From NCBI GenBank assembly GCA_027065825.1, contig JAMONM010000058.1, positions 38,958-102,957 of the forward strand: a stretch of DNA of 64,000 nucleotides, in the 5' to 3' direction. Shown here piece after piece: positions 1 to 64,000 of the stretch. Numbering within the stretch: position 1 is the stretch's first letter; every line of letters starts with the position of its first letter. The translations under genes and the position numbers were made by a program. Under the pieces are notes generated by a model, which saw only the letters and a list, made by a program, of their open reading frames with translations, made no database searches and had not been told where the DNA came from. This stretch comes from Campylobacterales bacterium (lineage in GTDB: Bacteria; Campylobacterota; Campylobacteria; Campylobacterales; Nitratiruptoraceae).

Positions 1-1
1 T

Positions 2-139
2 TTTGGAGACCTAAAAGAGATTGTTCCGCTAGCTCTTTTATGGAAAATGGTGAAATTTGACGAAAAAGTCGAGATCTCCAAAGGACGTTTCGAGTATATC
101 ATTGGATTGTACCTGCCTTTTTTGGGGGAGGACCGATGA
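2..139 (+). CDS. 3' end of a CDS truncated by the window edge (probable pilus/T2SS cluster protein)
   Basis: Open frame from position 2 (FGDLKEIVPLALLWKMVKF...GEDR*). Its TGA at 137-139 overlaps the next ATG at 136 (ATGA). Confidence 0.55.
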   Translation, partial: FGDLKEIVPLALLWKMVKFDEKVEISKGRFEYIIGLYLPFLGEDR

Positions 140-327
140 GGGATTTGAGGATTTTGCTCTCTTTTTTGCTGGCTCTTTTGACGGTTTTGTTACCGCTGTT
201 TTGTATCCAAGAAGAGAGCGGTTATCTAGCAAATCGTAAAATTCAAACCGACTACCGTATAGTTCTTCGTACGGGAGAGGGAGATCGAATAGAGACCCTT
301 TTGGAGTTATTTGGGGGCGCAGAGTGA
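136..327 (+). CDS. Small hypothetical membrane protein (63 aa) in the pilin cluster
   Basis: Hydrophobic N-terminus (ILLSFLLALLTVLLPLF). Coupled on both sides: ATGA overlap upstream, GTGA overlap with the 324 start. Confidence 0.6.
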   Translation: MRDLRILLSFLLALLTVLLPLFCIQEESGYLANRKIQTDYRIVLRTGEGDRIETLLELFGGAE

Positions 328-851
328 AAAGAGGATTTACTCTGGTAGAGCTTGCGGTAGTGCTGGTAGTGGTTGGATTGTTGCTCGGAAGCGGTGTTTC
401 GCTTGCCAAGATTCTTCTGAAAAACTCGAAAATAAAGGAAAACAGGTCGATTTTAGCCAGAGACGCTTCCGCGGTGATAGGATACGCTATCTCGAAAGGC
501 CGTTTGCCTTCGGAGGAGATGTTTGAATCTACGGTTCCTTTCATAAAGGACGCCTACGGCAAGCCGATTAGATATATCGCATCTGAAAATGGCGATATAT
601 GCGGAGGCGATTCGGGCCTGGAGATAGTGTTGTGCCAAACGAAGGAGTGTAAAGAGGAGCGGGTGTTTAAAAATGCTGGTTTCGTGTTGATATCGCCATC
701 CGAGGATAGGAAATTCGACTATAAAATTTCGGGAGGCCGGCTATATCTGTATTCGAATCTGGATAGTTATCTTTACTATGGCGTTTACGAGCTCAGAGAG
801 AGGATAGATTGTAAAAGGGCAAAATTTGATTCCCAATTGCCGATAATGTAA
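324..851 (+). CDS. Prepilin-type N-terminal cleavage/methylation protein (pilin or pseudopilin)
   Basis: Class III signal MKRG|FTLVEL with Glu+5 and a hydrophobic helix; four Cys in the C-terminal domain. Confidence 0.85.
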   Translation: MKRGFTLVELAVVLVVVGLLLGSGVSLAKILLKNSKIKENRSILARDASAVIGYAISKGRLPSEEMFESTVPFIKDAYGKPIRYIASENGDICGGDSGLEIVLCQTKECKEERVFKNAGFVLISPSEDRKFDYKISGGRLYLYSNLDSYLYYGVYELRERIDCKRAKFDSQLPIM

Positions 852-874
852 AAACCAATCAAAAAGGAGAGAGG

Positions 875-1501
875 ATGAGAGCACGAAAAGGTTTTACCAT
901 GATAGAGTTGGCCATAGTCCTGGTGATTATAGGCCTGATTATGGGAGCGGTTTTGAAAGGGAGGTCCCTCATAGATAACGCCAAGATAAAGAATCTGGTA
1001 TCCCAGGTGAAAAAGTTTGAAATTCTTCAGTTGACGTTTCTCGACAGATACGGCAGATATGCCGGAGACGGAGATAACGACGGTTTTGTGGACGTAAGGG
1101 CGTTGAATCTGAAAAAGAGCGATTTTGACGACAAACCTTCGGAAACCTTTTTACAAAAGCGGCTTCAGGATCCTGACGCACCGTTTGCCGAACTGGAGGC
1201 CGCAAATTTGATGCCGGAGGTTCCAAACTCGGTTCACACAAAGACGGTTTACGGAGGAGTGATATATTTTGCCTCATATTCGCCCGAAGAGTTTTCCGAC
1301 TATAACGTTATAGTCCTTAGAGGTATTCCCTGTTACGCGCTGAAATCTTTGGACGCCACCATCGACGGTGTAGAAGACGCCACCCAGGGTTTTGTCAGAG
1401 GAGTGGAAGAGTCGAAGGTGGGAGACAAAGAGTGGGATCAGCTATGTAAAAGCGAAAGCGAGAACGCTTCGGTGGTATATTTTTACGATAGACAACCCTG
1501 A
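875..1501 (+). CDS. Prepilin-type N-terminal cleavage/methylation protein (pilin or pseudopilin)
   Basis: MRARKG|FTMIELAIVLVIIGL; RBS GGAGAGAGG upstream; stop overlaps the next ATG. Confidence 0.88.
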   Translation: MRARKGFTMIELAIVLVIIGLIMGAVLKGRSLIDNAKIKNLVSQVKKFEILQLTFLDRYGRYAGDGDNDGFVDVRALNLKKSDFDDKPSETFLQKRLQDPDAPFAELEAANLMPEVPNSVHTKTVYGGVIYFASYSPEEFSDYNVIVLRGIPCYALKSLDATIDGVEDATQGFVRGVEESKVGDKEWDQLCKSESENASVVYFYDRQP

Positions 1502-3144
1502 TGAAACGACCTTTAATCGGCGATCTGCTGCAAAAACTGGGTTACGTCACTCCTGAGCAGCTACAGGTTGCTCTGGCCGTTCAGCGGATCAAAGGGAAAC
1601 TTCTCGGAGAATTGCTGATCGATCTAGATTTTGTTACCTCCGACGAGGTGGCCGAAGCGATCGCTATGCAAAGCTCCGCTCCTTTTGTGGATCTGGACAG
1701 AAGGCCTCCCGAGAACGAGGCCCTAAAGCTGGTTTCAAAGGAGCTTTGTTTAAAATATACCCTCTTGCCTTTGGAGGTGGAAAACGAAACTTTGATAGTA
1801 GCCGTGGAGGATCCCGAAGATCTGGAGGCGTACGATCAGCTTTACGCCTCTACGGGTTACGATATCGAGTTTGTGGTGGCGGCCAGAGAGAAGATTTTAC
1901 GATATATACAGATCTACTACTATCAGCTGGAAAATCCGATAGAAGAGAGCATCAAAGGCGCTATAGACAAGAACAGGGAGGAGTTTGACGCCGTAGGTTT
2001 TGTCGATCTACTGTTGAAACTGGCCATCAAGGAGAGAGCGACGGATCTGCATATAACTCCCCTTAGAGAGAGTTCCCACGTTTTTTACAGGCTCGATGGG
2101 GTATTGAAACACTATTTCGCTTTTGAAAAGAGATTTCATGCTCCCGTGATTTCGCGCATCAAGATTCTTTCTTCCATGAATATCGCCGAACAGAGATTAC
2201 CGCAAGACGGCGCTTTCGTTTTCGATTTTCTTGGAAGCGGCTACGATATTAGAAGCTCGACTCTGCCTACGGCCAACGGAGAGAATATGGTTATGAGGAT
2301 CCTATTTAAGGATTCGGCCCTTTTTAATATAAAAAGGTTGGGTTTTTCAAAAGAGCATATCCGAACTATTCGAAAAAACTTTTCGAAGCCAAACGGCATT
2401 ATATTGATTAGCGGTCCTACGGGCAGCGGCAAGACCACCACTCTCTATTCCGGTCTTAGGCTGATAGACAATCTGAAAAAGAATATTCTCAGCGTGGAAG
2501 ATCCCATAGAGTATAGGTTCTCGTTTATAAAGCAGTCTCAGGTAAACGAAAAGGCGGGGTACACCTTCGCAAAAGCGGTCAGAAACTTTATGCGCCAAGA
2601 TCCGGACGTGATGCTAATAGGCGAAATAAGGGACGAAGATACGGCGGAACTGGCTGTGAGAGCTTCGATAACGGGGCATCTGGTTTTATCCACGATACAT
2701 ACGAATTCGGCAGCCGGAGTGGTATCGAGACTGGAGGATTTCGGAGTCAAATCATATCTGCTGGCCGAGGCCCTTCGAATGGCCGTCTCGCAGCGTCTGC
2801 TCAGAAGACTGTGCGATTACTGCAAAGAGGAGATGTTCGTAGACGCTCAGTATCTAAAGAGGGAGCTATCGGAGAATATCTCTTTGGAGGGCGATAGGGT
2901 CAAAATTTACGGCGCCAAAGGCTGCTTTAGATGTAGAGGAACCGGATATAACGGCAGAGTCGCGGCCGCTAGCATAATAGAGTTTGACGATGAGCTCAAA
3001 GATATGATAATAAAAGGAAAGAGCGCTATAGAGATTGAACGTGCGGCGGCAGGCAGAGGCATGGCTACCCTGTTTGAGGATATGGTAGCTAAACTTCTTG
3101 CCGGTCTGACGAGTCTAGAAGAGATAAAAAGAGTGGCGGGATGA
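1501..3144 (+). CDS. GspE/PilB/MshE-family secretion/pilus assembly ATPase with N-terminal MshEN-like domain
   Basis: Walker A GPTGSGKTT, Walker B DVMLIGEIRD, His box HLVLSTIH, Zn motif CDYC...CFRC; two LGxxL...Q repeats at the N-terminus. Confidence 0.93.
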   Translation: MKRPLIGDLLQKLGYVTPEQLQVALAVQRIKGKLLGELLIDLDFVTSDEVAEAIAMQSSAPFVDLDRRPPENEALKLVSKELCLKYTLLPLEVENETLIVAVEDPEDLEAYDQLYASTGYDIEFVVAAREKILRYIQIYYYQLENPIEESIKGAIDKNREEFDAVGFVDLLLKLAIKERATDLHITPLRESSHVFYRLDGVLKHYFAFEKRFHAPVISRIKILSSMNIAEQRLPQDGAFVFDFLGSGYDIRSSTLPTANGENMVMRILFKDSALFNIKRLGFSKEHIRTIRKNFSKPNGIILISGPTGSGKTTTLYSGLRLIDNLKKNILSVEDPIEYRFSFIKQSQVNEKAGYTFAKAVRNFMRQDPDVMLIGEIRDEDTAELAVRASITGHLVLSTIHTNSAAGVVSRLEDFGVKSYLLAEALRMAVSQRLLRRLCDYCKEEMFVDAQYLKRELSENISLEGDRVKIYGAKGCFRCRGTGYNGRVAAASIIEFDDELKDMIIKGKSAIEIERAAAGRGMATLFEDMVAKLLAGLTSLEEIKRVAG

Positions 3145-4346
3145 GGCTCTATCTGCTAAAAAGCATAGATAGCCGAGGCAGAATTAGATACGAGTTTATA
3201 TGGAGCGATCCGGATCGACTCGCAGATCAACTAAGAGACAAAACCCCGCTGTTTGTCTTAGGGATTCCTTTTGTCAGAAGAGGATTCGCAAAGAGGGTCT
3301 CCAAAAGGATCTCAAGAGAGGATGCGATCGAGATTTTAGATTCGCTCCATATTCTTTTGAGGGCCGGGTTGTCCTTGCAAAAGGCTCTTAAAGAGCTTTT
3401 GACTGAACAAAGAAGCCGCTCTTCGAAACTCTTTTTGCAAAAGGCGTTGAAAAATATCGAAGAGGGCGGAGCCTTTTGGGAAGTTTTCGAGGAGTTTTCC
3501 GACTCTTTCGGCAAAGAGATAGTATCCCTGATAAAGATTTCGGAAAAGAGCGGCTCATTGCAATCGGGTCTGAAAAAGAGCTCGGAACTTTTGCAAAAAA
3601 AAAGAGAACTGGTTCGCGGAACGATACAGTCGGCGATCTATCCTCTTTTTGCGGTTATCGCAATCGGCAGCGCCATGGGGGTGTGGGTATATTTCGTTTT
3701 ACCGCAGCTGCTGGACACCTTTTATTTGATGGAGTTAGAACCGCCGGCTGTTTCGATATGGATGATGAAAGGCGCCGAGTTTTTAAAAGAGCATATTTTT
3801 TCGATCGGTTCGGCTTTTGCCATTGCGTCCGTCATATTCTATTTTATTCTCTTTAGATGGGAAAGAGGTCGATATTTTTTCGAGCGGATGCTGCTCGTTA
3901 CGCCATTCGTGGGCAGGTTTTTGCTCTATTACAAAACGGCACTTTTATTCGAGTATCTAAAAATAGCGATCGGTTCAGGTATGCCGCTGGTGGAGGCTTT
4001 GAAAAGTTCGGCCGAAGCTACAGAAAGTCCGCTCTTTAAAGAAAAATTATATAATGTAATAAAATTGTTAGAAAAAGGTTTTTCCTTTTCCGAGGCCCTT
4101 TCAAAGGATAAAATCTTTACGCCTCTTAGCGTCAGACTGGTTTCCATAGCGGAAGAAAGCGGCGATTTGGAGGAGCAGATGCGGCATCTGCAAAACTACT
4201 ATTACGATAAACTCAGATTCTACATGAACACCGCCTCAAAAAGCGCCGAACCGGTAATTGTGGTTATTCTGGGTCTTTTCATGGCATTAGTGATGATATC
4301 GTTGATTTCGCCGGTCTACGATCTTGTTTCCAAAGTCTCAGCTTAA
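3141..4346 (+). CDS. GspF/PilC-family inner-membrane platform protein
   Basis: Two T2SSF repeats (LLRAGLSL...SEKSGSL; IGSGMPL...AEESGDL) with three TM segments; follows the ATPase with an ATGA overlap. Confidence 0.92.
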   Translation: MRLYLLKSIDSRGRIRYEFIWSDPDRLADQLRDKTPLFVLGIPFVRRGFAKRVSKRISREDAIEILDSLHILLRAGLSLQKALKELLTEQRSRSSKLFLQKALKNIEEGGAFWEVFEEFSDSFGKEIVSLIKISEKSGSLQSGLKKSSELLQKKRELVRGTIQSAIYPLFAVIAIGSAMGVWVYFVLPQLLDTFYLMELEPPAVSIWMMKGAEFLKEHIFSIGSAFAIASVIFYFILFRWERGRYFFERMLLVTPFVGRFLLYYKTALLFEYLKIAIGSGMPLVEALKSSAEATESPLFKEKLYNVIKLLEKGFSFSEALSKDKIFTPLSVRLVSIAEESGDLEEQMRHLQNYYYDKLRFYMNTASKSAEPVIVVILGLFMALVMISLISPVYDLVSKVSA

Positions 4347-4350
4347 ATAA

Positions 4351-4379
4351 TTGAAATAAAAAAATTTTTTTGGTATAAT
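4351..4379 (+). promoter_or_regulatory. Sigma70-type promoter P1, driving the candidate sRNA
   Basis: TTGAAA (4351-4356), 17-nt spacer, extended -10 TGgTATAAT (TATAAT at 4374-4379). Confidence 0.8.
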
Positions 4380-4384
4380 GCTAC

Positions 4385-4434
4385 TTCCCCTCCCCCTATG
4401 TAGCAGTGGCCCCTTTTGGGGCCCGCTGCTTTTA
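4385..4434 (+). ncRNA. Candidate ~50-nt C-rich small RNA
   Basis: Lies between promoter P1 and an intrinsic terminator; no ORF; 5' tract UUCCCCUCCCCCU. The TSS is inferred from -10 spacing. Confidence 0.55.
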
Positions 4435-4436
4435 TT
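4402..4436 (+). terminator. Intrinsic terminator
   Basis: AGCAGTGGCCCC-TTTT-GGGGCCCGCTGCT stem (one bulge, one G-U pair) followed by TTTATT. Confidence 0.8.
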
Positions 4437-4451
4437 AATTTGTGGCCTTAA

Positions 4452-4480
4452 TTGAAAAAAAATTTTTTTTAGGGTATTAT
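4452..4480 (+). promoter_or_regulatory. Sigma70-type promoter P2 for the rpmE operon
   Basis: TTGAAA (4452-4457), 17-nt spacer, TATTAT (4475-4480). Confidence 0.7.
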
Positions 4481-4525
4481 TTCGCTCCTAAACTCTAAAT
4501 TAAAATCGTTTTTAAGGATCTGAAT

Positions 4526-4726
4526 ATGAAAAAAGGTATACATCCCGAATATATTGAGTGCGAAGTAACTTGCGCGTGCGGTAACCATTTTGTCGTATTT
4601 TCAAATAAACCGCAGCTAAAAATAGATATCTGCAACAAGTGTCACCCCTTCTTTACCGGCAGCGAAAAGATAGTGGACACTACCGGTAGGGTAGAGAAGT
4701 TCAAGAAAAAGTTCGGCCTCAAGTAG
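4526..4726 (+). CDS. rpmE: 50S ribosomal protein L31 (Zn-binding type)
   Basis: MKKGIHPEY...CACG...[10 protein letters not shown]...GRVEKF. Confidence 0.98.
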
Positions 4727-5539
4727 TTGCTGACTCTAGTTCCGACTCCTATCGGAAACGTAGAAGATATCACCTACAGGGCCGTAGAGGCTCTAAAGAG
4801 GGCTCAGGTATATCTTTGCGAGGACACCAGAGTCGCAAAAAAACTTTTTTCTCTGATAAAAGAGCGCTTTGGTGTCGAGCTACTGACTCCTTCAAAAAAA
4901 GTTATCAGCCTTCATCAGCACAACCAAAGTAGATTTTTAAAAGAGATCGATCCGGCTTTTTTCGAGCGGGAGGTGGTCTATCTAAGCGACGCCGGAATGC
5001 CCGCAATCAGCGATCCCGGAGCGGCTTTGGTTAGATATTGCCGAAAAAACGGTGTCGAATACGACGTTCTGCCGGGTGCCAGCGCTTTTGTAACTGCCTT
5101 TGCGGCTAGCGGATTTGAGGGCCCTTTTACTTTTTACGGCTTTTTGCCCTCTCGGGGCAAGGAGCGCTCCGTAGAGCTAAAACGAATTCTAAATAGCAAT
5201 ACCCATGCAATCGTGTACGAGGCGCCTCACCGTATAGAGGAGCTGATCGAGACTATAGCGAAAAACCATCCCGACAGAGAGCTTTTCGCGGCGAAAGAGC
5301 TAACAAAGAAGTTTCAACGATATTTTGCCGGCAGAGCCGAGGATATCTTAAAGGAGTTCTCCGAAATCTCCAAAAAAGGCGAATGGGTCGTCATAATATC
5401 GGCCAATAGGGACTCATGCGATATAGAGGAGATTTTGAATCTGGAACTGCCGATAGGCAAAAAGGCCAAGCTTCTAGCCGAAGCCACCGGCGAAAGCGCC
5501 AAGAGCTGGTATCGAAAACTCTTAAAAGATAATAATTAA
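4727..5539 (+). CDS. rsmI: 16S rRNA C1402 2'-O-methyltransferase
   Basis: LVPTPIGNVEDIT, CEDTR, SDAGMPAISDPG, YEAPHR, KELTK motifs; TTG start abuts the rpmE stop. Confidence 0.95.
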   Translation: MLTLVPTPIGNVEDITYRAVEALKRAQVYLCEDTRVAKKLFSLIKERFGVELLTPSKKVISLHQHNQSRFLKEIDPAFFEREVVYLSDAGMPAISDPGAALVRYCRKNGVEYDVLPGASAFVTAFAASGFEGPFTFYGFLPSRGKERSVELKRILNSNTHAIVYEAPHRIEELIETIAKNHPDRELFAAKELTKKFQRYFAGRAEDILKEFSEISKKGEWVVIISANRDSCDIEEILNLELPIGKKAKLLAEATGESAKSWYRKLLKDNN

Positions 5540-5603
5540 AAGTTATAAAATTCTTCAAGGTGGCTAACGTAACATTAAGTATTAAAAAGATAAAATCTCC
5601 CTT

Positions 5604-6284
5604 ATGATACTCTACGGAAAGCGGATCTTCGAGTATCTGTTGTCGAAGCATCCGCAAAAGATCAAAAGACTTTACCTGAGCAAAAAACCGGAGGGAGCCG
5701 TCGAGAGAAAATTGAAAAAACTCTCGATACCGATTGTCTATATAGATAACAAAAAGGCCCAGTCGCTCGCGAGAGGCGGAAACCATCAAGGTTACCTGGT
5801 GGAGACCGAGGAGTACTCCTATGCGGATTGGGAGAGCGTAAAAAATGGCGATTTTACCGTGGTTCTATGGGGGGTTACCGATATAGGCAATATCGGTTCG
5901 ATTATTAGAACCTCTTATGCCCTCGGAGTAGACAGCGTAATATTAACCGGAATCAAATCCAGCAATCCCTCCGGCTTTATTAGAACCAGCAGCGGAGCGG
6001 CCCTGGATATGGAGGTGGCTCTTTTCCCCGATGGATACGATCTGATAAACAGATTGAAAACTTCCGGTTTTGCTCTTTATTGCAGCACCTTGGAAGGCGG
6101 TGACATCAGAACTATCCGATTTGGCGGTAAAAGAGCCCTGGTTTTGGGTAGCGAAGGCGAAGGAGTTCCAAAAAAGGTCGAAAAGAGCTGCGACTATCTG
6201 GTCAAAATCGAAATGGCAAGAGATTTCGACTCTCTCAACGTTTCGGCCGCCGCCGCCATAATGATCGACAGGATGAGGCAATGA
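5604..6284 (+). CDS. rlmB: 23S rRNA Gm2251 methyltransferase (TrmH/SpoU family)
   Basis: NHQG, GNIGSIIRT, VLGSEGEG, DSLNVSAA motifs. Confidence 0.93.
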   Translation: MILYGKRIFEYLLSKHPQKIKRLYLSKKPEGAVERKLKKLSIPIVYIDNKKAQSLARGGNHQGYLVETEEYSYADWESVKNGDFTVVLWGVTDIGNIGSIIRTSYALGVDSVILTGIKSSNPSGFIRTSSGAALDMEVALFPDGYDLINRLKTSGFALYCSTLEGGDIRTIRFGGKRALVLGSEGEGVPKKVEKSCDYLVKIEMARDFDSLNVSAAAAIMIDRMRQ

Positions 6285-7129
6285 GCGACTTTGAAAGACT
6301 CAAAAGACTCGATATAAAAGAGATCCACGAAAAAACCTATATTCCGGTAAAAAATCTTGAACCGCTTTTAAACGGCGATTTCTCCAAATTCGATAGGCTA
6401 AAGGCGATAGGTTTTGTCAAAATTATCGAGCGCGAATTCGAAATGGATCTATCCGATCTAAAAGAGCAGATAGAGGAGTATTTTAAAGAGAGCAAAAACG
6501 ACAACCATTTCGTGGCTCACCAGTCTCAGGTGGAACAAAAACCGCAAAAGAGCAAAAAACCGATGTTCGTGATTGTTTTGGCTCTTTTGCTTCTAGGCGC
6601 GGCATCGATTATTCTTTTTCAATCTAAAACGGAAGACTCTAGAAATAACGCCGATGCGACCAAAATTTCAGGACAGATTACTGGCGAGGGCGACAGGGAG
6701 AGCGATAAAGATTTGGATAGAATTGACGAAAAAAGCTTTTTTACGGAGGAGAATCTAACTGAAAAGGAGATCGACAGCGAGGAGAATCTGACGGTAGAGG
6801 ACCAGAATCTTTCGAATCCCGAAGAGCCTGAACCGAAAGAGCCGAAAATATCCAAACTTTTCATTCTGCCTCAGGGAAAGATTTGGGTGGGGGTAATATA
6901 TCTGGACGATTACAGCAAACGCAACTTTCTCTCCTCTTCTCCCATAGAGTTAAACGCTTCGAAGGATCAGCTGATAGTTACCGGACACGGAATGTTTGCG
7001 CTGGACGTTGATGGAAACGTTACCGATTACAACGAAAAGGGCAAAGTCAGATTTTTGATCGAGGAAGGAAAAATAGAGAGGATCGATCTGCAGACTTTTA
7101 AAAATCTCAACAGGGGCAAAGCGTGGTAA
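6281..7129 (+). CDS. RodZ-like bitopic membrane protein (conserved Campylobacterota hypothetical)
   Basis: N-terminal HTH-like segment (IHEKTYIPVKNLEPLLNGDF), single TM, acidic linker, C-terminal beta domain; conserved position after rlmB. Confidence 0.6.
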   Translation: MSDFERLKRLDIKEIHEKTYIPVKNLEPLLNGDFSKFDRLKAIGFVKIIEREFEMDLSDLKEQIEEYFKESKNDNHFVAHQSQVEQKPQKSKKPMFVIVLALLLLGAASIILFQSKTEDSRNNADATKISGQITGEGDRESDKDLDRIDEKSFFTEENLTEKEIDSEENLTVEDQNLSNPEEPEPKEPKISKLFILPQGKIWVGVIYLDDYSKRNFLSSSPIELNASKDQLIVTGHGMFALDVDGNVTDYNEKGKVRFLIEEGKIERIDLQTFKNLNRGKAW

Positions 7130-7932
7130 GAGTTTTTGCTGTTTTGCTGTTTGTTGTCCAGGTTTGGGCGGATTCGCTGGATGATAAAATCAAGAGTCTC
7201 GTAGAGCCCGCTCAGTACGAAAAACACTTTAGGCTCATTAAAAGGCTTTTTGCGGACAGATCAGAATTTTATACCCAAGGAGAGAGGGTAGATATTTTAA
7301 AAGTGGTTCGAAGATTAAAAGAGAACGGTCTTTTGCCCTTGGAGTTTGCCGGCAGCAAGAAGAGCATGATAGTGCTACGTACCTCCTCTTCGCCGATGCT
7401 GGCCCTAAAATGCGTAGACGGCGTATTGAGGGAGCTAGGGTATGTCGATTATTTGATTGAGAGGATGCGTTACGATTTGAGCGAGCTTTCGTGGAGTATC
7501 TCCTTTGTATCGGACTATACCCTCGATCCGGAGACTTTCGCCTCCACTCTTATAGAGAGAGGGTGTTTTATAGCCGATATAAAAAGAGAGCTCTCAACCA
7601 GCTGGATCTATGAAATAGAGTGTGACGGCGCCGTTTTGCCCTCTATCGAACTCTCAAAAGGAGAGGAGCGAAAACTGAAAAAGCCCCTGGACGACTACTG
7701 GTTGCGAATAAAGGAGGGAAAAAAAATCAGAATCTACAGTTACGGCGCCAATAGCTGGCATCCAAAGATATCTTTTTTGGATAGACAACTAAACGTTCTG
7801 TCTATTTACAGAGAAAACGAAAAAAGATCTAAAGTCTCTCTGGATTTGCCCCAGGGGACATATTATATTAAAATTTCGGATATCTTTACGCTCAGCAACA
7901 TAAAATACGGTCTCAAGGTGAGCCTCGAATAA
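7123..7932 (+). CDS. Conserved hypothetical periplasmic protein
   Basis: Signal peptide MVRVFAVLLFVVQVWA|D; overlaps the upstream gene in the same operon. Confidence 0.7.
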   Translation: MVRVFAVLLFVVQVWADSLDDKIKSLVEPAQYEKHFRLIKRLFADRSEFYTQGERVDILKVVRRLKENGLLPLEFAGSKKSMIVLRTSSSPMLALKCVDGVLRELGYVDYLIERMRYDLSELSWSISFVSDYTLDPETFASTLIERGCFIADIKRELSTSWIYEIECDGAVLPSIELSKGEERKLKKPLDDYWLRIKEGKKIRIYSYGANSWHPKISFLDRQLNVLSIYRENEKRSKVSLDLPQGTYYIKISDIFTLSNIKYGLKVSLE

Positions 7933-7941
7933 AGGAACGAG

Positions 7942-9159
7942 ATGTTTGACGAAATCAGATTCAACAAAATAGATAGACTACCAAAATATGTTTTTGCGGC
8001 CGTCAACGAGATAAAGATGGCGGCTAGAAGGGCGGGCGAGGATATAATCGATTTTAGCATGGGAAACCCCGACGGTCCGGCACCGCAGCATATAATCGAC
8101 AAGCTAGTCGAAGCCGCCCAAAAGCCTAAAAACCACGGCTACAGCGCCAGCAAAGGGATATATAAGCTTAGACTGGCCATATGCAACTGGTATGAACGTA
8201 GATACGGAGTGGCTCTCGATCCCGAAGAGGAGGCGGTAGCCACCATGGGCAGTAAAGAGGGTTACGTGCATCTAGTTCAGGCTATAACAAATCCCGGAGA
8301 CGTTGCGGTAGTGCCCGATCCTACCTACCCTATACACTCATATGCCTTCATTCTGGCCGGCGGAAGCGTTCAGAAGATGAAGCTCCCCTTTGACGAGAAT
8401 TTCGAGGTGGACGAGGAGCTCTTTTTTAAAAATCTCCATCAGGCTCTGGCGGACGCTTTTCCTAAACCGAAATATCTCGTGGTGAATTTTCCGCACAATC
8501 CCTCTACGGCCACGGTAACCAGGGAGTTCTACAAGGAGCTGGTAAAGATTGCGAAAAAAGAGAGATTTTATATTCTCAGCGATATAGCCTACGCCGATTT
8601 GACGTTTGACGGCTACAAGACGCCATCCGTTTTGGAGATAGAGGGAGCCAAAGACGTTGCTATCGAGAGCTTTACCCTCTCAAAGAGCTATAATATGGCG
8701 GGTTGGCGAGTAGGTTTTGTCGTGGGGAACAGAAAACTGGTAGGCGCGCTTCAAAAGATAAAGAGTTGGATAGATTACGGAATGTTTACTCCTATTCAGG
8801 TTGCGGCTACCGTAGCTCTGGACGGCCCTCAAGAGTGCGTGGAGGAGATCAGGAGTAAATATGAAAAGAGAAGAGACGTATTGATTGAGAGCTTTTCGAG
8901 AGCCGGATGGAACATGACAAAACCCAAAGCCACCATGTTTGTTTGGGCGAAAATTCCAAAACAGTTCGAACGCATAGGCAGTCTCGAGTTTAGCAAGAGA
9001 CTGCTCAAGGAGGCCAAGGTTGCGGTGAGCCCGGGAATAGGCTTTGGAGAGTACGGAGACGAATATGTCAGAATTGCTCTGATCGAGAACGAAAAGAGAA
9101 TCAGGCAGGCCGCTAAAAACGTCAAAAGATTTCTAAAAGAAAACAAAGAGGTGGATTGA
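7942..9159 (+). CDS. alaC: PLP-dependent class I aminotransferase, AlaC/YfdZ family (often annotated LL-DAP aminotransferase)
   Basis: IDRLPKYVF...[20 protein letters not shown]; PLP-lysine motif [14 protein letters not shown]. Confidence 0.8.
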
Positions 9160-10418
9160 TGCTCAAAATAGGTATCGTAGGTGTTGGAACCGTTGGCGAA
9201 AGCGTGGTGAAAATATTGCAAAACAACGCCGATATTATAGAAGCGAGAGCGGGTAAGAGAATAATTCCTCTCAAAGGGGCCGTTAAGAATCTGAATAAAA
9301 AGAGGAGCGTGGATATTCCTCTTTGCGATGATCCTTTCGAAATTACTGATGATCCGGAGATAGATCTTGTAGTCGAGTTGATGGGCGGCGTCGATGAGGC
9401 GTACAGAGTCGTGGAGAGGGCTTTGCGGAACAAAAAGGCCGTTGTTACCGCTAACAAGGCTCTATTGGCCTACCACAGATACGAACTGCAAAAGCTGGCC
9501 GCGCAGATTCCTTTTGAGTTCGAAGCGAGCGTAGCAGGCGGCATACCGGTAATAAAGGCTCTCAGAGACGGGCTCAGCGCAAACCATATAGAAGCCATTG
9601 TCGGAATTTTAAACGGTACATGCAACTTTATACTGACAAAGATGGCCGCCGAAGGTGCCGATTTCGTCGATACTCTCAAAGAGGCGCAAAGACTGGGCTA
9701 CGCCGAAGCCGATCCCACTTTTGACGTTGAGGGGATCGATGCGGCCCATAAACTGCTGATATTGGCAAGTATCGCCTACGGAATAGACGCCAGACCGGAA
9801 GATATTCTAATAGAGGGAATCACCAAAATCAGCTCTTTGGATTTTTCGTTCGCAAAGGAGTTCGGTTACGCCATAAAGCTGCTGGCCGTAGCCAGAAAAA
9901 AGGGTGCGGAGGTGGAACTGAGGGTGCATCCGGCCTTGATAGAGCAAAACAGGATGATAGCGAAAGTTGACGGAGTTATGAACGGAGTTAGCGTAATAGG
10001 CGATTTTGTAGGCGAAACTATGTACTACGGCCCGGGTGCCGGCGGCGACGCCACCGCCAGTGCGGTAGTTTCCAATATTATCGATATAGCCAGGGGCGGC
10101 AAATGCTCTCCGATGTTGGGATTCAAAAGACCTCTCGAAAGCGGGGTGAAGCTGGCCAGGATCGACTCTATTACCAGCAAATACTATATCAGAGCGGCCG
10201 TAATAGACAAAAGCGGAGTTTTGGCTAAGATAGCCCAGCTATTCGGAGAGCACTCCATATCCATAGAGTCTATGCTGCAAAAGCCGCGCAGCAGCGAGAG
10301 CGCGAATCTGCTCTTTTCTACGCACGAATGCAAAGAGAGGGATATCAGAGAGGCTTTGAGAGAGCTTCAGAAAATGGATTTTGTTCTTCAGGAGCCCTTT
10401 ATGATGAGGATCATGTAA
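9156..10418 (+). CDS. hom: Homoserine dehydrogenase with C-terminal ACT domain
   Basis: [41 protein letters not shown]; ACT domain DKSGVLAKI. Confidence 0.97.
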
Positions 10419-10520
10419 ACTTAAAATAGGATAATCAAAACGGTGTAGATAGTTTTTGCATCCTCGTCAAAGCAAAAAAGGGTACAATTTTCTCTATTCA
10501 TAAAACTATATGGAGCGTTC

Positions 10521-12563
10521 GTGAAAAGAGTCGATACCGTTTGCACCTATTGCGGTGTTGGTTGTGATATCAGTGCGATTGTGGAAGAGGGCCGTATAGT
10601 CAAAGTGTACGCTCAAAAAGAGGGCGTCGTAAGCAGAGGAAATCTATGCGTAAAAGGGCGCTACGGTCACGACTATCTCTATCATCCGGATCGCCTCGAT
10701 AGAGCCCTTATTAAAAAAAGTTTCGCAAAAAAAGATCCGATTTGCGATCGATTCAGAGACAGAATGTCAGATTACGACGATAGTTTTTATTCGATCGATT
10801 ACGAGGCCGCTTATGAAATTGTGGCGCTGAAACTCTCTCGGTTGAAAAATCCGGAGAGTTTCGCCGCTATCGGCGGAGCCAGAACCAGTTGCGAGAGCAG
10901 CTACTTTTTTCAAAAGTTCGCGAGGGAGGTGATCGGCTCCCCCCACGTGGACAACTGCGCCAGAGTCTGCCACTCTCCCAGCCTTAGAGGAATGAGAGCC
11001 ACCATAGGAGAAGGAGCGGCTACCAATCCTTTTGACGATATATACCTAACCGACAATATCGTGATTATAGGATCAAATACCACTGAGGCCCATCCGATTG
11101 TTGCCAACCGCGTAATTGAGAGAGTCAGAAAAGGTGCCTCTTTGCATGTTGTAGACGTAAGAAAGATCCCCATAGGAAAGTTCGCCGATCAGGAGCTGAC
11201 TATCCCTTACGAATCCAATTTGATGATACTTAATATGATCGCCAGGATCATAGTGGAAAAGGGATGGTACGACGAGAAGTTTATAGCCGAGAGAACAAAG
11301 GGGTTCGACGAATACAAAAAACTATTGATGAGCGATCCCTATTCCGATCCTGAGCTGTTGGAGAAAATGGCTGGGTATGAGGATCTTAGCGAGAAGATAG
11401 AAAAACTGGCCGAAGATCTCGCGTTTAAAAAGAGTATGATTTTGTGGGGACTCGGCGTGACGGAGCATGTCGACGGCAGCTACGCAGTAATGGCCATTAC
11501 GCATCTGGCTCTGTTAACCGCAAACGTTGGTTTACCCGGTGCCGGGTTGATGCCTCTAAGGGGCCAGAACAACGTTCAGGGTACTTGCGATATGGGAATG
11601 CTGCCTTACTATCTGCCCGATTACAGGAAACCTGAAAAAGATGGCCTTATGACCCCGGACATAATCGATGCCATACTTAGGGGCGAGATAAAGGCAATAT
11701 TCAATATGGGCGAGGATATAGCCCATATTCACCCAAATCAGAACAAAATACACAAAGCCCTGGAAAAACTCGATTTTCTGGTGGTAAACGAGATTTTCCC
11801 GAATCAGATAACCCGTTACGCCGATGTTGTTTTCGGCGTAAAGAGCGCTTATGAAAAGGTAGGCGTATACGTAAACGCCGAGCGGAGACTCCATCTGAGC
11901 GCTCCGCTGGTAGAATCGGATCTGCCTGACGATTGGGAGGTGCTTCACGAAATATCCAAAAGACTCGGAAAAGATTTCGGTTATTCATCCAGCGAAGATA
12001 TATGGAACGAGGTTAGAAAAGAGGCTCCGGAGAGATTCTCCGGAGCCAGTTACGAAAAACTTAAAAAAGATCCTCTAAGAGGCCTGCAGTGGCCGGTTAA
12101 AGATTCCGATACCCCCATATTGCACACTCAAACTTTCAGAACGGCCGACGGATACGGACATTTTAAATATCGATCCTACTCCCCTAGAGAGATGGTAAAG
12201 GCTCTGCTGGATTGTAAAGAGTATAGGTTCTATCTTACTACGGGTAGAATAATGGCCCATTACAACAACGCCGCTCAGACTGCCGCATGTGAACGTCTGG
12301 CTAAAAGGTATCCCGAAGATATCCTATTGGTTAGCGAAGAGGATAGAGAGTTTTTTAAAGGCGCGCAACGGGTGGTTTTAGTATCCAGATACGGCAAAAG
12401 CGCCCCTTTAAAGATAAAATTCAGCGATACGATAAAGAGGGGGACTCTCTATACCACCTTTCATCACGCCGCCAGCAAGATCAACTATCTTTTCGGCGAC
12501 GAGGCCGACGAGTTCGTTAAGACCGCCAGATTCAAGTCGGTAAAGGTGGATATTGAGTTCTAA
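10521..12563 (+). CDS. Cytoplasmic Mo/W-bisPGD oxidoreductase, FdhF-like formate dehydrogenase alpha subunit (Cys type)
   Basis: [4Fe-4S] motif CTYCGVGC...C; active-site CARVCH (TGC codon); LRGQNNVQG arginine; TTGR...H C-terminal domain; no Tat signal. Confidence 0.85.
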   Translation: MKRVDTVCTYCGVGCDISAIVEEGRIVKVYAQKEGVVSRGNLCVKGRYGHDYLYHPDRLDRALIKKSFAKKDPICDRFRDRMSDYDDSFYSIDYEAAYEIVALKLSRLKNPESFAAIGGARTSCESSYFFQKFAREVIGSPHVDNCARVCHSPSLRGMRATIGEGAATNPFDDIYLTDNIVIIGSNTTEAHPIVANRVIERVRKGASLHVVDVRKIPIGKFADQELTIPYESNLMILNMIARIIVEKGWYDEKFIAERTKGFDEYKKLLMSDPYSDPELLEKMAGYEDLSEKIEKLAEDLAFKKSMILWGLGVTEHVDGSYAVMAITHLALLTANVGLPGAGLMPLRGQNNVQGTCDMGMLPYYLPDYRKPEKDGLMTPDIIDAILRGEIKAIFNMGEDIAHIHPNQNKIHKALEKLDFLVVNEIFPNQITRYADVVFGVKSAYEKVGVYVNAERRLHLSAPLVESDLPDDWEVLHEISKRLGKDFGYSSSEDIWNEVRKEAPERFSGASYEKLKKDPLRGLQWPVKDSDTPILHTQTFRTADGYGHFKYRSYSPREMVKALLDCKEYRFYLTTGRIMAHYNNAAQTAACERLAKRYPEDILLVSEEDREFFKGAQRVVLVSRYGKSAPLKIKFSDTIKRGTLYTTFHHAASKINYLFGDEADEFVKTARFKSVKVDIEF

Positions 12564-12879
12564 AGTCGGATACGAAGCTGAATTAAAAGCCGCAAACTAT
12601 CTGAAAAAGAGCGGCTACGAGATTCTAAAGCGAAATTTTAGATCCAAATTCGGAGAGATCGACATAATCGCCAAAAAGAGCGGAGTTATCCACTTTGTCG
12701 AGGTCAAAAGCTCGATAAAGTATGATCCGATTTACGCCATCACGCCGGCGAAGCTAAAAAAGATTCTGGCTTGTGTGGACTATTACCTTTTGCTAAACGA
12801 GGTTTACGGCCCTTTCCAGATTGACGCCATACTGGTCAAAGGGAATGAGATAGAACATATAGAAAATATAACCTACTGA
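12553..12879 (+). CDS. yraN: YraN family protein (UPF0102)
   Basis: GYEAE, RNFRSKFGEIDIIA, FVEVK, FQIDAI motifs. Confidence 0.92.
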   Translation: MSSKVGYEAELKAANYLKKSGYEILKRNFRSKFGEIDIIAKKSGVIHFVEVKSSIKYDPIYAITPAKLKKILACVDYYLLLNEVYGPFQIDAILVKGNEIEHIENITY

Positions 12880-12997
12880 AAAAAAGAGAAAAATCGTTCA
12901 GTTTTTTACATAATCGTATTTAAAGATTAAAATGTGTATAATAATCTTCGTTTGCAACAGAGTGTAAACATGCAATCGAATTTACAAAGGAGACGTT

Positions 12998-13318
12998 ATG
13001 GGAAAATATATTGAATTGAACTCTTCCAATTTTGATGAAACAGTCAAGGAAGGTGTGGTTTTGGTGGATTTCTGGGCACCTTGGTGCGGACCGTGTAGAA
13101 TGATAGCCCCTATCATTGACGAGCTGGCTCAAGAATACGAGGGCAAAGCGAAAATATGCAAGGTAAATACGGACGAAGAGCAGGATATCGCTATAAAATA
13201 CGGAATTAGATCGATACCGACCATACTCTTTTTCAAAAACGGAGAGCTTGTGGATCAGATGGTAGGTGCGGCTTCCAAAGAGGTGTTCAAACAGAAACTG
13301 GACGCTCTGCTGGGCTAA
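12998..13318 (+). CDS. trxA: Thioredoxin
   Basis: WCGPC active site; AAGGAG RBS. Confidence 0.98.
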   Translation: MGKYIELNSSNFDETVKEGVVLVDFWAPWCGPCRMIAPIIDELAQEYEGKAKICKVNTDEEQDIAIKYGIRSIPTILFFKNGELVDQMVGAASKEVFKQKLDALLG

Positions 13319-13428
13319 TCTGTGCGGTCTTGCCGCACGCCCGCTATTTCTCTCTATGATTTATCCCTTTTAAAGCCTCTTTTTAATAATATTCAATCAT
13401 AATCAAAACTGACTCGAAAGGATCTCTC

Positions 13429-14367
13429 ATGCTCGACCTTGCCATTATAGGAGGAGGACCTGCGGGGCTGACGGCCGGTCTGTACGCTACGAGGGGCGGA
13501 TTAAAAAGCGTCGTTATGTACGAAAAGGGCATGCCGGGAGGACAGATAACGCAGTCGAGCGAGGTAGAGAACTACCCGGGCGTATGCGAAGTGGTCACGG
13601 GAATGGAGCTGATGGAGTGTTGGCCCAAGCAGTGTATGAGATTCGGACTGAAACACGAGATGAAAGAGGTTTTGCGAATATCCAAAAAGAACTCCGTTTT
13701 TACGGTGCATCTGCAAAACGAAACCGTCGAGGCCAAATCTGTTATCGTGGCCACAGGCTCAACTCCAAAACGTGCCGGTTTCGAGGGAGAAGAGGAGTTT
13801 TTGGGAAAAGGGGTCAGTACCTGCGCCACGTGCGACGGCTTTTTTTATAAAGACAAAGAAGTGGCGGTTCTTGGAGGGGGTGATACGGCACTCGAAGAGG
13901 CGATCTTTTTATCAAAAATAGCTTCGAAAGTATATCTGATCCACAGACGCGAAAGCTTTAGAGCCGCTCCGGCTACAGTAGAGAGAGCTATAAAAAACGA
14001 AAAGATCGAATTTATCCTAAACGCCACGGTCAAAAAAGCCTACGGCAACGCTATGGGGCTTGAGGGGATAATTCTATCCAAAAATGGAGAGGAGATAGAT
14101 CTGAAAGTTCCCGGCATTTTCGTATTTGTCGGTATGAGGGTCAACAACGAGGTGTTGAAACAGGAGGACGGATCGTATCTTTGTTCCCTCACGGAATGGG
14201 GGGAGGTGAAGGTAGATTTGAGAATGAGAACAGACGTACCGGGACTGTTCGCGGCCGGCGATATCAGGCAGGAGGCCCCGAAACAGGTTGTTTGTGCGGC
14301 CGCTGACGGCGCGACGGCCGCTATCGAGGCGATTTCTTACGTAGAGAAGATAGGGGAGGTTGGATAA
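13429..14367 (+). CDS. trxB: Thioredoxin-disulfide reductase
   Basis: GGGPAG, CATCDG, GGGDTA, FAAGD motifs. Confidence 0.98.
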
Positions 14368-15131
14368 TGTTGAATATAGGCGTTTTCGGAGGAAGCGGTC
14401 GCGTTGGCAGGCTACTGATAGAGAACCTGAAAAACGACAAAGAGGCGAGACTGCGCGCGGTTCACGTTCAAAAGGGAATAGATATCGATCTAAAAGATGT
14501 CGTGGTTACCAACGATCTGAAAGTTCTGCTAAAAGAGAGCGACGTCGTTATAGATTTTACTCTACCCGAGGGGACCGAGGAGCTTTTGAAGGAGGCGTTA
14601 AAGACACCTACTCCGATCGTCAGCGGTACGACCGGACTGAGCGAGCATCAGTTGAATCTTATGAGAGAGGCCTCAAAACATATGCCTATCCTTTACGCGA
14701 CCAATATGTCTTTGGGAATAGCTCTGCTTAATAGACTTGTGGAGCTGGCTTCTAAAAAACTGAGAGAGTTCGATATAGAGATTACAGAAATGCACCATCG
14801 CTATAAAAAAGACGCTCCCAGCGGTACGGCTCTGACTTTGGCTGAATTTGCAGCCAGGGCCAGAGGTCTGGATCTGCAAAAGGTGAGAGTCAGCGGCAGA
14901 AACGGAAATATAGGAGAAAGAAGCAAGGAGGAGATAGGAGTTTTCGCGTTGAGGGGAGGAGATATAGTCGGCAGACACACCGTTGGATTCTATAACGAAG
15001 GGGAGTTTTTGGAGCTAACCCATACGGCCACGAGTAGGGATACTTTTGCAAAAGGGGCTATAAAGGCGGCGAAATGGATCGTTTCGCAAGATAGCGGTTT
15101 TTATTCTATTTACGACTGTTTAGGATTATAA
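14367..15131 (+). CDS. dapB: 4-hydroxy-tetrahydrodipicolinate reductase
   Basis: [34 protein letters not shown] motifs. Confidence 0.97.
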
Positions 15132-15146
15132 CGGAAAGGATAGAAG

Positions 15147-16508
15147 TTGTATTCTCTGAACGAAAAGTGTTCCGTCGTCGGAATTTTCGGCGTGCCAGAC
15201 GCGGCTAAATACGCCTATTTTGCCCTTTTTTCCATGCAGCACAGAGGGCAGGAGGCCGCCGGTATCGCCAGCAGCGATTATCATAGAATTTTCTTGACCA
15301 AAGGACGTGGGCTCGTTACCCAGGTTTTTGACGAGAGAAAACTCTCTAAGCTGGTTGGGATGAGCGCGGTGGGACATACCAGGTACTCCACGGCGGGAGA
15401 AGAGTCCATTTTGGACGCCCAGCCCATATTCGCTCGTTACGATTTGGGACAGATAGCGGTAGTTCACAACGGTAATCTTACCAACTCGAAAGAGGTTAGA
15501 AAGAGGCTGATCAGAGAAGGGGCCATATTTCAGACCTTTATGGATACCGAAAACCTGATCCATCTGATCGCGAAAAGCGACAAAGAGCATCTGTATGACA
15601 GGATAATTGATTCGGTTAAACAGATTGAAGGCGCCTACTCCATGATTTTTCTCAGCCGTAAAAAGATGTTCGCCATCAGAGATCCCCACGGCTTTAGGCC
15701 GCTCTCAATGGCAAGACTCGGCGATGGATACGTGGTTGCCAGCGAAACATGCGCTTTTGATCTGATAGGTGCCGAATATATTAGAGATATAAAACCCGGT
15801 GAAATGGTCGTATTTGAAAAGGACAAAGAGCCCCGAACTATTCAGGTGTTCGAACCCACTCCGCATAAGTGCATATTCGAATATATATATTTCGCCAGAC
15901 CCGATAGCAATATTTTCGGCAAAAGCGTATACAAAGCCAGAAAAGAGATGGGTAGGGAGCTGGCCAGAGAGTTTCCGGTGGACGCCGATATGGTTGTACC
16001 CGTACCGGACAGCGGAGTGGCGGCGGCTATAGGTTATAGCGAAGAGAGCGGTATACCTTTTGAGCTGGGCATAATCAGAAACCATTACGTAGGCAGAACT
16101 TTTATAGAACCGACTCAGGAGATTAGAGATCTAAAGGTTAAAATGAAATTAAATCCCATAAGGGAACTGATTAAAGGAAAAAGACTCGTAGTTATAGACG
16201 ATAGTATCGTCAGAGGAACTACCAGCAGAAAAATCGTGAACATTCTAAAAGAGGCCGGAGCGAAAGAGGTTCATATGAGAATCAGCTCTCCGCCTACGAC
16301 TGGACCCTGTTTTTACGGAGTCGACACTCCCAGCAAAGAGGAGCTTATCGCTTCGAAAATGGATACGGATAGCATCAAAGAGTATATAGGGGCCGACTCT
16401 TTGGCCTATTTGAGCATAGAGGGTCTGCTCAGAAGCGTAGGAAACGATCTGAGCTACTGTATGGGATGTTTTGACGGGAACTACCCCGTTCCCAACAAGA
16501 ACGACTAG
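15147..16508 (+). CDS. purF: Amidophosphoribosyltransferase
   Basis: Short propeptide followed by Cys; QHRGQE, GHTRYST, HNGNL, VIDDSIVRGTT, CFYGVD. Confidence 0.97.
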   Translation: MYSLNEKCSVVGIFGVPDAAKYAYFALFSMQHRGQEAAGIASSDYHRIFLTKGRGLVTQVFDERKLSKLVGMSAVGHTRYSTAGEESILDAQPIFARYDLGQIAVVHNGNLTNSKEVRKRLIREGAIFQTFMDTENLIHLIAKSDKEHLYDRIIDSVKQIEGAYSMIFLSRKKMFAIRDPHGFRPLSMARLGDGYVVASETCAFDLIGAEYIRDIKPGEMVVFEKDKEPRTIQVFEPTPHKCIFEYIYFARPDSNIFGKSVYKARKEMGRELAREFPVDADMVVPVPDSGVAAAIGYSEESGIPFELGIIRNHYVGRTFIEPTQEIRDLKVKMKLNPIRELIKGKRLVVIDDSIVRGTTSRKIVNILKEAGAKEVHMRISSPPTTGPCFYGVDTPSKEELIASKMDTDSIKEYIGADSLAYLSIEGLLRSVGNDLSYCMGCFDGNYPVPNKND

Positions 16509-16517
16509 GAAGACTAT

Positions 16518-16546
16518 TTGACAAAAAGGTATGAAAATGGTATTTT
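16518..16546 (+). promoter_or_regulatory. Sigma70-type promoter of the TIGR01212 gene
   Basis: TTGACA (16518-16523), 17-nt spacer, TGgTATTTT. Supports a start codon at 16569 rather than 16518. Confidence 0.6.
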
Positions 16547-16568
16547 CCCTTCCAGCAAGGAGGGGAGT

Positions 16569-17522
16569 TTGAAGATCATAAATACCTTCGGAAGATATTA
16601 TAAAAGAGTATTAAAAAAGAGGGTCAAAAAGATTCCTTTGGGAATCTCCGGATTCACCTGCCCCAATATAGACGGACGCGTGGCCAAGGGTGGATGCACT
16701 TTTTGCGAAAACGAATCGTTCAGTCCCAATCTATCTAAAAACAGCAAAAAATTTTTTTTAAACCCGGAGAGCTCGGAAAATCCTATATTAAACAGACAGC
16801 TTGGAGAAATAGCGTTTCAGTATAACTCCACGGCCGAGAGATATAGGAGACTGGGTTATGAGAAGTTTCTGGCATATTTTCAGGCCTTTACCAATACGTA
16901 CGCGCCGCTGGATACTCTGCGTAAGCTCTATACCAAAGCCCTAGGAGAGCAAGACTGTATAGGTCTTAGTATCGGAACCAGAAGCGACTGCGTGAACGAG
17001 GAGATACTTGACTATTTGGTCTCCTTGCAGTCGGAAGGTAACGAAATCTGGATCGAGTACGGAATTCAGTCGATATTCGACTCGACTCTTGAGGCCATCA
17101 ACAGAGGACACGACAGCGCCAGCGTGGAGAAATGGATTAAAAAAAGCAAAGAGAGGGGGCTTAGAGTGTGCGGCCACATAATCTTCGGATTGCCTGGCGA
17201 GACTCCCGATATGATGCTGCAAACCGTCGAAAAGTCGATAGAGTGGGGTATAGACTCGATAAAAATCCATCCGCTCTACGTCGTCAAGAATACCGCATTG
17301 GCCGTAGATTACCACAAGGGGAAATTTAAACCTATAGATGAGGAACTATACATTCAGCTGATAGTCGAAGCTATGAAAATTCTGCCCTCTCATCTGGTAG
17401 TTCAGCGACTGACCGCCGGGATCGGGGATTCTACGCTGTTGGCTCCGGCTTGGTGCGCCGATAAAAACAGTCAGTTGAAAAAAATAAGAGCCGCTTTGAG
17501 GGCAGAAAAAATTATCTATTGA
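16569..17522 (+). CDS. TIGR01212/YhcC-family radical SAM protein
   Basis: GFTCPNIDG...GGCTFC, YFQAFTNTY, GTRSDC, GIKIHPL-like motifs. TTG start at 16569 has an AAGGAGG RBS (the ORF track starts at 16518). Confidence 0.88.
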   Translation: MKIINTFGRYYKRVLKKRVKKIPLGISGFTCPNIDGRVAKGGCTFCENESFSPNLSKNSKKFFLNPESSENPILNRQLGEIAFQYNSTAERYRRLGYEKFLAYFQAFTNTYAPLDTLRKLYTKALGEQDCIGLSIGTRSDCVNEEILDYLVSLQSEGNEIWIEYGIQSIFDSTLEAINRGHDSASVEKWIKKSKERGLRVCGHIIFGLPGETPDMMLQTVEKSIEWGIDSIKIHPLYVVKNTALAVDYHKGKFKPIDEELYIQLIVEAMKILPSHLVVQRLTAGIGDSTLLAPAWCADKNSQLKKIRAALRAEKIIY

Positions 17523-18179
17523 CTATCTTGCGATTTTACCGAATTTGCACCCTCTTTTGGTCCGTTTTGCCTCCTTGATCAACGAGGCGATATCGCTTAG
17601 CGGCGTTATCTCTCCGGCCAGATTTACTCTAAGTTCGGTAATATATCCCTCTTTGCAGATGTATTTGACTCTGTCTCCCGCTCCTTTTGAAAACTCCTTG
17701 TCGAATATGGCCGAAATTTTGGCGGTAGAGACTCTTTTGCCCCTGTTTTCGTAGAAAAAATCCCGTACCTTTGAACCGTTCAGCTGAGAGACTAGATAGA
17801 TCGAATCGATAAAATATTCGTGGGGAGACTCGCTGTAGCACGTGCCGTGCTTTACCCATTCGTGTTTGTGCAAAGCGCTGAGATATCCCGGCATATATAT
17901 CGCTATCAGTTCGTTTAGATCCGCCGGAAGTTTTAGTTTTAGCCTGTTCCATAATCCTCTTTTGTCGAGAATTCTCTCTCTTTGGGCCACGTTGCAGTAT
18001 GTTTTATCCTTGGGCCAAAGGCCGTGTAGGGTAAAGTTTTTTCTCCAAAAAGGTACGCTTTTTTTGCATGCTCGATAGTTTTTTACTTTGCAGACCGAAG
18101 GAAACCATTGAACGGCCAGTACGTACTCTTGTGCGCTTAGCGTTACAGCAATCGCCAGTGCCAGCAGCAAAGCTCTCAC
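17523..18179 (-). CDS. Secreted ribonuclease T2 family protein
   Basis: Signal peptide MRALLLALAIAVTLSA|; CAS I FTLHGLWP; CAS II HEWVKHGTC. Confidence 0.93.
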   Translation of the reverse strand: MRALLLALAIAVTLSAQEYVLAVQWFPSVCKVKNYRACKKSVPFWRKNFTLHGLWPKDKTYCNVAQRERILDKRGLWNRLKLKLPADLNELIAIYMPGYLSALHKHEWVKHGTCYSESPHEYFIDSIYLVSQLNGSKVRDFFYENRGKRVSTAKISAIFDKEFSKGAGDRVKYICKEGYITELRVNLAGEITPLSDIASLIKEAKRTKRGCKFGKIAR

Positions 18180-18847
18180 TCTTTTCTACTCCTTTTTTCC
18201 TCAATACCGCTGATACCGGTTCTTCGTTCTAATTCTTTTTTGATCAGGGTCGGGGATACGTCGCGCAGGGCCAGAGCCACCAGAGTATGGTAGACCAGAT
18301 CGGCGCATTCGTAAACGATCTGCTCCTTGTCTTTGTCTTTTACGGCGAAACAGAACTCGGCGGCTTCCTCGGCAACCTTTTTTAAAATTGTGTTTTCCCC
18401 TTTTGCAAAGAGGGTGGCGGTCCAGGAGTTTTCGGGTTTTTCCCCTTTTCGTTCCAAAATAGTATGATATAGATGATCGACAATCTGTTCACCGTAGAGA
18501 TCTTTCGGGTCTTGGATCCGATCTGAGGTTATGGCGTTTTCGGTCAAGCTTTTAAAAAAGCAGCTCTTTCTGCCGGTATGGCATGCGGCTCCTTTTTGTT
18601 TAACCTGTAACAATATAGCGTCGCTATCGCAGTCTAAGTAAATTTCCACGATTTTTTGGGTATTTCCGCTGGTTTCGCCCTTTTTCCATAAGCTTTCGCG
18701 GCTACGGGAATAGTAGTGTGCGTAACCGGTTTCGAGGCTCTTTTGAAGAGCCTCGCGGTTCATATAGGCCAGCATCAGAACATCTTTCGTGTCGGCGTCT
18801 TGGACCACTACCGGAACGAGCGGGGTTTTTTCCCAATCAATCTGCAA
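18176..18847 (-). CDS. hisIE: Bifunctional phosphoribosyl-AMP cyclohydrolase / phosphoribosyl-ATP pyrophosphatase
   Basis: YYSRSR, WKKGETSG, DCDSD, ACHTGRKSCF, KKVAEEAAE, YECADL motifs. Confidence 0.97.
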   Translation of the reverse strand: MQIDWEKTPLVPVVVQDADTKDVLMLAYMNREALQKSLETGYAHYYSRSRESLWKKGETSGNTQKIVEIYLDCDSDAILLQVKQKGAACHTGRKSCFFKSLTENAITSDRIQDPKDLYGEQIVDHLYHTILERKGEKPENSWTATLFAKGENTILKKVAEEAAEFCFAVKDKDKEQIVYECADLVYHTLVALALRDVSPTLIKKELERRTGISGIEEKRSRKE

Positions 18848-18858
18848 AGGGCCTCCTT

Positions 18859-19917
18859 TTATCTGGAAATGGAAGAGCTCTGCTGTTTGTCTTTGGCGTC
18901 TATCCAGATGTTAGGCACCGCTCCTCCTGGAGTAAGGAAAATTTTTGCGTCCTTGTTCTGTTTGAGAGCCTCGTTGAATTTGCCCTGAACTTCGATCTGT
19001 CTCAGTTTCAACAGCTCTGGTGTTACGCTCTTGCCGATCTCCAGGTTGGCCTGAGCTTTGGCTTTTGCTTCGATCATGATTCTGTCCGCTTCACCCTGGG
19101 CCCTGATCTTTTTGGCTTCGGCCTCACCTCTGGCTAGCGCGGCTCTCTTTTCGGCTTCCTGGCGAGCTCTTTCCACTTCGTATTTGACTCTTTCTGCTTC
19201 CTGTTTCGCTATCTGTACTCTCTCTATCTGCTCTTTTATCTTTGGCGGTAAAGAGATCTCTCTTAGCTGTACGGCCACAAGTTCTACCGGTTTGTTGGGT
19301 AGCTGGCTGATCTTTTCTCTGATTTGAGACTCTATCAGTTTGGCTATTTCGTTCCTTTTGATGGGCAGCTCTTCCGCCTTGTAGCGTCCCACCACGTTTC
19401 TAACCACTTCTCTGACCACCGCGTTGATGATCTTCTCCTCCCAGGCGAGGCCCCACGTAGCTATGGTTTGAGGGGCGCCGTGGGGATTTAGTTTGTACTG
19501 GACCGTCAGATCGATCGAAACCGGAAGTCCTCTCGCATCCAGAACTTCGATGGCCGGTTTTTCGATAATTCCGGCATTTACGTTGCCGAACGCCGTATCT
19601 CGTTCGGCTTTGTAGTTTATTATTCTGACTTTCGTGTCCACTTTTATAATCTTTTGTATTCCTGGAATGTAAAAGTGGATTCCGGGTTCCAGCGGCAGTG
19701 GATCGTATTTACCCGCCGTCACTTTTATTCCCACTTCGCCCGAATTGATGATTTCGTACGGTTTCGCTATCACCAAAAGAACCACGATTACGATCAATAC
19801 GTATATGTAGGTGGCTTTTTTCCCGAAATCCTTCATAAATTCGGGTACGTTGCTGTCGTTGTCGTTATCCTCCTCGTCCCTTCTTTTTTTGAAATAGTCG
19901 TTCAAATCGGCTGGCAT
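18859..19917 (-). CDS. SPFH/prohibitin family membrane protein
   Basis: N-terminal TM, SPFH domain (DARGLPVSIDLTVQY), C-terminal coiled coil (AKQEAERVKYEVERA). Confidence 0.92.
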   Translation of the reverse strand: MPADLNDYFKKRRDEEDNDNDSNVPEFMKDFGKKATYIYVLIVIVVLLVIAKPYEIINSGEVGIKVTAGKYDPLPLEPGIHFYIPGIQKIIKVDTKVRIINYKAERDTAFGNVNAGIIEKPAIEVLDARGLPVSIDLTVQYKLNPHGAPQTIATWGLAWEEKIINAVVREVVRNVVGRYKAEELPIKRNEIAKLIESQIREKISQLPNKPVELVAVQLREISLPPKIKEQIERVQIAKQEAERVKYEVERARQEAEKRAALARGEAEAKKIRAQGEADRIMIEAKAKAQANLEIGKSVTPELLKLRQIEVQGKFNEALKQNKDAKIFLTPGGAVPNIWIDAKDKQQSSSISR

Positions 19918-19933
19918 CTATACACTCCTTTGC

Positions 19934-20851
19934 CTAGTTTATATATGTGAGCATATGTTCGAAATCGGGGTCTTTGCCGTAGACCACGTCGAAATACGCC
20001 TTTTGAAGCTCTCTCGTCATATCGCCTCTGCGACCGTTTCCGATGACTCTGGCGTCAACCTCTCTTATCGGAGTAACTTCCGCGGCGGTTCCGGTAAAGA
20101 AAGCCTCGTCACAAATATACACTTCGTCTCTTGTGATTCTTCTTCTTTCGATTTTTATACCTTTTTTCTCAGCGATTTTTAAGACCGTATCCTGCGTGAT
20201 CGACTCGAGGGAGTTGTCGTTCGGGGGCGTGATCAAGACTCCGTCCCTGACTATAAAGAAACATTCGCCGCTCCCTTCGGCCACGAAGCCCTCTTCGTCC
20301 AGTAGCAGGGCCTCTTCGTATCCTGCTTCGAGCGCTTCGAACTTGGCCATCTGGCTGTTGAGGTAGTTGGCTACCGCTTTGGCTTTTCCCATTGTGGACT
20401 TTACCGAATTTCTGGCGAAAGAGCTGATTTTTACTCTAATACCGTTTTCCAGCCCTTCGTCTCCCAGGTAGCTTCCCCACTCCCACGCCGCTATGGCCAC
20501 GTTGACCGGAGCTTTTACGTGGTATAGTCCCATGATTCCGTATCCAAGATATATAAGAGGCCTAATGTATACGTTGGATTCGAATCGGTTTCTTTTTAGC
20601 AGTTCTATCTGAGCCTCTTCCAGCTCGCTGAGCGAATACGGCGGGGTAATGGCAGTGATCTTTGCGGAGTTGATTAGCCGCTTCGTATGGTCGGTAAGCC
20701 TAAAGATCGCCAGTCCCCGTTCGGTTTTATAGGCTCTCGTGCCTTCAAAGACACCGTTTCCGTAATGGAGCGTATGCGTCAGTACGTGTACTTTGGCGTC
20801 GTCCCATTTTACGAACTCTTTGTCCATCCAGATATAGTCGGCTTTTTTCAT
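19934..20851 (-). CDS. ilvE: Branched-chain amino acid aminotransferase
   Basis: HTLHYGNGVFEG, KAKAVANY, EGSGE, TGTAAEVTP motifs. Confidence 0.97.
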   Translation of the reverse strand: MKKADYIWMDKEFVKWDDAKVHVLTHTLHYGNGVFEGTRAYKTERGLAIFRLTDHTKRLINSAKITAITPPYSLSELEEAQIELLKRNRFESNVYIRPLIYLGYGIMGLYHVKAPVNVAIAAWEWGSYLGDEGLENGIRVKISSFARNSVKSTMGKAKAVANYLNSQMAKFEALEAGYEEALLLDEEGFVAEGSGECFFIVRDGVLITPPNDNSLESITQDTVLKIAEKKGIKIERRRITRDEVYICDEAFFTGTAAEVTPIREVDARVIGNGRRGDMTRELQKAYFDVVYGKDPDFEHMLTYIN

Positions 20852-20973
20852 CTTCTCTCCAAAAATGAATTTTAATCTCTAAAATTGGGATTAAGTCTAT
20901 CAAAATAATGATTAAAATATAATATGAACAACTTATAAAAAAGCCCGATCAGGAGAATAAAAGGAGATCAGCC

Positions 20974-22392
20974 ATGCAGGAGGCCAGGATATATTTCGGT
21001 TCCTCTCCGAAAAAGGGAGACACGTTACGCGAGATAAGGAGTCCTTTTAACGGCGAAGCGGTTACGCGTTATCCTGTCTGCGGCGCCGAGGACGCGAAGA
21101 GAGCCCTGGAAATAGCGAAAGAGGCTTTCGAAAAAAACAGAGAGGTCACGTTGGCTCAACGCGTGGCGTGGATCAGGGACGTAGCAGAAAGAATCAAAAG
21201 GGAAAAGGAGGAGTTCGCCCTGGCCATCACTAAAGAGGTGGCGAAACCGATAGCTTTTAGCAGAGTAGAGGTGGACAGATGCGTAGAGACTCTTACTCTT
21301 AGCGCCGACGCGGCGGTGGATCTGGGAGGAGAGACCATCAATACCGACGCCACCTTCAGCGGAAGGAAGAGCGTCGCGTTTTATAAAAGGGTTCCTCTTG
21401 GAGTGGTGGTGGCGATAACTCCGTTCAATTTTCCTCTCAATCTGGCCGCCCACAAACTTGGACCCGCGCTTGTGGCGGGCAACAGCGTGGTATTCAAACC
21501 GACTCCGGAAGCTCCCTATACCGGATATCTCTTGGCCAAAGCGTTTATAGAGAGCGAATACGCACCTAAAGATATGCTCAGCGTCGTTTACGGAGACGCG
21601 GAGGTGGGTTCGGCGCTCGTGGAGAGTCCGATTCCGCGCAAAATAAGTTTTACCGGCAGCGTCGAGGTGGGCAGAATAATTACAAGGAGCGCCGGAATAA
21701 AAAAGGTCTCTTTGGAGCTGGGAGGCAACGCGGCCACCTATATCGACAAAACGGCACAGATCGCTACCGCGGCCGCCAGATGCGCCGTAGGGGCTTTTAT
21801 CAACAGCGGACAGGTCTGCATATCCCTGCAAAGAATATATGTCCACGAAGATGTTTACGAGGAGTTCGCCGCCGAGTTGGCGCGTGAGACTTCGAAGCTG
21901 AAAGTCGGTGATCCCTACGATCCCGAAACGTTTATGGGGCCGCTGATCAACGAGGAGGCGGCTCAGCGAGCCTACAGATGGGTCCAAAGCGCTCTAAAGG
22001 CAGGCGCTCGTACCATACTTGAGCCCAAAGTGGAGGGCAGATACTTTTATCCGGCGATACTGGCCGACGTTACCGACGATATGCAGATAGTATGCGAGGA
22101 GGTTTTCGCTCCCGTAGTTAGCCTGGTCAGAGTTAGCGGTTACGAAGAGGCGATTAAACGGATGAACGACTCTCCCTACGGATTGCAGTTTTCCCTTTTT
22201 ACCAACGATCTGAGGCAGGCCGCCTCGTTTATAGAGGACGCGCAAGCGGGAGGAGTGGTTATCAACGATATACCAACCTTGAGATTCGATATACAGCCGT
22301 ACGGCGGAGTTAAGCTTTCGGGAATCGGTCGAGAGGGACCCAAGTTCGCTCTGGAAGACTATACGGAAATCAAATCGGTAGTGATTTTGTGA
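20974..22392 (+). CDS. NAD(P)-dependent aldehyde dehydrogenase (uncharacterised subfamily)
   Basis: ITPFNFP, FTGSVEVG, LELGG, catalytic GQVCIS, EEVFAP motifs. Confidence 0.92.
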   Translation: MQEARIYFGSSPKKGDTLREIRSPFNGEAVTRYPVCGAEDAKRALEIAKEAFEKNREVTLAQRVAWIRDVAERIKREKEEFALAITKEVAKPIAFSRVEVDRCVETLTLSADAAVDLGGETINTDATFSGRKSVAFYKRVPLGVVVAITPFNFPLNLAAHKLGPALVAGNSVVFKPTPEAPYTGYLLAKAFIESEYAPKDMLSVVYGDAEVGSALVESPIPRKISFTGSVEVGRIITRSAGIKKVSLELGGNAATYIDKTAQIATAAARCAVGAFINSGQVCISLQRIYVHEDVYEEFAAELARETSKLKVGDPYDPETFMGPLINEEAAQRAYRWVQSALKAGARTILEPKVEGRYFYPAILADVTDDMQIVCEEVFAPVVSLVRVSGYEEAIKRMNDSPYGLQFSLFTNDLRQAASFIEDAQAGGVVINDIPTLRFDIQPYGGVKLSGIGREGPKFALEDYTEIKSVVIL

Positions 22393-22393
22393 C

Positions 22394-22825
22394 ATGGTTG
22401 CCGTCAGTGCCTGTCTGTTGGGGCTTAACTGCAGATACGAGGGCGATCATAGACGCAGCGTGGATACGCAGGAGATTTTGAATAGACTCCAATGCAAAAA
22501 CGTTGTGCCATTCTGTCCTGAGGTAAATATTTTAGGAGCGCCGAGAGAACCGATAGATCTGTTTAGGTTTCACGATCGGATAGAGGCGGTAGGAAGAGAG
22601 AGCAAGAGGGTATACACGAAAAAGATTGAACTGGAAGCTGAAAGGTTTAAAAAGAGTTTCGACTCGGTAAACCTGTTCATATTCAAATCCAAATCGCCCA
22701 GCTGCGCTCTTTGCAGCGCCAAGGTCTATACTCCGGAAGGCGCCGTGATGGAAAAAAGAGCCAGTGGGATTTTTGCAAAAAAGATGAAAATTTGGTATAA
22801 AGATGCGAAATTTATGGAGATCTAA
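22394..22825 (+). CDS. DUF523 / 2-thiouracil desulfurase (TudS) family Fe-S protein
   Basis: SACLLGLNCRYEG, CPE, KSKSPSC motifs. Confidence 0.85.
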   Translation: MVAVSACLLGLNCRYEGDHRRSVDTQEILNRLQCKNVVPFCPEVNILGAPREPIDLFRFHDRIEAVGRESKRVYTKKIELEAERFKKSFDSVNLFIFKSKSPSCALCSAKVYTPEGAVMEKRASGIFAKKMKIWYKDAKFMEI

Positions 22826-22842
22826 AATCGAAGGAAACGAAA

Positions 22843-23313
22843 ATGTTGAAAGTAGGAGATTCCGCACCGCAGTTTTGCCTAAAAAACCAGGACGAGAACG
22901 AAATCTGCCTAAAGGATCTTAAAGGCAAGTGGGTGGTGCTCTATTTTTATCCAAAAGACAACACTCCCGGCTGTACCACCGAAGCTTGCGATTTTTCTGA
23001 GGAGTTTGACCGATTTGTTACTCTAGATGCGGTAATTTTGGGGGTCAGCCCCGATTCATGCGCCAGCCACAGAAAGTTTATAGATAAGAAAGGGCTGAAG
23101 ATAACTCTTTTGTGCGACGAGAACAAGGAGGTGCTCAAAGCGTACGGCGCATGGGGCAAAAAGAAGATGTACGGCAGAGAATACGAGGGAGTGATACGAA
23201 GCACCTTTTTGATAGATCCGGAGGGCAAGATAGCCCATATCTGGCCCAAAGTGAGAGTAAAGGGACACGTGGAGGAGGTTAAAAAGAGACTCGAAGAACT
23301 CAAGGAGGCGTAG
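22843..23313 (+). CDS. bcp: Thioredoxin-dependent peroxiredoxin Bcp
   Basis: YFYPKDNTPGCTTEAC motif. Confidence 0.96.
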   Translation: MLKVGDSAPQFCLKNQDENEICLKDLKGKWVVLYFYPKDNTPGCTTEACDFSEEFDRFVTLDAVILGVSPDSCASHRKFIDKKGLKITLLCDENKEVLKAYGAWGKKKMYGREYEGVIRSTFLIDPEGKIAHIWPKVRVKGHVEEVKKRLEELKEA

Positions 23314-23316
23314 ACG

Positions 23317-24588
23317 TTGGAGTATAGAAGCTATAACCAAAAAAGTTTTACCAAGGCGGAGAAAGTAAAAAGATATCTCTCCCCCTCCGAAATAGAGGAG
23401 ATCGAGGTAGTTTCCCAAGTTTTCCCGTTCAAGGTGAACAATTACGTAATCGAGAAGCTGATCGACTGGGACAACTATAGGGACGATCCGATATTTAGAC
23501 TCACTTTTCCTCATAGGGACATGCTCTTTGAGGATGATTACGAAAGAGTCAAGGCCTTGATGTTAAAAGGCGACAAGGAGGCTCTCAAAAGAGTCGTGGA
23601 CTCCATCAGACTGACTCTAAATCCCCATCCGGCGGATCAGCTCTCGAACGTACCAAAAATAGGGGAGAAGAGACTTTCTGGTTCTCAGCACAAATACAAA
23701 GAGACTATTTTGTTCTTTCCCAAACAGGGACAGACCTGTCACGCGTATTGCAGTTTCTGCTTTAGATGGCCCCAGTTTGTAGGAATGGAGGATCTAAAAT
23801 TCGCCTCCAAAGAGGTGGAGCTGTTAATAGAGTATATAAAAGCTCATCCGGAGATAACCGATATAATCTTTACGGGCGGAGATCCGCTGATAATGAGTAC
23901 GAGACTTCTTAGAGGGTACGTCGAACCTATTTTGGAGGCTAATATTCCGCATCTTAAAAATATCCGCTTTGGTACCAAGACGCTAGGCTTTTGGCCTTAT
24001 AGGTTCACTAGCGATCCGGATGCCCAAGATCTGCTGAATCTTTTTGAAGAGATTAGAAACAGGGGATACCATCTGGCCTTTATGGCTCACTTCAACCACT
24101 ATAGAGAGCTCGAAACTCCGGAGGTTAAGGAGGCGGTAGAGAAAATTTTAAAAACTGGAGCGGTAATCAGAACCCAGTCGCCCATTCTGAGACATATCAA
24201 CGACAGTGTCCACGTCTGGGAAAAGATGTGGAGAATGCAGGTAGAGATGGATATGATACCTTATTACATGTTCGTAGCCAGAGATACCGGGGCACAACAC
24301 TACTTCGGCGTTCCTCTGCACAGGGCTTGGGAGATATTCAGGGAGGCCTACTCCAGAGTAAGCGGAATAGCGAGAACCGTCAGAGGTCCGAGCATGTCTG
24401 CTTCTCCTGGCAAAATATGCGTAGAGGGCACGGCTGTTGTAGATGGGCGCAAAGTTTTTGTGCTGAGCATGATACAGGCCAAAAATCCATCCCTGGTAAA
24501 CAGACCTTTTTTCGCCGAATATAACGAAGAGGCCTACTGGATTGACGATTTAAAGCCCGCTTTTAGCGAAAAGTTCATCTTCGAATAG
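23317..24588 (+). CDS. KamA-family radical SAM/PLP aminomutase-like protein
   Basis: HKYKET, CHAYCSFCFR (CX3CX2C), FTGGDPL, AHFNH, TQSPILRHIND, PGK PLP-lysine. Confidence 0.85.
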   Translation: MEYRSYNQKSFTKAEKVKRYLSPSEIEEIEVVSQVFPFKVNNYVIEKLIDWDNYRDDPIFRLTFPHRDMLFEDDYERVKALMLKGDKEALKRVVDSIRLTLNPHPADQLSNVPKIGEKRLSGSQHKYKETILFFPKQGQTCHAYCSFCFRWPQFVGMEDLKFASKEVELLIEYIKAHPEITDIIFTGGDPLIMSTRLLRGYVEPILEANIPHLKNIRFGTKTLGFWPYRFTSDPDAQDLLNLFEEIRNRGYHLAFMAHFNHYRELETPEVKEAVEKILKTGAVIRTQSPILRHINDSVHVWEKMWRMQVEMDMIPYYMFVARDTGAQHYFGVPLHRAWEIFREAYSRVSGIARTVRGPSMSASPGKICVEGTAVVDGRKVFVLSMIQAKNPSLVNRPFFAEYNEEAYWIDDLKPAFSEKFIFE

Positions 24589-24601
24589 AGCGACTGCCGC
24601 G

Positions 24602-24622
24602 AAGGGATCTTCGATCCCTTTT
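24602..24622 (+). terminator. Probable intrinsic terminator after the KamA-like gene
   Basis: AAGGGATC-TTC-GATCCCTT stem followed by TT. Confidence 0.6.
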
Positions 24623-24670
24623 AAAAAGCTAAAATTAAGCATAAATTCAGTATAATCAGCTCGCCTTTTA

Positions 24671-24735
24671 CTACACACGCGTCAATCCTTGTAGAGGTTG
24701 CGGGAAACCGTTAAGGGGCGCGGAGGCAAAAACCC
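24671..24735 (+). ncRNA. rpsB 5' leader (t44-like S2 autoregulatory element)
   Basis: Follows TATAAT (24651-24656). Carries ACACAC at the 5' end and GGAGGCAAAAACCC at the 3' end, resembling the conserved t44/rpsB leader. Confidence 0.7.
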
Positions 24736-24754
24736 AAACATTCAAGGAGACACA

Positions 24755-25561
24755 ATGGTTACTATGAAGGACCTGCTAGAGTGCGGAGTTCACTTCGGTC
24801 ATCAGACCAGGAGATGGAACCCCAAAATGAAACCCTACATTTTCGGGGTTAGAAAGAATATTCACATAATCGACCTGCAAAAGACGCTGAGGTTTTTCAG
24901 ATATACCTACAACGTGGTCAGAGACGCCGCCAAAGAGGGACAGACAATACTCTTCGTCGGTACGAAAAAACAGGCTCAAAACGCGGTGGAAGAGTACGCC
25001 AAAAAGTGCGAAATGCCCTATGTTAATTCCAGATGGCTCGGCGGAACGCTGACGAACTTCAACACCATCAGAAAGTCGATCAGAAAACTCGAAGTTATAG
25101 AAGAGATGGAAAACAGCGGCCAGATGGATCTTTTGACCAAAAAAGAGGCCCTTATGCTAAAAAGAAGAAAAGAGAAACTGGAAAACTTTTTAGGCGGCAT
25201 AAGGGATATGAAGAAACTGCCGGATATGCTGTTTGTAATCGACGCTGTTAGAGAGCACATCGCCGTCAAAGAGGCTAACAAGCTGGGAATCCCGGTTGTT
25301 GCTCCTTTGGATACCAACTGCGATCCAGACGTTATAGACTATCCTATTCCCGGCAACGACGACGCCATAAGAAGCATACAGCTCTTTTGCAAAGAGATTT
25401 CCGAAGCCATCATTGAGGGCAGAGAACTCAGAGCGCAAGAACTGGCCGAAGAGGAAGAGGCAGAGAGCGAAAACCAGGAGGTAACTCAAGAGGAGATCGA
25501 AGAGACCATAGCAGAGGCCAAAGAGGAAGCGGCCCAAGAAGAAGCCAAGGAGGAAGAGTAA
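24755..25561 (+). CDS. rpsB: 30S ribosomal protein S2
   Basis: [38 protein letters not shown]; acidic tail; start at ATG 24755 with AAGGAG RBS. Confidence 0.98.
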
Positions 25562-26478
25562 TGGCTATATCCGCAGCAGAGGTTAAAAAACTTAGAGAGA
25601 TAACCGGCGCGGGGATGATGGATTGTAAAAAAGCCCTGCAAGAAGCCGAAGGAGATATGGACAAAGCGGTAGAGATACTGCGAAAAAAAGGTATCGCCAA
25701 AGCGGCTAAAAAAGCCGACAGGGTTGCCAGCGAAGGCGCCGTAACCGTAGAGATCAGCGATGATTTCAAATGCGCCACTATAAGCGAAATAAATTCCGAA
25801 ACCGATTTCGTGGCGCAAAACGACAACTTCAAAGAACTCGTCAAGAAAGCGACCAGACATATTCACGTAACCTCTCCCGAGGGGGTTGAAGATCTGTTGC
25901 AAACCGAGATAGACGGAGTGAAATTCGAAGAGTTTATGAAAGCTCAGATCGCCAAAATCGGAGAGAACATAGTCGTCAGAAGATTTGACAGAATATGTCT
26001 CGAGGGAAACGGAGTCGTAAACGGATATCTCCATATGGGAGGCAAAATCGGCGTAATAGTGGCGGCTACCTGCGATAAGCCCGAAGTTTGCGACTCTATT
26101 AAAGAGCTGCTCAAAGATATCGCTATGCATATAGCCGCTATGAATCCTAAATATCTGGATGAGAGCGCCGTTCCCCAAAACGTTTTGGAAAAAGAGGCTG
26201 AAATAGCCAGAGCTCAGCTGGCAAAAGAGGGCAAACCAGAAAACATTATCGAAAAGATTATACCCGGCAAGATCAAGAAGTTTATAGAGGAGAACACTCT
26301 CTTGGGGCAGAAGTTTGTCAAAGATGACAAAAAGAGCGTCAAGGAGGTTCTCGAAGCGGCCGCGAAAGCTGCCGGCGGAAGCGCTAAAATAGTTGAGTTC
26401 GTCCGATACGAACTCGGCGAAGGTATAGAGAAGAAACAGGACGATTTCGCCGCTGAAGTGGCGGCTCAGATGAAGTAG
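25561..26478 (+). CDS. tsf: Elongation factor Ts
   Basis: LREITGAGMMDCKKAL, EINSETDFVA motifs. Confidence 0.98.
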   Translation: MAISAAEVKKLREITGAGMMDCKKALQEAEGDMDKAVEILRKKGIAKAAKKADRVASEGAVTVEISDDFKCATISEINSETDFVAQNDNFKELVKKATRHIHVTSPEGVEDLLQTEIDGVKFEEFMKAQIAKIGENIVVRRFDRICLEGNGVVNGYLHMGGKIGVIVAATCDKPEVCDSIKELLKDIAMHIAAMNPKYLDESAVPQNVLEKEAEIARAQLAKEGKPENIIEKIIPGKIKKFIEENTLLGQKFVKDDKKSVKEVLEAAAKAAGGSAKIVEFVRYELGEGIEKKQDDFAAEVAAQMK

Positions 26479-26487
26479 GGGAGAGTT

Positions 26488-27156
26488 TTGGATTTCGAAA
26501 GCGGCTCTAAAGAGGTCGCTTCGATCCTGAGCGCGAGAGAACTTTCGCACTCTTTCGACTACCCTCTTTTTAGCGATATCTCCTTGGATATCGCTAAAAA
26601 AGAGAGCGTTGCCGTGGTAGGAGTCAGCGGCAGCGGAAAATCTACTTTGCTACATATACTATCCAGTTTTCTAAAACCCCAAAAGGGTAGAGTGGAGCTT
26701 TTCGGGGAGGATATATATTCGCTCGATTACTCCCGCGTTTTGAAAATTAGAAGAGAGTTGATCGGAATAGTGTTTCAGTCCCACTATCTCTTCAAGGGAT
26801 TTACGGCAAAGGAGAATATAGAGGTTGCCGCGCTTCTGGCCAAGACGGAGACCGATATGGATCTAATTAGAAGTTTCTCAATAGAAAGACTTCTAAACAA
26901 AAAGATCGGCGATCTTAGCGGAGGCGAACAGCAAAGAGTTTCGGTTGCTAGGGTTTTGACGAAAAAGCCGAGAATGATTTTTGCCGACGAGCCCACGGGA
27001 AACCTGGATTCCAAAACCGCGGAGGAGGTTATGGAGCAGGTATTTGAATATATCGATCGAAACGGCGCCGGTCTTTTTTTGGTTACCCACGATATGAGGC
27101 TGGCTTCCAGATGCGACAGACTCTACCGCTTGGAGGGCGGAGCTTTGGTTCAGTAG
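26488..27156 (+). CDS. ABC transporter ATP-binding protein (LolD-like)
   Basis: GVSGSGKST, LSGGEQQR, IFADEPTGNLD, VTHD motifs. Confidence 0.9.
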   Translation: MDFESGSKEVASILSARELSHSFDYPLFSDISLDIAKKESVAVVGVSGSGKSTLLHILSSFLKPQKGRVELFGEDIYSLDYSRVLKIRRELIGIVFQSHYLFKGFTAKENIEVAALLAKTETDMDLIRSFSIERLLNKKIGDLSGGEQQRVSVARVLTKKPRMIFADEPTGNLDSKTAEEVMEQVFEYIDRNGAGLFLVTHDMRLASRCDRLYRLEGGALVQ

Positions 27157-27668
27157 GGTTTCGACTCTTTTAGCATCCTTTCGAAATATCTTTTAAACAG
27201 TGCCGCTTTTTGGTAATCCCTATCTATCTGAAGCACCTCGTAGTTTGTATGAAATGCCGAATAGGAGAGATTTGCCGAGCCGCAAAGAACCGTTTTCGAG
27301 TCGACTATCATGAACTTTGCGTGCATTTTGCCGCGTCTTTTGCTTTTTTTGTAGGGTTTTCCCGATAGAGTGTAGCTGGATATGTTTTTATATTTTTCCA
27401 GATAACCTATACGGCTTTTGCCGCTTTTGAGGTTCCAGTCCCTGTCGTAGATAATTCTGATCTTTACTCCTCTTTTTGCGGCGTTTTTCAATCTTTTGGC
27501 TATCTTTTTGTCGGTGAAGGTGTATATGGCTATATCTATCGAATCGGTACTGGAGTCGATAATTTTATATAGCTTTTTTAGAGCCGCTTTCGAGTCGTAA
27601 GGCAAAAAGTAGATTTCGGAGCCAATCAGCGGTATTAGGCACAAAAGCAAAAAGAGTAACCTTCTCAT
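27150..27668 (-). CDS. Secreted phospholipase D-family nuclease (Nuc/NucT-like)
   Basis: Signal peptide; single HKD motif HAKFMIVD plus GSAN; sits next to chePep, as nucT does in H. pylori (from memory). Confidence 0.8.
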   Translation of the reverse strand: MRRLLFLLLCLIPLIGSEIYFLPYDSKAALKKLYKIIDSSTDSIDIAIYTFTDKKIAKRLKNAAKRGVKIRIIYDRDWNLKSGKSRIGYLEKYKNISSYTLSGKPYKKSKRRGKMHAKFMIVDSKTVLCGSANLSYSAFHTNYEVLQIDRDYQKAALFKRYFERMLKESKPY

Positions 27669-27760
27669 ATCCTCTCCTGTGACTATTAATGTTATTAAAG
27701 CAAAAAGATATTAAAATAATGAAGTTTTGATACTGTTAAATTCCTCTGATTGGAGAAAAG

Positions 27761-28573
27761 ATGGATCTTCTTCTCATTAACAAAAATCCTGTGGTTTCGA
27801 GGATGTTGAATCTGAGCGCTCCCAAGGCTGGGTTCGAAGTGAGCGAATGCGACAACGTATATGAACTGCCAAAGGGCTCCTTTGACGTTGTTTTGATCGA
27901 TGACGAAATGTATGACGAAAACTTTCTAAAAGAGATCAAAAGCGAACTGGATTTCAAGCAGTTGGGTATCATTACTTCGGCCAAAAACGCTGATACGGAA
28001 AGTTTCGATTTCGTTTTGATAAAACCGTTTTTGCCTACAGATCTGATAGAGCTGCTTAGAAGCATCAGGGCGAAAATAGAGTTTACCCAGTACGAGGACG
28101 TTTCGGAGGAGACAGAGGAGATCGTCGAGCTTGAAGAGAGCGATGAGGAGGAGCCTTTCGTTCCGGAAGAGGAGGTAGAAAAAAGCGGCGTACTGAACGA
28201 GGAGGAGATAGAGAGAGTTGCCGAACTGCTGGAAGATACCCCCGAATCTATTTTAACCGCTCCAAAAGAGGAGGAATCGCAGGAGGAGACGATCGAAGAA
28301 GAGACTCGATCTATCCAGGAAGAGGAGGAGAAACCGTCCATTCTCGAAAAGATGGATATAATGGAAAACGTACCTCCTAAGGAGCCCTCCGAGCCGAAAG
28401 AGGAGCCAGAAACGAAGAGCGCTCCCGTGCCCGATCCCCAAGAGTACAGCAGCGAAGAGAAGATAAAAGCGCTGATGGGGGTTTTGGATCTATATACCGT
28501 CAGAGAGCTGCTCGACGGAATGGAGATCACCATCAAAATAAACTTTAACAAGAAAAAGAAAAAAAAGAGATGA
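27761..28573 (+). CDS. chePep: ChePep-like chemotaxis regulator (receiver-like N-terminus, Glu-rich linker)
   Basis: Degenerate receiver domain (LLINKN...VLIDDE), poly-E/P region, conserved C-terminal helix; position directly upstream of gmk-tatA-argS. Confidence 0.75.
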   Translation: MDLLLINKNPVVSRMLNLSAPKAGFEVSECDNVYELPKGSFDVVLIDDEMYDENFLKEIKSELDFKQLGIITSAKNADTESFDFVLIKPFLPTDLIELLRSIRAKIEFTQYEDVSEETEEIVELEESDEEEPFVPEEEVEKSGVLNEEEIERVAELLEDTPESILTAPKEEESQEETIEEETRSIQEEEEKPSILEKMDIMENVPPKEPSEPKEEPETKSAPVPDPQEYSSEEKIKALMGVLDLYTVRELLDGMEITIKINFNKKKKKKR

Positions 28574-29184
28574 AAAAGGGTTCTTTACTGGTAATATCCG
28601 GTCCCAGCGGAGCCGGAAAGAGTTCTTTGATAGGTGCTATACTGGAGCGGTTTTCGGAGGTCTATTTCAGTATATCTACCACGACGCGTCCCAAAAGGGA
28701 GGGCGAAGTAGAGGGGAGAGACTACTTTTTCGTCTCCAAAGAGGAGTTTATGCAAGATGTGCGAAACGGCCTGTTTCTGGAGTGGGCCGAAGTGCACGGC
28801 AACTTCTACGGTACATCTTTAAAACCGGTATATGAGGCCCTGGATGCGGGAAAACTGGTGATTTTCGACATAGACGTTCAAGGACACGCCTCGATAAGGG
28901 AGAGATTTGACGAAATTACGACGTCGGTATTCGTGACGACTCCCGATATCGGCGAGCTGAGAAGGCGTCTGGAAAAACGGGGAACCGATTCCGATCAGAC
29001 CATACGTAGACGGCTTCAAAACGCTTTGGAGGAGATGCAAAGGGCTGTCGAGTACGACTATCTGCTGATAAACTCCGATTTGCAAAAAGCCCGCGAAGGG
29101 ATAGTGGCGATCGCTCATGCTGCCAGACTGAAATACTCGAAAGAGGAGTTCGCCCAATTTCTCGAAAACTGGTCAAAAGGGTGA
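28570..29184 (+). CDS. gmk: Guanylate kinase
   Basis: SGPSGAGKSS, SISTTTRPKR, EWAEVHGNFYGT motifs. Confidence 0.98.
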   Translation: MKKGSLLVISGPSGAGKSSLIGAILERFSEVYFSISTTTRPKREGEVEGRDYFFVSKEEFMQDVRNGLFLEWAEVHGNFYGTSLKPVYEALDAGKLVIFDIDVQGHASIRERFDEITTSVFVTTPDIGELRRRLEKRGTDSDQTIRRRLQNALEEMQRAVEYDYLLINSDLQKAREGIVAIAHAARLKYSKEEFAQFLENWSKG

Positions 29185-29258
29185 TTTATCCTTTTATTAG
29201 TTAAAAAAATGTAGTATTATATACTCGAATTACCGTACAGATATATAAAGGAGACAAT

Positions 29259-29498
29259 ATGGGTATGCCTAGTATGCCGGAACTTTTGGTGATTTTGGCG
29301 ATAGTCGTTCTGCTTTTCGGGGCAAAAAAGATTCCTGAGCTGGCCAAAGGACTCGGAAGCGGAATAAAGAACTTTAAAAAGGCCATGAAAGAGGACGAAG
29401 AGGAGATAGCGGTTTCGGAGAACAAAAAAGAGATCGAAGGCAAAGAGAGCGCGGCTCAGCAAAACAGTGCAGCTTCCGCCGAGAAAAAAGAGGCATAG
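29259..29498 (+). CDS. tatA: Twin-arginine translocase TatA/TatE subunit
   Basis: [34 protein letters not shown]. Confidence 0.96.
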
Positions 29499-29520
29499 TT
29501 AATTACATAAGGAACTGCGG

Positions 29521-31104
29521 TTGAAAAATAGAGTATTGTCTGTTATCGAAAAGAGACTAGGCAAAAAGGTGGTTTTAGAAAAACCCAAAGATAAAAAGTT
29601 CGGTCACTACGCGACTCCAGTGGCCTTTTCCATGGCCAAGGAGCTCAGAAAACCGCCCTTTGAGATAGCCAAAGAGCTGTGCGAAAAACTCAAATCCGAG
29701 GAGATATTCGCGGAAGTAGAGCCTCTAAAAGGGTATATCAATTTCAGGCTAAGCGAAGATTTCCTCGATAGTTACGCAACCGCCGTTTTAAAAAATCCCG
29801 AGCGGATTATCTCTCCGATTGGTAACGAAAAAATTCTTTTGGAATTCGTCAGCGCCAACCCAACCGGACCGTTGCATATAGGACACGCCAGAGGGGCGGT
29901 GATCGGAGACGCTCTTTATAGAATGGGCAAAGCTTTGGGATACGAGATAAAAAGAGAGTACTACATAAACGATCACGGAAGCCAGGTTTATAAACTGGGA
30001 CTATCTATCTATCTGGCCGGCAGAGAGTCCATGGGGCATGAGGTTACCTGGCCGGAGGGCTGCTACAGGGGCGAGTACGTATACGATCTGGCGCGTGACG
30101 CCATGGAGACTCTGGGAAGAGACCATTTCGTAGATGAGAGTTCCGTTTCGCGGCTGGCCGAGTGGGGCAAAGACCGCATGATGGAGCTGATCGTAAGGGA
30201 TCTTGAAAAGGTCGGAATATACTTTGACTCTTTCGTGAGCGAAAAGAGTCTTTACGATATGTGGCCCAAGGTAAGAACCGTTTTGGAAGAGCGAGAGGCT
30301 CTTTACGAGAAGGATTCCAAAATCTGGCTAAGATCGACGAGATTCGGAGACGAAAAAGACAGGGTTGTAGTCAGAGAGGACGGCAGACCAACGTATTTAG
30401 CCGGAGACATCATATATCACTATCAAAAATTCAAACGCTCCTTCGATAGATATATAAATATCTGGGGAGCGGATCATCACGGATATATAGCCAGAGTCAA
30501 GGCGGCTATAGAGTTTTTGGGTTTCGACTCTTCGAAACTGGAGATAGTATTGGCTCAGATGGTGAGTCTGCTAAAGGGGTCTGAGCCGTTTAAAATGAGC
30601 AAAAGGGCGGGCAACTATATACTTATGAGCGACGTCGTGGAAGAGATAGGCAAAGATGCCCTTAGATTTATGTTTCTATCCAAAAAGTCCGACACTCATC
30701 TGGAGTTCGACGTAGAGACGCTAAAACAGCAAGACGCCTCCAATCCGGTTTACTATATAAACTACGCCCACGCGAGAGTCTATTCTCTGTTCGAAAAGGC
30801 CGGAGCAGAGTTCGGCGACGTGATCGAGGTGGAGCTCAAGAATATGAACGAGGAGGCTAAAGATCTGCTTTTTAGCGCTCTTTTACTGCCTGAAGTGGTC
30901 GAAGAGGCCTTTTTAAAACGAGAAGCCAACAGGGTTACCGATTATCTGAAGGCTCTGGCGGCGCAGTTTCACAGGTTCTATAATGAAAACAGAGTCTTGG
31001 GGTCTCAAAAAGAGCGCGAGTTGATGAAGCTTTTCGCGACCGTGGCCGTCTCTATAAATAAAGGTTTGGAACTGCTCGGTATCGAAGCAAAAAAGAGAAT
31101 GTAA
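29521..31104 (+). CDS. argS: Arginine--tRNA ligase
   Basis: EFVSANPTGPLHIGH, WGADHHGY, KMSKRAG, YYINYAHAR motifs. Confidence 0.98.
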   Translation: MKNRVLSVIEKRLGKKVVLEKPKDKKFGHYATPVAFSMAKELRKPPFEIAKELCEKLKSEEIFAEVEPLKGYINFRLSEDFLDSYATAVLKNPERIISPIGNEKILLEFVSANPTGPLHIGHARGAVIGDALYRMGKALGYEIKREYYINDHGSQVYKLGLSIYLAGRESMGHEVTWPEGCYRGEYVYDLARDAMETLGRDHFVDESSVSRLAEWGKDRMMELIVRDLEKVGIYFDSFVSEKSLYDMWPKVRTVLEEREALYEKDSKIWLRSTRFGDEKDRVVVREDGRPTYLAGDIIYHYQKFKRSFDRYINIWGADHHGYIARVKAAIEFLGFDSSKLEIVLAQMVSLLKGSEPFKMSKRAGNYILMSDVVEEIGKDALRFMFLSKKSDTHLEFDVETLKQQDASNPVYYINYAHARVYSLFEKAGAEFGDVIEVELKNMNEEAKDLLFSALLLPEVVEEAFLKREANRVTDYLKALAAQFHRFYNENRVLGSQKERELMKLFATVAVSINKGLELLGIEAKKRM

Positions 31105-31113
31105 AGGAGCCAG

Positions 31114-31443
31114 ATGGCCCGACTTGAAAGCAGAAGCGAGAGAATCGTAAATATTTTGGAGGATAAAAAGGGCGAGGACGTTCTTTTTATAGATCTTAGA
31201 GGGAGCGGATATTTCGTTGACGCGGTCATTATAGCCACCTCTTTGAGCGACAAACACACCCAGGCTCTGCTGGACACTCTAAAGGAGAGGCTAAAACCGC
31301 TCGGCGAGGAGTTTTTGAAGATTCAGGAGGGAGAGGAGTGGATAGTCGTGGATCTTGGCGACATTCTTATCCATCTGATGACAAAGCGTTACAGAGAGAG
31401 ATATAACATCGAACAGTTTTTGGAAGAGCTCAAAGAGCGTTGA
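31114..31443 (+). CDS. rsfS: Ribosome silencing factor
   Basis: LEDKKGEDV, WIVVDLGDILIHLM, YNIE motifs. Confidence 0.94.
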   Translation: MARLESRSERIVNILEDKKGEDVLFIDLRGSGYFVDAVIIATSLSDKHTQALLDTLKERLKPLGEEFLKIQEGEEWIVVDLGDILIHLMTKRYRERYNIEQFLEELKER

Positions 31444-31975
31444 TCTTTTTGTAAAATCTATATATTTCCGAAGCTACTGGTTTGGGGAGATATCGTTTGG
31501 TTACTTTTCCTCTAAGCCTTGTGGAGCTGATTGGAACGCTCACGGACAGGATCTTGAACTTTTGCGGAATCCTGATCCGATTTCTCGTGGCCACCACGAA
31601 CTCCGCCCTTTTTGAGAGCTTTTTATAGCTTTTCCATCTTGTCAAATCCTTTAGGTTGTCCGCCCCTATTATCAGATAGAGTTTCTGCGGAGCGAATTTT
31701 CGTCTGAGATACTCTACCGTTTCTATGGTGTAGGTGGCTCTTTGCCGCTCGATTTCAAAATCGCAGACTCTTACTTTTTTGAAGCTTTTTAGGGCCTTTT
31801 TGAGCCATACGATCTTTTTTCGCGGCGGAGCGTAAAACCCTTTTTTGAAAGGATTTACATACGTCGGCACCACTACGAGCAGATCGATGTCCAGCTCTTT
31901 TAGGGCCTCTTTGACTACGCTTAGATGTCCTACGTGGGGCGGATCGAAACTTCCGCCAAAAAGCGCTATTTTCAT
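31430..31975 (-). CDS. nadD: Nicotinate-nucleotide adenylyltransferase
   Basis: GGSFDPPHVGH, YTIET, IGADN, ISSTRLR motifs. Confidence 0.96.
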   Translation of the reverse strand: MKIALFGGSFDPPHVGHLSVVKEALKELDIDLLVVVPTYVNPFKKGFYAPPRKKIVWLKKALKSFKKVRVCDFEIERQRATYTIETVEYLRRKFAPQKLYLIIGADNLKDLTRWKSYKKLSKRAEFVVATRNRIRIPQKFKILSVSVPISSTRLRGKVTKRYLPKPVASEIYRFYKKINAL

Positions 31976-32055
31976 CGGTTCCGTTCCGGTTTTGGATTAG
32001 AGTTATTTTATCTTTTTTTAGATAAAATAAGCAAAATTTTTTAAAGGCGAAAAGG

Positions 32056-33054
32056 GTGGGGATACGTGTAGCTGTAAACGGTTTTGGACGTATTGGAAGA
32101 AGCCTTGCGCGGGTTTTGTTGAAAAGAGAGGATATCGATCTTGTGGCCGTAAACGATCTGGCGCCGGTGGAGCAGGCCGCTTATTTGCTATCGTTCGATT
32201 CTGTTCACGGACGGTTTGAAGGTTCTGTGGAGTATGAAGAGGGCAGACTGATAGTAGACTCTGTTGAGATAGCATATTCCAACTCCGCTGATCCCATGGA
32301 GCTGGATTTCGTCTCTTTGGGCGCCGATGTGGTCATAGAGTGTACCGGCCGTTTTCTGACCTCCAAAGAGGTCGAACATCATATAAAAAAGGGGGTAAAG
32401 AGGGTTATAATCTCGGCTCCCGCAAAGGACGACACCCCCACTTTCGTTTTAGGCGTAAACGAAGGGGAGTACGCCGGAGAAAAGATCATCTCCAACGCCA
32501 GCTGTACCACCAACTGCTTGGCGCCCGTGGCTAAAATTTTGAACGAGCGGTTCGGTATCCAAAAGGGACTCATAACCACGGTTCACAGCTACACTTACGA
32601 TCAAAATCTGTTGGACAACTCCCATCGGCGCGATCTGCGCAGGGCCAGAGCAGCCGCTTTGAATATGGTCCCTACCACGACAGGAGCGGCCAGGGCTATA
32701 GAGAGGGTTTTACCGGCTTTAAAAGGAAAACTCGACGGCAGGAGCGTTAGGGTTCCGGTGGCCGACGTATCCCTGCTGGATTTTGACGTTCTTCTTTCAA
32801 GAAGGACTACGCCGCAGGAGCTAAGGAGCCTTTTTGGGGAGTATGCCTCGGGTTCAATGCGTGGTATCTTGGGAATAGACCGAAACTTCGGCGTATCCGG
32901 AGATTTTATAGGTTCGGCTTACAGCTGTGTGGTTGCCGAGGATCTGATTCAGGTGGTGGAGGGTGATATGGTCAAGATTATGTGCTGGTACGACAACGAG
33001 TGGGGATACGCCAACAGACTGGCCGATATGGCCAAATATATAACAACGGTTTGA
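32056..33054 (+). CDS. gap: Type I glyceraldehyde-3-phosphate dehydrogenase
   Basis: NGFGRIGR, SNASCTTNC, WYDNEWGY motifs. Confidence 0.97.
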   Translation: MGIRVAVNGFGRIGRSLARVLLKREDIDLVAVNDLAPVEQAAYLLSFDSVHGRFEGSVEYEEGRLIVDSVEIAYSNSADPMELDFVSLGADVVIECTGRFLTSKEVEHHIKKGVKRVIISAPAKDDTPTFVLGVNEGEYAGEKIISNASCTTNCLAPVAKILNERFGIQKGLITTVHSYTYDQNLLDNSHRRDLRRARAAALNMVPTTTGAARAIERVLPALKGKLDGRSVRVPVADVSLLDFDVLLSRRTTPQELRSLFGEYASGSMRGILGIDRNFGVSGDFIGSAYSCVVAEDLIQVVEGDMVKIMCWYDNEWGYANRLADMAKYITTV

Positions 33055-33072
33055 AACCGTCAAAGGAGAGAT

Positions 33073-34274
33073 ATGCATATAAAATCGGTCAAAGAACTGG
33101 AGCTCGCCAAGTCTTCCGTTTTTATCAGATGCGATTTTAACGTTCCTATGGACGAATTCGGCAATATTACCGACGATAGAAGAATCAGATCGGCTCTGCA
33201 GACCATCAGATACTGTCTCGATCACGACTGCAAGATAGTTCTGGCCTCTCATCTGGGCAGACCCAAGGGTTACGATGAGAAATTCTCTCTAAAACCGGTT
33301 GCAAAGAGGCTTCATACGCTGCTAAAGCAGGATATTTTAATGGCCAGGGACGTGGTTGGGGAAGACGCCAGATCCAAATTTTCCTCCTTGAAAGAGGGGC
33401 AGATTTTGCTTTTGGAGAATCTGCGCTTTGAAAGAGGAGAGACCAAAAACGATCCTGAATTCGCGAAGAAACTGAGGGAGTTCGGGGAGTTTTATATAAA
33501 CGACGCCTTCGGAGTCAGTCACAGAGCCCACGCCTCGGTGGAGGCCATAACCCATCTGTACGACGAGGCGCACAAAGCGGCCGGCTTTTTGCTGCTTAAA
33601 GAGATTCAGTTTTTTCATCATCTGCTGAAAAGACCTACGAGACCTTTCGTGGCGGTTGTCGGCGGAAGCAAGGTCTCAAGCAAACTCAAAGCGCTGATCA
33701 ATCTGCTGCCGAAAGTGGACAAGATGCTAATAGGCGGCGGAATGGCCTTTACTTTTCTCAAGGCGCTGGGCGAAGAGGTCGGAAACTCGATAGTGGAAGA
33801 GGATCTGATAAATGATGCGCTAAATATTATAGACGAAGCTAAGAGATTGGGCGTCAAACTCTATCTGCCGGTAGATTTCGTTGTGTCTCAGACCTTTAGC
33901 GAGGAGTCGCCGATCAAATACGTCACCTACAAGGAGATTCCGAAAGGTTGGATGGGGCTGGATATAGGCCCGGCCACGGTAAGGCTCTTTAGAGAGGCGC
34001 TAAACGACGCTCAGACGATTTTGTGGAACGGTCCGATGGGAGTTTACGAAATGGACAAGTTCGCAAGGGGCAGTATACAGCTTTCCCATTTCATAGCACA
34101 AAGTTACGCCACGAAGGTCATCGGCGGCGGAGATACGGCCGATCTGGTCCAAAGGGCCGGAGATGACGAGGAGATGACCTTCATCTCTACGGGCGGTGGC
34201 GCCAGTTTGGAGCTGTTGGAAGGAAAAACTCTGCCTGGAGTGGCGGCATTGATGACGGATAACGGAGAAGACGA

Positions 34275-34278
<4 letters not shown>
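33073..34278 (+). CDS. pgk: Phosphoglycerate kinase
   Basis: [35 protein letters not shown] motifs. Confidence 0.98.
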
Positions 34279-35820
<1,542 letters not shown>

Positions 35821-35954
35821 CATTTATCTTTAAATTAAGGAAAAATCGTCCCTTTAGCCGAAAAAAATAACATTTTTATAACATTTTTTTAAGATTTCTT
35901 TGTTATAATCACCGTGTGAAATGCACTAAATTTCAAAATCTCAAAGGAGTAAGA

Positions 35955-37295
35955 ATGAAGATTGCAAAACTTAGTCTTGCAGCGTTGATGGCATTGGGTG
36001 TTTCTGCCTTCGCCGAAGTACAAAACATAAAAGTAAGCGGAGATGCGAAACTATTTTACGGAACTCAAGACGCTGATTACGAGCAAGTAGGAGCTAGACC
36101 AGCCAGAGGCGATCTGTTCAGCGACAACGACAGCTACGGACAGGCTGCTTTGAATATAGGCGTAACCGCCAATTTGGCCGACAGCGTTCAGGGCAAGGTT
36201 GCTTTAACGGCTCTATCCACTTTGGGACTGGAAAACAATCTGGTTAGCCAAGTATGGGCCGGACAGACCACTAATACCGTTTGGTGGGCATCCGAAGCCT
36301 GGTTGGCCAAAACCTTCAGCAAAACTACGGTAAAAGTAGGTAGACAAGAGCTCGATACTCCTCTAGCTTTCAGCGAAAAGTGGAATATCGCTACAAACAC
36401 CTTCGACGCGATCGTTGTATTGAACCAAGATCTTCCTGAAACCACTCTCGTTGGAGCTTATGTGGGTAGAGGCAACGGCGTTAACGGAATGGGTGTCGTT
36501 AGAACTACAGACAACGACGGAAACACTTCCGGAGATTTCTTTAGAACTTACGGTTCTGCTATAGACGATACTCTTGAGACCGATCTTGCCAGCGGAGCTT
36601 ATGCGGCAGGTATCATTACCACTGCCATTCCGAACACTACCGCTCAGGCTTGGTACTACAACGTAAACAACATAGCTACTGCTTACTGGCTGCAGGCCGA
36701 CGTAAACCTAAAAGATGTTCTTGCCGGTTTGATATTTGGCCTTCAGTACGCCAACCTGAACCCAGACAACAAAGTTGACGCGGCTGCCGGAACGTCGGTA
36801 GACTCTTCCAGCGGATGGGGCGCAAAAATCGGCTTTGACTTCAAAGACGCTCTTCCCGGTCTGAAAGCTTGCGTAGCCTACTCTTCTACTGACGAAGACG
36901 GAGCGGTCAGCCTCTCAAACACTGCGACCGGATTGACAGGCGAATCTAAGCTCTATACCGAAGCATGGTGGAACTACGGCTATGTTGCCAGACCTTCTAC
37001 CGATACTTGGAGCGTAAAAGTTAAATACGATATGAAAGACGTTGCGGAATTCGGAGCGTTCTACACCTCTGCCGATCAGGATACAGGTAAATTCGTAGCT
37101 ACTCCGGCTGATATGAACGAATTTGCACTAACGGCTACAAAAACATTTGGAAGCCTAAGCGCTACAATCGCTTACATCTATACTGATGCAGATGATCAAA
37201 ACTATATTGATGCTAACAATAATGGTGAGTGGGATCAAGGTGAAAAATCTGACAGCTACAACACTATTCAGCTATATCTGACTTACAACTTCTAA
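35955..37295 (+). CDS. Major outer-membrane porin (Campylobacterota MOMP-like beta-barrel)
   Basis: Signal peptide, amphipathic beta-strands, KVGRQELDTPL motif, C-terminal Phe (LTYNF). Start at ATG 35955 with AAGGAG RBS; strong terminator downstream. Confidence 0.85.
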   Translation: MKIAKLSLAALMALGVSAFAEVQNIKVSGDAKLFYGTQDADYEQVGARPARGDLFSDNDSYGQAALNIGVTANLADSVQGKVALTALSTLGLENNLVSQVWAGQTTNTVWWASEAWLAKTFSKTTVKVGRQELDTPLAFSEKWNIATNTFDAIVVLNQDLPETTLVGAYVGRGNGVNGMGVVRTTDNDGNTSGDFFRTYGSAIDDTLETDLASGAYAAGIITTAIPNTTAQAWYYNVNNIATAYWLQADVNLKDVLAGLIFGLQYANLNPDNKVDAAAGTSVDSSSGWGAKIGFDFKDALPGLKACVAYSSTDEDGAVSLSNTATGLTGESKLYTEAWWNYGYVARPSTDTWSVKVKYDMKDVAEFGAFYTSADQDTGKFVATPADMNEFALTATKTFGSLSATIAYIYTDADDQNYIDANNNGEWDQGEKSDSYNTIQLYLTYNF

Positions 37296-37308
37296 GTCGC
37301 CTTTTAAC

Positions 37309-37346
37309 GCCCAAAGAGCTTTTGAGGCTCTTTGGGCTTTTTTTTT
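37309..37346 (+). terminator. Intrinsic terminator of the porin gene
   Basis: GCCCAAAGAGC-N7-GCTCTTTGGGC followed by T9. Confidence 0.92.
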
Positions 37347-37399
37347 GGTTTTTTCGTGAGATTTTGTTAAAATCTGACTAAAAAACCTAAGGATTTCCT

Positions 37400-37951
37400 A
37401 TGAAAAAGAGCGCTCTTTTAGCTTTCTTCGTCGTCGCACTTTTTGGGGCCGAATATATCACTCTCAACAACGGAAAAACGATTTTGTTAAAGGATGACGG
37501 TACGTGGGAAGAAGTTACCATCGTTAAAAAGGGCGATAAAAACATCGCTTTGAGAAAAGACGGAAAGTGGGAGGAGGTTAAGCCCGACGATATTGAGTCG
37601 GCCGACGTGCTAAAGGGCGGCGGTACGGATAGATTTATGGATTCTAAATTCGCCAAGGCTCTACTTGGTAAATGGGAGTCTCCCGACGGCAAGATCGAAT
37701 ACACCTTTACCAAAGACAAGGCGGTTTTTAAAAAAGGACCTAAAGTGGTTGAGGGAAAATGGAGCATCGAATATCTTGACGAGTCCAAAAGAAAGATGAT
37801 CGTCAATATCGGAGAAGGCGCGAGGCTGGGCTTTTTGTCTTTCGGCGGAATCGCCCGAAGCCTCAAATTCTCTCCCGATTTCGATAAACTTTACGACGAA
37901 AGCGAAAAGATGGAAAGCCTAAAGGACGTAGTGCTTTACCGAGTAAAATAG
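37400..37951 (+). CDS. Secreted hypothetical protein with a DUF3157-like N-terminal repeat
   Basis: Signal peptide; two tandem units ending LKDDGTWEEV / LRKDGKWEEV. Confidence 0.6.
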   Translation: MKKSALLAFFVVALFGAEYITLNNGKTILLKDDGTWEEVTIVKKGDKNIALRKDGKWEEVKPDDIESADVLKGGGTDRFMDSKFAKALLGKWESPDGKIEYTFTKDKAVFKKGPKVVEGKWSIEYLDESKRKMIVNIGEGARLGFLSFGGIARSLKFSPDFDKLYDESEKMESLKDVVLYRVK

Positions 37952-37955
37952 CTTT

Positions 37956-38918
37956 ATGAAGCTGCTTTTAAAAAAACTGCTCTATATAGGCTTGATGCTT
38001 TTAATTATCTCTTTAATCTCTTTCGGAGCCATCCATATGGCTCCGAACTCTTTCTTCAGCGCCGGCGAACTAAATCCGAACATAACTCCGGAGACTCTCG
38101 AACATCTAAAGAGAATATACGGTCTAGATAAACCTTTGTGGGAACAGTACCTTTCGTGGGTCTGGGCGATGCTGCATCTCGATTTCGGTATATCTTTCGC
38201 CACCGGCAAGAGCGTAACTCAGGAGATAGCCCAGCGCATAGGTGTTACTTTGGGAATCAATCTGGTGAGTATGAGTATAGTCTTTGCTCTTTCGCTCTAT
38301 CTGGGTATAAAGGCGGCGCTAAAGCAGGACAGCGTCTTTGATAGGACGGTAAAACAGTTTTCCCTGATCAGTTTTTCTATGCCCTCTTTTTATCTGGCTC
38401 TGCTCGTTATCATACTTTTTGCGGTTGAGCTAAAACTCTTTCCGATTGGAGGGCTGCACTCTTTAGAGCAAAAAAGCGGCGTATATTACTATCTCGATAT
38501 CGCTTGGCATCTGGTTTTGCCGATTTTCGTTATTGTTTTTGTAAGTTTCGGTTCGATGGCTATGTATGTGAGATCGTTGACGATTGAGATACTAAAGAGC
38601 GATTATATCTTTTTCGCCAAAGCCAGGGGTGCCGGCGAAAAAGAGATCGTAAAAAGATTCGTGTTGCCTAATCTCTCTCCGCCGTTGGTGACCGTTTTGG
38701 GACTCTCTCTGCCCGGTTTGATAGGCGGGAGCGTCATACTGGAGTCAATCTTCTCTATCAACGGTATGGGGCTGCTATTTTATCAGGCCGCGCTGGCCAG
38801 AGATTATCCGGTAATTATGGGTATTTTGATAATTACCTCTTTTTTGACGCTATTGGGAAACGTTTTGGCCGATCTTGCGATGCTTAGGTTAAATCCCTAT
38901 TTCAAAAGAGACTCTTAG
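37956..38918 (+). CDS. Peptide/nickel ABC transporter permease (DppB/OppB family)
   Basis: YGLDKPLWEQY, DFGISF, DYIFFAKARG EAA loop, ARDYPVIMG motifs. Confidence 0.93.
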   Translation: MKLLLKKLLYIGLMLLIISLISFGAIHMAPNSFFSAGELNPNITPETLEHLKRIYGLDKPLWEQYLSWVWAMLHLDFGISFATGKSVTQEIAQRIGVTLGINLVSMSIVFALSLYLGIKAALKQDSVFDRTVKQFSLISFSMPSFYLALLVIILFAVELKLFPIGGLHSLEQKSGVYYYLDIAWHLVLPIFVIVFVSFGSMAMYVRSLTIEILKSDYIFFAKARGAGEKEIVKRFVLPNLSPPLVTVLGLSLPGLIGGSVILESIFSINGMGLLFYQAALARDYPVIMGILIITSFLTLLGNVLADLAMLRLNPYFKRDS

Positions 38919-39198
38919 AGCGTAGAACTTTGTAATATCTGTAACTGCTCTTTTTGTAACAGCGCTCTTCGTATATGTGAAAGAGTTTGGCCAGACAATA
39001 TACGACTCCTCCGGCGAATATCGCAAAAGAGTAGTGGTTCCATGCTGCCGGATTGAAACTCAGACTAAGCAGCGAGGATATCTCAAACAGCAGCACGCTT
39101 TGCAATATGAAGTAGAATATGGGAGCGAAAATTCTGCACCTGCGCCTCTCTACGCCGTAGAGCCTTCGATTTAGGTCACTCTCTACTTTTGCGAACAT
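38902..39198 (-). CDS. Small hypothetical two-TM membrane protein
   Basis: Own TATAAT box and AAAGG RBS on the minus strand just after the nusA stop; two hydrophobic segments and a basic C-terminus. Confidence 0.55.
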   Translation of the reverse strand: MFAKVESDLNRRLYGVERRRCRIFAPIFYFILQSVLLFEISSLLSLSFNPAAWNHYSFAIFAGGVVYCLAKLFHIYEERCYKKSSYRYYKVLRSKSLF

Positions 39199-39260
39199 TG
39201 TGAGTACCTTTTGGGATTTTTTTGGATTATACCCCTTTTTAGTATAAATTGTGTAAAAAA

Positions 39261-40379
39261 CTACTCTTTAAACAGATCCTGCAGCGTGATTTTCGGTTTT
39301 TCCTCTTCGCTTACCGCCTCTTGGGTCGTTACTCCGGCCACTCCAGCTTTTTCTTGAAGCTCTATTTCGAAGCCGGTCAGCATCGAGGCGAGTCTGATAT
39401 TGATTCCGCTTTTTCCAATCGCTTTGGACTTTTGATCGGTTGGAATGGTTACCAGGGCCTTTTCCCCCTCTATTTTCACCGAAGATATTATCGCCGGACT
39501 AAGGCTTCTGGCCACGAATATTTCGGGTACCGGAGAGTATTCGATACAGTCGATGCTCTCTCCGTGCAGCTCCTTGCTGACAGCGTTTATTCTGACCCCT
39601 TTGACCCCTACGCAGGCTCCTATCGGATCTATCTGAGCCGAGGTCGAGGCTACGGCCACTTTTGCCCTTTCGCCGGGAATCCTGGCTACTTTTTCCACCG
39701 TTACCAGGTTATCTTTTATTTCCGGCACCTCCAGTTTGAGAAGCTCTTCCAGAAATTTCGGCGTGGTTCTAGATAACTCCAGATAGATGCCGTGAACCTT
39801 GTCGATCATAACCTTTTTCAAAATAGCTTTTATAACGTCGCCGGGTTCGAAACGCTCTCCCTTGATTCTGAATCTCATCGGCAAAATCGCTCTTACCTCG
39901 TCTATTTCGACAAAGGTGTTTTCGTCCCTGTCCACTCTGGTGACTGTACCGCTGATTATCTTTCCAACCCTGTTTTGGTATTTTCTAAACAGCTGCTCCT
40001 CTACCAGTCTTTGTATATGGTACTCTATCTCTCTTTGCAGATGCAAAGCCGCCGTTCTGCCGAGTCCTTCGAAATCTACAGGATATCTCAGCTCGTCGCC
40101 GGTTTCAACCTCCGGATCTATCTGCTTGGCTTCGGATAGCGTTATGTATCTTTCGCCGTCTTCTTGGGCCTTTTCGCTATCGTCCTCCACTACGATTACC
40201 TTTTGATATACGTTTACGCTTTTGCTCTGTTTGTCTATATCCACGTCGAATTCCAGATCTTCTCCCAAAACTCTTTTAGCCGTTTTTATTATCGCCCTTT
40301 TGACGGCCTCGACCACATCTTCCGTTTCGAGGCTCTTTTCGTGGGCTATCGAATCGATTATGTCTATTATCTTTTCCAT
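39261..40379 (-). CDS. nusA: Transcription termination factor NusA
   Basis: S1 and KH domains; ARIPGERAKVAV, DPIGACVGVKGVRI, KAIGKSGINIRLA motifs. Confidence 0.98.
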   Translation of the reverse strand: MEKIIDIIDSIAHEKSLETEDVVEAVKRAIIKTAKRVLGEDLEFDVDIDKQSKSVNVYQKVIVVEDDSEKAQEDGERYITLSEAKQIDPEVETGDELRYPVDFEGLGRTAALHLQREIEYHIQRLVEEQLFRKYQNRVGKIISGTVTRVDRDENTFVEIDEVRAILPMRFRIKGERFEPGDVIKAILKKVMIDKVHGIYLELSRTTPKFLEELLKLEVPEIKDNLVTVEKVARIPGERAKVAVASTSAQIDPIGACVGVKGVRINAVSKELHGESIDCIEYSPVPEIFVARSLSPAIISSVKIEGEKALVTIPTDQKSKAIGKSGINIRLASMLTGFEIELQEKAGVAGVTTQEAVSEEEKPKITLQDLFKE

Positions 40380-40538
40380 TGCGTTTCCTCAAAATATTTC
40401 GGTTGATTGTTCATACGTGCGGAAGCTCTTTGAAGCAGCCAAATTTTACTCTTTTTTTACTTGCATAGAGATTAAGTCCAACAAGACGCCGCAGGGCACT
40501 TTTTTGATATAATACCAAAAAATCTTTAAAGGGACTAA

Positions 40539-40784
40539 ATGGAACTGAAAATTGCCAGAAGCGAACTGAAAAACAAGCCAAAAACCATCACTCTCGACAA
40601 AATAGAGGAGGAGGTGGAAAAAGAGGGCGAAAGAATATTCTATTTCGACAGAGAGAACGCCCACAAGGATCTGGTCGAGCTGGTGGAGCATTTCGAAAAC
40701 AGAGGATATAGCGTATATCTCAGAGAGGTAAAATACGGATTGGACGACAACGATTATCTCTATGAAGTCCACATTCTAAAATAA
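40539..40784 (+). CDS. HP0268-family nuclease
   Basis: MELKIAR...FYFDRENAHKDL...YLYEVHIL; position between nusA and miaB. Confidence 0.85.
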   Translation: MELKIARSELKNKPKTITLDKIEEEVEKEGERIFYFDRENAHKDLVELVEHFENRGYSVYLREVKYGLDDNDYLYEVHILK

Positions 40785-40793
40785 GGAACGGCG

Positions 40794-42092
40794 TTGGGTA
40801 AAAAGCTCTACATAGAGACCCTCGGGTGCGCTATGAACGTAAGAGACAGCGAACATATCATAGCCGAGCTCAATACGAGGGAGAACTACGAACTTACCGA
40901 GAATATCTCCGAAGCCGATCTGATTTTGATCAATACCTGCTCGGTGAGGGAGAAGCCGGTTCATAAACTTTTTTCCGAAATCGGACATTTCAACAGGGTG
41001 AAAAAACCTGATGCCAAAATCGGTGTTTGCGGCTGTACGGCCAGCCATCTCGGAGAGGAGATCATAAAACGGGCCCCGTACGTCAGTTTTGTTCTGGGAG
41101 CCAGAAACGTATCGAAAATAACCGAAGTGATTCATAAACCGGGCGCCGTAGAGGTTGATATAGATTACGACGAGAGTACGTATGCTTTTAGCGATTATAG
41201 AAGCTCCCTCTACAAAGCATATATAAACATCTCCATCGGTTGCGACAAACAGTGTACCTTCTGCATAGTGCCGGCTACGAGGGGAGAGGAGATATCTATT
41301 CCGCCGGATCTGATTTTAAAAGAGGTCAAAAAGGCCGTAGAGGGCGGAGCCAAAGAGATTTTTCTGTTGGGGCAGAACGTGAACAACTACGGACGCAGAT
41401 TCTCTTCATACGATAAAAGGATAGACTTTACCGATCTGTTAAAGATGGTGAGTGAGGTAGAGGGGGTTGAGAGGATCAGGTTCACCTCTCCCCATCCTCT
41501 CCATATGGACGAGGAGTTTTTAAAGGAGTTCGCCGAAAACCCAAAAATCTGCAAATCTATGCATATGCCCCTTCAGAGCGGATCTAGCAGAATATTGAAA
41601 ATGATGAAGAGAGGATATACCAAAGAGTGGTTTTTGGACAGGGCGTATAAGCTAAGAGAGATGGTTCCGCAGGTAAGGATCTCTACCGATATTATAGTAG
41701 GGTTCCCTTCCGAAACCGAAGAGGATTTCGAAGAGACTCTGGACGTGGTTGAAAAAGTTGGATTTGAGCAGATTTTCAGTTTCAAATACTCTCCTAGGCC
41801 GATGACTCCCGCTAGCGAATTCGAGGATCAAATTCCGCAGCAGATAGCTTCGGAACGTCTGAGTAGACTGCAGCAGATGCACAACGACATGCTGGACGAA
41901 CTATCAAAAAATGAGATCGGCAAGATTCACGAGGTGCTGTTCGAGGAGCTAAAGCCAGGAGGTTACGTGGCAGGCAGAAGCGACAACAATCAGATAGTAA
42001 AGGTCAAAGGGAGCGAGGAACTGTTGGGGAAAATTCTAAAAGTGAAAATTACCGACGCAAAAAGGCTCTCTTTGGAGGGCGAGCTCCTTTAG
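40794..42092 (+). CDS. miaB: tRNA-2-methylthio-N6-dimethylallyladenosine synthase
   Basis: [29 protein letters not shown] motifs; TRAM domain. Confidence 0.97.
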
Positions 42093-42096
42093 TAGC

Positions 42097-42726
42097 ATGA
42101 GCAAAGAGTTCAAACGTAGGCTTTTGGCCTCTATAGTGCCTTCGTTAGGGGCTTTGTTGATTAGAGTTATCTACGCGACCTGTAAAAAGGTGTACAAAAC
42201 TCCTCACGAACTTCCTAAAGAACCTTTCATAGTCGCCTTTTGGCACGGCGAGTTGCTTATGCAGCCCTATCTATACAGAAAAGTCAGAAAAGATCACAAA
42301 ATTGCGGTTATGATCAGCGAACATTTTGACGGTGAATTGATAGCGAAAACAGTAGAGCGATTCGGTATAGAGGCGGTTAGAGGATCCACGAAAAAAGGCG
42401 CGGCCAGAGTTTTGCTGGCCGCTATAAAGAAGATGAGAGAGGGTTACGACGTGGCCATTACCCCGGACGGTCCCAGAGGCCCCAGACACTCGGTTGCTGA
42501 CGGGATAGCGGCTCTCTCTTTAAAGATGGACGCCTATATAGTTCCGTTTGGATATCGGGCCAAAAGCTGCTGGAGATTGAACAGTTGGGACAGATTCGTT
42601 ATTCCCAAACCTTTTACCACTTTGGAGTTTTTCGTGGGGGAGCCTTTTAAAATAGGCTCTATGGATAAAGAGAGCGCAAAGGATTATATAAAGAAGCGAA
42701 TGTTACAATTTAGCAGTACTGAATAA
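42097..42726 (+). CDS. DUF374 / lysophospholipid acyltransferase-family protein
   Basis: FWHGE, SEHFDGE, VRGST, ITPDGPRGP, SWDRFVIPKPF motifs. Confidence 0.88.
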   Translation: MSKEFKRRLLASIVPSLGALLIRVIYATCKKVYKTPHELPKEPFIVAFWHGELLMQPYLYRKVRKDHKIAVMISEHFDGELIAKTVERFGIEAVRGSTKKGAARVLLAAIKKMREGYDVAITPDGPRGPRHSVADGIAALSLKMDAYIVPFGYRAKSCWRLNSWDRFVIPKPFTTLEFFVGEPFKIGSMDKESAKDYIKKRMLQFSSTE

Positions 42727-42735
42727 AGGTTTGCC

Positions 42736-43809
42736 GTGTCGAGTGCCTCTTTGGAGATTTCCGCCTATAACGTAGTAAAGAGCGGTCTTAGCGGCTGCGT
42801 GTTGTTAAACAGTACCGAACAGCACATTCTCTGCAGTAAAAAGGATGAGCCGCAAAAAGAGAAGTTTGTATATCTAAACGTTGAGAATGGATTTAAACTG
42901 GCTCTGTATCGCGAAGAGATAGAGTTCATAAAAAAGGAGCTTCCCGGCGTAAAATACGCTGTTTCGGCTTTTTTGCCGCTTTATGCCATCTTTTTGGAAG
43001 AGAAGCGAGAAAACGCTCTTTGGGTTTTGAATCAAAAAGAGTATCTCACGGTAGCGGTTTTCAAAGAGGGTTCGGTTCTCTTTTTTAGGCATATTTTCAA
43101 AGAGAAAAATTTCGCCTTTTCCAAAATCGTAATAGATTCCATCAAGGAGTTCTACAAAAGCGAGTGCTGCTATTTTCTCGAAGAGATAATCCTCTACGAC
43201 TGCGACGACCTGGAGGAGGAGTCCATCAGACTGCTCCAGGAGCAGAGTCTGTTGCAGGTAGAGAGCAGAAGCTGCGATTTAAAAGAGTTGCTGAACCGAA
43301 TATGCGAGGATGAAAAGCTAAAAGAGTTTCTTTTGCCTATAGAATCGAAAAGATTCTTTTTGCCCTCCTGGATCAAATGGGCGGCGGCTGTTATTTTTGT
43401 TCTGCTCGTTGCCGTGGACGTATGGTTTAAATATAAGCAATCGCAGCTTAACGAGATTCTCGCCGAACTTCAAAGGGTAAAAGAGAGTCTTCAGTCCGAG
43501 ACTGGAGGTCTTGAAGAGACTATATCCTCCCTAAAGAGAATAGAGCCGATGGTGCAAAAGATTGACGGGGAAAACTCTTTGAAAATCGCCAATATAAAAA
43601 ACGTTTTCGATCTGGTGCCTCAAACCGTAGTTTTAAAAAGCGCCGTTTTCGGCGGGGACTATCTGGTTTTGGAAGGTTTCAGCGACGACAGAGCCGGAGT
43701 TTTCAGGCTAAAAAGGAGCCTACAGAGTTTTTATCCACTCCAGAGGGTTACGATAAACAAACGAAAGGGTAGATATATCTTTAAAATTTTCAATAAAGAG
43801 CAAAAATGA
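42736..43809 (+). CDS. PilM/PilN-like (GspL-architecture) bitopic membrane protein
   Basis: About 210-aa cytoplasmic domain, TM at about residues 213-232, coiled coil, PilN-like C-terminal fold; conserved position after miaB-DUF374. Confidence 0.6.
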   Translation: MSSASLEISAYNVVKSGLSGCVLLNSTEQHILCSKKDEPQKEKFVYLNVENGFKLALYREEIEFIKKELPGVKYAVSAFLPLYAIFLEEKRENALWVLNQKEYLTVAVFKEGSVLFFRHIFKEKNFAFSKIVIDSIKEFYKSECCYFLEEIILYDCDDLEEESIRLLQEQSLLQVESRSCDLKELLNRICEDEKLKEFLLPIESKRFFLPSWIKWAAAVIFVLLVAVDVWFKYKQSQLNEILAELQRVKESLQSETGGLEETISSLKRIEPMVQKIDGENSLKIANIKNVFDLVPQTVVLKSAVFGGDYLVLEGFSDDRAGVFRLKRSLQSFYPLQRVTINKRKGRYIFKIFNKEQK

Positions 43810-44306
43810 GCGTTGTAAAGGAAAGACTACTCTATTTGGGACTCGGTATCGGAGCTATTTTGACCCTATATGTTACGGTGGCCTTTTTGATAGTTCCGGA
43901 TATGAAACGCCTAAGCGACATGAAACAGGATATCGTCACTCTCGAAGAAAAAAACGAGAATCTAAAAAGAAGGATAGAATCGCTTCAGGAGGATCTGACG
44001 CCTTTGCTGCGTTACAAAGACTATCTGGTCAGATTTAACAAACCGTTACAAAGCGAGGAGATAGAGACAATGCTCTCTCTTTTCGGTGAGGAGGCCAGGG
44101 TAAAAGAGGGAATGTTCTACAGTGAAGATGGATTTAAGGTTACCGAATACGAGGCCTCTATGAAAGTCGATTCTCCTGTAGATTTTTACAAGGCGGTCGA
44201 ATATCTAGATACCCAAAAGATTCCTATTTCGATAGAGTATCCGATAGAGTTTCGAAAAAAAGATAAAATAGAGATATCTTTTAAAATGAGGCAATACTCT
44301 TTTTGA
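43806..44306 (+). CDS. PilO/GspM-like membrane protein
   Basis: N-terminal TM, coiled coil, alpha/beta C-terminus; ATGA-coupled to the PilN-like gene. Confidence 0.6.
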   Translation: MSVVKERLLYLGLGIGAILTLYVTVAFLIVPDMKRLSDMKQDIVTLEEKNENLKRRIESLQEDLTPLLRYKDYLVRFNKPLQSEEIETMLSLFGEEARVKEGMFYSEDGFKVTEYEASMKVDSPVDFYKAVEYLDTQKIPISIEYPIEFRKKDKIEISFKMRQYSF

Positions 44307-45282
44307 TTTCGAGAGGATCTATGCCCTTTTCGAAAATATAGCATCTATGCAGCGGCGGTATGCGCGATACTCTGCAGGCCTCTTTGAACTTTTTGGGCAT
44401 TTTGCCTTTGACATAGGGCGAAACGAAAATCCGATTTTTCGTAATCGAAACGGCGAATTTGGATCCCAAAACTCCTTTGCGCGTTCTTAAAATCTCTCGC
44501 TTCTGCGCCGAGCTAGCCAGGTAGCCCAGCCTCTTGAGGGCGTAATCTATATATCTGAGATTCAACGTATCTTCGCCGGTGTTTTTGAATATATATAGAT
44601 CTTTAAAGATCTTTGGTTCCATTTTTGACAAGAGAGTCTCTTTGTCGAGATTTAGATATCTAAAACTTCTAGATAGTCCGGCCGCGCACTCATTTACGAG
44701 CTCTTTGGCGTATTTGTGTCTAAAGTAGTTTCTTTTATAAGAGATATCTTCATTCGTCTTATCTATGAAATATCTTATTTCGTTTGTTTTTAGATAGTCC
44801 ATAATAGCCGATTTGGGAGTGTATAAAAGCGGTCTTACCAGATAAAACCCCTCTCTTTTTTCTATCGGCTTCATTCCCACCATCTCTACAAGTCCCGCTC
44901 CTTTGCAGAGCTGCATGAGACTCCATTCGAGCATATCTTCGAGCTGGTGGGCGGTTATGAGGTTGTCGTAGCCGTGTTCTGCAATGATCTTTTCAAAGAA
45001 GGAGTATCTGCACTCTCTGGCTCTTTTTTCAAAATTTCCTCCCTTTATCGGACACTCTTTTAAAAAGAGCCTTTTGCCAAATTTTATAGCCAGTTTTTTT
45101 GCATACTCGGTTTCGAGTCGGCTGTTTGGCCGTTTTTGATAATCCACTATAGCGATATCGAACTCTATTTCGTGGCGTATCAAAAGAAAAAATAGAGCGC
45201 TCGAATCGGTTCCGCCCGAAAAGGCGAGCAGATTTTTTCTATGCCGCAGCGAATCGACGCCTTCCAGTTCGATTTTATCCAT
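44281..45282 (-). CDS. tilS: tRNA(Ile)-lysidine synthetase
   Basis: SGGTDS PP-loop, ARECRY, TAHQLED, RPLL, YKRNYFR motifs. Confidence 0.95.
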   Translation of the reverse strand: MDKIELEGVDSLRHRKNLLAFSGGTDSSALFFLLIRHEIEFDIAIVDYQKRPNSRLETEYAKKLAIKFGKRLFLKECPIKGGNFEKRARECRYSFFEKIIAEHGYDNLITAHQLEDMLEWSLMQLCKGAGLVEMVGMKPIEKREGFYLVRPLLYTPKSAIMDYLKTNEIRYFIDKTNEDISYKRNYFRHKYAKELVNECAAGLSRSFRYLNLDKETLLSKMEPKIFKDLYIFKNTGEDTLNLRYIDYALKRLGYLASSAQKREILRTRKGVLGSKFAVSITKNRIFVSPYVKGKMPKKFKEACRVSRIPPLHRCYIFEKGIDPLEIKKSIASF

Positions 45283-46594
45283 TTGAGAGGATTCGTCCTA
45301 TCAGTTTGTCTCCGACTCTTTCGGTTATTTGCGCTATATATAGCTTGCCAGTTTCTAGATTCTCGATTTCGGAGTCGTTTATGAGAATTTCGGAATCGAT
45401 CTCGGGCGCCCAGCTTGACTTTCTGGCGCTTAGCAGATAGGGGCCCTCTTCGCTTTGACCTTCGAGAAATATTTCGATTTTTTTGCCGATCTCCGAGTTC
45501 AGACTTTTGTACATGGACTCTTTGGCAATTTTTTCCATTATCTCGAGTCTCTCTTGCACAATTTTCGGTTCGACCGTTTCCCCCATTTCGTAAGAGGCCG
45601 TACCCTCCTCGGGCGAATAGGCGAAGACGTTTATTCTATCAAACCCGAACCCCTGCAGAAAATCGCACAGTTCTTGGAAATCCTTTTCGCTCTCGCCCGG
45701 ATGGCCGACTATCACGCCGGTTCTTACGAAAGAGTCTTCGATCTCCCTCATCCTATACAGCAGATCCTTGGTTCTGTCGGCGTCGGCTCCTCTTTTCATA
45801 ATTTTTAGCATTTTGTCGCTTATATGTTGAATAGGCATTTCGAAATAGTTGTGAAAACTTTTGGAGTCCCTTATGGTATCTATCAGTTTGTGATCGGTGG
45901 TTGCCGGATAGAGATATAAAATTCTGCCGCTCTTTAGAGGGAACTTTTCGTCGATTCTCTCAATTAGCCGAATCAGCCCCTCCCTTTCGCCCCTGTCTTT
46001 GAGATATGAGCTGGTATCTTGAGATATCAGAGTAAAATCGTAAAAACCCTCTTCGGAGAGCCTGGAAATCTCATCTATAACGCTATCGACGGTTCTGGAT
46101 TTTAATCTTCCTTTAAAGGAGGGTATAGCGCAAAAACTGCACCTTTGATTGCACCCTTCGGAGATTTTTATATAGGCGTGATGTTTCGAACCGGTAATGA
46201 TCCTCTCTTCGTTGTCGATAAGATAAGTCTCCTCTTTGAAAAGGTCCTTTTTCTCGGCCAGTAGGCGGTCTATACGATCGTAGTCTCCCACTCCAGTGAA
46301 TAGATCCACCTCCTGTAGCTCCTGTTTTAGCTCCTCTTTGTAGCGTTCGCTGAGGCATCCGGCCATTACCAGAATCGAATCTCTCTTTCTTCTTGAGTGA
46401 AGGTCGAATATCGTCTGGATGCTCTCTTGTTTTGCCGCCTCTATGAATCCGCACGTATTAACTATGATAACCTCAGCCTCTTCGACCCTGTCCGTAATGG
46501 AGTAATCTTTGAGCCTGCCTAACATGACTTCCGTATCGACGAGGTTTTTTGTGCATCCTAAAGAGACGACGAAAAGTTTTTTTCCCATTTTCAT
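45275..46594 (-). CDS. rimO: Ribosomal protein S12 methylthiotransferase
   Basis: SLGCTKNLVDTE, NTCGFIEAA, EGCNQRCSFC motifs; the start may be the second Met (46588). Confidence 0.96.
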   Translation of the reverse strand: MKMGKKLFVVSLGCTKNLVDTEVMLGRLKDYSITDRVEEAEVIIVNTCGFIEAAKQESIQTIFDLHSRRKRDSILVMAGCLSERYKEELKQELQEVDLFTGVGDYDRIDRLLAEKKDLFKEETYLIDNEERIITGSKHHAYIKISEGCNQRCSFCAIPSFKGRLKSRTVDSVIDEISRLSEEGFYDFTLISQDTSSYLKDRGEREGLIRLIERIDEKFPLKSGRILYLYPATTDHKLIDTIRDSKSFHNYFEMPIQHISDKMLKIMKRGADADRTKDLLYRMREIEDSFVRTGVIVGHPGESEKDFQELCDFLQGFGFDRINVFAYSPEEGTASYEMGETVEPKIVQERLEIMEKIAKESMYKSLNSEIGKKIEIFLEGQSEEGPYLLSARKSSWAPEIDSEILINDSEIENLETGKLYIAQITERVGDKLIGRILSNG

Positions 46595-46655
46595 TCCGTT
46601 TTTTTATGAAATTGTAGCATAAGCAGAAGGGAACGACTCGCAAAAAGCGGAGGGT

Positions 46656-47717
46656 CTACTCCGCCGGAACGGTGCAGTTTTTACCGCTTTTTTTAGCTTC
46701 GTAGAGAGCCATGTCCGCTCTTTCGAAAAGGGTTTCGAGGGTGTCGCTTTTTTTCGCTTCGGCGACGCCGAGACTGGCGGTTACCCTAATGTCGTCTAGA
46801 TTGAAGGAGCGGTTCTCTATGGCTTTGCGCAGTCTCTCGGCTATATGGATAGCCTGTTCCAGATCGGAACCGGGCAAAATGACGGCGAATTCCTCTCCGC
46901 CTATTCTGGAAGAGATGGCGTTTGCTCTGAGAAAAGTCTTTAAAATGGCCGCGATTTCCTTTAAAACCGTGTCTCCTACGGCGTGCCCGTATTTGTCGTT
47001 TATGGATTTAAAATCGTCTATATCGAGGATGACCAGCGAAAAAGGGTAGTTTTTAGTCTGTAGATCGTTCAACATCTCCAGGACCGCCCTTTCGAACCTG
47101 CGTCTGTTGACAAGACCCGTTAAAAAGTCCATTTCGGCTTCTGTTTTGGCTATTTTGAGCTCTTCTTGCAGCATTACCACGTCTTTATGGTACTGTTTGA
47201 GCTCTCTGGTGAGCTCTTTGTTTTCTCTTTTGAGTTCGTTTAGCTCTTCCAAAATCTTGTTTATGGAGTGGAGCATCTGGTCTTTAGCCTCTTCTCTGCT
47301 CTCTATCAGCGATTCGGTATGGTTTTCCAAAGAGTCGTTGTGGCGATCTAAAGAGTTGATGATTTCCAGCAGCTTTTTATCTATAGATTCCGCTATGTGG
47401 TTCAGTTTTTTTACGAAACCTTTGGGATTTGATATTTTTACGTCGTCCTTGTGTTCTCTTACTTCGTCGTACGGTTCGTCGTATATCTCTTTGAAAAGGC
47501 CGAGAATTTCGAGATCGTTGAGCTCTTTGCCGGACTCTACTATATGGCAAAAGACGAAAAACCACCGCTCGTAGTTTTTGGGGGTTATCAAAATATTGTT
47601 TCTGATCATGAAATTCATCTCCTGCCGGACGATGTTCATGATCGTTTTTATGTCATCTTTGGTGAATTTTTCGGCGGATTCGAGTTTTTGCTGGATTTTG
47701 CACTCGAACTTTTCCAT
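46656..47717 (-). CDS. Cytoplasmic diguanylate cyclase (GGDEF domain)
   Basis: DFLTGLVNRR, DIDDFKSIND-YGH-GD, RIGGEEF motifs; coiled-coil linker; no TM segment. Confidence 0.93.
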   Translation of the reverse strand: MEKFECKIQQKLESAEKFTKDDIKTIMNIVRQEMNFMIRNNILITPKNYERWFFVFCHIVESGKELNDLEILGLFKEIYDEPYDEVREHKDDVKISNPKGFVKKLNHIAESIDKKLLEIINSLDRHNDSLENHTESLIESREEAKDQMLHSINKILEELNELKRENKELTRELKQYHKDVVMLQEELKIAKTEAEMDFLTGLVNRRRFERAVLEMLNDLQTKNYPFSLVILDIDDFKSINDKYGHAVGDTVLKEIAAILKTFLRANAISSRIGGEEFAVILPGSDLEQAIHIAERLRKAIENRSFNLDDIRVTASLGVAEAKKSDTLETLFERADMALYEAKKSGKNCTVPAE

Positions 47718-47869
47718 AGGTTGATCCTTTGAGGCTTATTTTCAGGGATTATCGGTTAATTGGTAAATTTTATTAGAAAAAATTAATTATGTAAAGACTT
47801 AAAACAGAATTGTTCAAAAAATGTAACTGACGTAATCAACCTGGAGTCGAGTACGAGAAGATTCGCAGA

Positions 47870-47945
47870 TGGTGGCCAGAGGCGGAATCGAACCGCCGAC
47901 ACAGGGATTTTCAGTCCCTTGCTCTACCAACTGAGCTATCTGGCC
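47870..47945 (-). tRNA. tRNA-Phe (GAA)
   Basis: GGCCAGATAGCTCAGTTGGTAGAGCAAGGGACTGAAAATCCCTGTGTCGGCGGTTCGATTCCGCCTCTGGCCACCA: 76-nt cloverleaf with encoded CCA; TATAAT at 47960-47965 on the minus strand. Confidence 0.98.
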
Positions 47946-47983
47946 GGACGTGGACTGAAATTATATTGAAGGTATATTGAAAT

Positions 47984-49180
47984 TTACCTTAAAGACATGA
48001 CCAGTTTTTTGAACCTTTCGCCCCTTTCCTTATATGATCCAAACTGATCGAGACTGGCGCAACCTGGCGACAGCAGTCCTACGCTTTGACTATCCAGTAC
48101 GGCGTCGACGCTCTTTACGGCCTCGCTCAACTCTTTGCACAGATGAGCCTTTGCCCCTTTTTGGAGAGATAGGGAATATAGAGTCTCTCCGTCCTTTCCG
48201 ATGGCGAAAAGTTCGGCGCCGCTTTTGGCTATCTCTTGCGCCAGAGGTTCCAGGTCGGCCCCTTTGGCGTCTCCTCCGGCTATCAACTTTATCTTTTTGT
48301 TTTTGTATCTACGCAGAGCCCAGATTGCGGCGTCTACGTTTGTGGCTTTGCTGTCGTCGATCCAGACTCTTCCTTTTGCGTCTTTGAACTCTTCGAGTTT
48401 GTGGCTTTCGATTTCAAAGGAGTTTATTTTTGAGTACTCTTTCCTTTCAAATAGAATATAATCTACCGCCATTGCCATAACGGCGTCCAGTAAAAAGGGT
48501 TCCTCGTAGGATAGCTTTGAGATATCTATCCCGAAATATCTAGCCAGATCGGCGCTGTCTGCGTAGGTAATTTTCATAGCCGCAGTAGGTACGTGGGAGT
48601 ATTTTGAGGGTACGATGCATAGATCGCCTTCTCTCATACTCTTTAGAGGTTTTAGCTTTGATTCTTCGTAGCTTTTCAAATCTCCGTGCCAACTGAGATG
48701 ATCCGGCGTAATCGGCAACAATACGTAGATGTCGGGAAATGCTGTTTTCGTATAATGGAGGGTGAACGAGCTGGTTTCTAGAATCCAGATTCTGCTGTTT
48801 CGGTTCATAGTGGCCAGCGGTTTGCCTAAATTGCCACCCGCTTCCGCCTTTTTGTCTTTTAACAGTTTAAAAACCATCTGAGTAGTGGTGGTTTTTCCGT
48901 TAGTACCGCTAATCCATATCGAAAAGGGCATCTCTTTGGCAAAAAAGTCATATTCGCTGATGAGATTTTTTGCTCTTTTAATCAGCGGATGAGATGGCGG
49001 AATTCCGGGACTGGGTATCTCCAGGGAGGAGCTGTTTGGATCGAATGTATGTGTCGGATAGTGCCAAAAACCCTCCTCGTCTTGGAATTTTTGATCTATA
49101 TCTTCGAAAAAGACGGCCTCTTTTAGCTTTTTGGCTATGGCCTTCGTGGTTTTTCCGCTGCCAAATAGTGTAACCATCAT
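47984..49180 (-). CDS. murD: UDP-N-acetylmuramoyl-L-alanine--D-glutamate ligase
   Basis: [33 protein letters not shown] motifs; start at 49180 by ATGA overlap with the mraY stop. Confidence 0.96.
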
Positions 49181-50241
49181 CTTATCTTGAGCGTAATTAG
49201 AGCTATTATGTTGGATATGAGGGCGATTATCCAAAATCTTACTATGATTTTGCTCTCTTTCCAGTTTTTCTGTTCAAAATGGTGATGTATCGGAGCCATC
49301 AAAAACACCCTTTTGCCCCTGAGTTTGTAGCTGCCTACCTGCAAAATGACGGATACGGCCTCCAAGACGAAAACGAATCCAATAACAATAAGCAGTATTT
49401 CGCTTTTTGAGATTACGGCCATGTAAGCCAAAAAAGCCCCCACGGATAGACTGCCGCTGTCTCCCATAAAAATCTCGGCCGGATGACAGTTGTACCATAA
49501 AAACCCTATAAGCGATCCGGCTAGAGCGGCCCCTATTATAGCCACCTCCCCGGCTCCGGAGATTTTCGGCAACAGCAAATAGGCGCTCAGGCCCGCGTGC
49601 CCGGTGATGTAAACCAGTAGTGAAAGAGAGGAGAGGGCGAATATGGAAGGAACTGTGGCCAAACCGTCAAGGCCGTCTGTTAGATTGACGGCGTTCGAGG
49701 TAGCTACCATAACCAGTATCCAAAACGCAACGGCCAAGCCTCCGAGATCCAGTACGGGATGTTTGTAAAAAGGAACGTACAGTTTCGAATCCAACGGAGT
49801 GAAAAAGTACAAAAATCCGGCTATAGCGCCGCTAAAAAGAATTTGCAAAACCAGTTTTTCTTTGGCCGAAAGTCCCGATCTGTTCTCTTTGTGCAAAATT
49901 TTTGATAGATCGTCTTTGAGTCCTATGGCTCCAAATAGTAGCAAAGTGGCCACTCCACCTATAACGAACGGGTTGTCTAGTTTGGCGCTCAAAATCGTAG
50001 CTCCCAGCGTCGCTATTATAAATACCACGCCTCCCATGGTCGGAGTATTGGCTTTTACTTTGTGGGATTTGGGAGCCAGTGAGTATATCGGTTGGTTGGC
50101 TTTTTTGTTTTTGGCCCAATGTATGAATTTAGGCATCAACCACAATGTCGCCGCGAACGCTATAAAAAAACCGATGCCCGCTCTGACGGTTATATACTGA
50201 AACAGATTTATCCCGTATAGTTCAAAAAGCAGATAGAGCAT
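49177..50241 (-). CDS. mraY: Phospho-N-acetylmuramoyl-pentapeptide transferase
   Basis: [35 protein letters not shown] motifs. Confidence 0.98.
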
Positions 50242-50362
50242 TTCTCGTCCTATGGCGATCTAATAGATACATTAATATTAACAAAAGAGAAATATTACTA
50301 AAATTTCACTGATAATTTAATTAGCCGAAATTTCCACAAACTATTGAGACTACGGAGCAAAT

Positions 50363-51841
50363 ATGAACAGAAGCGAAGTAAATAAAACCGTTTTGATCAT
50401 CACCGACGGTATAGGATACAATCCTGATACTTACTACAACGCTTTCGCCGCTGCCAATAAACCAACCTACGACAGACTTTTTGCACAGGTTCCCTATTCT
50501 TTGATAAAAACCTACGGAATGAGCGTCGGACTTCCCGAGGGGCAAATGGGCAACAGCGAAGTGGGCCATATGACTATCGGCAGCGGCAGAGTTTTGTATC
50601 AAGATCTGGTTAGAATATCTTTGGCTTTGGAGGATGGTTCGCTACGAAACAATCCTGTTTTTAAAGATCTGATAGAAAATTCCAAAAGAGTTCATGTCGT
50701 GGGTCTGCTGAGCGACGGCGGAGTCCACTCCCATATCGACCATTTTATAAAAATTGCGAATATCGTGGCCGAACACAAGGAGGTGGTTCTACATCCCATA
50801 ACGGACGGTAGGGACGTATCGCCTACGAGCGCTACGGAGTATCTGCGGAGACTCGAAAAGGAGTGCAAAGGAAAGATCGCAACGGTTTCGGGCAGATTCT
50901 ATACAATGGATAGAGACTCCAGATGGGACAGGATTAAAAAGGGTTACGACGCCATAGCCAGAGCGGTTCCCAAAACGGAGCTCGGCGTTGCGGAGTATAT
51001 TCGAAGCCGTTACGAGAAAGGTGAAACTGACGAATTCATAGAGCCCGTGGCTTTTAAATGGTATGAGGGATTCAAAAAAGGGGACGCGGTATTGTTTGTA
51101 AACTTTAGAAGCGACAGGATGAGAGAGATCGTAACGGCGATAGGCGATGAGAATTTTGACAGGTTCGAACGAACCGCTTTGTTGCCAAAGGTGGTTACCA
51201 TAGTGGAGTATGACGAAAAGTTCGAGTTCCCCGTCATGTTCGAAAAGATCGTTCCTAAAAACACGCTATCGGAGGTGATCAGCGCGGCCGGTCTAGATCA
51301 GTTTCATACCGCAGAAACCGAAAAATACGCTCACGTAACCTTTTTCTTCAATGGAGGAGTGGAGGAGCCTTTCGTAAACGAAACCAGAGTTTTGATCCCC
51401 AGTCCGGATGTGAGAACCTACGACGAAAAACCGCAAATGAGCGCCAAAGAGGTGTGTGACGCCGTTTTAACCGCTATGGAGGAGGGGTACGAATTTATAG
51501 TGGTGAATTTCGCAAACGGAGATATGGTAGGGCATACCGGAAATTTCGAAGCTGCCGTAAAAGCCGTAGAGTGCGTGGACGAACAGCTGGGCAGAATTGT
51601 ACAAAAGGCCAAAGAGAGAGACTATAGTCTGGTTTTGACCAGCGATCACGGAAACTGCGAAAAGATGCGCGACGAAAAGGGGAATATTTTGACGAACCAC
51701 ACCGTCGGGGAGGTGTGGTGTTTCGTCGATGCGAAAGGAGTTGAGAGCGTCAAGCCCGGAGGGCTGAGCAATATCGCTCCTACAGTTTTAAAAATCATGG
51801 GGCTGGAGATTCCAAAAGAGATGGACGAACCGCTCGTTTAA
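50363..51841 (+). CDS. gpmI: 2,3-bisphosphoglycerate-independent phosphoglycerate mutase
   Basis: [42 protein letters not shown] motifs. Confidence 0.98.
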
Positions 51842-51864
51842 AACCACATATGAAAGGATTTGAT

Positions 51865-52608
51865 ATGAAATTTAGCGGCAAGAACGTTCTAATTACCGGT
51901 TCGAGCAGAGGAATAGGAGCTCAGATAGCCAAAACTTTGGCCGGATACGGACTGAAAGTATGGATAAACTATCGCAGTTCGGCGAAAGAGGCCGACGAGG
52001 TGAAGGAGCAGATCGAAAAAAACGGCGGTCAGGCCGCGGTTATAGGGTTTGACGTTACCGACGAAAAGGCTTTCGCCCAGGCGATCGCTACCGTTGTGGA
52101 GTGTGACGGAGAGCTTTCGTATCTGGTTAACAACGCCGGCATAACTAGAGACAAGCTGGCTATTAGAATGAGCCTGGAGGATTTCGAAGATATCATCAGA
52201 GCCAATCTCTCTTCGGCGTTTATAGGATGCAAGGAGGCCTTGAAGGTAATGAGCAAAAAGAGATTCGGCAGCGTTGTTAACGTCTCCTCCATAGTTGCCG
52301 AAAGCGGAAACGCCGGACAGGTGAACTACAGCGCTTCCAAAGGGGGGATGATTTCGATGACCAAAAGTTTCGCCCTGGAAGGCGCTGCCAGAGGAGTTAG
52401 GTTCAACGCCGTCACCCCGGGTTTTATAGCCACTGATATGACGGATTCGCTGAAGGATCAGATCAAAGAGGCCTATATAGCCAAAATACCGCTCAAAAGG
52501 TTCGGAAGTACGCAGGAGGTTGCCGAGGCTGTGGCGTTTTTGCTAAGTGACGGTGCCGGATATATTACCGGCGAGACGCTAAAGGTTAACGGCGGTATGT
52601 ATATGTAG
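51865..52608 (+). CDS. fabG: 3-oxoacyl-ACP reductase
   Basis: TGSSRGIG, NNAGITRD, YSASK, PGFIATDMT motifs; start at 51865 with AAGGA RBS (the ORF track gives 51850). Confidence 0.96.
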   Translation: MKFSGKNVLITGSSRGIGAQIAKTLAGYGLKVWINYRSSAKEADEVKEQIEKNGGQAAVIGFDVTDEKAFAQAIATVVECDGELSYLVNNAGITRDKLAIRMSLEDFEDIIRANLSSAFIGCKEALKVMSKKRFGSVVNVSSIVAESGNAGQVNYSASKGGMISMTKSFALEGAARGVRFNAVTPGFIATDMTDSLKDQIKEAYIAKIPLKRFGSTQEVAEAVAFLLSDGAGYITGETLKVNGGMYM

Positions 52609-52674
52609 TCTTAACTATTTGTTAAATCTTTTTTTGATAGAATTGGACGATTTAAAATTCTAAAAGGAGTTAAT

Positions 52675-52908
52675 ATGGCACTTTTCGATGAAGTCAAAGA
52701 GGTTGTTGTCGAGCAGCTAAACGCCAATCCGGATGAGATTAAAGAGGATTCTAAATTCGTTGAGGATCTGGGTGCCGACAGTCTGGACGTGGTAGAGCTG
52801 GTCATGGCGCTGGAAGAGAAGTTCGGAATCGAGATTCCCGACGAGGATGCCGAAAAGATTCAAACCGTAGGCGACGCCGTTAAATATATCGAAGAGCATA
52901 AATCCTAA
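52675..52908 (+). CDS. acpP: Acyl carrier protein
   Basis: [20 protein letters not shown]. Confidence 0.98.
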
Positions 52909-53009
52909 ATAATCAATAATCCGCGCGGGCTTTGCCCGCCCTATACCGTATAAAGCGGCGAGGATTTCAGGAGTCTTTGCCCCTTTATATCTACGCCAAA
53001 GGATGGTTC

Positions 53010-54233
53010 GTGAGAAGAGTCGTAGTTACAGGTTTGGGAATGATAAACGCTCTCGGCCATGACAAGGAGAGCTCGTTTGAAGCCGTTGTGGCCGGAGAGT
53101 GCGGAATAGATTATATAACCTCCTTTGACACTTCGGAGCAGAGCGTCAAAATAGCCGCCGAGGTTAAAAATTTCGATCCCAAAACGTTTATGGACCCCAA
53201 AGAGGTCAAAAAGGCCGATAGATTTATCCAGCTGGGAATCAAAGCCGCCCAGGAGGCGATGGCAGACGCAGGATTTTCCGAAAATGCCGAAAAGGAGAGA
53301 TTCGGCATTAGCTCCGCTTCCGGAATAGGCGGATTGCAGAATATAGAGAAAAACGCCATAGTTTGCGAAAAGAGAGGACCAAAGAGAATAAGTCCATTTT
53401 TTATACCCTCATCTTTGGTAAATATGCTGGGAGGTTTCATTTCGATAGAGCACGGGCTAAAGGGTCCCAATCTATCCAGCGTGACGGCGTGCGCTGCAGG
53501 AACTCACGCCATCAGCGAGGCGATGAAAACGATTCTGCTCGGGGGTGCCGACGCTATGCTGGTAGTAGGGGCAGAGGCGGCCATCTGCCCTATAGGAATA
53601 GGCGGATTTGCCGCTATGAAGGCTCTCTCTACGCGAAACGACGATCCAAAAGGCGCTTCTAGGCCATTTGACGCCGATCGAAACGGATTTGTTATGGGGG
53701 AAGGGGCCGGGGCGCTCGTTCTTGAGGAGTATGAATCGGCAAAAAAACGGGGAGCGAGAATCTATGCGGAAATCATCGGTTTCGGCGAAAGCGGCGACGC
53801 CAACCATATAACCACTCCGGCTCCGGAAGGAGAGGGCGCCTATAGGGCTATGAAAGCCGCTATGGAGATGGCCAAGAGTCCGAAAATCGACTATATCAAC
53901 GCTCACGGAACCAGTACCAAATATAACGACTGGTATGAGACTATGGCTATAAAAAGACTATTCGGCGGAAAGGAGAAGACGCCTCCGGTCAGTTCGACAA
54001 AGGGACAGGTGGCCCACTGTCTGGGAGCGGCTGGTTCAATAGAGGCTGTAATATCTATTATGGCTATGCAAAGAGGAGTTATTCCGCCCACCATCAACTA
54101 TACCACCCCGGATCCAGATTGCGATCTGGATTACGTCCCTAACGAAGCCAGGGAAGCCGAACTCAACGTGGTGATGAGCAACTCTTTCGGATTTGGTGGT
54201 ACAAACGGCGTAGTTATATTTAAAAAAGTCTAA
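53010..54233 (+). CDS. fabF: Beta-ketoacyl-ACP synthase II
   Basis: RRVVVTGLG, TACAAG, NAHGTST, GHCLGAAG-type, NSFGFGG motifs; GTG start at 53010 with AAAGGA RBS. Confidence 0.97.
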   Translation: MRRVVVTGLGMINALGHDKESSFEAVVAGECGIDYITSFDTSEQSVKIAAEVKNFDPKTFMDPKEVKKADRFIQLGIKAAQEAMADAGFSENAEKERFGISSASGIGGLQNIEKNAIVCEKRGPKRISPFFIPSSLVNMLGGFISIEHGLKGPNLSSVTACAAGTHAISEAMKTILLGGADAMLVVGAEAAICPIGIGGFAAMKALSTRNDDPKGASRPFDADRNGFVMGEGAGALVLEEYESAKKRGARIYAEIIGFGESGDANHITTPAPEGEGAYRAMKAAMEMAKSPKIDYINAHGTSTKYNDWYETMAIKRLFGGKEKTPPVSSTKGQVAHCLGAAGSIEAVISIMAMQRGVIPPTINYTTPDPDCDLDYVPNEAREAELNVVMSNSFGFGGTNGVVIFKKV

Positions 54234-54242
54234 GGGGAACTT

Positions 54243-55178
54243 TTGGCTACCTATTTGGATCTGGAACAGAAAATAAAGCAGATCGAGGAACAGATCGAGT
54301 CGGCAAGGGCGCGTGGCGACGATGCCGCGGTGGAGATATTGAAAAAGGAGCTGGAGAAGGAGGTAGCCAAAACATATAAGAATCTTTCGGACTTTCAAAA
54401 GCTTCAGCTGGCCAGACATCCGGACAGACCCTATGCGCTAGATTATGTCAGAATGCTCATGAGCGATTCGGTAGAGATACACGGAGACCGAAACTACAGG
54501 GACGATCCGGCGATTATATGTTATCTGGGCTACATAGATGGCCAAAAGACCATGTTGATAGGTGAACAGAAAGGAAGGGGCACCAAGAACAAAATAAAAA
54601 GAAACTTCGGAATGCCTCATCCGGAGGGGTATCGAAAGGCTCTTAGAGCTGCAAAAATGGCCGAAAAATTCGATATACCTATACTTATGCTGATAGATAC
54701 TCCGGGCGCTTATCCTGGTATAGGCGCCGAAGAGCGCGGACAGAGCGAAGCTATCGCTAAAAATCTGCTGGAGTTTAGCAGACTCAAAACTCCTACCGTT
54801 TCAATAGTTATAGGTGAAGGTGGCAGCGGCGGAGCTTTGGCGATAGGTGTGGCCGATAGGTTGGCCATGATGAGATATTCCGTATTTAGCGTAATTTCGC
54901 CAGAGGGCTGCGCCGCTATTTTATGGAACGATCCGACAAAAGTCGAGCAGGCGACGAAAGCTCTCAAAATCACGGCAGAGGATCTCAAAGAGCTAAATCT
55001 GATAGACGATATCATAGAAGAGCCTTTAATAGGTGCACATAGAGACAAAGAGGGGGCCGCTACAGCCCTGAAAAGTTATTATCTAAAGGCTCTTGAAGAG
55101 CTTAGAGAGACCCCTCAAGAGGAGAGGTTGCGCCAAAGGTATGAAAAGCTGCTCTCAAAAGGGGCCTTTAAAGAGTAG
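54243..55178 (+). CDS. accA: Acetyl-CoA carboxylase carboxyltransferase alpha subunit
   Basis: [37 protein letters not shown] motifs. Confidence 0.98.
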
Positions 55179-55437
55179 AACTGCCATCGATCCCTTCGCT
55201 TTCCAGAAAATGTCTGAGCTTTACTATCTCCTCTTTGGATTCGACGGTATGGGAGTGAATCTTTAGTATAAGCTCTTTGGAGGAGGGCCCTTTTATCTTT
55301 ATGTGATTTTTTTTGGTATTTATGATCTCAAAGCCCAATCGCTCAAGAAGCCTCTTGACGTCTTTCCACTCCAGATTCGAGGGGATCGGATGGGAAAATA
55401 TCGCTTCAATGGTCTGTTTGAGCTTGTGCTCGCCCAC
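55168..55437 (-). CDS. HicA-family (dsRBD-fold) toxin-like protein with no adjacent HicB
   Basis: [23 protein letters not shown]...NH...IHSH pattern; GTG start overlaps the upstream stop (TAGTG) with an AAGGGA RBS. Confidence 0.75.
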
Positions 55438-55670
55438 TATTTGAGTCCCTTCTCTTTTAGAAACTTGTTCATCAGCATATAGGCTTCGTCTTTTAATCTG
55501 AGCTTTTCAAGTTTTAGCTTTTCAAGCTCCAGATCATCCATATGCTCTCTGCCCTCTTCCACTTCGGTGACCCTCTTGTCCAGTTCGTCGTGTTTTATAA
55601 CTATGGCGTCAAAATGAGGATTTGTCGCTCTTAATTCCTCTATCGCCTCTTTTGGAAACTCTTCTAACAT
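55437..55670 (-). CDS. DUF465/YdcH-family small helical protein
   Basis: HFDAIVIKHDELDKRV...LKLEKLRLKDE pattern; AAGGAG RBS; own TAAAAT box. Confidence 0.88.
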   Translation of the reverse strand: MLEEFPKEAIEELRATNPHFDAIVIKHDELDKRVTEVEEGREHMDDLELEKLKLEKLRLKDEAYMLMNKFLKEKGLK

Positions 55671-55699
55671 TTTTAACTCCTTTTTTTTAATTTTACCAT

Positions 55700-56881
55700 C
55701 TATGTTCTGTATTCGGCGTTAATTTTTACATAGTCATATCCAAGATCGCATCCGTAGGCCCTAAAGCTACCTTTGCCCACTCCAAGGTCGCATTTTATTG
55801 TAAATTCCGATCTTTTCATGACGTTGTGAGCCGCCTTCTCCCTTTGGGAATCGAAAAGGATTTTGCCTCTATCGTAAACGGTTACGTCTTCGAAGGATAT
55901 TTTAAGTCTCTCCGGATAACATTCGATTCCGCACGCCCCAATGGTCGATGCGATTCTGCCCCAGTTTGGATCCTCCCCGAAAAGTGCGGTTTTAACCAGC
56001 AAAGAGTTGCTGAGCGCTTTTGCCGCTATTTGAGCCTCTAAATCGTTTTTTGCTCCGGTAATATCGAACGCGGCCACTTTAGTGGCGCCTTCCCCGTCCC
56101 GAACGATCATTAGGGCCAGTTCGTGCATTACCCGCTCCAGAGCGAATCTAAAGGCCTCTTTTTCGTAAACGTTGCTGCTTTTGTCGCTAAAGAGCAAAAC
56201 GGTGTCGTTTGTGGATCTGTCTCCGTCCACGCTGATAGCGTTGAAGGTGGTCTTTGCACACTCTTTAAGAAGCGGTTTCATCTCTTTGTCCTCGATTGAG
56301 GCGTCAGTTACTATGAAAGCCAGCATCGTAGCCATGGAGGGGTCTATCATTCCGGCCCCCTTCGCTACGCCGGCTATTTTAAAGCTTCCATTATCCGTTA
56401 TTACCTCGAAAGCCACCATTTTGGGATAGCTGTCGGTTGTCATTATAGCTCTGGCGAAAGAGAGGGAGTTCCGTTTTGATAGATCTATACCGTCTATAGC
56501 CCGTTCTATCTTTTCAAGCGGGAGCCTGACGCCTATTACGCCGGTGGAGCTCATTATCGGTTCGTGGATATGTTCAAATTTTTTATGGAGAGCTCTATAG
56601 ATAGTTTGGATATCTTCTATTCCCTCTTCGCCTGTTAGGGCATTGGCGTTTTTTGAGTTGACTAATAAAAAGTTGCTCTTAGTCACGCCTCTTCGTTCAA
56701 AATCGATCAAAGGGGCCGCCTTGAATCTGTTTTCGGTAAAGATGGCGGCTACCGAGCATATTTTTTTGGAGTAGATAAAGCCTACGTCGTAATCCTGTTC
56801 TTTCAATCCGGCTTTTACGCCGCCGCAAAAAAAGTTTTCAAGATTCTCTATCGAGCCTTTTAGGGGTATCAGTCTAAACAC
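55700..56881 (-). CDS. argJ: Bifunctional glutamate N-acetyltransferase / amino-acid acetyltransferase
   Basis: NSKNANA, SSTGVIG, KGAGMIDPSMATML, DGDRSTND, DGEGATK, DPNWGRI motifs. Confidence 0.97.
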   Translation of the reverse strand: MFRLIPLKGSIENLENFFCGGVKAGLKEQDYDVGFIYSKKICSVAAIFTENRFKAAPLIDFERRGVTKSNFLLVNSKNANALTGEEGIEDIQTIYRALHKKFEHIHEPIMSSTGVIGVRLPLEKIERAIDGIDLSKRNSLSFARAIMTTDSYPKMVAFEVITDNGSFKIAGVAKGAGMIDPSMATMLAFIVTDASIEDKEMKPLLKECAKTTFNAISVDGDRSTNDTVLLFSDKSSNVYEKEAFRFALERVMHELALMIVRDGEGATKVAAFDITGAKNDLEAQIAAKALSNSLLVKTALFGEDPNWGRIASTIGACGIECYPERLKISFEDVTVYDRGKILFDSQREKAAHNVMKRSEFTIKCDLGVGKGSFRAYGCDLGYDYVKINAEYRT

Positions 56882-56930
56882 GTGGCTGTCCGAAATAGAA
56901 ATTGAGGCGGTAAAAGGAGGGAAAAAATCG

Positions 56931-57125
56931 CTATATCAGCGATTTTTTCTTCATCGTTCTCAACGTGGAGGCGGCAACTTTGATCTTTTTTCTCGTACCG
57001 TCGGGTAGAGTTATCCTAACGGTTCTGAGGTTCGGTAGAAATCTTCTTTTTGTTTTATTGTTGGCGTGGCTGACGTTGTGCCCGCTCATCGGTCCTTTAC
57101 CTGTTATGGAACATTTTCTTGACAT
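56931..57125 (-). CDS. rpmB: 50S ribosomal protein L28
   Basis: [10 protein letters not shown]...[19 protein letters not shown]. Confidence 0.98.
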
Positions 57126-57287
57126 TTTCCTATCCTCTTATTAGGGAATTTAGCTCAGAATTTTATCCAAGAGAAGCTTAATGTTAAATGAATTTAAACT
57201 TTCTTTCAGCCAAACGGCTGTTGGACCAGGAACTCTTTTTGATATAATAGCATATTTAATCAAAAGGCTAGGCCTACAAGGATAGAT

Positions 57288-57926
57288 ATGCTGGTGGCAC
57301 CGAGTATCTTGAGCGCGGATTTTGCTAATCTAGGCCAAGAGGTTGAAGATATCTGCAAAGCTGGAGCCGATCTGGTACACGTTGACGTTATGGATGGCCG
57401 TTTCGTTCCCAACATGACTATCGGTCCCCTTGTGGTTGAGGCGGTATCCAAAACGGCCTCCGTTCCGTTGGATATACATCTGATGGTGGAGGATAACTCC
57501 TTTTTTGTGGATCTGTTCGCTCCTTTGCGACCCAAATTTATCACTTTTCACTACGAGAGCGAAGATCATCATCACAGAATAGCCCAAAAAATCAGGGATT
57601 ACGGAGTCTCGCCTGGAATAGTGATCAATCCGGCCACTCCCGTTTCTTTTTTGGGCGAGATAGTCAAATATGTGGATATGGTACTGGTTATGAGCGTAAA
57701 TCCTGGTTTTGGAGGTCAGAGGTTCATTCCGGTTTTTGACAAGATTAGGGAGCTAAAAGAGCTGATCGAAACGAAAAATCCTGATTGTCTGATCGAAGTG
57801 GACGGAGGGGTCAACGATTCAAACGTAAAAGCTTTAAAAGAGTCCGGAGTGGATATAGTCGTCGCCGGTAGCTACGTTTTCGGCAAAAAGGATAGGGCGG
57901 AAGCCATATCTTCGCTAAAGGTATAG
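57288..57926 (+). CDS. rpe: Ribulose-phosphate 3-epimerase
   Basis: APSILSAD, HVDVMDG, DIHLMV, MSVNPGFGGQ, EVDGG motifs. Confidence 0.98.
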   Translation: MLVAPSILSADFANLGQEVEDICKAGADLVHVDVMDGRFVPNMTIGPLVVEAVSKTASVPLDIHLMVEDNSFFVDLFAPLRPKFITFHYESEDHHHRIAQKIRDYGVSPGIVINPATPVSFLGEIVKYVDMVLVMSVNPGFGGQRFIPVFDKIRELKELIETKNPDCLIEVDGGVNDSNVKALKESGVDIVVAGSYVFGKKDRAEAISSLKV

Positions 57927-57928
57927 GC

Positions 57929-58522
57929 GTGAGAGTTAAAATTTGCGGTATCAGGAGTCTGCGCGATGCCATGTGGGCCGTAGAAGCCGGAGCCGACGCT
58001 CTGGGATTCGTGTTTTACGAGGGATCCCCCAGATACGTGACGAAAAAGGAGGCGGCGGAAATAATCGAAAAACTTCCTCCGTTCATAGAGAGGGTAGGAC
58101 TGTTTGTAAATAGCAGCATATCGGAAATTGAGAGAGTGTGCGTCGAGTGTAACATATCTTTGGCTCAGCTCCATTTCGATATAGACGAAAATTTTTTGGA
58201 GAGGTTGAGAGTTAAAGCTTTGCCCGTGGTCAGAGCGAAAACCCCCGAGGATTTAACCAAGTTCGCCGATAGATACAGACTCGTGGATGCTTTTGTAAAA
58301 GAGTACGGGGGAACGGGCAAGAGAATAGATATTAGATGGTTCGAAGACGTGGATCGTTCAAAAATAGTTTTGGCAGGAGGATTGACTCCACAGAACGTCT
58401 CCCAAGTAGCCGGTATGGGATTTTACGGAGTGGATGTCAGTAGCGGAGTGGAAGCCTCAAAAGGCGTAAAGGACAAAGAGAAGATCTTTGAATTCGTCAG
58501 GAGAGCCAAAGGTTTTGAATAG
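57929..58522 (+). CDS. trpF: Phosphoribosylanthranilate isomerase
   Basis: VKICGI, GFVFYEGSPR, QLH, GGTG, LAGGLTPQNV, DVSSGVE motifs. Confidence 0.96.
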   Translation: MRVKICGIRSLRDAMWAVEAGADALGFVFYEGSPRYVTKKEAAEIIEKLPPFIERVGLFVNSSISEIERVCVECNISLAQLHFDIDENFLERLRVKALPVVRAKTPEDLTKFADRYRLVDAFVKEYGGTGKRIDIRWFEDVDRSKIVLAGGLTPQNVSQVAGMGFYGVDVSSGVEASKGVKDKEKIFEFVRRAKGFE

Positions 58523-59267
58523 ACTCGATAAACTGGCGCAAAAGCTTAAAAAGCGCGATCTAAAAAGAGAGGAGTTTAACAATTTATTGCTGGCTCTTTA
58601 CGGAATGTTCGAAGATCCGGCGCTGCTGTACGAGACGTTAAAAGCCAGGGGATTCCCGATCGAAGAGCGCGAAGAGATAGTCGTTTTAAAGACGGCTAAA
58701 ACCCACTATATGGAACAGGAATATGTAATAGTGGACATAGAGACCTCGGGAAGCAAACCGGCAAACTCCCAAATAATAGAAATCGGAGCCATCAAATATA
58801 GAGAGAATCGGATTGTAGATAGGTTTGAAAGCTTCGTATATGCCTCGCAGTTGCCAGAATATATTACCAAACTGACTGGAATTACTCCGGAGGATCTGCT
58901 GGAGGCCCCGCCTCAGCGGGAAGTGCTGGCCCGTTTTAGGGAGTTTTTGGGAGACGGGGTCTTTGTGGCTCACAACGTCGGTTTCGATTACGGTTTTTTG
59001 TCGGATAAGTTGGAAGAGTCCGGATACGGCAGACTGGCAAATAGAAAACTGTGCACCATAGATCTGGCGAAGAGAACAATCAAATCGCAAAGATACGGAT
59101 TGAGATTCCTAAACGACCTGTTGGGACTCGATTCTTTGATCCATCATAGAGCTTACGCCGACGCGCTGACGGCTTTGAAGGTTTTAAAAATCTCTATGGA
59201 GCGCCTCCCGGCCGAGGTGGTAAGCGCCGAAGACTTGATAGATTTCAGCAAAAAAAGAAAGAGTTAA
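58515..59267 (+). CDS. DEDDh 3'-5' exonuclease (DnaQ/PolC exonuclease-like)
   Basis: IVDIETSG, VAHNVGFD, LCTIDLA, HRAYADA motifs; likely TTG start at 58515 (the ORF track gives 58488). Confidence 0.9.
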   Translation: MNRLDKLAQKLKKRDLKREEFNNLLLALYGMFEDPALLYETLKARGFPIEEREEIVVLKTAKTHYMEQEYVIVDIETSGSKPANSQIIEIGAIKYRENRIVDRFESFVYASQLPEYITKLTGITPEDLLEAPPQREVLARFREFLGDGVFVAHNVGFDYGFLSDKLEESGYGRLANRKLCTIDLAKRTIKSQRYGLRFLNDLLGLDSLIHHRAYADALTALKVLKISMERLPAEVVSAEDLIDFSKKRKS

Positions 59268-59270
59268 GAG

Positions 59271-60476
59271 CTATTTCGATTTTTTGCCGAAAACCAGTTG
59301 GTTTACCACTTTTGCCCCTATCATGTCTCCCCATACGTTTATGGAGGTTCTGAACATATCCAAAAATCTATCTACCGCTATGATCAAGGCTATATATTCT
59401 ATAGGGAGTCCCACGCTCTCCAGGATCATCGTCATCATTATAAGTCCGGCGCCTGGAATTCCGGCGGCTCCGATAGAGGCGAAAGTGGCCGTGACAAAGA
59501 TAGTAATCTGTTGCGAGAGGGTCAGTTCAACGCCGCTGATATTTGCGATAAACATAACGGCTATCGATTCATACAGGGCGGTACCGTCCATATTTATGGT
59601 AGCTCCAAGCGGCAGTACGAATCCGGAAACCTTTTTGTCCACGCCGCCCTTTTGCGTAGCGGTTTCGATCGAAACCGGCAGCGTCGCGGAACTGGAAGCC
59701 GTGGAAAAGGCAACCATCAGCGCCTCTTTGACTCTTGCGAAGTAGGAAAAAGGGTCTACTTTGCCGAAAAAATAGAGTATCGCTCCCAAAGTGACGAAAG
59801 CGTGCAGAAACAGTGCCGCCAAAACGGTCAAAACGTAACTGTAGAGCTCTATTAATGGATCTATTCCGTTTTTGGCTATGGTAAAGGCTATCAAAAAGAA
59901 AACCCCTATCGGAGTGAGAGAGATTACCCATTTGGCCAGTACCATCATTGAGTCGTTTATTGCGTCGAAAAAGTTATAAAGAGTAGATTTTTTCTCTTTT
60001 GCAATATACATCGTTCCCACGGCGAAAAAGATGGCGAAAAATATTATGGGCAGAATCTGTCCGTTTGCCAAAGCTTTGAAAATGTTCGAAGGTATAAAAG
60101 AGAGCAAAAAGTCACTTATTCCCACCTCTTTCGCCTCGATCGCGGCAGCTGAAGGCATATCCAAACTCATTTGCGAGCCTGGATCGAACATGTTGACCAT
60201 GACCAGCCCCAAGGCGACGGCCAAGGAGGTGGTGGAAAGATAATATATAAAGGCCTTGAGGCCGATTGATTTTAGATCGTCGCTGCTTTCCAGACCGACT
60301 ATCGCTACGAAAATAGAGGCGAAAACCAGAGGAATTATGAGCATCTTCAGCAGAGCCAGATAGATATCTCCCACCACTTTTAGCTCTAAAGCGGCGCTTT
60401 TGAAAAAATATCCGAAAAATATACCGGCAATAATGGCCAAAAAAGTCAAGTTTTCGAGTTTAAGCAGTTTGGACAT
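59271..60476 (-). CDS. Dicarboxylate/amino acid:cation symporter (GltP/GltT-type, probably Asp/Glu)
   Basis: STASSSATLP, GATINMDGTAL, AGIPG, LDMFRT motifs (NMDGT and the substrate Asp/Arg are retained). Confidence 0.9.
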   Translation of the reverse strand: MSKLLKLENLTFLAIIAGIFFGYFFKSAALELKVVGDIYLALLKMLIIPLVFASIFVAIVGLESSDDLKSIGLKAFIYYLSTTSLAVALGLVMVNMFDPGSQMSLDMPSAAAIEAKEVGISDFLLSFIPSNIFKALANGQILPIIFFAIFFAVGTMYIAKEKKSTLYNFFDAINDSMMVLAKWVISLTPIGVFFLIAFTIAKNGIDPLIELYSYVLTVLAALFLHAFVTLGAILYFFGKVDPFSYFARVKEALMVAFSTASSSATLPVSIETATQKGGVDKKVSGFVLPLGATINMDGTALYESIAVMFIANISGVELTLSQQITIFVTATFASIGAAGIPGAGLIMMTMILESVGLPIEYIALIIAVDRFLDMFRTSINVWGDMIGAKVVNQLVFGKKSK

Positions 60477-60515
60477 CTAACGCCTTTAAAATTTTTGCCC
60501 TATTTTAGCAAATGA

Positions 60516-61280
60516 TTATATAAAAATATTCAATACAAAAATCACTAAAACAGTTATTCCAAACAGAGCAAAGGTTCCTAAGGCGTTAGCCGCCTGGCAA
60601 CTGGTACAGTTTTTATATTTTTTGGTTTCGTAGTTGGAGTATATCAGATACGCTATCAGCAATATAGCGTTCAAGACCGCGCTTAGTTCCACCAATGAGG
60701 AGGTCTTTGCCCCCAGGAGCTTGGCTATGAACAAAACGGTCTGCAACAGGATACCGATTTTTGCCGCTGTGAGAATCCTGTCCTTTACAAAATAGGTTGG
60801 ACAGCTGGTTTCGGATCTGTAGTTTTTTAGAAATTTGGCGGCCTCTTTTTTTGGAAGTCTGTTAAAAAGTAGTCCGCCAAAAGTCAGGTCTATCTTTCTT
60901 TGCAGCCAGTATGAGTCTTCGCCGTTTGCTTCCAAGAAGCGCTGATTGTTGTTTTTGTCGTAGTACATCACTTTGATCTTTTCGTACCGTCTGATCTCAA
61001 AAACGGCGCCCGGAATGGTTTCGTCGCTTTCGCTGATAGTTACAAATCCCTCGTGAAAATAGATGGTTGGATTGATCAACTCTATAAACTCTTCTCCTTT
61101 TTTAAAGAGAATAACTTTTTTGGGAACGCCGAGCTCTATGGCCGCCAAACCTTTCAAGTCGTTAAGGAGGCATACGTCTTTCATTCTCTTTAGCAAACCA
61201 AAGAGCTCCTCGTCGAACTCTCTGACAAAACCGCTTATCTGCAAAAGTCTTTTGTCGGGAAATTTTAGCAGTTCGTCCAT
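60516..61280 (-). CDS. Degenerate peptide deformylase-fold protein with a C-terminal 3-TM, Cys-containing domain
   Basis: PDF scaffold (FPDKRL, GLAA, INP, RYEKIKV.Y.D) with the motifs altered to KGLAAIE, ESDET and QRKIDL; C160, C225 and C228 near the TM helices. Confidence 0.8.
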   Translation of the reverse strand: MDELLKFPDKRLLQISGFVREFDEELFGLLKRMKDVCLLNDLKGLAAIELGVPKKVILFKKGEEFIELINPTIYFHEGFVTISESDETIPGAVFEIRRYEKIKVMYYDKNNNQRFLEANGEDSYWLQRKIDLTFGGLLFNRLPKKEAAKFLKNYRSETSCPTYFVKDRILTAAKIGILLQTVLFIAKLLGAKTSSLVELSAVLNAILLIAYLIYSNYETKKYKNCTSCQAANALGTFALFGITVLVIFVLNIFI

Positions 61281-61321
61281 ATGGCTTTCCGAGTAGGGAA
61301 GGGAGAAAAACCCTTCCTGTT

Positions 61322-61504
61322 TTAATGGTGGCTTTTTGAGACCACTTTGAGCATTTTCAGATTTATAATGATAAATCTGATGAACTGATAAATCTTGCAG
61401 GTTCTCAAAAATCTCTGAAAAGGACCCGGCGCCATGGTTTCGAAAGATTTTTGATCGTAAGGCTTGATATTTTTCATTACCTCTTCGTATCCGCCGTTTG
61501 CCAT
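61322..61504 (-). CDS. Small protein (60 aa) downstream of sqr
   Basis: Strong AAGGAG RBS; amphipathic, basic C-terminal helix (FQRFLRTCKIYQFIRFIIINLKMLKVV). Confidence 0.75.
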   Translation of the reverse strand: MANGGYEEVMKNIKPYDQKSFETMAPGPFQRFLRTCKIYQFIRFIIINLKMLKVVSKSHH

Positions 61505-61528
61505 CTCTTCTCCTTTATATGGTGTTTT

Positions 61529-62989
61529 TTATTCTGGGATCAGCGTCCAGCCCGGTTTGAGCTGAGCTTTGTACATGAACATGTAGTGCAGGATATGTTT
61601 TATCCAGTGTCCGGCAAGTCCGATCTCTCCGAAGGTATATTCGGGATCCCTTCCGGTTCCGGGATACTTTTCGTAATCAGGAACTACAGGATATACCGTT
61701 AACGCCGCCGCTGTACCGTCCCACCAGCTCTTGCCAGTGCTTGCCACGCATGCGGCGCCCATTTCGGCCATAGAGGCGTGATGTTGAGGTTTGTCTGTTT
61801 TGCCCTGAATCATCTCCACAATGCTTTGGGCCACGGTTTTTCCTATTATTCCCGAAGGCATACCGGTTCTCGGAGGAGCCGGCGTTATCGGGGTTCCGTT
61901 TGGAGATTTCGCCGGTTTGGATATAGGATGCGGCGGCGCAAACGCGATTCCTACCGCGAACATATTGGGATAGTCCGGATTTTGATAATATTTAGGCCAG
62001 TCTTCACCTTTCCACTCTTCGAACGGTTTTGGGGTATAGTCGGCGTCCACTTTCATGAATCCGTTCGGCATAAAGACTTTATCGGTTATGTCGTTGCCCT
62101 CTTTGTCGAAAGCTTTCAGTCCGACTCCGCTAAAAGGAGGGATCAGCATTGCAAAATCGAACTCCTCTTCGCCCTTGCTGCCGTCTAGGAGTTCATAATA
62201 GGCTTTACCGGGCTCCACCTTCTCCACGTGGGCGCCGGTAATCCAGTCTACGCCCCTTTCTACAAATAGCGATTCGGCCATGATTTTACTGGAGGTGAGA
62301 TATCCTCCGAAGGTTATATGAACTCCGGCGACTCCGAAATCTCCTAAAAACTGTTCGTTGGAGATCCACTTTATATCCGCCTTGTCTCTTACGCCAGCTT
62401 TTCTTAGGTTGTATTCGATGTTAAAGATATACTCAAAGGCCGCTCCCTGACAGGTGCACATACCGTGTCCGGTACCGATTAGAAATTTCTGTCTCTCTCC
62501 TTTTTTCATCCTTTCGATAGCCGTTTGAAGGGCGTCGTTTGCCTGGGCGGCGTGCTGGTAGGTACAGACGGACCAGGTGTGTCCGTTTTCCGGACCCAAC
62601 CCTTCTGTAGCGGCGAAATTTAGTTTAGGTCCGGTGGCGTTTATGAGATAGTCATATTCCACCTCTTCGGTTTCCCCCTTTTTTGAAGGGTCGGTATATT
62701 CGATCGTTACGAATGGTTTGTCGCTTCCTTCCTTGCCTTCGGGATGGATGGAAACCGCTTTTGCCTGTTTAAAGTCGATGCCGGCCTTTTTGTATACCGG
62801 AGCCAGCTCGAATACCACGTCTTCGGGCCTCATTTCACCTACTCCCACCCAGATGTTGGAGGGAATCCAGTTCCATTTGCTGTTGGGAGAGACTACAACC
62901 ACCTCATGTTCGTCTCCCAACCAGTGTTTGGCGAATGTGGCGGCGGTATGTCCGGACACACCTGCCCCCAGGACTACGAGTCTTGCCAT
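61529..62989 (-). CDS. sqr: Sulfide:quinone oxidoreductase, type IV (SqrD-like)
   Basis: VLGAGVSG, WIPSNIWVGVG, TCQGAAFEY, APPH, PPRTGMPS, MGAAC, GEIGLAGHW motifs; start at ATG 62989 with AAAGGGG RBS. Confidence 0.9.
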   Translation of the reverse strand: MARLVVLGAGVSGHTAATFAKHWLGDEHEVVVVSPNSKWNWIPSNIWVGVGEMRPEDVVFELAPVYKKAGIDFKQAKAVSIHPEGKEGSDKPFVTIEYTDPSKKGETEEVEYDYLINATGPKLNFAATEGLGPENGHTWSVCTYQHAAQANDALQTAIERMKKGERQKFLIGTGHGMCTCQGAAFEYIFNIEYNLRKAGVRDKADIKWISNEQFLGDFGVAGVHITFGGYLTSSKIMAESLFVERGVDWITGAHVEKVEPGKAYYELLDGSKGEEEFDFAMLIPPFSGVGLKAFDKEGNDITDKVFMPNGFMKVDADYTPKPFEEWKGEDWPKYYQNPDYPNMFAVGIAFAPPHPISKPAKSPNGTPITPAPPRTGMPSGIIGKTVAQSIVEMIQGKTDKPQHHASMAEMGAACVASTGKSWWDGTAAALTVYPVVPDYEKYPGTGRDPEYTFGEIGLAGHWIKHILHYMFMYKAQLKPGWTLIPE

Positions 62990-63095
62990 AATGTACCCCT
63001 TTGTATGATTGTGATTTGATTCCAAAACAATTATAATCCTTTTATCTTTAAAGAATTATTATAGAAAACTGATGATTGATAAAATTAACTGATAG

Positions 63096-63137
63096 ATTTT
63101 TATAAGGTTGAATTAAATAATCAATGCTTATAAAAAT
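63096..63137. promoter_or_regulatory. 11-bp perfect inverted repeat upstream of the sqr promoter (candidate operator)
   Basis: ATTTTTATAAG-N20-CTTATAAAAAT; two TATAAT boxes on the minus strand at 63058-63063 and 63030-63035. Confidence 0.5.
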
Positions 63138-63167
63138 TATTAATCAAAATAATAAATATTGATGAAT

Positions 63168-63704
63168 TTATCCTATATGCGATAGATACTCGTTTTTGAA
63201 CTTCACGTATCTTTCGGCCGAGAGATAGAGCTGTTCCACCTCGGTATCGGTTAGTTTTCTTACGGCCTTTGCGGGAGATCCAATGATCAGGCTTCTAGGT
63301 TCGAATATCTTGCCTTTGGTAACCAGCGCTCCGGCGCCGACGATTGACTCCTCTCCGATAACCGCTCCATCGAGTATAGTGGCGTTCATGCCGATTAGCG
63401 ATCCTCGACCTATTTTGCAGCCGTGCAGCATAACTCGATGTCCCACTGTGACATCATCTTCTATTATTGTGGGATACCCGTCGCTCATATCGTCTTTTGT
63501 ATAGTGGGTAACATGAATCATCGTTAGATCTTGTATATTCACTCTATCTCCGATTTTTATATAGTGTACGTCTCCTCTGATGACGCAACCGAACCATACG
63601 GAAGAGTCGTTTCCTATTTGAACGTTGCCTATTACGGTCGCGCCCGGAGCTATCCAGCCATTTTCTCCTATTTTTGGAAACCATTTTTTGTAACTTAGCA
63701 ACAT
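63168..63704 (-). CDS. Gamma-carbonic anhydrase family (hexapeptide repeat) protein
   Basis: IRGDVHYI, NIQD, HVT, VGHRVMLHGC, GSPAKAVR motifs. Confidence 0.93.
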   Translation of the reverse strand: MLLSYKKWFPKIGENGWIAPGATVIGNVQIGNDSSVWFGCVIRGDVHYIKIGDRVNIQDLTMIHVTHYTKDDMSDGYPTIIEDDVTVGHRVMLHGCKIGRGSLIGMNATILDGAVIGEESIVGAGALVTKGKIFEPRSLIIGSPAKAVRKLTDTEVEQLYLSAERYVKFKNEYLSHIG

Positions 63705-63712
63705 TTTCTCTC

Positions 63713-64000
63713 CTAGCTCTCTTTGAGAAGTCTTCGGGCCAGTTTTTTGGCTCTGTTGACGCTGTTTTTTTTATGGGAGGCGTATATCATATTGGTGTAC
63801 TCCTCCATAATCAGCTGAGAGTTTATCGGCGTTCTGCCGGCAGATTCTATAGGGGTATACTCTCCGTTTTCCTGTAGCTCTCTGGCCAGCACGTTGTCGT
63901 TTATCTGCAGATTGAGTATCTCAAACAGCTTTTCGGAAAGCTCCTCGTCGAATATGGGCGTCATAAGTTCTATTCTTCTTTCGAGATTTCTTGGCATCCA
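63713..64000 (-). CDS. ppk1: Polyphosphate kinase 1, C-terminal fragment (truncated by the window edge)
   Basis: WMPRNLERRIELMTPI...DNVLAREL, the typical PPK1 C-terminus. Confidence 0.88.
   Translation of the reverse strand, partial: WMPRNLERRIELMTPIFDEELSEKLFEILNLQINDNVLARELQENGEYTPIESAGRTPINSQLIMEEYTNMIYASHKKNSVNRAKKLARRLLKES

Follow-up and report, generated by a model that had tools for sequence, protein, structure and literature searches.

A conserved C-rich, hairpin-forming RNA element precedes the bL31 gene rpmE in mostly vent-dwelling Campylobacterota

The sequence upstream of rpmE, which encodes ribosomal protein bL31, was analysed in a 64,000 nt stretch of Campylobacterales DNA, referred to here as the window. 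A promoter, a C-rich tract and a hairpin in this region make up a genuine RNA element that, as judged by sequence comparison, is conserved and had not been described before, and the element is not a chance feature. Its most plausible role, proposed here tentatively, is that of a cis-acting leader or attenuator of rpmE.

The features of the window locus are listed in Table 1. Transcription from the upstream promoter P1 is predicted to start at approximately 4385–4387, at or near the first base of a conserved 20-mer whose final four nucleotides, GCAG, form the base of the hairpin. The hairpin sequence is GCAGTGGCCCC-TTTT-GGGGCC(C)GCTGC, followed by TTTTATTAATTT, and together the hairpin and U-rich tail resemble an intrinsic terminator that would give an RNA of ~48–50 nt from P1, with read-through possible. 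A first-pass annotation of this DNA had described a near-consensus promoter, a C-rich stretch and a hairpin with no open reading frame between them, and all of these were confirmed in place; its suggestion that a strong promoter drives a short C-rich RNA ending in a hairpin is supported by the predicted P1 and hairpin. The plus strand between 4347 and 4525 contained no open reading frame of at least 30 amino acids, and an ATG-TAG at 4399–4404 is a bare start-stop pair that is not conserved among relatives. An antisense small open reading frame passing through the element (reverse frame ..LLHRGRG..) was rejected because close relatives differ from one another in hairpin length by single nucleotides. 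The annotation had also proposed that GCTAC and GTAGC could pair to present the C-tract as a loop; this pairing does exist in the window, but it is not conserved in Nitrosophilus kaiyonis or N. alvini and lies upstream of the expected P1 start.

Table 1. Features at the rpmE locus of the window (nucleotide positions within the window).
Feature	Position	Strand	Basis
GspF/PilC platform family gene, upstream neighbour, outside the element	3141-4346	+	ORF; NCBIfam GspF 171.8 bits, below equivalog cut-off
32-nt direct repeat, first copy, spanning P1	4348-4379	+	repeat search
P1, TTGAAA-17-TGgTATAAT	4351-4379	+	promoter scan 11/12 with TG extension
P1 -35 box, TTGAAA	4351-4356	+	17-nt spacer
P1 extended -10 box, TGgTATAAT	4371-4379	+	17-nt spacer
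GCTACTT, joining the P1 -10 box to the 20-mer CCCCTCCCCCTATGTAGCAG		+	sequence
C-tract TTCCCCTCCCCCT	4385-4397	+	sequence
Conserved 20-mer CCCCTCCCCCTATGTAGCAG, predicted single-stranded, at or near the P1 transcript 5' end	4387-4406	+	
Hairpin with GC-rich stem, UUUU loop and one bulged C	4402-4430	+	folding
U-rich tail TTTTATTAATTT	4430-4441	+	terminator-like site in pattern scan
32-nt direct repeat, second copy, spanning P2	4449-4480	+	repeat search
P2, TTGAAA-17-TATTAT	4452-4480	+	promoter scan 10/12
P2 -35 box, TTGAAA	4452-4457	+	
P2 -10 box, TATTAT	4475-4480	+	
Short rpmE leader from P2, starting TTTCGCTCCTAAA	4481-4525	+	sequence
rpmE Shine-Dalgarno sequence AAGGA	4514-4518	+	sequence
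rpmE, bL31 zinc-ribbon form with CxxC motifs	4526-4726	+	ORF, PF01197
rsmI, rRNA methyltransferase	4727-5539	+	TIGR00096 239 bits, above cut-off
rlmB, rRNA methyltransferase	5604-6284	+	TIGR00186 162 bits, above cut-off

The second promoter, P2, lies within a repeat copy that is 78% identical over 32 nt to the P1 copy and is located 101 nt downstream of it. The 5' end predicted for the P2 transcript, TTTCGCTCCTAAA, is the usual start of rpmE mRNA in the phylum, and the rpmE promoters of Sulfurimonas, Sulfurovum and Nitratiruptor loci are likewise followed by TCGCTCC..AAAA. The L31 protein encoded in the window is 94% identical to that of N. kaiyonis and 83% identical to that of N. alvini. The gene order rpmE-rsmI-rlmB is common to all relatives examined, and a cj0155c-cj0151c cluster has been described as conserved across the class (PMC3847290). 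The window sequence was present in hydrothermal-vent metagenome runs, all of which were DNA, and the RNA runs searched for the window element and for loci L017 and L082 contained none of them.

The folding of the element was examined in the window and in an alignment of its relatives. The window hairpin gave a minimum free energy of -22.9 kcal/mol and a z-score of -4.87, with 0 of 200 shuffled sequences folding as well. The 40 distinct sequences collected gave a clean alignment containing a helix of 12 pairs, in which 95.7% of cells were paired and six of the 12 pairs had changes on both sides. The covariation score of 0.435, compared to 0.238 in shuffled alignments, was reached by none of 500 shuffles, and sliding the helix out of register lowered the paired cells to 31–60%. 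RNAalifold independently returned the same helix with 11 pairs and an open C-tract. The C-tract was described as single-stranded in the first-pass annotation and was indeed unpaired in every prediction made, whether for the window, for the rpmE leaders described below as type A or with RNAalifold. The basal GCAG/CUGC pairs are invariant and the stem-foot pairs C-G, A-U and G-C never change, while the upper stem and the U/A-rich loops vary freely in both sequence and length, with compensatory changes. The conserved 5' single strand therefore reads CCCCUCCCCCUAU(G/A)U(A/G)GCAG, with its last four bases at the base of the variable hairpin. The relatives were used to build a covariance model, which scored the window site at 63.5 bits (E 2e-14) and the next-best site in the 64 kb at just 9.5 bits, so the element is single-copy in the window. 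The terminator pattern scan by itself showed no enrichment in the window, with one site found and 2.3 expected.

The distribution of the element was determined with two separate scans. The first used an L31 protein query against one genome per species, with no use of the motif, and found the C-tract and hairpin before rpmE in L001 and L017, both genomes of uncultured Campylobacterales. The second was a metagenome scan with CCCTCCCCCTATRTRGCAG, which gave 51 loci, 40 of them with a -10 box ~5–7 nt ahead of the C run and a GCAG hairpin behind it. In all 40 distinct sequences rpmE lies downstream on the same strand wherever the contig reaches far enough. The metagenome set was selected by an exact 19-mer and its invariance over those bases is partly by construction, so the independent support for conservation rests on the 14 loci found through L31 (~8 distinct sequences), nine of which have the exact core and five small changes. 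Among the loci retrieved without the motif, CCCCTCCCCCTATGTAGCAG is exact in L001, L017, L132, L133 and L144 and carries small changes in L134-136 and L141/142. Conservation of the C-tract in relatives, which the first-pass annotation had set as a test of its proposal, is strong.

The element was confirmed in the N. kaiyonis and N. alvini contigs fetched via L31, and was identified by the covariance model in Nitratiruptor sp. SB155-2 (AP009178) at 47 bits. Three contigs from metagenomes or metagenome-assembled genomes (MAGs) have a shorter C-tract, ..CATCCTCCCCCTATGTAGCAG, and one Sulfurospirillaceae MAG has the element with a one-base insertion. The remaining sequence types cluster with Hydrogenimonas, Sulfurovum/Nitratifractor and Sulfurospirillum in L31 clusters of 90% identity, and the carriers belong to four families of mostly vent-dwelling Campylobacterota. 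The order gspE-gspF-element-rpmE-rsmI-rlmB of the window is matched in N. kaiyonis; across the carriers the gene preceding the element may be gspF, rsmE or divergent pilin genes, with rpmE constant. The comparison of rpmE upstream regions across Campylobacterota that the annotation had called for thus placed the element in 40 distinct sequences and showed it to be absent from the Helicobacter and Campylobacter loci examined, where the covariance model also gave no match upstream of rpmE. It was likewise missing before rpmE in the Arcobacter and Nautiliales loci examined, and in the Sulfurospirillum 'multispecies' group, Sulfurovum lithotrophicum-type genomes and Sulfurimonas, which have other leaders. 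Other rpmE leaders in the phylum likewise have a C run beside or inside a hairpin, for example GCAGCGCCCCCUGC in the Sulfurovum type and the loop CCCCCAUA in Sulfurimonas.

An Rfam cmscan of positions 3800–5000 with E values up to 10 returned noise only, with no L31 leader or small-RNA family, and at gathering score the whole window gave a single tRNA. No Rfam family matched the other rpmE leader types of the phylum. A conserved-motif search found no 16S, 23S or 5S rRNA in the window or in any fetched locus; a 5S-rRNA-like CCCAUCCCGAAC located just past the element in L086 was dismissed, since the quantity of sequence scanned would yield such a match by chance.

The loci containing the element fall into two architectures. 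In type A, comprising 17 of the 40 loci, the rpmE ATG is located 24–38 nt past the hairpin with no intervening promoter, so the element is the 5' end of the rpmE mRNA. The members of this type include N. alvini, which has P1 only and no terminator-like site, Hydrogenimonas-like and Sulfurovum-like loci and some Sulfurospirillaceae loci. Three Sulfurospirillaceae loci (L141, L104 and L115) place a U-tailed hairpin inside the sole rpmE 5' UTR, an attenuator-like layout. Type B comprises the window, N. kaiyonis, SB155-2 and many Sulfurospirillum-like loci, and is characterised by a hairpin-to-ATG gap of 64–392 nt that contains a conserved second promoter followed by TTCGCTCC. The ~17 Sulfurospirillum-like loci of type B have a strong terminator with 5–7 U, and in them rpmE is served by a separate conserved promoter and has a leader hairpin of its own, CUUG..CAAG, with the covarying form CCUG..CAGG in L097. 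The U-tail is moderate in the window and consists of 1–3 U in N. alvini, N. kaiyonis and Hydrogenimonas-like loci; it is poor or absent in N. kaiyonis and SB155-2, and no terminator-like site was found in the latter.

Both types occur within one family and even within one genus, indicating that the element has switched repeatedly between a leader and a separately terminated unit. In the window, sequence comparison makes this switch visible as a promoter duplication, P2 being a copy of P1. The first-pass annotation had described a stand-alone small RNA that is not simply the rpmE leader, and this description applies in part. By sequence, the window and many of the Sulfurospirillum-like loci have a good terminator and a conserved second promoter, as would fit an independent transcription unit, but this layout is not seen in N. 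alvini or in the Hydrogenimonas-like and Sulfurovum-like loci. The separation from rpmE is not general, as 17 of the 40 loci, N. alvini among them, have no second promoter. P2 in the window is itself a duplicate of P1.

The explanation that we favour, with a confidence that falls somewhat short of even, is that the element is a new cis-acting leader or attenuator of rpmE, probably sensing free bL31; its linkage and structure are observed in the alignment, and the ligand and mode of action are those that we infer. It is rated the most likely because of the linkage, the structure, the precedent of the L31 leaders and the C runs in other rpmE leaders of the phylum. The function for which the element is conserved would be the control of bL31 synthesis in cis. 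Transcription from P1 would start at or just before the invariant single strand, and the predicted RNA would either run into rpmE or stop at the hairpin. In many genomes this RNA would be the only 5' UTR of rpmE, and it would stop in those where the hairpin has acquired a U-tail and rpmE is transcribed from a second promoter. A factor bound to the exposed C-tract and the stem foot may set the amount of transcription or translation that reaches rpmE, and an invariant single strand running into an invariant stem foot, with the rest of the stem free to vary, fits a recognition site at the junction between single strand and helix. By analogy with known L31 leaders the factor is most plausibly free bL31, its binding here being a conjecture drawn from that analogy. 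Where the hairpin has a U-tail, binding would alter termination, as an occupied GCAG weakens the foot of the terminator, and where the U-tail is missing the action would be on translation or mRNA decay. In the lineage of the window the promoter duplication, with its spacing of 101 nt, and a fairly good U-tail may have partly uncoupled the element from rpmE, and the locus probably yields both the short RNA of ~48–50 nt and some read-through transcript. Simple sequestration of the rpmE Shine-Dalgarno sequence by the C-tract was rejected: in 14 complete type A leaders the C-tract was 0.51–0.98 unpaired, the Shine-Dalgarno sequence was mostly free and the contact between them was limited to 3–4 bp or fewer. 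The same 14 leaders gave no alternative antiterminator fold involving the C-tract.

A purely cis-acting operator should be dispensable in the ~17 Sulfurospirillum-like loci where rpmE has its own promoter, yet the element is kept unchanged there, which favours a function in trans. This supports a possible though doubtful alternative, in which the element is a trans-acting small RNA of ~50 nt whose 5' C-rich, anti-Shine-Dalgarno-like seed pairs with G-rich sequences elsewhere. The adjacency to rpmE would then reflect co-regulation or shared ancestry, and the copies fused to rpmE would be freed by termination or processing. In the window and these ~17 loci a near-consensus promoter and a canonical terminator (5–7 U, moderate in the window) are accompanied by a separate conserved rpmE promoter. 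An invariant unpaired seed next to a freely covarying terminator stem is also the classic conservation pattern of a small RNA, and CCUCC, read directly from the sequence, is the anti-Shine-Dalgarno core. Against this, the element is the sole rpmE 5' UTR in 17 of 40 loci, including that of a congener, N. alvini, and the missing U-tail leaves the element of N. kaiyonis and SB155-2 with no defined 3' end. The target searches argue in the same direction. The best duplex in the window was with the dapB ribosome-binding site at -22.3 kcal/mol, which was not significant compared to shuffled seeds (p ~0.085), and no recurrent complementary site was found in 283 kb of related loci. The window contained no 9-mer complement of the seed and nine 8-mer complements elsewhere. 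One of these is the match GGAGGGGA at 16559 pointed out in the first-pass annotation, which is present but not significant. Moreover a C-rich seed of any kind matches strong Shine-Dalgarno sequences non-specifically. A G-rich match inside the rlmB-like genes of two loci was discarded as the codons of a GSEGEG motif, which the window does not have.

The exact 19-mer was also found away from rpmE in vent metagenomes. Two diverged filamentous-phage contigs (L084 and L126) carry the motif in the intergenic region before rep, and the exact 20-nt complement upstream of rep is a further point for a small RNA, although the phage site may serve phage DNA replication and not RNA pairing. L084 is inovirus-like, with an origin-nicking Rep, Zot, a pIV secretin and an integrase, and the motif is located between the pIV and Rep genes. 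The phage coding strand reads CUGCUA(U/C)AUAGGGGGAGGGG, ~20–25 nt past a TATAAT box, and in the alignment of the two contigs the motif stands out as conserved within an intergenic region that otherwise diverges. Two other contigs (L108 and L127) have the motif just past murB, without the typical hairpin. By a rough estimate the exact matches in AT-rich vent sequence are far above chance, while approximately six matches in unrelated metagenomes and one in the GC-rich contig L125 are close to chance expectation. The L125 match falls at the ribosome-binding site of a 917-aa protein. No contig of the viral collection contained the 18-mer core and the phage Rep had no relative there; Rfam gave no family in the phage intergenic region. 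The phage copy is unlikely to be an integration site because it lies inside the phage, between pIV and Rep, with an integrase gene and tRNA genes located at opposite ends of the contig.

In the phages the motif may act as a pairing partner or sponge for the host RNA, or it may belong to a complementary-strand origin that copies an initial transcribed sequence of the host. The first of these possibilities extends to an explanation that we regard as unlikely, in which the whole 20-nt 5' end is a base-pairing module common to host and virus, with the host RNA either pairing with the phage rep leader or being sponged by it; the exact complement in the phages is located near the start of the predicted rep transcript. 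If this were the case, pairing by an RNA made in the bL31 promoter region would link the replication of the phage to the state of host ribosome synthesis. Strong ribosome-binding sites might in addition be contested between 30S subunits and this same anti-Shine-Dalgarno-like RNA.

It is rather improbable that the conserved 20-mer acts as DNA or at transcription initiation and not as folded RNA. A DNA-binding protein might use it as an operator just past the start site; alternatively, as the initial transcribed sequence, it might determine promoter escape or pausing, with C-rich RNA formed on a G-rich template and followed by a -10-like TATRTR. The motif is at a near-fixed distance of ~5–7 nt from the -10 box in every locus, and a GC-rich stretch (TCGCTCC) comes right behind the -10 box in rpmE promoters throughout the phylum. 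The motif also recurs past murB in L108 and L127, and the two inovirus-like contigs have it, unaccompanied by the GCAG hairpin, in their structured origin region between the genes for the pIV secretin and Rep. There the filamentous phages would have reproduced the host site at their replication origin, for instance to serve as a priming site at which host polymerase starts the complementary strand, and its orientation is such that the C-rich strand would be made on the packaged plus-strand DNA; this reading of the phage origin is drawn by analogy from general knowledge of the Ff phages. The site is not palindromic, however, and no candidate DNA-binding protein is known. The adjoining hairpin covaries as RNA or single-stranded nucleic acid, and the invariant GCAG with its invariant CUGC partner points to a structured transcript.

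That the hairpin is a mere terminator of the gspE-gspF pilus or secretion operon, with the promoter-like and C-rich sequences there by chance, is very improbable and effectively refuted by the comparative data: in the window the hairpin does lie 56 nt past the stop codon of gspF, and the gene order is shared by N. kaiyonis, but an identical element that brings its own conserved promoter and is recovered by the covariance model at E 2e-14 occurs after rsmE, divergent pilin genes and in other contexts, always before rpmE, and lacks the U-tail in several relatives. The reservation in the first-pass annotation that the hairpin might only terminate the pilus operon is thereby removed.

No ribosomal-protein leader and very few regulatory RNAs have been described for the free-living, mostly vent-dwelling Campylobacterota. 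The conserved part of the element is a single-stranded, anti-Shine-Dalgarno-like C-tract and not a structured pocket, which is unusual for a ribosomal-protein operator. The occurrence of the element as a 5' UTR, an attenuator-like leader and a separately terminated unit provides a natural series for the interconversion of cis leaders and free small RNAs, and its exact complement, present in two filamentous-phage contigs, is a hint of an interaction between host and phage, at the RNA or at the origin, that has so far not been sought. The element is directly testable because it is short, is represented by 40 examples with clean covariation and occurs in the cultured SB155-2, N. kaiyonis and N. 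alvini.

When compared with known systems, the element shares some features with the small RNAs RepG and CJnc190 of the same phylum, a class of which the first-pass annotation had taken it to be a minimal member or analogue. RepG of Helicobacter pylori is a C/U-rich small RNA that pairs with a G-rich mRNA leader (PMC8295292), CJnc190 of Campylobacter jejuni is of the same kind according to the annotation, and the C-rich unpaired segment of the element could similarly base-pair with ribosome-binding sites or G-rich leaders; the copy in the window also has its own promoter and a terminator-like 3' end. The assignment is not supported, however. The C/U-rich segment of RepG is located in the terminator loop, while the C-tract of the element is a 5' tail, and the element would give an RNA of ~50 nt, is tied to rpmE and is often simply the rpmE leader. 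No homology to RepG or CJnc190 was detected, no Rfam match and no significant G-rich target in the window were obtained, and none of the Helicobacter or Campylobacter loci examined has the element.

Ribosomal-protein attenuators offer a second comparison. [quoted passage not shown] The element differs in that no alternative antiterminator or anti-antiterminator fold is evident and many relatives are without a U-tail.

The closest resemblance is to the L31 leaders. Five unrelated L31 leader motifs are known, from Actinobacteria, Coriobacteria, Corynebacteriaceae, Firmicutes and Gammaproteobacteria (Eckert and Weinberg 2020, PMC7247131); every one of them consists of a single hairpin and is limited to one lineage, and none is from Campylobacterota (PMC7247131). 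In E. coli, L31 and L31p repress rpmE through a hairpin in the 5' UTR (PMC9825181). Like these leaders, the element is located directly before rpmE on the same strand, has a single covarying hairpin, is limited to one phylum and is the sole rpmE 5' UTR in many genomes. The differences are that in an Rfam scan it matches no described motif in sequence or structure, that it conserves a 16-nt single-stranded C-rich 5' tail together with the stem foot, and that approximately half of its loci add a terminator tail and a second promoter. The key feature of the E. coli rpmE operator is an internal loop or bulge in a long stem (PMC9825181), unlike the element described here. Overall the element is most like an L31 ribosomal leader in its position and predicted structure, and it is classed here as a probable leader of this ribosomal-protein kind or a small RNA that has arisen from one.

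Two filamentous-phage contigs, L084 and L126, contained a sequence exactly complementary to the host's C-tract 20-mer, the cytosine-rich segment of the element upstream of rpmE. The gene content was that of an inovirus-like prophage, comprising an integrase, coat protein, Zot, pIV secretin and Rep, and the complement lay in a structured intergenic stretch that separates the pIV gene from the Rep gene, with a TATAAT box located approximately 20–25 nt upstream on the coding strand. The 20-mer complement was kept in both phage contigs while they were divergent elsewhere. The coordinates of this and the other features are given in the following table.

Positions of 20-mer copies and complements, rpmE leaders and apparent rpmE mRNA starts (L, fetched related locus or contig)
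Feature	Location	Strand	Context
20-mer motif	L084 6305-6323, within region 6217-6584	-	exact complement of host 20-mer
20-mer motif	L126 304-322	-	exact complement of host 20-mer
Reverse complement of 20-mer, CUGCUACAUAGGGGGAGGGGAG	L125 8936-8957		abuts AUG of 917-aa protein gene
C-tract 20-mer	L127 1446-1515; L108 9921-9957		directly 3' of murB stop codon
Second-promoter leader hairpin, AAACCCAAAU-CUUGUUAUCGUAUGCAAG	L082, L086, L090, L092, L093, L097, L099, L100, L103 and others		20-60 nt upstream of rpmE
~40-nt conserved insert	L085, L092, L096, L100, L103, L128, L129		between element terminator and second promoter
Sulfurovum/Nitratifractor-type rpmE leader	L145 1330-1500; L146, L002, L005		conserved, structured
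Sulfurimonas-type rpmE leader	L003, L004		conserved, structured
GC-rich TCGCTCC, then AAAA	window 4481-4489; rpmE promoters of L003, L004, L019, L144, L145		directly after -10 box

A further complement occurred in L125, a GC-rich vent contig, where CUGCUACAUAGGGGGAGGGGAG, by its position next to the AUG, makes up the RBS of the gene for a 917-aa protein with an HExxH motif, a match that may be due to chance given the high GC content. The top match to the C-tract in the window was the dapB RBS (AUAGGGGAGG, 14340–14370) at -22.3 kcal/mol, which was not significant against shuffled seeds in the window. In L086, CCCAUCCCGAAC (1432–1443) directly follows the U-tail of the element and resembles the conserved loop C sequence of 5S rRNA; such matches were at chance level across all fetched sequence.

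The 20-mer was also present after murB in two vent contigs with homologous context, L127, where a convergent tpx gene follows, and L108. These copies lack the usual GCAG hairpin and are preceded by GGGG-N3-5, able to pair with the first C run; the covariance model of the element scored them at 33.5 bits (L127) and 24.6 bits (L108).

The second-promoter hairpin was conserved in Sulfurospirillum-like loci, covaries to CCUG..CAGG in L097 and is followed directly by the rpmE Shine-Dalgarno; it may represent an rpmE leader motif in its own right. The ~40-nt insert (AUCUCCUCRGCGGAGUGCYCRCGKRCAGAUGAACMGYMC) forms two small hairpins and reads GAGGAG-N7-ATG on the opposite strand.

Two other rpmE leaders, neither matched in Rfam, both expose a run of C. 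The Sulfurovum/Nitratifractor type is ~130 nt long with several hairpins, including ..UUGCAGCGCCCCCUGC-loop-GCAGCGGAAGG.., while the Sulfurimonas type is a 7-bp hairpin with the loop CCCCCAUA and one compensatory change. From promoter sequences, TCGCTCC and AAAA appear to be the start of rpmE mRNAs across the phylum. Within AT-rich intergenic DNA, the TCGCTCC following the rpmE -10 box resembles a GC-rich discriminator.

Follow-up and report, generated by a model that had tools for sequence, protein, structure and literature searches.

Analysis of the window, by which we mean the whole stretch of 64,000 nucleotides, revealed an open reading frame for a radical SAM/PLP aminomutase of the KamA fold, whose product we propose, from sequence comparison, to be a glutamate 2,3-aminomutase of the IdnL4 type. 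The TTG start codon of this reading frame lies 3 nt past the bcp stop, and the N-termini of orthologues (MEYR.../MKYR...) begin at the same residue. The features of the locus are listed below; conservation was counted across 201 relatives with an identity of at least 50% to the aminomutase.

20974-22392, plus strand: aldehyde dehydrogenase (ALDH) gene (Pfam, NCBIfam)
22394-22825, plus strand: TudS-like desulfidase gene (Pfam, NCBIfam)
22843-23313, plus strand: Bcp/PrxQ peroxiredoxin gene, bcp (Pfam, NCBIfam)
23317-24588, plus strand: KamA-fold radical SAM/PLP aminomutase gene, 423 aa, TTG start (ORF and translation)
23737-23760, plus strand: CX3CX2C motif binding the [4Fe-4S] cluster, C141, C145 and C148 (sequence; all three in 201/201 relatives)
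23764-23766, plus strand: Arg150, equivalent of KamA Arg134 (HMMER alignment to 2A5H; 201/201 relatives)
24280-24285, plus strand: Arg322-Asp323 of the 'RDTG' motif (gapless alignments; R in 200/201, D in 194/201 relatives)
24385-24414, plus strand: 'GPSMSASPGK' segment (constant offset of 29 from the HMMER alignment; SGY/SGI spacing)
24391-24393, plus strand: Ser359, at the position of KamA Asp330 and an EpmB Glu (S in 199/201 relatives)
24412-24414, plus strand: Lys366, the PLP-binding lysine of 'PGK' (K in 201/201 relatives)
24602-24622, plus strand: short terminator-like hairpin followed by a T-run, ahead of rpsB and past the stop codon of the aminomutase (sequence scan)

The gaps along the series ALDH-TudS-bcp-aminomutase measure 1, 17 and 3 nt, and the four genes probably form one operon with the aminomutase as its last member, around which promoter-like and terminator-like sites were no commoner than in shuffled sequences. 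The same gene order recurs in three relatives, while Nitratiruptor and Caminibacter show other contexts, and the link to ALDH, TudS and bcp is therefore probably not a functional one. The three operon partners are uninformative on osmolytes, and none of them is a partner enzyme for the aminomutase. No Rfam element was found at positions 19500-25500 of the window, and neither a riboswitch nor a channel or transporter was seen next to the aminomutase gene (Pfam/NCBIfam, Rfam). Searches with Pfam and NCBIfam also agreed with the first-pass annotation that efp, epmA and lysine-fermentation genes are absent from the vicinity, and the host genome contains neither an EpmA (genX) above the model cut-off nor a second KamA-family gene. 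The host lineage is a marine hydrothermal-vent chemolithoautotroph with a 1.6-Mb genome; some of its close relatives, two with complete genomes, are missing the aminomutase gene.

Substrate pocket, fold and family models

The catalytic equipment of the enzyme is intact, as had been noted from the sequence alone for the CX3CX2C motif and the PLP lysine: the three cluster cysteines, K366 and R150 are present in every one of the relatives. Comparison with KamA from Clostridium subterminale (2A5H) by phmmer and by the family profile revealed a gapless alignment of aminomutase residues 303-351 to KamA residues 274-322, with R322 falling on D293, and both methods placed R150 on R134, which we take from the KamA structure to bind the substrate alpha-carboxylate. 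BLASTP against EpmB of E. coli, a true lysine aminomutase, aligned PYYLHVLD with PYYMFVAR, and an Asp stands at the place of R322 there as well. For the stretch beyond the HMMER alignment, carrying on the constant offset of 29 equates K366 with KamA K337 and S359 with D330; the count of the KamA letters around D330-K337 is in agreement with the numbering. The spacing from the SGY/SGI motif to the PLP lysine is 15 residues in EpmB and the aminomutase alike, and the eighth residue after this motif is Glu in EpmB and S359 in the aminomutase. The earlier placement of Arg322 at Asp293 and of Ser359 at Asp330 thus holds.

As R322 and S359 are near-invariant among the 201 relatives, their occurrence is not a matter of chance, and the near-invariant replacement of both acidic residues of KamA and EpmB led to the conclusion that the sequence rules out a specificity for lysine. 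Asp323, a conserved residue beside Arg322, could face the pocket as well. Plasmid homologues from Rhizobium and Paenibacillus were considered as lysine-type references and discarded, as they form a separate non-lysine clade with 'GRP/NRP' at the spot of R322.

The AF2 model of the aminomutase (pLDDT 95) matched 2A5H in Foldseek with an E value of 4e-21, and 2A5H was likewise the top structural match in VIA (Z 35.1, rmsd 3.3 Å over 324 residues; next best 14.5). Residues 1-392 of the model were matched to residues 17-390 of the 2A5H chain, the KamA fold thus including the N-terminal domain. The score against the KamA superfamily model of NCBIfam (TIGR00238) was 146.9 bits, under the cut-off of 199.2, and therefore indicates a divergent branch of the superfamily. 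The more specific models gave scores far under their cut-offs, with 126 bits against 525 for AblA/KamA (TIGR03820), 111 bits against 650 for Eam (TIGR04368; 105 bits in the genome search), 112 bits against 600 for arginine 2,3-aminomutase (TIGR04468) and 110 bits against 369 for EpmB (TIGR03821). The aminomutase is consequently outside the curated lysine, arginine and glutamate aminomutase models and that of EpmB. Its protein atlas labels are the generic KamA ones only, and family members are named 'lysine 2,3-aminomutase' or 'KamA family protein' in their sources.

Relation to known aminomutases

With KamA/AblA of C. subterminale and EpmB of E. coli the aminomutase shares the CX3CX2C motif, the PLP lysine, the carboxylate arginine, the fold and the N-terminal domain. 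In contrast to these enzymes, with which its identity is 22-29%, it carries Arg322 and Ser359 in place of the acidic ligands, has no LAM_C domain detectable with Pfam, and is accompanied by neither an AblB nor an EpmA partner. Eam of Clostridioides difficile resembles it in the proposed reaction, the cofactors and the fold family, although the aminomutase is not a member of TIGR04368 when compared by HMM score. The two specificity positions of Eam were reportedly found by Ruzicka and Frey in 2007 to be Lys and Asn, and the Arg/Ser pair at these positions would represent a different solution to carboxylate binding. The glutamate 2,3-aminomutase of Methanococcus maripaludis is extended at its N-terminus by about 160 aa. 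It would share with the present enzyme the role in salt tolerance that we propose here, being reported as a radical SAM aminomutase that provides beta-glutamate for this purpose (Tunckanat et al. 2022, Biochemistry 61:1077). For methanogens, early NMR work had spoken against a route by way of a glutamate aminomutase (PMC1224877).

The closest link to known chemistry came from a homologue on the Streptomyces plasmid NZ_CP108009.1, which has 45% identity over 413 residues (E 6e-147) and displays the motifs 'ERDTG' and 'GPVMSTTPGK', so that RDTG and GP(S/V)MSxxPGK are common to both proteins. Its gene is part of an incednine-like cluster of type I PKSs, a VinJ-like peptidase, an IdnL3-like PLP enzyme, two AMP-binding enzymes, an ACP, a VinK-like transferase and sugar genes. 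The starter unit of incednine derives from L-Glu by way of beta-Glu, and knock-out of idnL4 revealed that this gene is required for the 3-aminobutyrate starter, which ties IdnL4 to the step from glutamate to beta-glutamate; activity of IdnL4 in vitro was not observed, its function having been deduced from knock-out and feeding (PMC11284099). Judged from this homologue of a like cluster rather than from IdnL4 itself, the aminomutase groups at the sequence level with the IdnL4-type enzymes, with which it shares the protein family and the pocket motifs. In the tree, the plasmid homologue and the aminomutase fall within the same 101-row family clade with a support of 95, and the actinobacterial clade forms a neighbouring branch separate from the window's own subclade. 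The latter belongs to a core clade that unites Campylobacterota with Aquificota and has Chloroflexota, Bacteroidota and Nitrosopumilales as its neighbours. The copies of vent Campylobacterota have those of Hydrogenothermaceae (Aquificota) as their sister group. The window protein differs from the IdnL4 type in this separate position and in the lack of nearby genes for PKSs, an IdnL3-type decarboxylase and carrier proteins.

Evidence on a proposed osmolyte role, and rival readings

Orthologues of the aminomutase in other phyla provided several links to osmotic control. Five Chloroflexota orthologue loci carry a c-di-AMP riboswitch (RF00379, 69-97 bits) immediately upstream on the same strand, and the leader there runs in the order riboswitch, terminator hairpin, ribosome-binding site and start codon. 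Riboswitches of this class are regulators of osmotic-stress genes. Recurrent neighbours of the orthologues include an MscS channel, Na+/H+ exchangers, a second GlnA (glutamine synthetase) and an Asp-type aminotransferase-like gene. A universal partner gene is lacking, as would be expected of a one-enzyme pathway. In the five Nitrosopumilales genomes searched, the orthologue is the sole KamA-family gene, and it is present as a single copy in 107 of 201 Nitrososphaeria. Nitrosopumilus maritimus contains 730 mM beta-glutamate, its most abundant identified metabolite, and beta-glutamate in the ocean rises with depth (PMC8269262), while a statement from 2024 names ectoine and hydroxyectoine as the only osmolytes yet identified in ammonia-oxidising archaea (PMC11428151). 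The literature searched named no gene for beta-glutamate synthesis in ammonia-oxidising archaea or bacteria, and no published measurement of beta-glutamate was found for Nitratiruptoraceae. Persephonella and Aquifex may accumulate beta-glutamate; our search of the open literature yielded no report of beta-glutamate in either.

Taken together, these observations make it probable, in our assessment from sequence and comparison, that the gene encodes a glutamate 2,3-aminomutase producing beta-glutamate as an osmolyte. The first-pass annotation had suggested a non-lysine, possibly acidic substrate and beta-glutamate as one option. These proposals have gained from the failed lysine-type model tests, the grouping with the aminomutase of the incednine-type cluster, the c-di-AMP riboswitches of orthologues and the status of the orthologue as sole KamA-family gene in the marine ammonia-oxidising archaea searched, whose type species accumulates 730 mM beta-glutamate. 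In the mechanism that we propose, the [4Fe-4S] cluster held by C141, C145 and C148 would cleave SAM, K366 would carry the PLP, and R150 would grip the alpha-carboxylate of the substrate. The pocket for the side chain, which is acidic in lysine aminomutases, appears to have been rebuilt with Arg322, together with Asp323 and Ser359, and may thus bind the gamma-carboxylate of glutamate. The amino group would be moved from C2 to C3, affording beta-glutamate in one step without a partner enzyme, and the product is predicted to build up in the vent host as an anionic compatible solute that serves K+ as counter-ion.

A different non-lysine amino acid (such as aspartate, 2-aminoadipate, glutamine or an N-modified diamino acid) might be the true substrate of a 2,3-aminomutase and lead to another beta-amino acid, which we regard as unlikely but deserving attention. 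The Arg322-Asp323 pair could hold a side chain that is zwitterionic or ends in an amide, one relative (P0125) carries a fused Lys/Orn N-monooxygenase domain, the family occurs in varied natural-product contexts including NRPS and type III PKS clusters, and IdnL4 was inactive in vitro (PMC11284099). However, glutamate is the precursor where the chemistry is known, that is in the incednine-type cluster, no beta-amino acid but beta-glutamate has been reported at high level from an organism whose group has this as its sole KamA-family gene, and both the Arg for the alpha-carboxylate and the Lys for PLP are standard. It is decidedly improbable that the enzyme interconverts glutamate and beta-glutamate in the service of beta-glutamate catabolism or building-block supply. 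An Amycolatopsis plasmid locus would fit the catabolic role, with genes for a Glu/Leu/Phe/Val-dehydrogenase-family protein, a CoA-transferase, a MaoC hydratase and a CoA-ester lyase and a GntR regulator ahead, while the Streptomyces copy feeds polyketide starters, and in Ignavibacteria and Bacteroidota translation of the orthologue is coupled to that of an aminotransferase-like gene. Against these roles, no such catabolic or PKS genes lie beside the aminomutase of the small-genomed vent host, and the links to the riboswitch, MscS and Na+/H+ exchangers speak for osmotic control within the core clade. The aminotransferase-like partner was also considered as an orthologue of the beta-glutamate decarboxylase, which its identity of 32% to the IdnL3-like enzyme does not establish, the housekeeping aminotransferase of the host itself being as similar at 34%.

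The names in the source annotations, together with the KamA fold, would suggest a lysine 2,3-aminomutase of the KamA/AblA or EpmB-like kind, a reading that we find scarcely credible given the replacement of both acidic lysine-binding positions and the low HMM scores. The missing LAM_C domain, a single Cys (C368) after the PLP lysine and the lack of an EpmA above cut-off likewise argue against it, and small GNAT acetyltransferases, which were considered as AblB equivalents, adjoin the orthologue in 4 of 77 loci and were dismissed as too rare. A radical SAM enzyme of KamA fold whose reaction is not a 1,2-amino shift would be in keeping with distant members that have lost the three cluster cysteines or the lysine for PLP, but is very improbable with the cluster cysteines, the PLP Lys and the carboxylate Arg invariant in the core family.

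Extended beyond the host, the beta-glutamate reading would make the family a one-enzyme route to this compound in marine ammonia-oxidising archaea, thermophilic vent bacteria and many Bacteroidota, Chloroflexota and Ignavibacteriota, induced in some lineages by low c-di-AMP and using an Arg/Ser pocket that evolved independently of the Lys/Asn pocket of clostridial Eam to recognise glutamate; for this wider proposal we see the chances as evenly balanced. The label 'lysine 2,3-aminomutase' or 'KamA family' would then mask a probable osmolyte pathway in many phyla, and the family, if the proposal is true, would be the source of much of the beta-glutamate in the deep ocean and in sediments. The proposal also predicts accumulation of beta-glutamate in vent Campylobacterota, and the Arg/Ser pocket would give engineers a further natural template, the second, for adapting radical SAM aminomutases to acidic beta-amino acids. 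The thermophilic vent bacteria referred to here are Nitratiruptoraceae, Nautiliaceae and Hydrogenothermaceae.

Fold and active site of the aminomutase

The gene under study occupies the following position:

23317-24588, + strand: KamA-like aminomutase, 423 residues, TTG start 3 bases past the stop of the Bcp/PrxQ peroxiredoxin gene

Orthologues share the start residue of the encoded protein, for which Pfam gave a weak Radical_SAM match as sole domain and no LAM_C domain. The KamA-family NCBIfam model reached 146.9 bits, under its cut-off of 199.2. The function-specific NCBIfam models for AblA (126 bits vs 525), AblA-like-2 (121 vs 396), arginine aminomutase (112 vs 600), glutamate aminomutase Eam (111 vs 650) and EpmB (110 vs 369) stayed far below their cut-offs, and the protein is a member of none of these curated functional families. 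The sole relative with a solved structure found by sequence was the lysine 2,3-aminomutase of Clostridium subterminale (2A5H, E 7.5e-25). An AlphaFold model built from an alignment of 48 relatives (pLDDT 95) matched 2A5H over nearly its full length (Foldseek E 4e-21; VIA Z 35.1, rmsd 3.3 A over 324 residues), with the second-best radical SAM fold at Z 14.5 (VIA).

The cluster motif C141/C145/C148 accounts for three of the protein's only four cysteines. HMMER alignment, using the single sequence and the family profile, placed Arg322 at KamA Asp293 and Arg150 at Arg134, gapless from the PYY motif. For the stretch beyond this alignment, we take Lys366 and Ser359 to correspond to KamA Lys337 and Asp330 by the constant offset of 29. 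The sequence of E. coli EpmB, a genuine lysine aminomutase, served as a check on the Ser359 stretch: BLASTP aligned its PYYLHVLD with PYYMFVAR of the window's protein, setting an Asp opposite Arg322, and the distance from the SGY/SGI motif to the PLP lysine is exactly 15 residues in both proteins, the eighth residue after the motif being Glu in EpmB and Ser359 here. The first-pass annotation had placed R322 and S359 where KamA carries lysine-binding acidic residues, and HMMER, offset and EpmB comparison agree with it.

Conservation among 201 relatives (at least 50% identity, a dozen phyla)
Arg322: kept in 200/201
Asp323: kept in 194/201
Thr324, Gly325: kept in 201/201
Gly357, Pro358: kept in 201/201
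Ser359: kept in 199/201
Lys366, Arg150, three cluster Cys: kept in 201/201

As Arg322 and Ser359 are near-invariant among these relatives, the substitutions are fixed within the family; together with the sub-threshold scores of all function-specific HMMs, this upholds the earlier proposal of a non-lysine substrate. Lysine itself was rejected as substrate of this KamA-fold enzyme on account of the replaced lysine-binding acidic residues. The protein is thus very probably an aminomutase acting on another amino acid, and an Arg at the Asp293 position would provide a simple charge-reversal rationale for glutamate.

Host genome, gene order and distribution

The gene is the sole KamA-family member of the 1.6-Mb host genome, in which no EpmA match reached the cut-off and one glutamine synthetase was found. 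It closes a tight four-gene run (aldehyde dehydrogenase, TudS-like desulfidase, Bcp, aminomutase) followed on its 3' side by a weak hairpin and then rpsB-tsf, and no Rfam element was detected around it in the window region. Three relatives share this order; elsewhere in Nitratiruptor the aminomutase lies downstream of gap-gpmA, and a Caminibacter-like genome has it flanked by a ThiF-family gene and pdxJ. The window's own operon is uninformative on the role of the enzyme. Two genes are probably co-transcribed with this oxygen-sensitive radical SAM gene, in an arrangement conserved in only part of the Nitratiruptoraceae:

22394-22825: TudS-like thiouracil desulfidase
22843-23313: Bcp peroxiredoxin

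Nitratiruptoraceae are a marine vent family of Campylobacterota, and the nearest proteins, those of Nitrosophilus labii (79%) and Nitratiruptor (72-76%), place the host genome in it. The gene is patchy: of 21 other genomes of the host's family, 15 carry it, including one of three other complete or near-complete genomes of the genus, and it was found in one of 19 other families of the order. Two Nitratiruptor-group genomes carry matches to the first 78 residues only (G018:C193:7845-8078 and G019:C83:1806-2039; 55-58% identity in open frames of 85-92 aa), perhaps what is left of a gene since lost.

An HMMER search of all 1.8 billion representatives revealed 301 clusters at E < 1e-30, above the onset of canonical KamA-level scores, and at least 598 loci were recovered when one genome was scanned for each species. 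The 80 top-ranking loci (54-73% identical) belong to Bacteroidota, Ignavibacteriota, Balneolota, Chloroflexota, Myxococcota, Persephonella, Nautiliaceae and Gammaproteobacteria (Thioalkalispiraceae, Thiohalobacter), and among archaea to Nitrosopumilales and Heimdallarchaeota. Maximum-likelihood analysis placed the window's protein in a clade of Campylobacterota (support 100), whose sister group was the Hydrogenothermaceae of the Aquificota (support 97); this grouping of vent-thermophile copies across two phyla suggests gene transfer among marine vent thermophiles.

Glutamate as candidate substrate

A tblastn search against plasmids showed that actinomycetes, Burkholderia and Mycetohabitans have members of the family. 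The homologue on plasmid NZ_CP108009.1 of Streptomyces sp. NBC_00334 is 45% identical to the window's protein, carries the motifs ERDTG and GPVMSTTPGK and is immediately followed by a PLP 'aminotransferase' gene. Its cluster comprises seven type I PKS genes, a proline-iminopeptidase-family hydrolase, a free carrier protein, two AMP-binding enzymes, an ACP malonyltransferase-like gene, and glycosyltransferase and dTDP-sugar genes, and by this gene content bears all hallmarks of a beta-amino-acid-primed macrolactam pathway. For the macrolactam incednine, feeding showed that 3-aminobutyrate derives from L-glutamate via beta-glutamate; in vitro, IdnL3 decarboxylates beta-glutamate, and knockout of idnL4 confirmed that gene's involvement in 3-aminobutyrate biosynthesis, while IdnL4 showed no activity in vitro (PMC11284099). 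The window's protein belongs with the IdnL4-type enzymes, where genetics points to glutamate, and we consider glutamate its probable substrate, with less assurance than attaches to the exclusion of lysine.

Further family members occur in other settings. Those of Streptomyces cellulosae plasmid CP109198.1 (L101) and of a Streptomyces sp. NBC_01431 plasmid (L103) lie at the margins of an NRPS cluster and a type III PKS/NRPS cluster (a Dpg-like enoyl-CoA hydratase set; ATP-grasp plus NRPS), so that non-ribosomal peptides may incorporate beta-glutamate, or a beta-amino acid related to it, as a building block. On Amycolatopsis sp. AA4 plasmid NZ_CP024895.1 (L102; 255726-274889), a catabolic-looking cluster with a Glu/Leu/Phe/Val-dehydrogenase-family protein, two CoA-ester lyases, two MaoC dehydratases, a CoA transferase, a PLP aminotransferase, a GntR regulator and MFS transporters may represent a C5-dicarboxylate or beta-glutamate degradation route. 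In the metagenomic protein P0125 (882 aa), an L-lysine/ornithine N-monooxygenase domain (PF13434, E 2.5e-100) is naturally fused to a full aminomutase of this family (48% identity, ERDTG kept). In a separate short KamA-like clade labelled 'lysine 2,3-aminomutase', from a Rhizobium etli plasmid (L105:2219-3361) and Paenibacillus (L106:2414-3580), Arg (GRP/NRP) likewise stands in place of Asp293, and the PLP lysine belongs to an MSHxxGK motif; about 2 kb separate the Rhizobium copy from a gene for ectoine synthase.

Neighbouring genes, riboswitches and a possible osmolyte role

Clustering of 1223 ORFs around the best 80 of the at least 598 loci revealed no universal partner gene across the 80 loci surveyed, a pattern compatible with an enzyme that converts a central metabolite in a single step. 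A class-I, aspartate-type aminotransferase-like gene was found near the aminomutase in 14 loci (directly adjoining in 10), often overlapping its stop, in Ignavibacteria, Saprospiraceae, Chitinophagaceae and one Nitrosopumilus. Its product is 32% identical to the macrolactam-cluster IdnL3-like PLP enzyme, a housekeeping aminotransferase being about as similar. In Ignavibacteria and some Bacteroidota, copies of this ~435-aa gene (L045:3918-5228, L067:11316-12623, L084:9264-10580, L090:11316-12632, L057:3202-4560 and others) overlap the stop codon of the aminomutase. Na+/H+ exchangers lie near the aminomutase in five of the 80 loci, a divergent MscS-type channel gene in about a dozen Nitrosopumilales, and a type I glutamine synthetase in seven Nitrosopumilales and one Dehalococcoidales.

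Osmotic-stress genes are known targets of c-di-AMP riboswitches. The aminomutase is directly preceded at five Chloroflexota loci by a same-strand c-di-AMP riboswitch aptamer (RF00379; 69-97 bits vs a gathering score of 38). Next come a terminator hairpin rich in GC, a ribosome-binding site and the aminomutase start codon, without an intervening gene. Tandem Na+/c-di-AMP riboswitches precede ablA in Dehalobacter, and eam (beta-glutamate) is among the genes associated with Na+ riboswitches (PMC9337991); a full-text literature search for c-di-AMP riboswitch and aminomutase returned, besides that paper, only a Bacillus subtilis genome review.

Among Nitrososphaeria, the aminomutase is single-copy in 107 of 201 sampled genomes, with identities grading from 100% to 65% as expected from vertical inheritance in a large clade. 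It is the sole KamA-family gene in five Nitrosopumilales genomes searched, in three of which (G041, G042, G045; e.g. L051:11391-12836) a second, lower-scoring GlnA paralogue adjoins it. A methanogen glutamate 2,3-aminomutase was reportedly described in a 2022 Biochemistry paper, later than the early NMR work. The NMR results spoke against an aminomutase route in methanogens, and in Methanohalophilus glutamine synthetase converts beta-glutamate to beta-glutamine (Roberts' review, PMC1224877). Of the metabolites identified in N. maritimus, beta-glutamic acid is the most abundant, at 730 mM (Heal et al., PMC8269262); a 2024 paper names ectoine and hydroxyectoine as the only osmolytes yet identified in ammonia-oxidising archaea (PMC11428151). 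The riboswitches, the channel and exchanger neighbours and the ammonia-oxidiser data favour a compatible-solute function of beta-glutamate in the core clade, to which the window's gene belongs, and for an osmolyte role in the host organism itself we see the balance as even.

At one of the five Chloroflexota riboswitch loci, in a Dehalococcoidia genome, a second c-di-AMP riboswitch (L063:4465-4599, - strand) points away from the aminomutase, with a class-III (omega-type) aminotransferase (L063:3126-4403, - strand) downstream of it, placing two amino-group enzymes back to back, both under c-di-AMP control.

What the first reader, a model, noticed from the sequence alone, without database searches (positions are those of the whole stretch)
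60516..61280. Catalytically dead peptide deformylase fused to a three-cysteine membrane domain
Seen in sequence: a clear PDF scaffold in which the catalytic motifs are all broken. GxGxAAxQ reads LKGLAAIE, EGCLS reads ESDET (residues 84-88, metal Cys lost) and QHExDH reads QRKIDL (residues 127-132, both His ligands and the catalytic Glu lost). A basic amphipathic helix (LPKKEAAKFLKNY) follows, where type-1 PDFs have their ribosome-docking helix. After that come three predicted TM helices, with C160 and a C225-x-x-C228 motif predicted on the same (cytoplasmic) side. The gene is intact and lies on the same strand directly after sqr and its small peptide. Inference: this is a repurposed pseudoenzyme. 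It could be a membrane tether or sensor at the ribosome exit tunnel, or a persulfide/metal sensor tied to sulfide oxidation. I know of no characterised protein with this architecture.
Basis: partly seen in the sequence, partly recalled or inferred. Interest (0 to 1): 0.75.

Follow-up and report, generated by a model that had tools for sequence, protein, structure and literature searches.

The report
Dead deformylase anchored beside sulfide:quinone reductase
This gene encodes a membrane-anchored copy of the enzyme peptide deformylase that has lost its catalytic residues, and it belongs to an undescribed family that sits next to a sulfide-oxidising enzyme in sulfur bacteria of the phylum Campylobacterota, so it is probably a sensor or helper for sulfide oxidation and is misannotated as a deformylase.

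Summary
ORF 60516-61280 (minus strand, 254 aa) has a confident peptide-deformylase (PDF) fold. The metal-binding Cys, both His ligands and the catalytic Glu are replaced. Three transmembrane helices follow, with Cys160 just before helix 1 and a CxxC at the cytoplasmic start of helix 3.

It is not a decaying gene. The family ("PdfL") turned up in at least 120 genome stretches, all Campylobacterota. All 119 ORFs checked were intact, and dN/dS was about 0.3.

In 92 of 109 loci that could be scored, the gene order is type I/IV-like sqr, then a conserved 53-60 aa one-helix microprotein, then pdfL. A structured hairpin lies between the microprotein gene and pdfL in 96% of the 84 loci folded. In 46 of 94 loci a soluble hybrid histidine kinase follows pdfL, at a median distance of 15 nt.

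Natural split forms exist, with the PDF-like domain and the 3TM domain as separate genes. A second paralogue lies next to AhpD-like and DsrE-like genes.

The proposed ribosome-docking helix is not conserved in charge, so that idea has no support.

My best reading is a thiol-based membrane adaptor or sensor of the SQR module. A structural or assembly subunit of SQR is nearly as likely. No biochemical function has been shown.

The parts
60516..61280 (-). pdfL: 254-aa protein made of a catalytically dead PDF-fold domain and a 3TM CxxC domain (stop codon at 60516-60518)
   Evidence: ORF. Pfam PF01327 at E=4.6e-23. AF2 model and Foldseek match. Family alignments.
60816..61280 (-). Cytoplasmic PDF-like domain (about residues 1-155), including the post-domain helix at 144-154
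   Evidence: The structural positions of canonical PDFs are kept: P8, GLAA, N70-P71, E84, P90, R98, Y106, D108, Q127, D131 and G135.
61017..61031 (-). Motif 2 position: ESDET in place of EGCLS, so the metal-binding Cys is lost
   Evidence: Alignment to H. pylori PDF. DNA read (GAA AGC GAC GAA ACC). Family table.
60885..60902 (-). Motif 3 position: QRKIDL in place of QHExDH, so both His ligands and the catalytic Glu are lost
   Evidence: DNA read (CAA AGA AAG ATA GAC CTG). QRKID is invariant in the close group. The family variants are QRKIDY, QQQLDY and QHHLDY.
60519..60803 (-). Membrane domain: C160-P161 beside the membrane, then three TM helices; the conserved YxxYExxKYxxC(T/S)xCQ motif spans the end of helix 2 and the start of helix 3
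   Evidence: The domain also occurs as a stand-alone gene in L126 and L127. No Pfam or NCBIfam family passes threshold.
60597..60608 (-). C225-T-S-C228 (CxxC) at the N-terminal cap of TM helix 3
   Evidence: DNA TGT ACC AGT TGC. C228 is invariant and C225 nearly invariant across the wide family. AF2 starts the helix at residue 226.
61296..61318 (-). Stem-loop between the microprotein stop codon and the pdfL start codon
   Evidence: The same position carries a run of at least 6 consecutive base pairs in 96% of 84 related loci, with median z=-3.5 against shuffles. The control gap between sqr and the microprotein gene has z=0.17.
61322..61504 (-). Conserved 60-aa microprotein (...TMxPGxFxxxxRTCxIWQFIRFxIINxKMLxVVxKSH(H)), predicted as a single helix at 28-58
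   Evidence: (1463 clusters at 90% identity).
61529..63025 (-). Sulfide:quinone reductase, type I/IV-like. The start codon is uncertain: TTG at 63025, or ATG about 36 nt downstream.
   Evidence: Best PDB match is Aquifex SQR 3HYV at E=2.7e-40. All three type-I cysteines align (C124, C156, C347). The typing follows PMC4584964.
59271..60476 (-). SDF-family (DctA/GltP-like) symporter, 39 nt downstream of pdfL. It keeps this position only in the Nitratiruptor group.
   Evidence: Pfam PF00375 at E=1e-130. It overlaps or abuts pdfL in L001 and L003.

Best explanation
The gene encodes a member of an undescribed protein family spread across the Campylobacterota, which I call PdfL. PdfL is not a deformylase.

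Anatomy. A cytoplasmic domain keeps the PDF fold and its structural residues but has replaced all three metal ligands and the catalytic Glu. It connects through a juxtamembrane Cys-Pro to a three-helix membrane domain. An invariant CxxC caps helix 3 on the cytoplasmic face.

Context. PdfL is the third gene of a conserved module: a type I/IV-like sulfide:quinone reductase, a one-helix microprotein, a hairpin, then PdfL. In Sulfurimonas and Sulfuricurvum a soluble hybrid histidine kinase follows directly.

Most likely mechanism. PdfL acts as a thiol-based membrane adaptor or sensor for the SQR module. The Cys triad at the membrane-cytoplasm interface would respond to sulfane sulfur, or to quinone-linked oxidation, produced when SQR turns over. 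The PDF-like domain would keep a peptide-binding groove without chemistry and dock a partner protein (the microprotein, SQR, or the kinase where present) to pass that state on.

Shown: the fold, the loss of catalytic residues, purifying selection, the synteny, the domain separability and the kinase coupling. Inferred: the topology, the thiol chemistry, partner docking and signalling.
For: - Fold and lost catalytic residues.
- NCBIfam PDF equivalog models all score far below their cut-offs (48.5 bits against 103.95).
- Family size and range: 47 representatives at 50% identity, and at least 120 genome stretches, all Campylobacterota.
- Purifying selection: dN/dS is 0.32 for the N-domain and 0.31 for the C-domain, against 0.12 for sqr. 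All 119 ORFs are intact.
- Synteny: sqr, microprotein, pdfL in 92 of 109 scorable loci, including L004 at 35% identity, where the outer neighbours differ.
- Kinase coupling: a soluble PAS-HisKA-HATPase-REC-Hpt kinase lies a median 15 nt after pdfL, and is present in 46 of 94 loci.
- Split locus L127: sqr, microprotein and a soluble PDF-like protein, plus a stand-alone 3TM gene directly after a 7TMR-DISM kinase, with the orthologous hybrid kinase nearby.
- Second paralogue: it neighbours an AhpD-like CxxC protein in 9 of 16 loci and a DsrE-like protein in 4 of 16, which is a thiol and sulfur context.
- A conserved hairpin before pdfL suggests an expression level different from sqr and the microprotein gene.
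- The CxxC sits at the N-terminal cap of a helix. From general knowledge, this is the geometry of redox-active CxxC motifs in thioredoxin and DsbA.
Against: - No experiment or expression data exist. No RNA runs were available for the window.
- The kinase is absent next to pdfL in the Nitratiruptor group, which includes this window. There the next gene is an SDF symporter, and the 64-kb window holds no homologue of the kinase. It is also absent in Sulfurovum and Nitratifractor loci.
- In L126 the 3TM gene follows the microprotein gene with a 4-nt gap and there is no PDF-like domain. That fits a direct structural partnership as well as it fits sensing.
- If this SQR faces the periplasm, as reported for some type I enzymes (general knowledge), cytoplasmic thiols could not touch its product directly.
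- C160 is missing in 3 of 27 wide-family representatives and in both split forms.
Confidence: 0.4

Rival explanations
1. PdfL is a structural or assembly subunit of SQR. With the microprotein it forms the membrane anchor, or a maturation factor (for example for covalent FAD attachment or membrane insertion), for the type I/IV-like SQR. In this reading the CxxC is structural, binds a metal, or relays sulfane sulfur. The kinase adjacency is secondary.
For: - The trio is conserved across the phylum while the outer neighbours differ.
- In L126 the 3TM gene starts 4 nt after the microprotein stop codon, with no PDF-like domain and no kinase beside it.
- About half of the loci, including this window, have no kinase next to pdfL.
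- The microprotein is predicted as a single long, moderately amphipathic helix.
Against: - The conserved hairpin before pdfL suggests expression lower than or separate from sqr and the microprotein gene, which does not fit a stoichiometric subunit.
- A second paralogue exists without any sqr nearby.
- From general knowledge, characterised SQRs are monotopic and need no anchor subunit.
- The tight coupling to a kinase in 46 loci is left unexplained.
Confidence: 0.3
2. PdfL is part of a dedicated export or insertion device. Together with the microprotein it helps place a signal-peptide-less SQR on or across the membrane, and the PDF-like groove holds a terminal peptide of the client protein.
For: - This SQR has no N-terminal signal peptide, because the FAD-binding GxGxxG motif sits at the very N-terminus.
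- Motif 1, which forms the peptide-binding strand in real PDFs (general knowledge), is largely kept.
- From general knowledge, Rhodobacter SQR reaches the periplasm by an unresolved route. The review PMC4584964 raises the question of SQR localisation in this group.
Against: There is no similarity to any known translocase or insertase. Three helices would have to oligomerise to form a channel. The SQR-free paralogue and the kinase coupling are not explained. This reading is pure inference.
Confidence: 0.08
3. One reading: a membrane tether at the ribosome exit tunnel. The basic helix after the PDF-like domain would dock on uL22/uL23 as in type 1 PDFs, and bring nascent chains to the membrane.
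For: The helix occupies the position of the C-terminal helix of type 1B PDFs. In this window it is basic, with net charge +4.
Against: - The charge is not conserved. The family median is -1 and the range is -5 to +5. Many members read like 'SEEEKEKF...LEFG'.
- Conserved positions lie in the fold core and the membrane motif, not in this helix.
- The genomic context concerns sulfur and signalling, not translation.
Confidence: 0.05
4. It is still an active deformylase using an unusual active site. The alternative extreme is a decaying paralogue with no function.
For: Databases call it 'peptide deformylase'. A few distant members keep a Cys at the motif 2 position (P0035, P0038, P0044, P0078 and L023).
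Against: - No member has the HExxH motif. The catalytic Glu is Lys, Gln or His, and the His ligands are Arg or Gln and Tyr, Leu or Met.
- It scores below every NCBIfam PDF cut-off.
- Decay is excluded by 119 intact ORFs, dN/dS of about 0.3 and newly fixed invariant motifs.
Confidence: 0.03

Closest known systems
Type 1B bacterial peptide deformylase (e.g. Helicobacter pylori Def, PDB 2EW5/2EW7; E. coli Def)
   Same: Same fold, at about 29% identity to the H. pylori enzyme. The structural residues are kept: the YP motif, GLAAxQ, INP, the Glu of motif 2, the PG after it, Arg98, the YxD motif, and Q..D..G of motif 3. A helix follows the catalytic domain.
   Different: The Cys, both His ligands and the catalytic Glu are all replaced. 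A 3TM CxxC domain is fused at the C-terminus. The gene lies in a sulfide-oxidation module. It fails all NCBIfam PDF cut-offs.
Catalytically inactive PDF paralogues known from Firmicutes (e.g. the second def-like gene of Staphylococcus aureus). This comparison comes from my own knowledge and was not tested here.
   Same: A PDF-fold paralogue with substituted catalytic motifs that coexists with a real def gene.
   Different: As far as I know those paralogues are soluble, have no membrane or CxxC domain and have no link to sqr. No such architecture came up in the literature searches.
Thiol-based sulfide, persulfide and quinone sensors (SqrR, CstR, BigR; the Cys-dependent quinone sensing of ArcB and RegB). 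These are known from the literature and I compare mechanism only.
   Same: Conserved Cys residues next to sqr, coupling to a regulator, and a downstream kinase with the PAS-HisKA-HATPase-REC-Hpt layout of ArcB.
   Different: There is no sequence or fold relationship. Those sensors are DNA-binding repressors or membrane kinases. Here the Cys residues sit on a separate 3TM pseudoenzyme and the kinase is soluble.
Membrane CxxC proteins: DsbB/VKOR, and the FeoB-associated Cys-rich membrane protein (PF12669)
   Same: A small helical membrane protein with a CxxC at the membrane interface, in a quinone-related setting.
   Different: PF12669 matches only at E=0.29 and 11.8 bits, against a cut-off of 27. 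There is no hit to DsbB or VKOR. The CxxC is predicted to be cytoplasmic, not periplasmic, and there are three helices instead of four or five.

Membership tests
Peptide deformylase (EC 3.5.1.88; Pfam PF01327) | PDF alpha+beta fold | tested here: met
   PF01327 at E=4.6e-23, profile positions 2-154 of 156. Foldseek match to 2ew7 at E=3e-11, TM-score 0.69 normalised by the target.
Peptide deformylase (EC 3.5.1.88; Pfam PF01327) | Motif 1, G-phi-G-phi-A-A-x-Q | tested here: inconclusive
   It reads LKGLAAIE here. The family consensus is x-x-(G/A)-L-(A/S)-A-x-Q, so the first Gly is lost, the rest is mostly kept, and Gln is kept in most members.
Peptide deformylase (EC 3.5.1.88; Pfam PF01327) | Motif 2, EGCLS, with the metal-binding Cys | tested here: not met
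   ESDET here. Elsewhere the motif reads E-x-(T/S/D)-x-Y. Cys occupies this position in only 1 of 119 aligned members.
Peptide deformylase (EC 3.5.1.88; Pfam PF01327) | Motif 3, (Q)HExxH, with two His ligands and the catalytic Glu | tested here: not met
   QRKIDL here. No family member has HExxH.
Peptide deformylase (EC 3.5.1.88; Pfam PF01327) | Reaches the curated equivalog score (NCBIfam TIGR00079 and others) | tested here: not met
   48.5 bits against a cut-off of 103.95. All seven NCBIfam models listed, six of them PDF models, are below their cut-offs.
Peptide deformylase (EC 3.5.1.88; Pfam PF01327) | Deformylase activity, or complementation of def | not testable with these tools
   This needs an enzyme assay. 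I also could not check whether a canonical def exists elsewhere in the same genome. The 64-kb window has none.
FeoB-associated Cys-rich membrane protein (PF12669) | Profile match above the gathering score | tested here: not met
   E=0.29 and 11.8 bits, against a cut-off of 27, over residues 206-230 only.
Type I/IV sulfide:quinone reductase (the neighbouring gene, not the finding itself) | FAD-binding fold plus the three Cys of Aquifex SQR (C124, C156, C347) | tested here: met
   3HYV at E=2.7e-40, and all three Cys align. Type IV is inferred because the review PMC4584964 reports no type I in this group and says types I and IV share these cysteines. No phylogeny was run.
PdfL family as proposed here (PDF-like domain plus 3TM CxxC domain) | A dead PDF-like domain, Cys-Pro before TM1, the Y-x-x-Y-E-x-x-x-(Y/F)-x-x-C-(T/S)-x-C-Q motif, and a position after sqr and the microprotein gene | tested here: met
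   All of these features are present in the window protein.

The most novel reading that the evidence does not exclude
PdfL, the microprotein and (where present) the soluble hybrid kinase form a previously unknown membrane input device. It reports SQR turnover, sensed as sulfane sulfur or quinone redox state, to gene regulation in the dominant sulfur-oxidising Campylobacterota. A pseudo-deformylase serves as the signal-coupling domain, which would be a new use of the PDF fold and a new class of sulfide sensor.
Probability: 0.25. Interest if true: 0.8.

Novelty: new variant of a known kind. Interest (0 to 1): 0.66.

Why it matters
Sulfurimonas, Sulfurovum, Sulfuricurvum and Nitratiruptor dominate sulfide oxidation at hydrothermal vents, redoxclines and sulfidic aquifers. 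Their type IV SQR is regarded as a core enzyme (PMC4584964).

A conserved microprotein and a membrane pseudoenzyme sit beside that enzyme in most genomes examined, yet they do not appear in pathway descriptions. Public records name the pseudoenzyme "peptide deformylase", which is a functional misannotation.

If PdfL is a sensor, it would explain how these bacteria regulate sqr without the known persulfide repressors. If it is a subunit, SQR in this phylum is a multi-protein complex and not a lone monotopic enzyme. Either result adds a clear example of a metalloenzyme fold reused without its metal.

Tried and rejected
- The search for related loci on genome contigs with the wide alignments A4 and A5 failed because no stretch was conserved enough. 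I replaced it with a degenerate DNA pattern for the CxxC motif. That pattern requires Y..YE...[YF]..C[ST].CQ..N, so it misses divergent members and biases the sample towards motif-positive proteins.
- A profile search with the C-terminal domain through the search for homologous proteins returned mostly short fragments and added little.
- RNA evidence could not be obtained. Only DNA metagenome runs hold the window. There are no RNA runs.
- The Nitratiruptor SB155-2 transcriptome paper and the Sulfurovum indicum transcriptome paper do not mention the gene.
- Literature searches linking deformylase to sqr or to these genera found nothing relevant.
- The N-terminal roughly 160 aa of the coupled kinase match no Pfam family or PDB sequence.
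- I could not obtain model coordinates, so Cys-Cys distances and the arrangement of the two domains (pTM 0.57) were not examined.
- I could not check for a canonical def gene in the same genome.
- The dN/dS values use NG86 on stop-to-stop ORFs at dS between 0.2 and 1.5. They are rough and probably overestimates.
- Decay, an active deformylase and conserved ribosome docking were considered and rejected. The reasons are given under the rival explanations.

Full report
**1. The observation**

The ORF lies at 60516..61280 on the minus strand and encodes 254 aa. Pfam PF01327 matches residues 2-146 at E=4.6e-23. The best solved relative is the H. pylori deformylase 2EW5, at E=2e-12. An AF2 model built on 32 homologues has a mean pLDDT of 83.5, and Foldseek finds only deformylases at the top of the list (2ew7, E=3e-11).

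The alignment shows EGCLS replaced by ESDET (residues 84-88) and QHEIDH replaced by QRKIDL (127-132). I checked both codon by codon against the DNA. All NCBIfam deformylase models score far below their cut-offs, for example 48.5 bits against 103.95.

Motif 1 is only mildly changed. It reads LKGLAAIE here, while the family consensus is GLAAxQ.

Three hydrophobic helices follow. Kyte-Doolittle windows place them at 168-193, 191-217 and 228-254, and AF2 places them at 165-188, 194-221 and 226-253. C160-P161 lies just before helix 1. C225-T-S-C228 sits at the N-terminal cap of helix 3. The absence of a signal peptide and a weak charge bias (+1, -1, +1) put the PDF-like domain, C160 and the CxxC in the cytoplasm. 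That topology is inferred. The observation as a whole is confirmed.

**2. A real, conserved family**

A first search found 33 homologues of the same length at 35-60% identity. The named ones come from Nitratiruptor, Nitrosophilus and Campylobacterota MAGs, and every name given by a source reads "peptide deformylase" or "hypothetical protein". QRKID, E84, C160-P161 and YETxKYKNCTSCQ are invariant in that set.

A profile of the C-terminal domain alone, scored against 1.8 billion representatives, found 47 proteins. Most are 255-275 aa long with the same architecture.

All are Campylobacterota: Sulfurimonas, Sulfuricurvum, Sulfurovum, Nitratifractor, Hydrogenimonas, Arcobacteraceae and Sulfurospirillum.

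All 119 ORFs used in the codon analysis are intact, and none combines the metal-binding Cys with HExxH. The positions that remain conserved are the structural ones of real deformylases: YP, GLAA, INP, the Glu of motif 2, PG, Arg98, YxD and Q..D..G. Exactly the four catalytic or metal-binding positions are replaced.

dN/dS is about 0.32 for the N-domain and 0.31 for the C-domain, against 0.12 for sqr and 0.26 for the microprotein. The method is rough and the values are probably overestimates. Decay is excluded.

**3. Genomic context**

In Nitratiruptor SB155-2, in Nitrosophilus kaiyonis and in a distant MAG (35% identity, with different outer neighbours), the order is sqr (484-498 aa), a 55-60 aa ORF, then pdfL.

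Across 125 loci, 92 of the 109 that could be scored show this trio on one strand.

The SQR aligns best to Aquifex SQR and keeps all three cysteines of that enzyme, C124, C156 and C347. According to the review PMC4584964, this group lacks type I SQR, and type IV shares these cysteines with type I. Type IV is therefore the likely assignment, but I did not test it with a phylogeny.

The small ORF is a strongly conserved microprotein with the consensus ...TMxPGxFxxxxRTCxIWQFIRFxIINIKMLxVVxKSH. It has 1463 clusters at 90% identity and no Pfam family. AF2 predicts a single helix at residues 28-58.

**4. Operon fine structure**

- The gap between sqr and the microprotein gene is short (median 33 nt) and unstructured (median z=0.17).
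- The gap between the microprotein gene and pdfL is longer (median 75 nt). It holds a strong stem-loop in 96% of the 84 loci folded, with median z=-3.5. The stem sequences are not conserved. In the window this hairpin lies at 61296-61318.
- The gene after pdfL is tightly coupled to it. In the Nitratiruptor group it is an SDF symporter, at a 39-nt gap here and overlapping or abutting pdfL in L001 and L003.
- In 46 of 94 loci with enough downstream sequence, which by record title are mostly Sulfurimonas and Sulfuricurvum, the next gene is a hybrid histidine kinase (PAS-HisKA-HATPase-REC-Hpt) at a median distance of 15 nt.
- That kinase shows no TM-like hydrophobic window in 45 of 46 sequences; the one exception lies around residue 359, not at the N-terminus. 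It always has at least two Cys in its unassigned N-terminal 170 aa.

**5. Natural experiments**

The 17 loci without sqr include second copies in six genomes that also carry the linked copy, for example Sulfurimonas sp. CS5 (L009 and L093). Their neighbours are an AhpD-like CxxC protein in 9 of 16 loci, a DsrE-like protein in 4 of 16, and a protein of about 230 aa with no Pfam match in 9 of 16.

Two metagenomic loci split the protein:
- In L127, sqr and the microprotein gene are followed by a soluble 164-aa PDF-like protein that carries QRKVDY. A stand-alone 104-aa 3TM protein with a CTGC motif is encoded convergently, directly after a 7TMR-DISM kinase. The orthologous hybrid kinase lies nearby.
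- In L126, the 3TM gene starts 4 nt after the microprotein stop codon, and there is no PDF-like domain.

The two domains are therefore separable modules that stay within the same neighbourhood. The C160 equivalent is absent from both split forms.

**6. Interpretation**

The ribosome-tether idea loses its only support. The helix after the PDF-like domain has net charge +4 here, but the family median is -1, with a range of -5 to +5.

Two readings remain close.
- I favour a thiol-based adaptor or sensor of the SQR module, at about 0.4. The reasons are the recurrent kinase coupling, the hairpin that sets pdfL apart from sqr and the microprotein gene, the CxxC at a helix cap, and the thiol and sulfur context of the second paralogue.
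- A structural or assembly subunit of SQR comes next, at about 0.3. It fits L126 and the lineages without an adjacent kinase, which include this window.
- An export or insertion role, ribosome docking, and residual deformylase activity are minor alternatives.

No biochemical step has been shown.

**7. Comparison and novelty**

The protein belongs to the PDF fold but fails the defining catalytic features of the enzyme family. No Pfam, NCBIfam or PDB entry covers the membrane domain. Searches of the held literature found no description of this architecture or of a link between deformylase and sqr.

I rate it a new variant of a known kind: a pseudoenzyme built on a known fold, with a new fusion partner and a new genomic association. 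It matters because it sits beside a core enzyme of ecologically dominant sulfur oxidisers and is systematically misannotated.

Noticed in passing
window 61296-61318 (minus strand), and the same position in 84 related loci: A stem-loop lies directly after the microprotein stop codon and before pdfL. Its position and strength are conserved (96% of the 84 loci, median z=-3.5) but its sequence is not. The gap between sqr and the microprotein gene has no such structure. It may be an attenuator, a terminator or an mRNA-stabilising hairpin that sets different expression levels.
   Followed up: partly
window 61322-61504 (minus strand): An unannotated type of 53-60 aa microprotein with a nearly invariant C-terminal half (RTCxIWQFIRFxIINIKMLxVVxKSH) and a single predicted helix. 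It has 1463 clusters at 90% identity and no Pfam family. In 88 of the 109 scorable loci it is found between sqr and pdfL.
   Followed up: partly
e.g. L013:3490-6238 (+); 46 of 94 loci with enough downstream sequence: A soluble hybrid histidine kinase (unassigned N-terminal domain with at least 2 Cys, then PAS, HisKA, HATPase, REC and Hpt) starts a median 15 nt after the pdfL stop codon, mostly in Sulfurimonas and Sulfuricurvum. The 64-kb window has no homologue.
   Followed up: partly
L126:323-809 and L127:5001-6470: Natural split forms. L127 has sqr, the microprotein gene and a soluble PDF-like protein, plus a separate convergent 3TM gene placed after a 7TMR-DISM kinase. L126 has sqr, the microprotein gene and a 3TM gene, with no PDF-like domain.
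   Followed up: yes
L009, L021, L031, L034, L062, L067, L080, L097, L115 (unlinked paralogues): A second pdfL copy without sqr occurs in six genomes that also hold the sqr-linked copy. It lies next to an AhpD-like CMD protein with a CxxC, a DsrE-like protein, and a protein of about 230 aa with no Pfam match.
   Followed up: partly
window 62989-63025: The start of sqr is uncertain. The ORF list gives a TTG start at 63025 (498 aa). An ATG at codon 13 (MARLVVLGAG, directly before the FAD-binding GxGxxG) would give 486 aa, and the called orthologues are 484-491 aa.
   Followed up: no
window 55700-64000: This end of the window has the same gene order as Nitratiruptor sp. SB155-2 and Nitrosophilus kaiyonis: argJ, rpmB, rpe, trpF, an RNase T-like exonuclease, the SDF symporter, pdfL, the microprotein gene, sqr, a hexapeptide-repeat protein and ppk. 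Only DNA runs hold the sequence, one labelled hydrothermal vent metagenome. The source is probably a vent member of the Nitratiruptoraceae.
   Followed up: partly
P0035, P0038, P0044, P0078, L023: A few distant family members keep a Cys at the motif 2 position (EECIS, EHCVS, ESCES, ESCNY, EECSY) but lack HExxH. They may be evolutionary intermediates between an active Def and PdfL.
   Followed up: no
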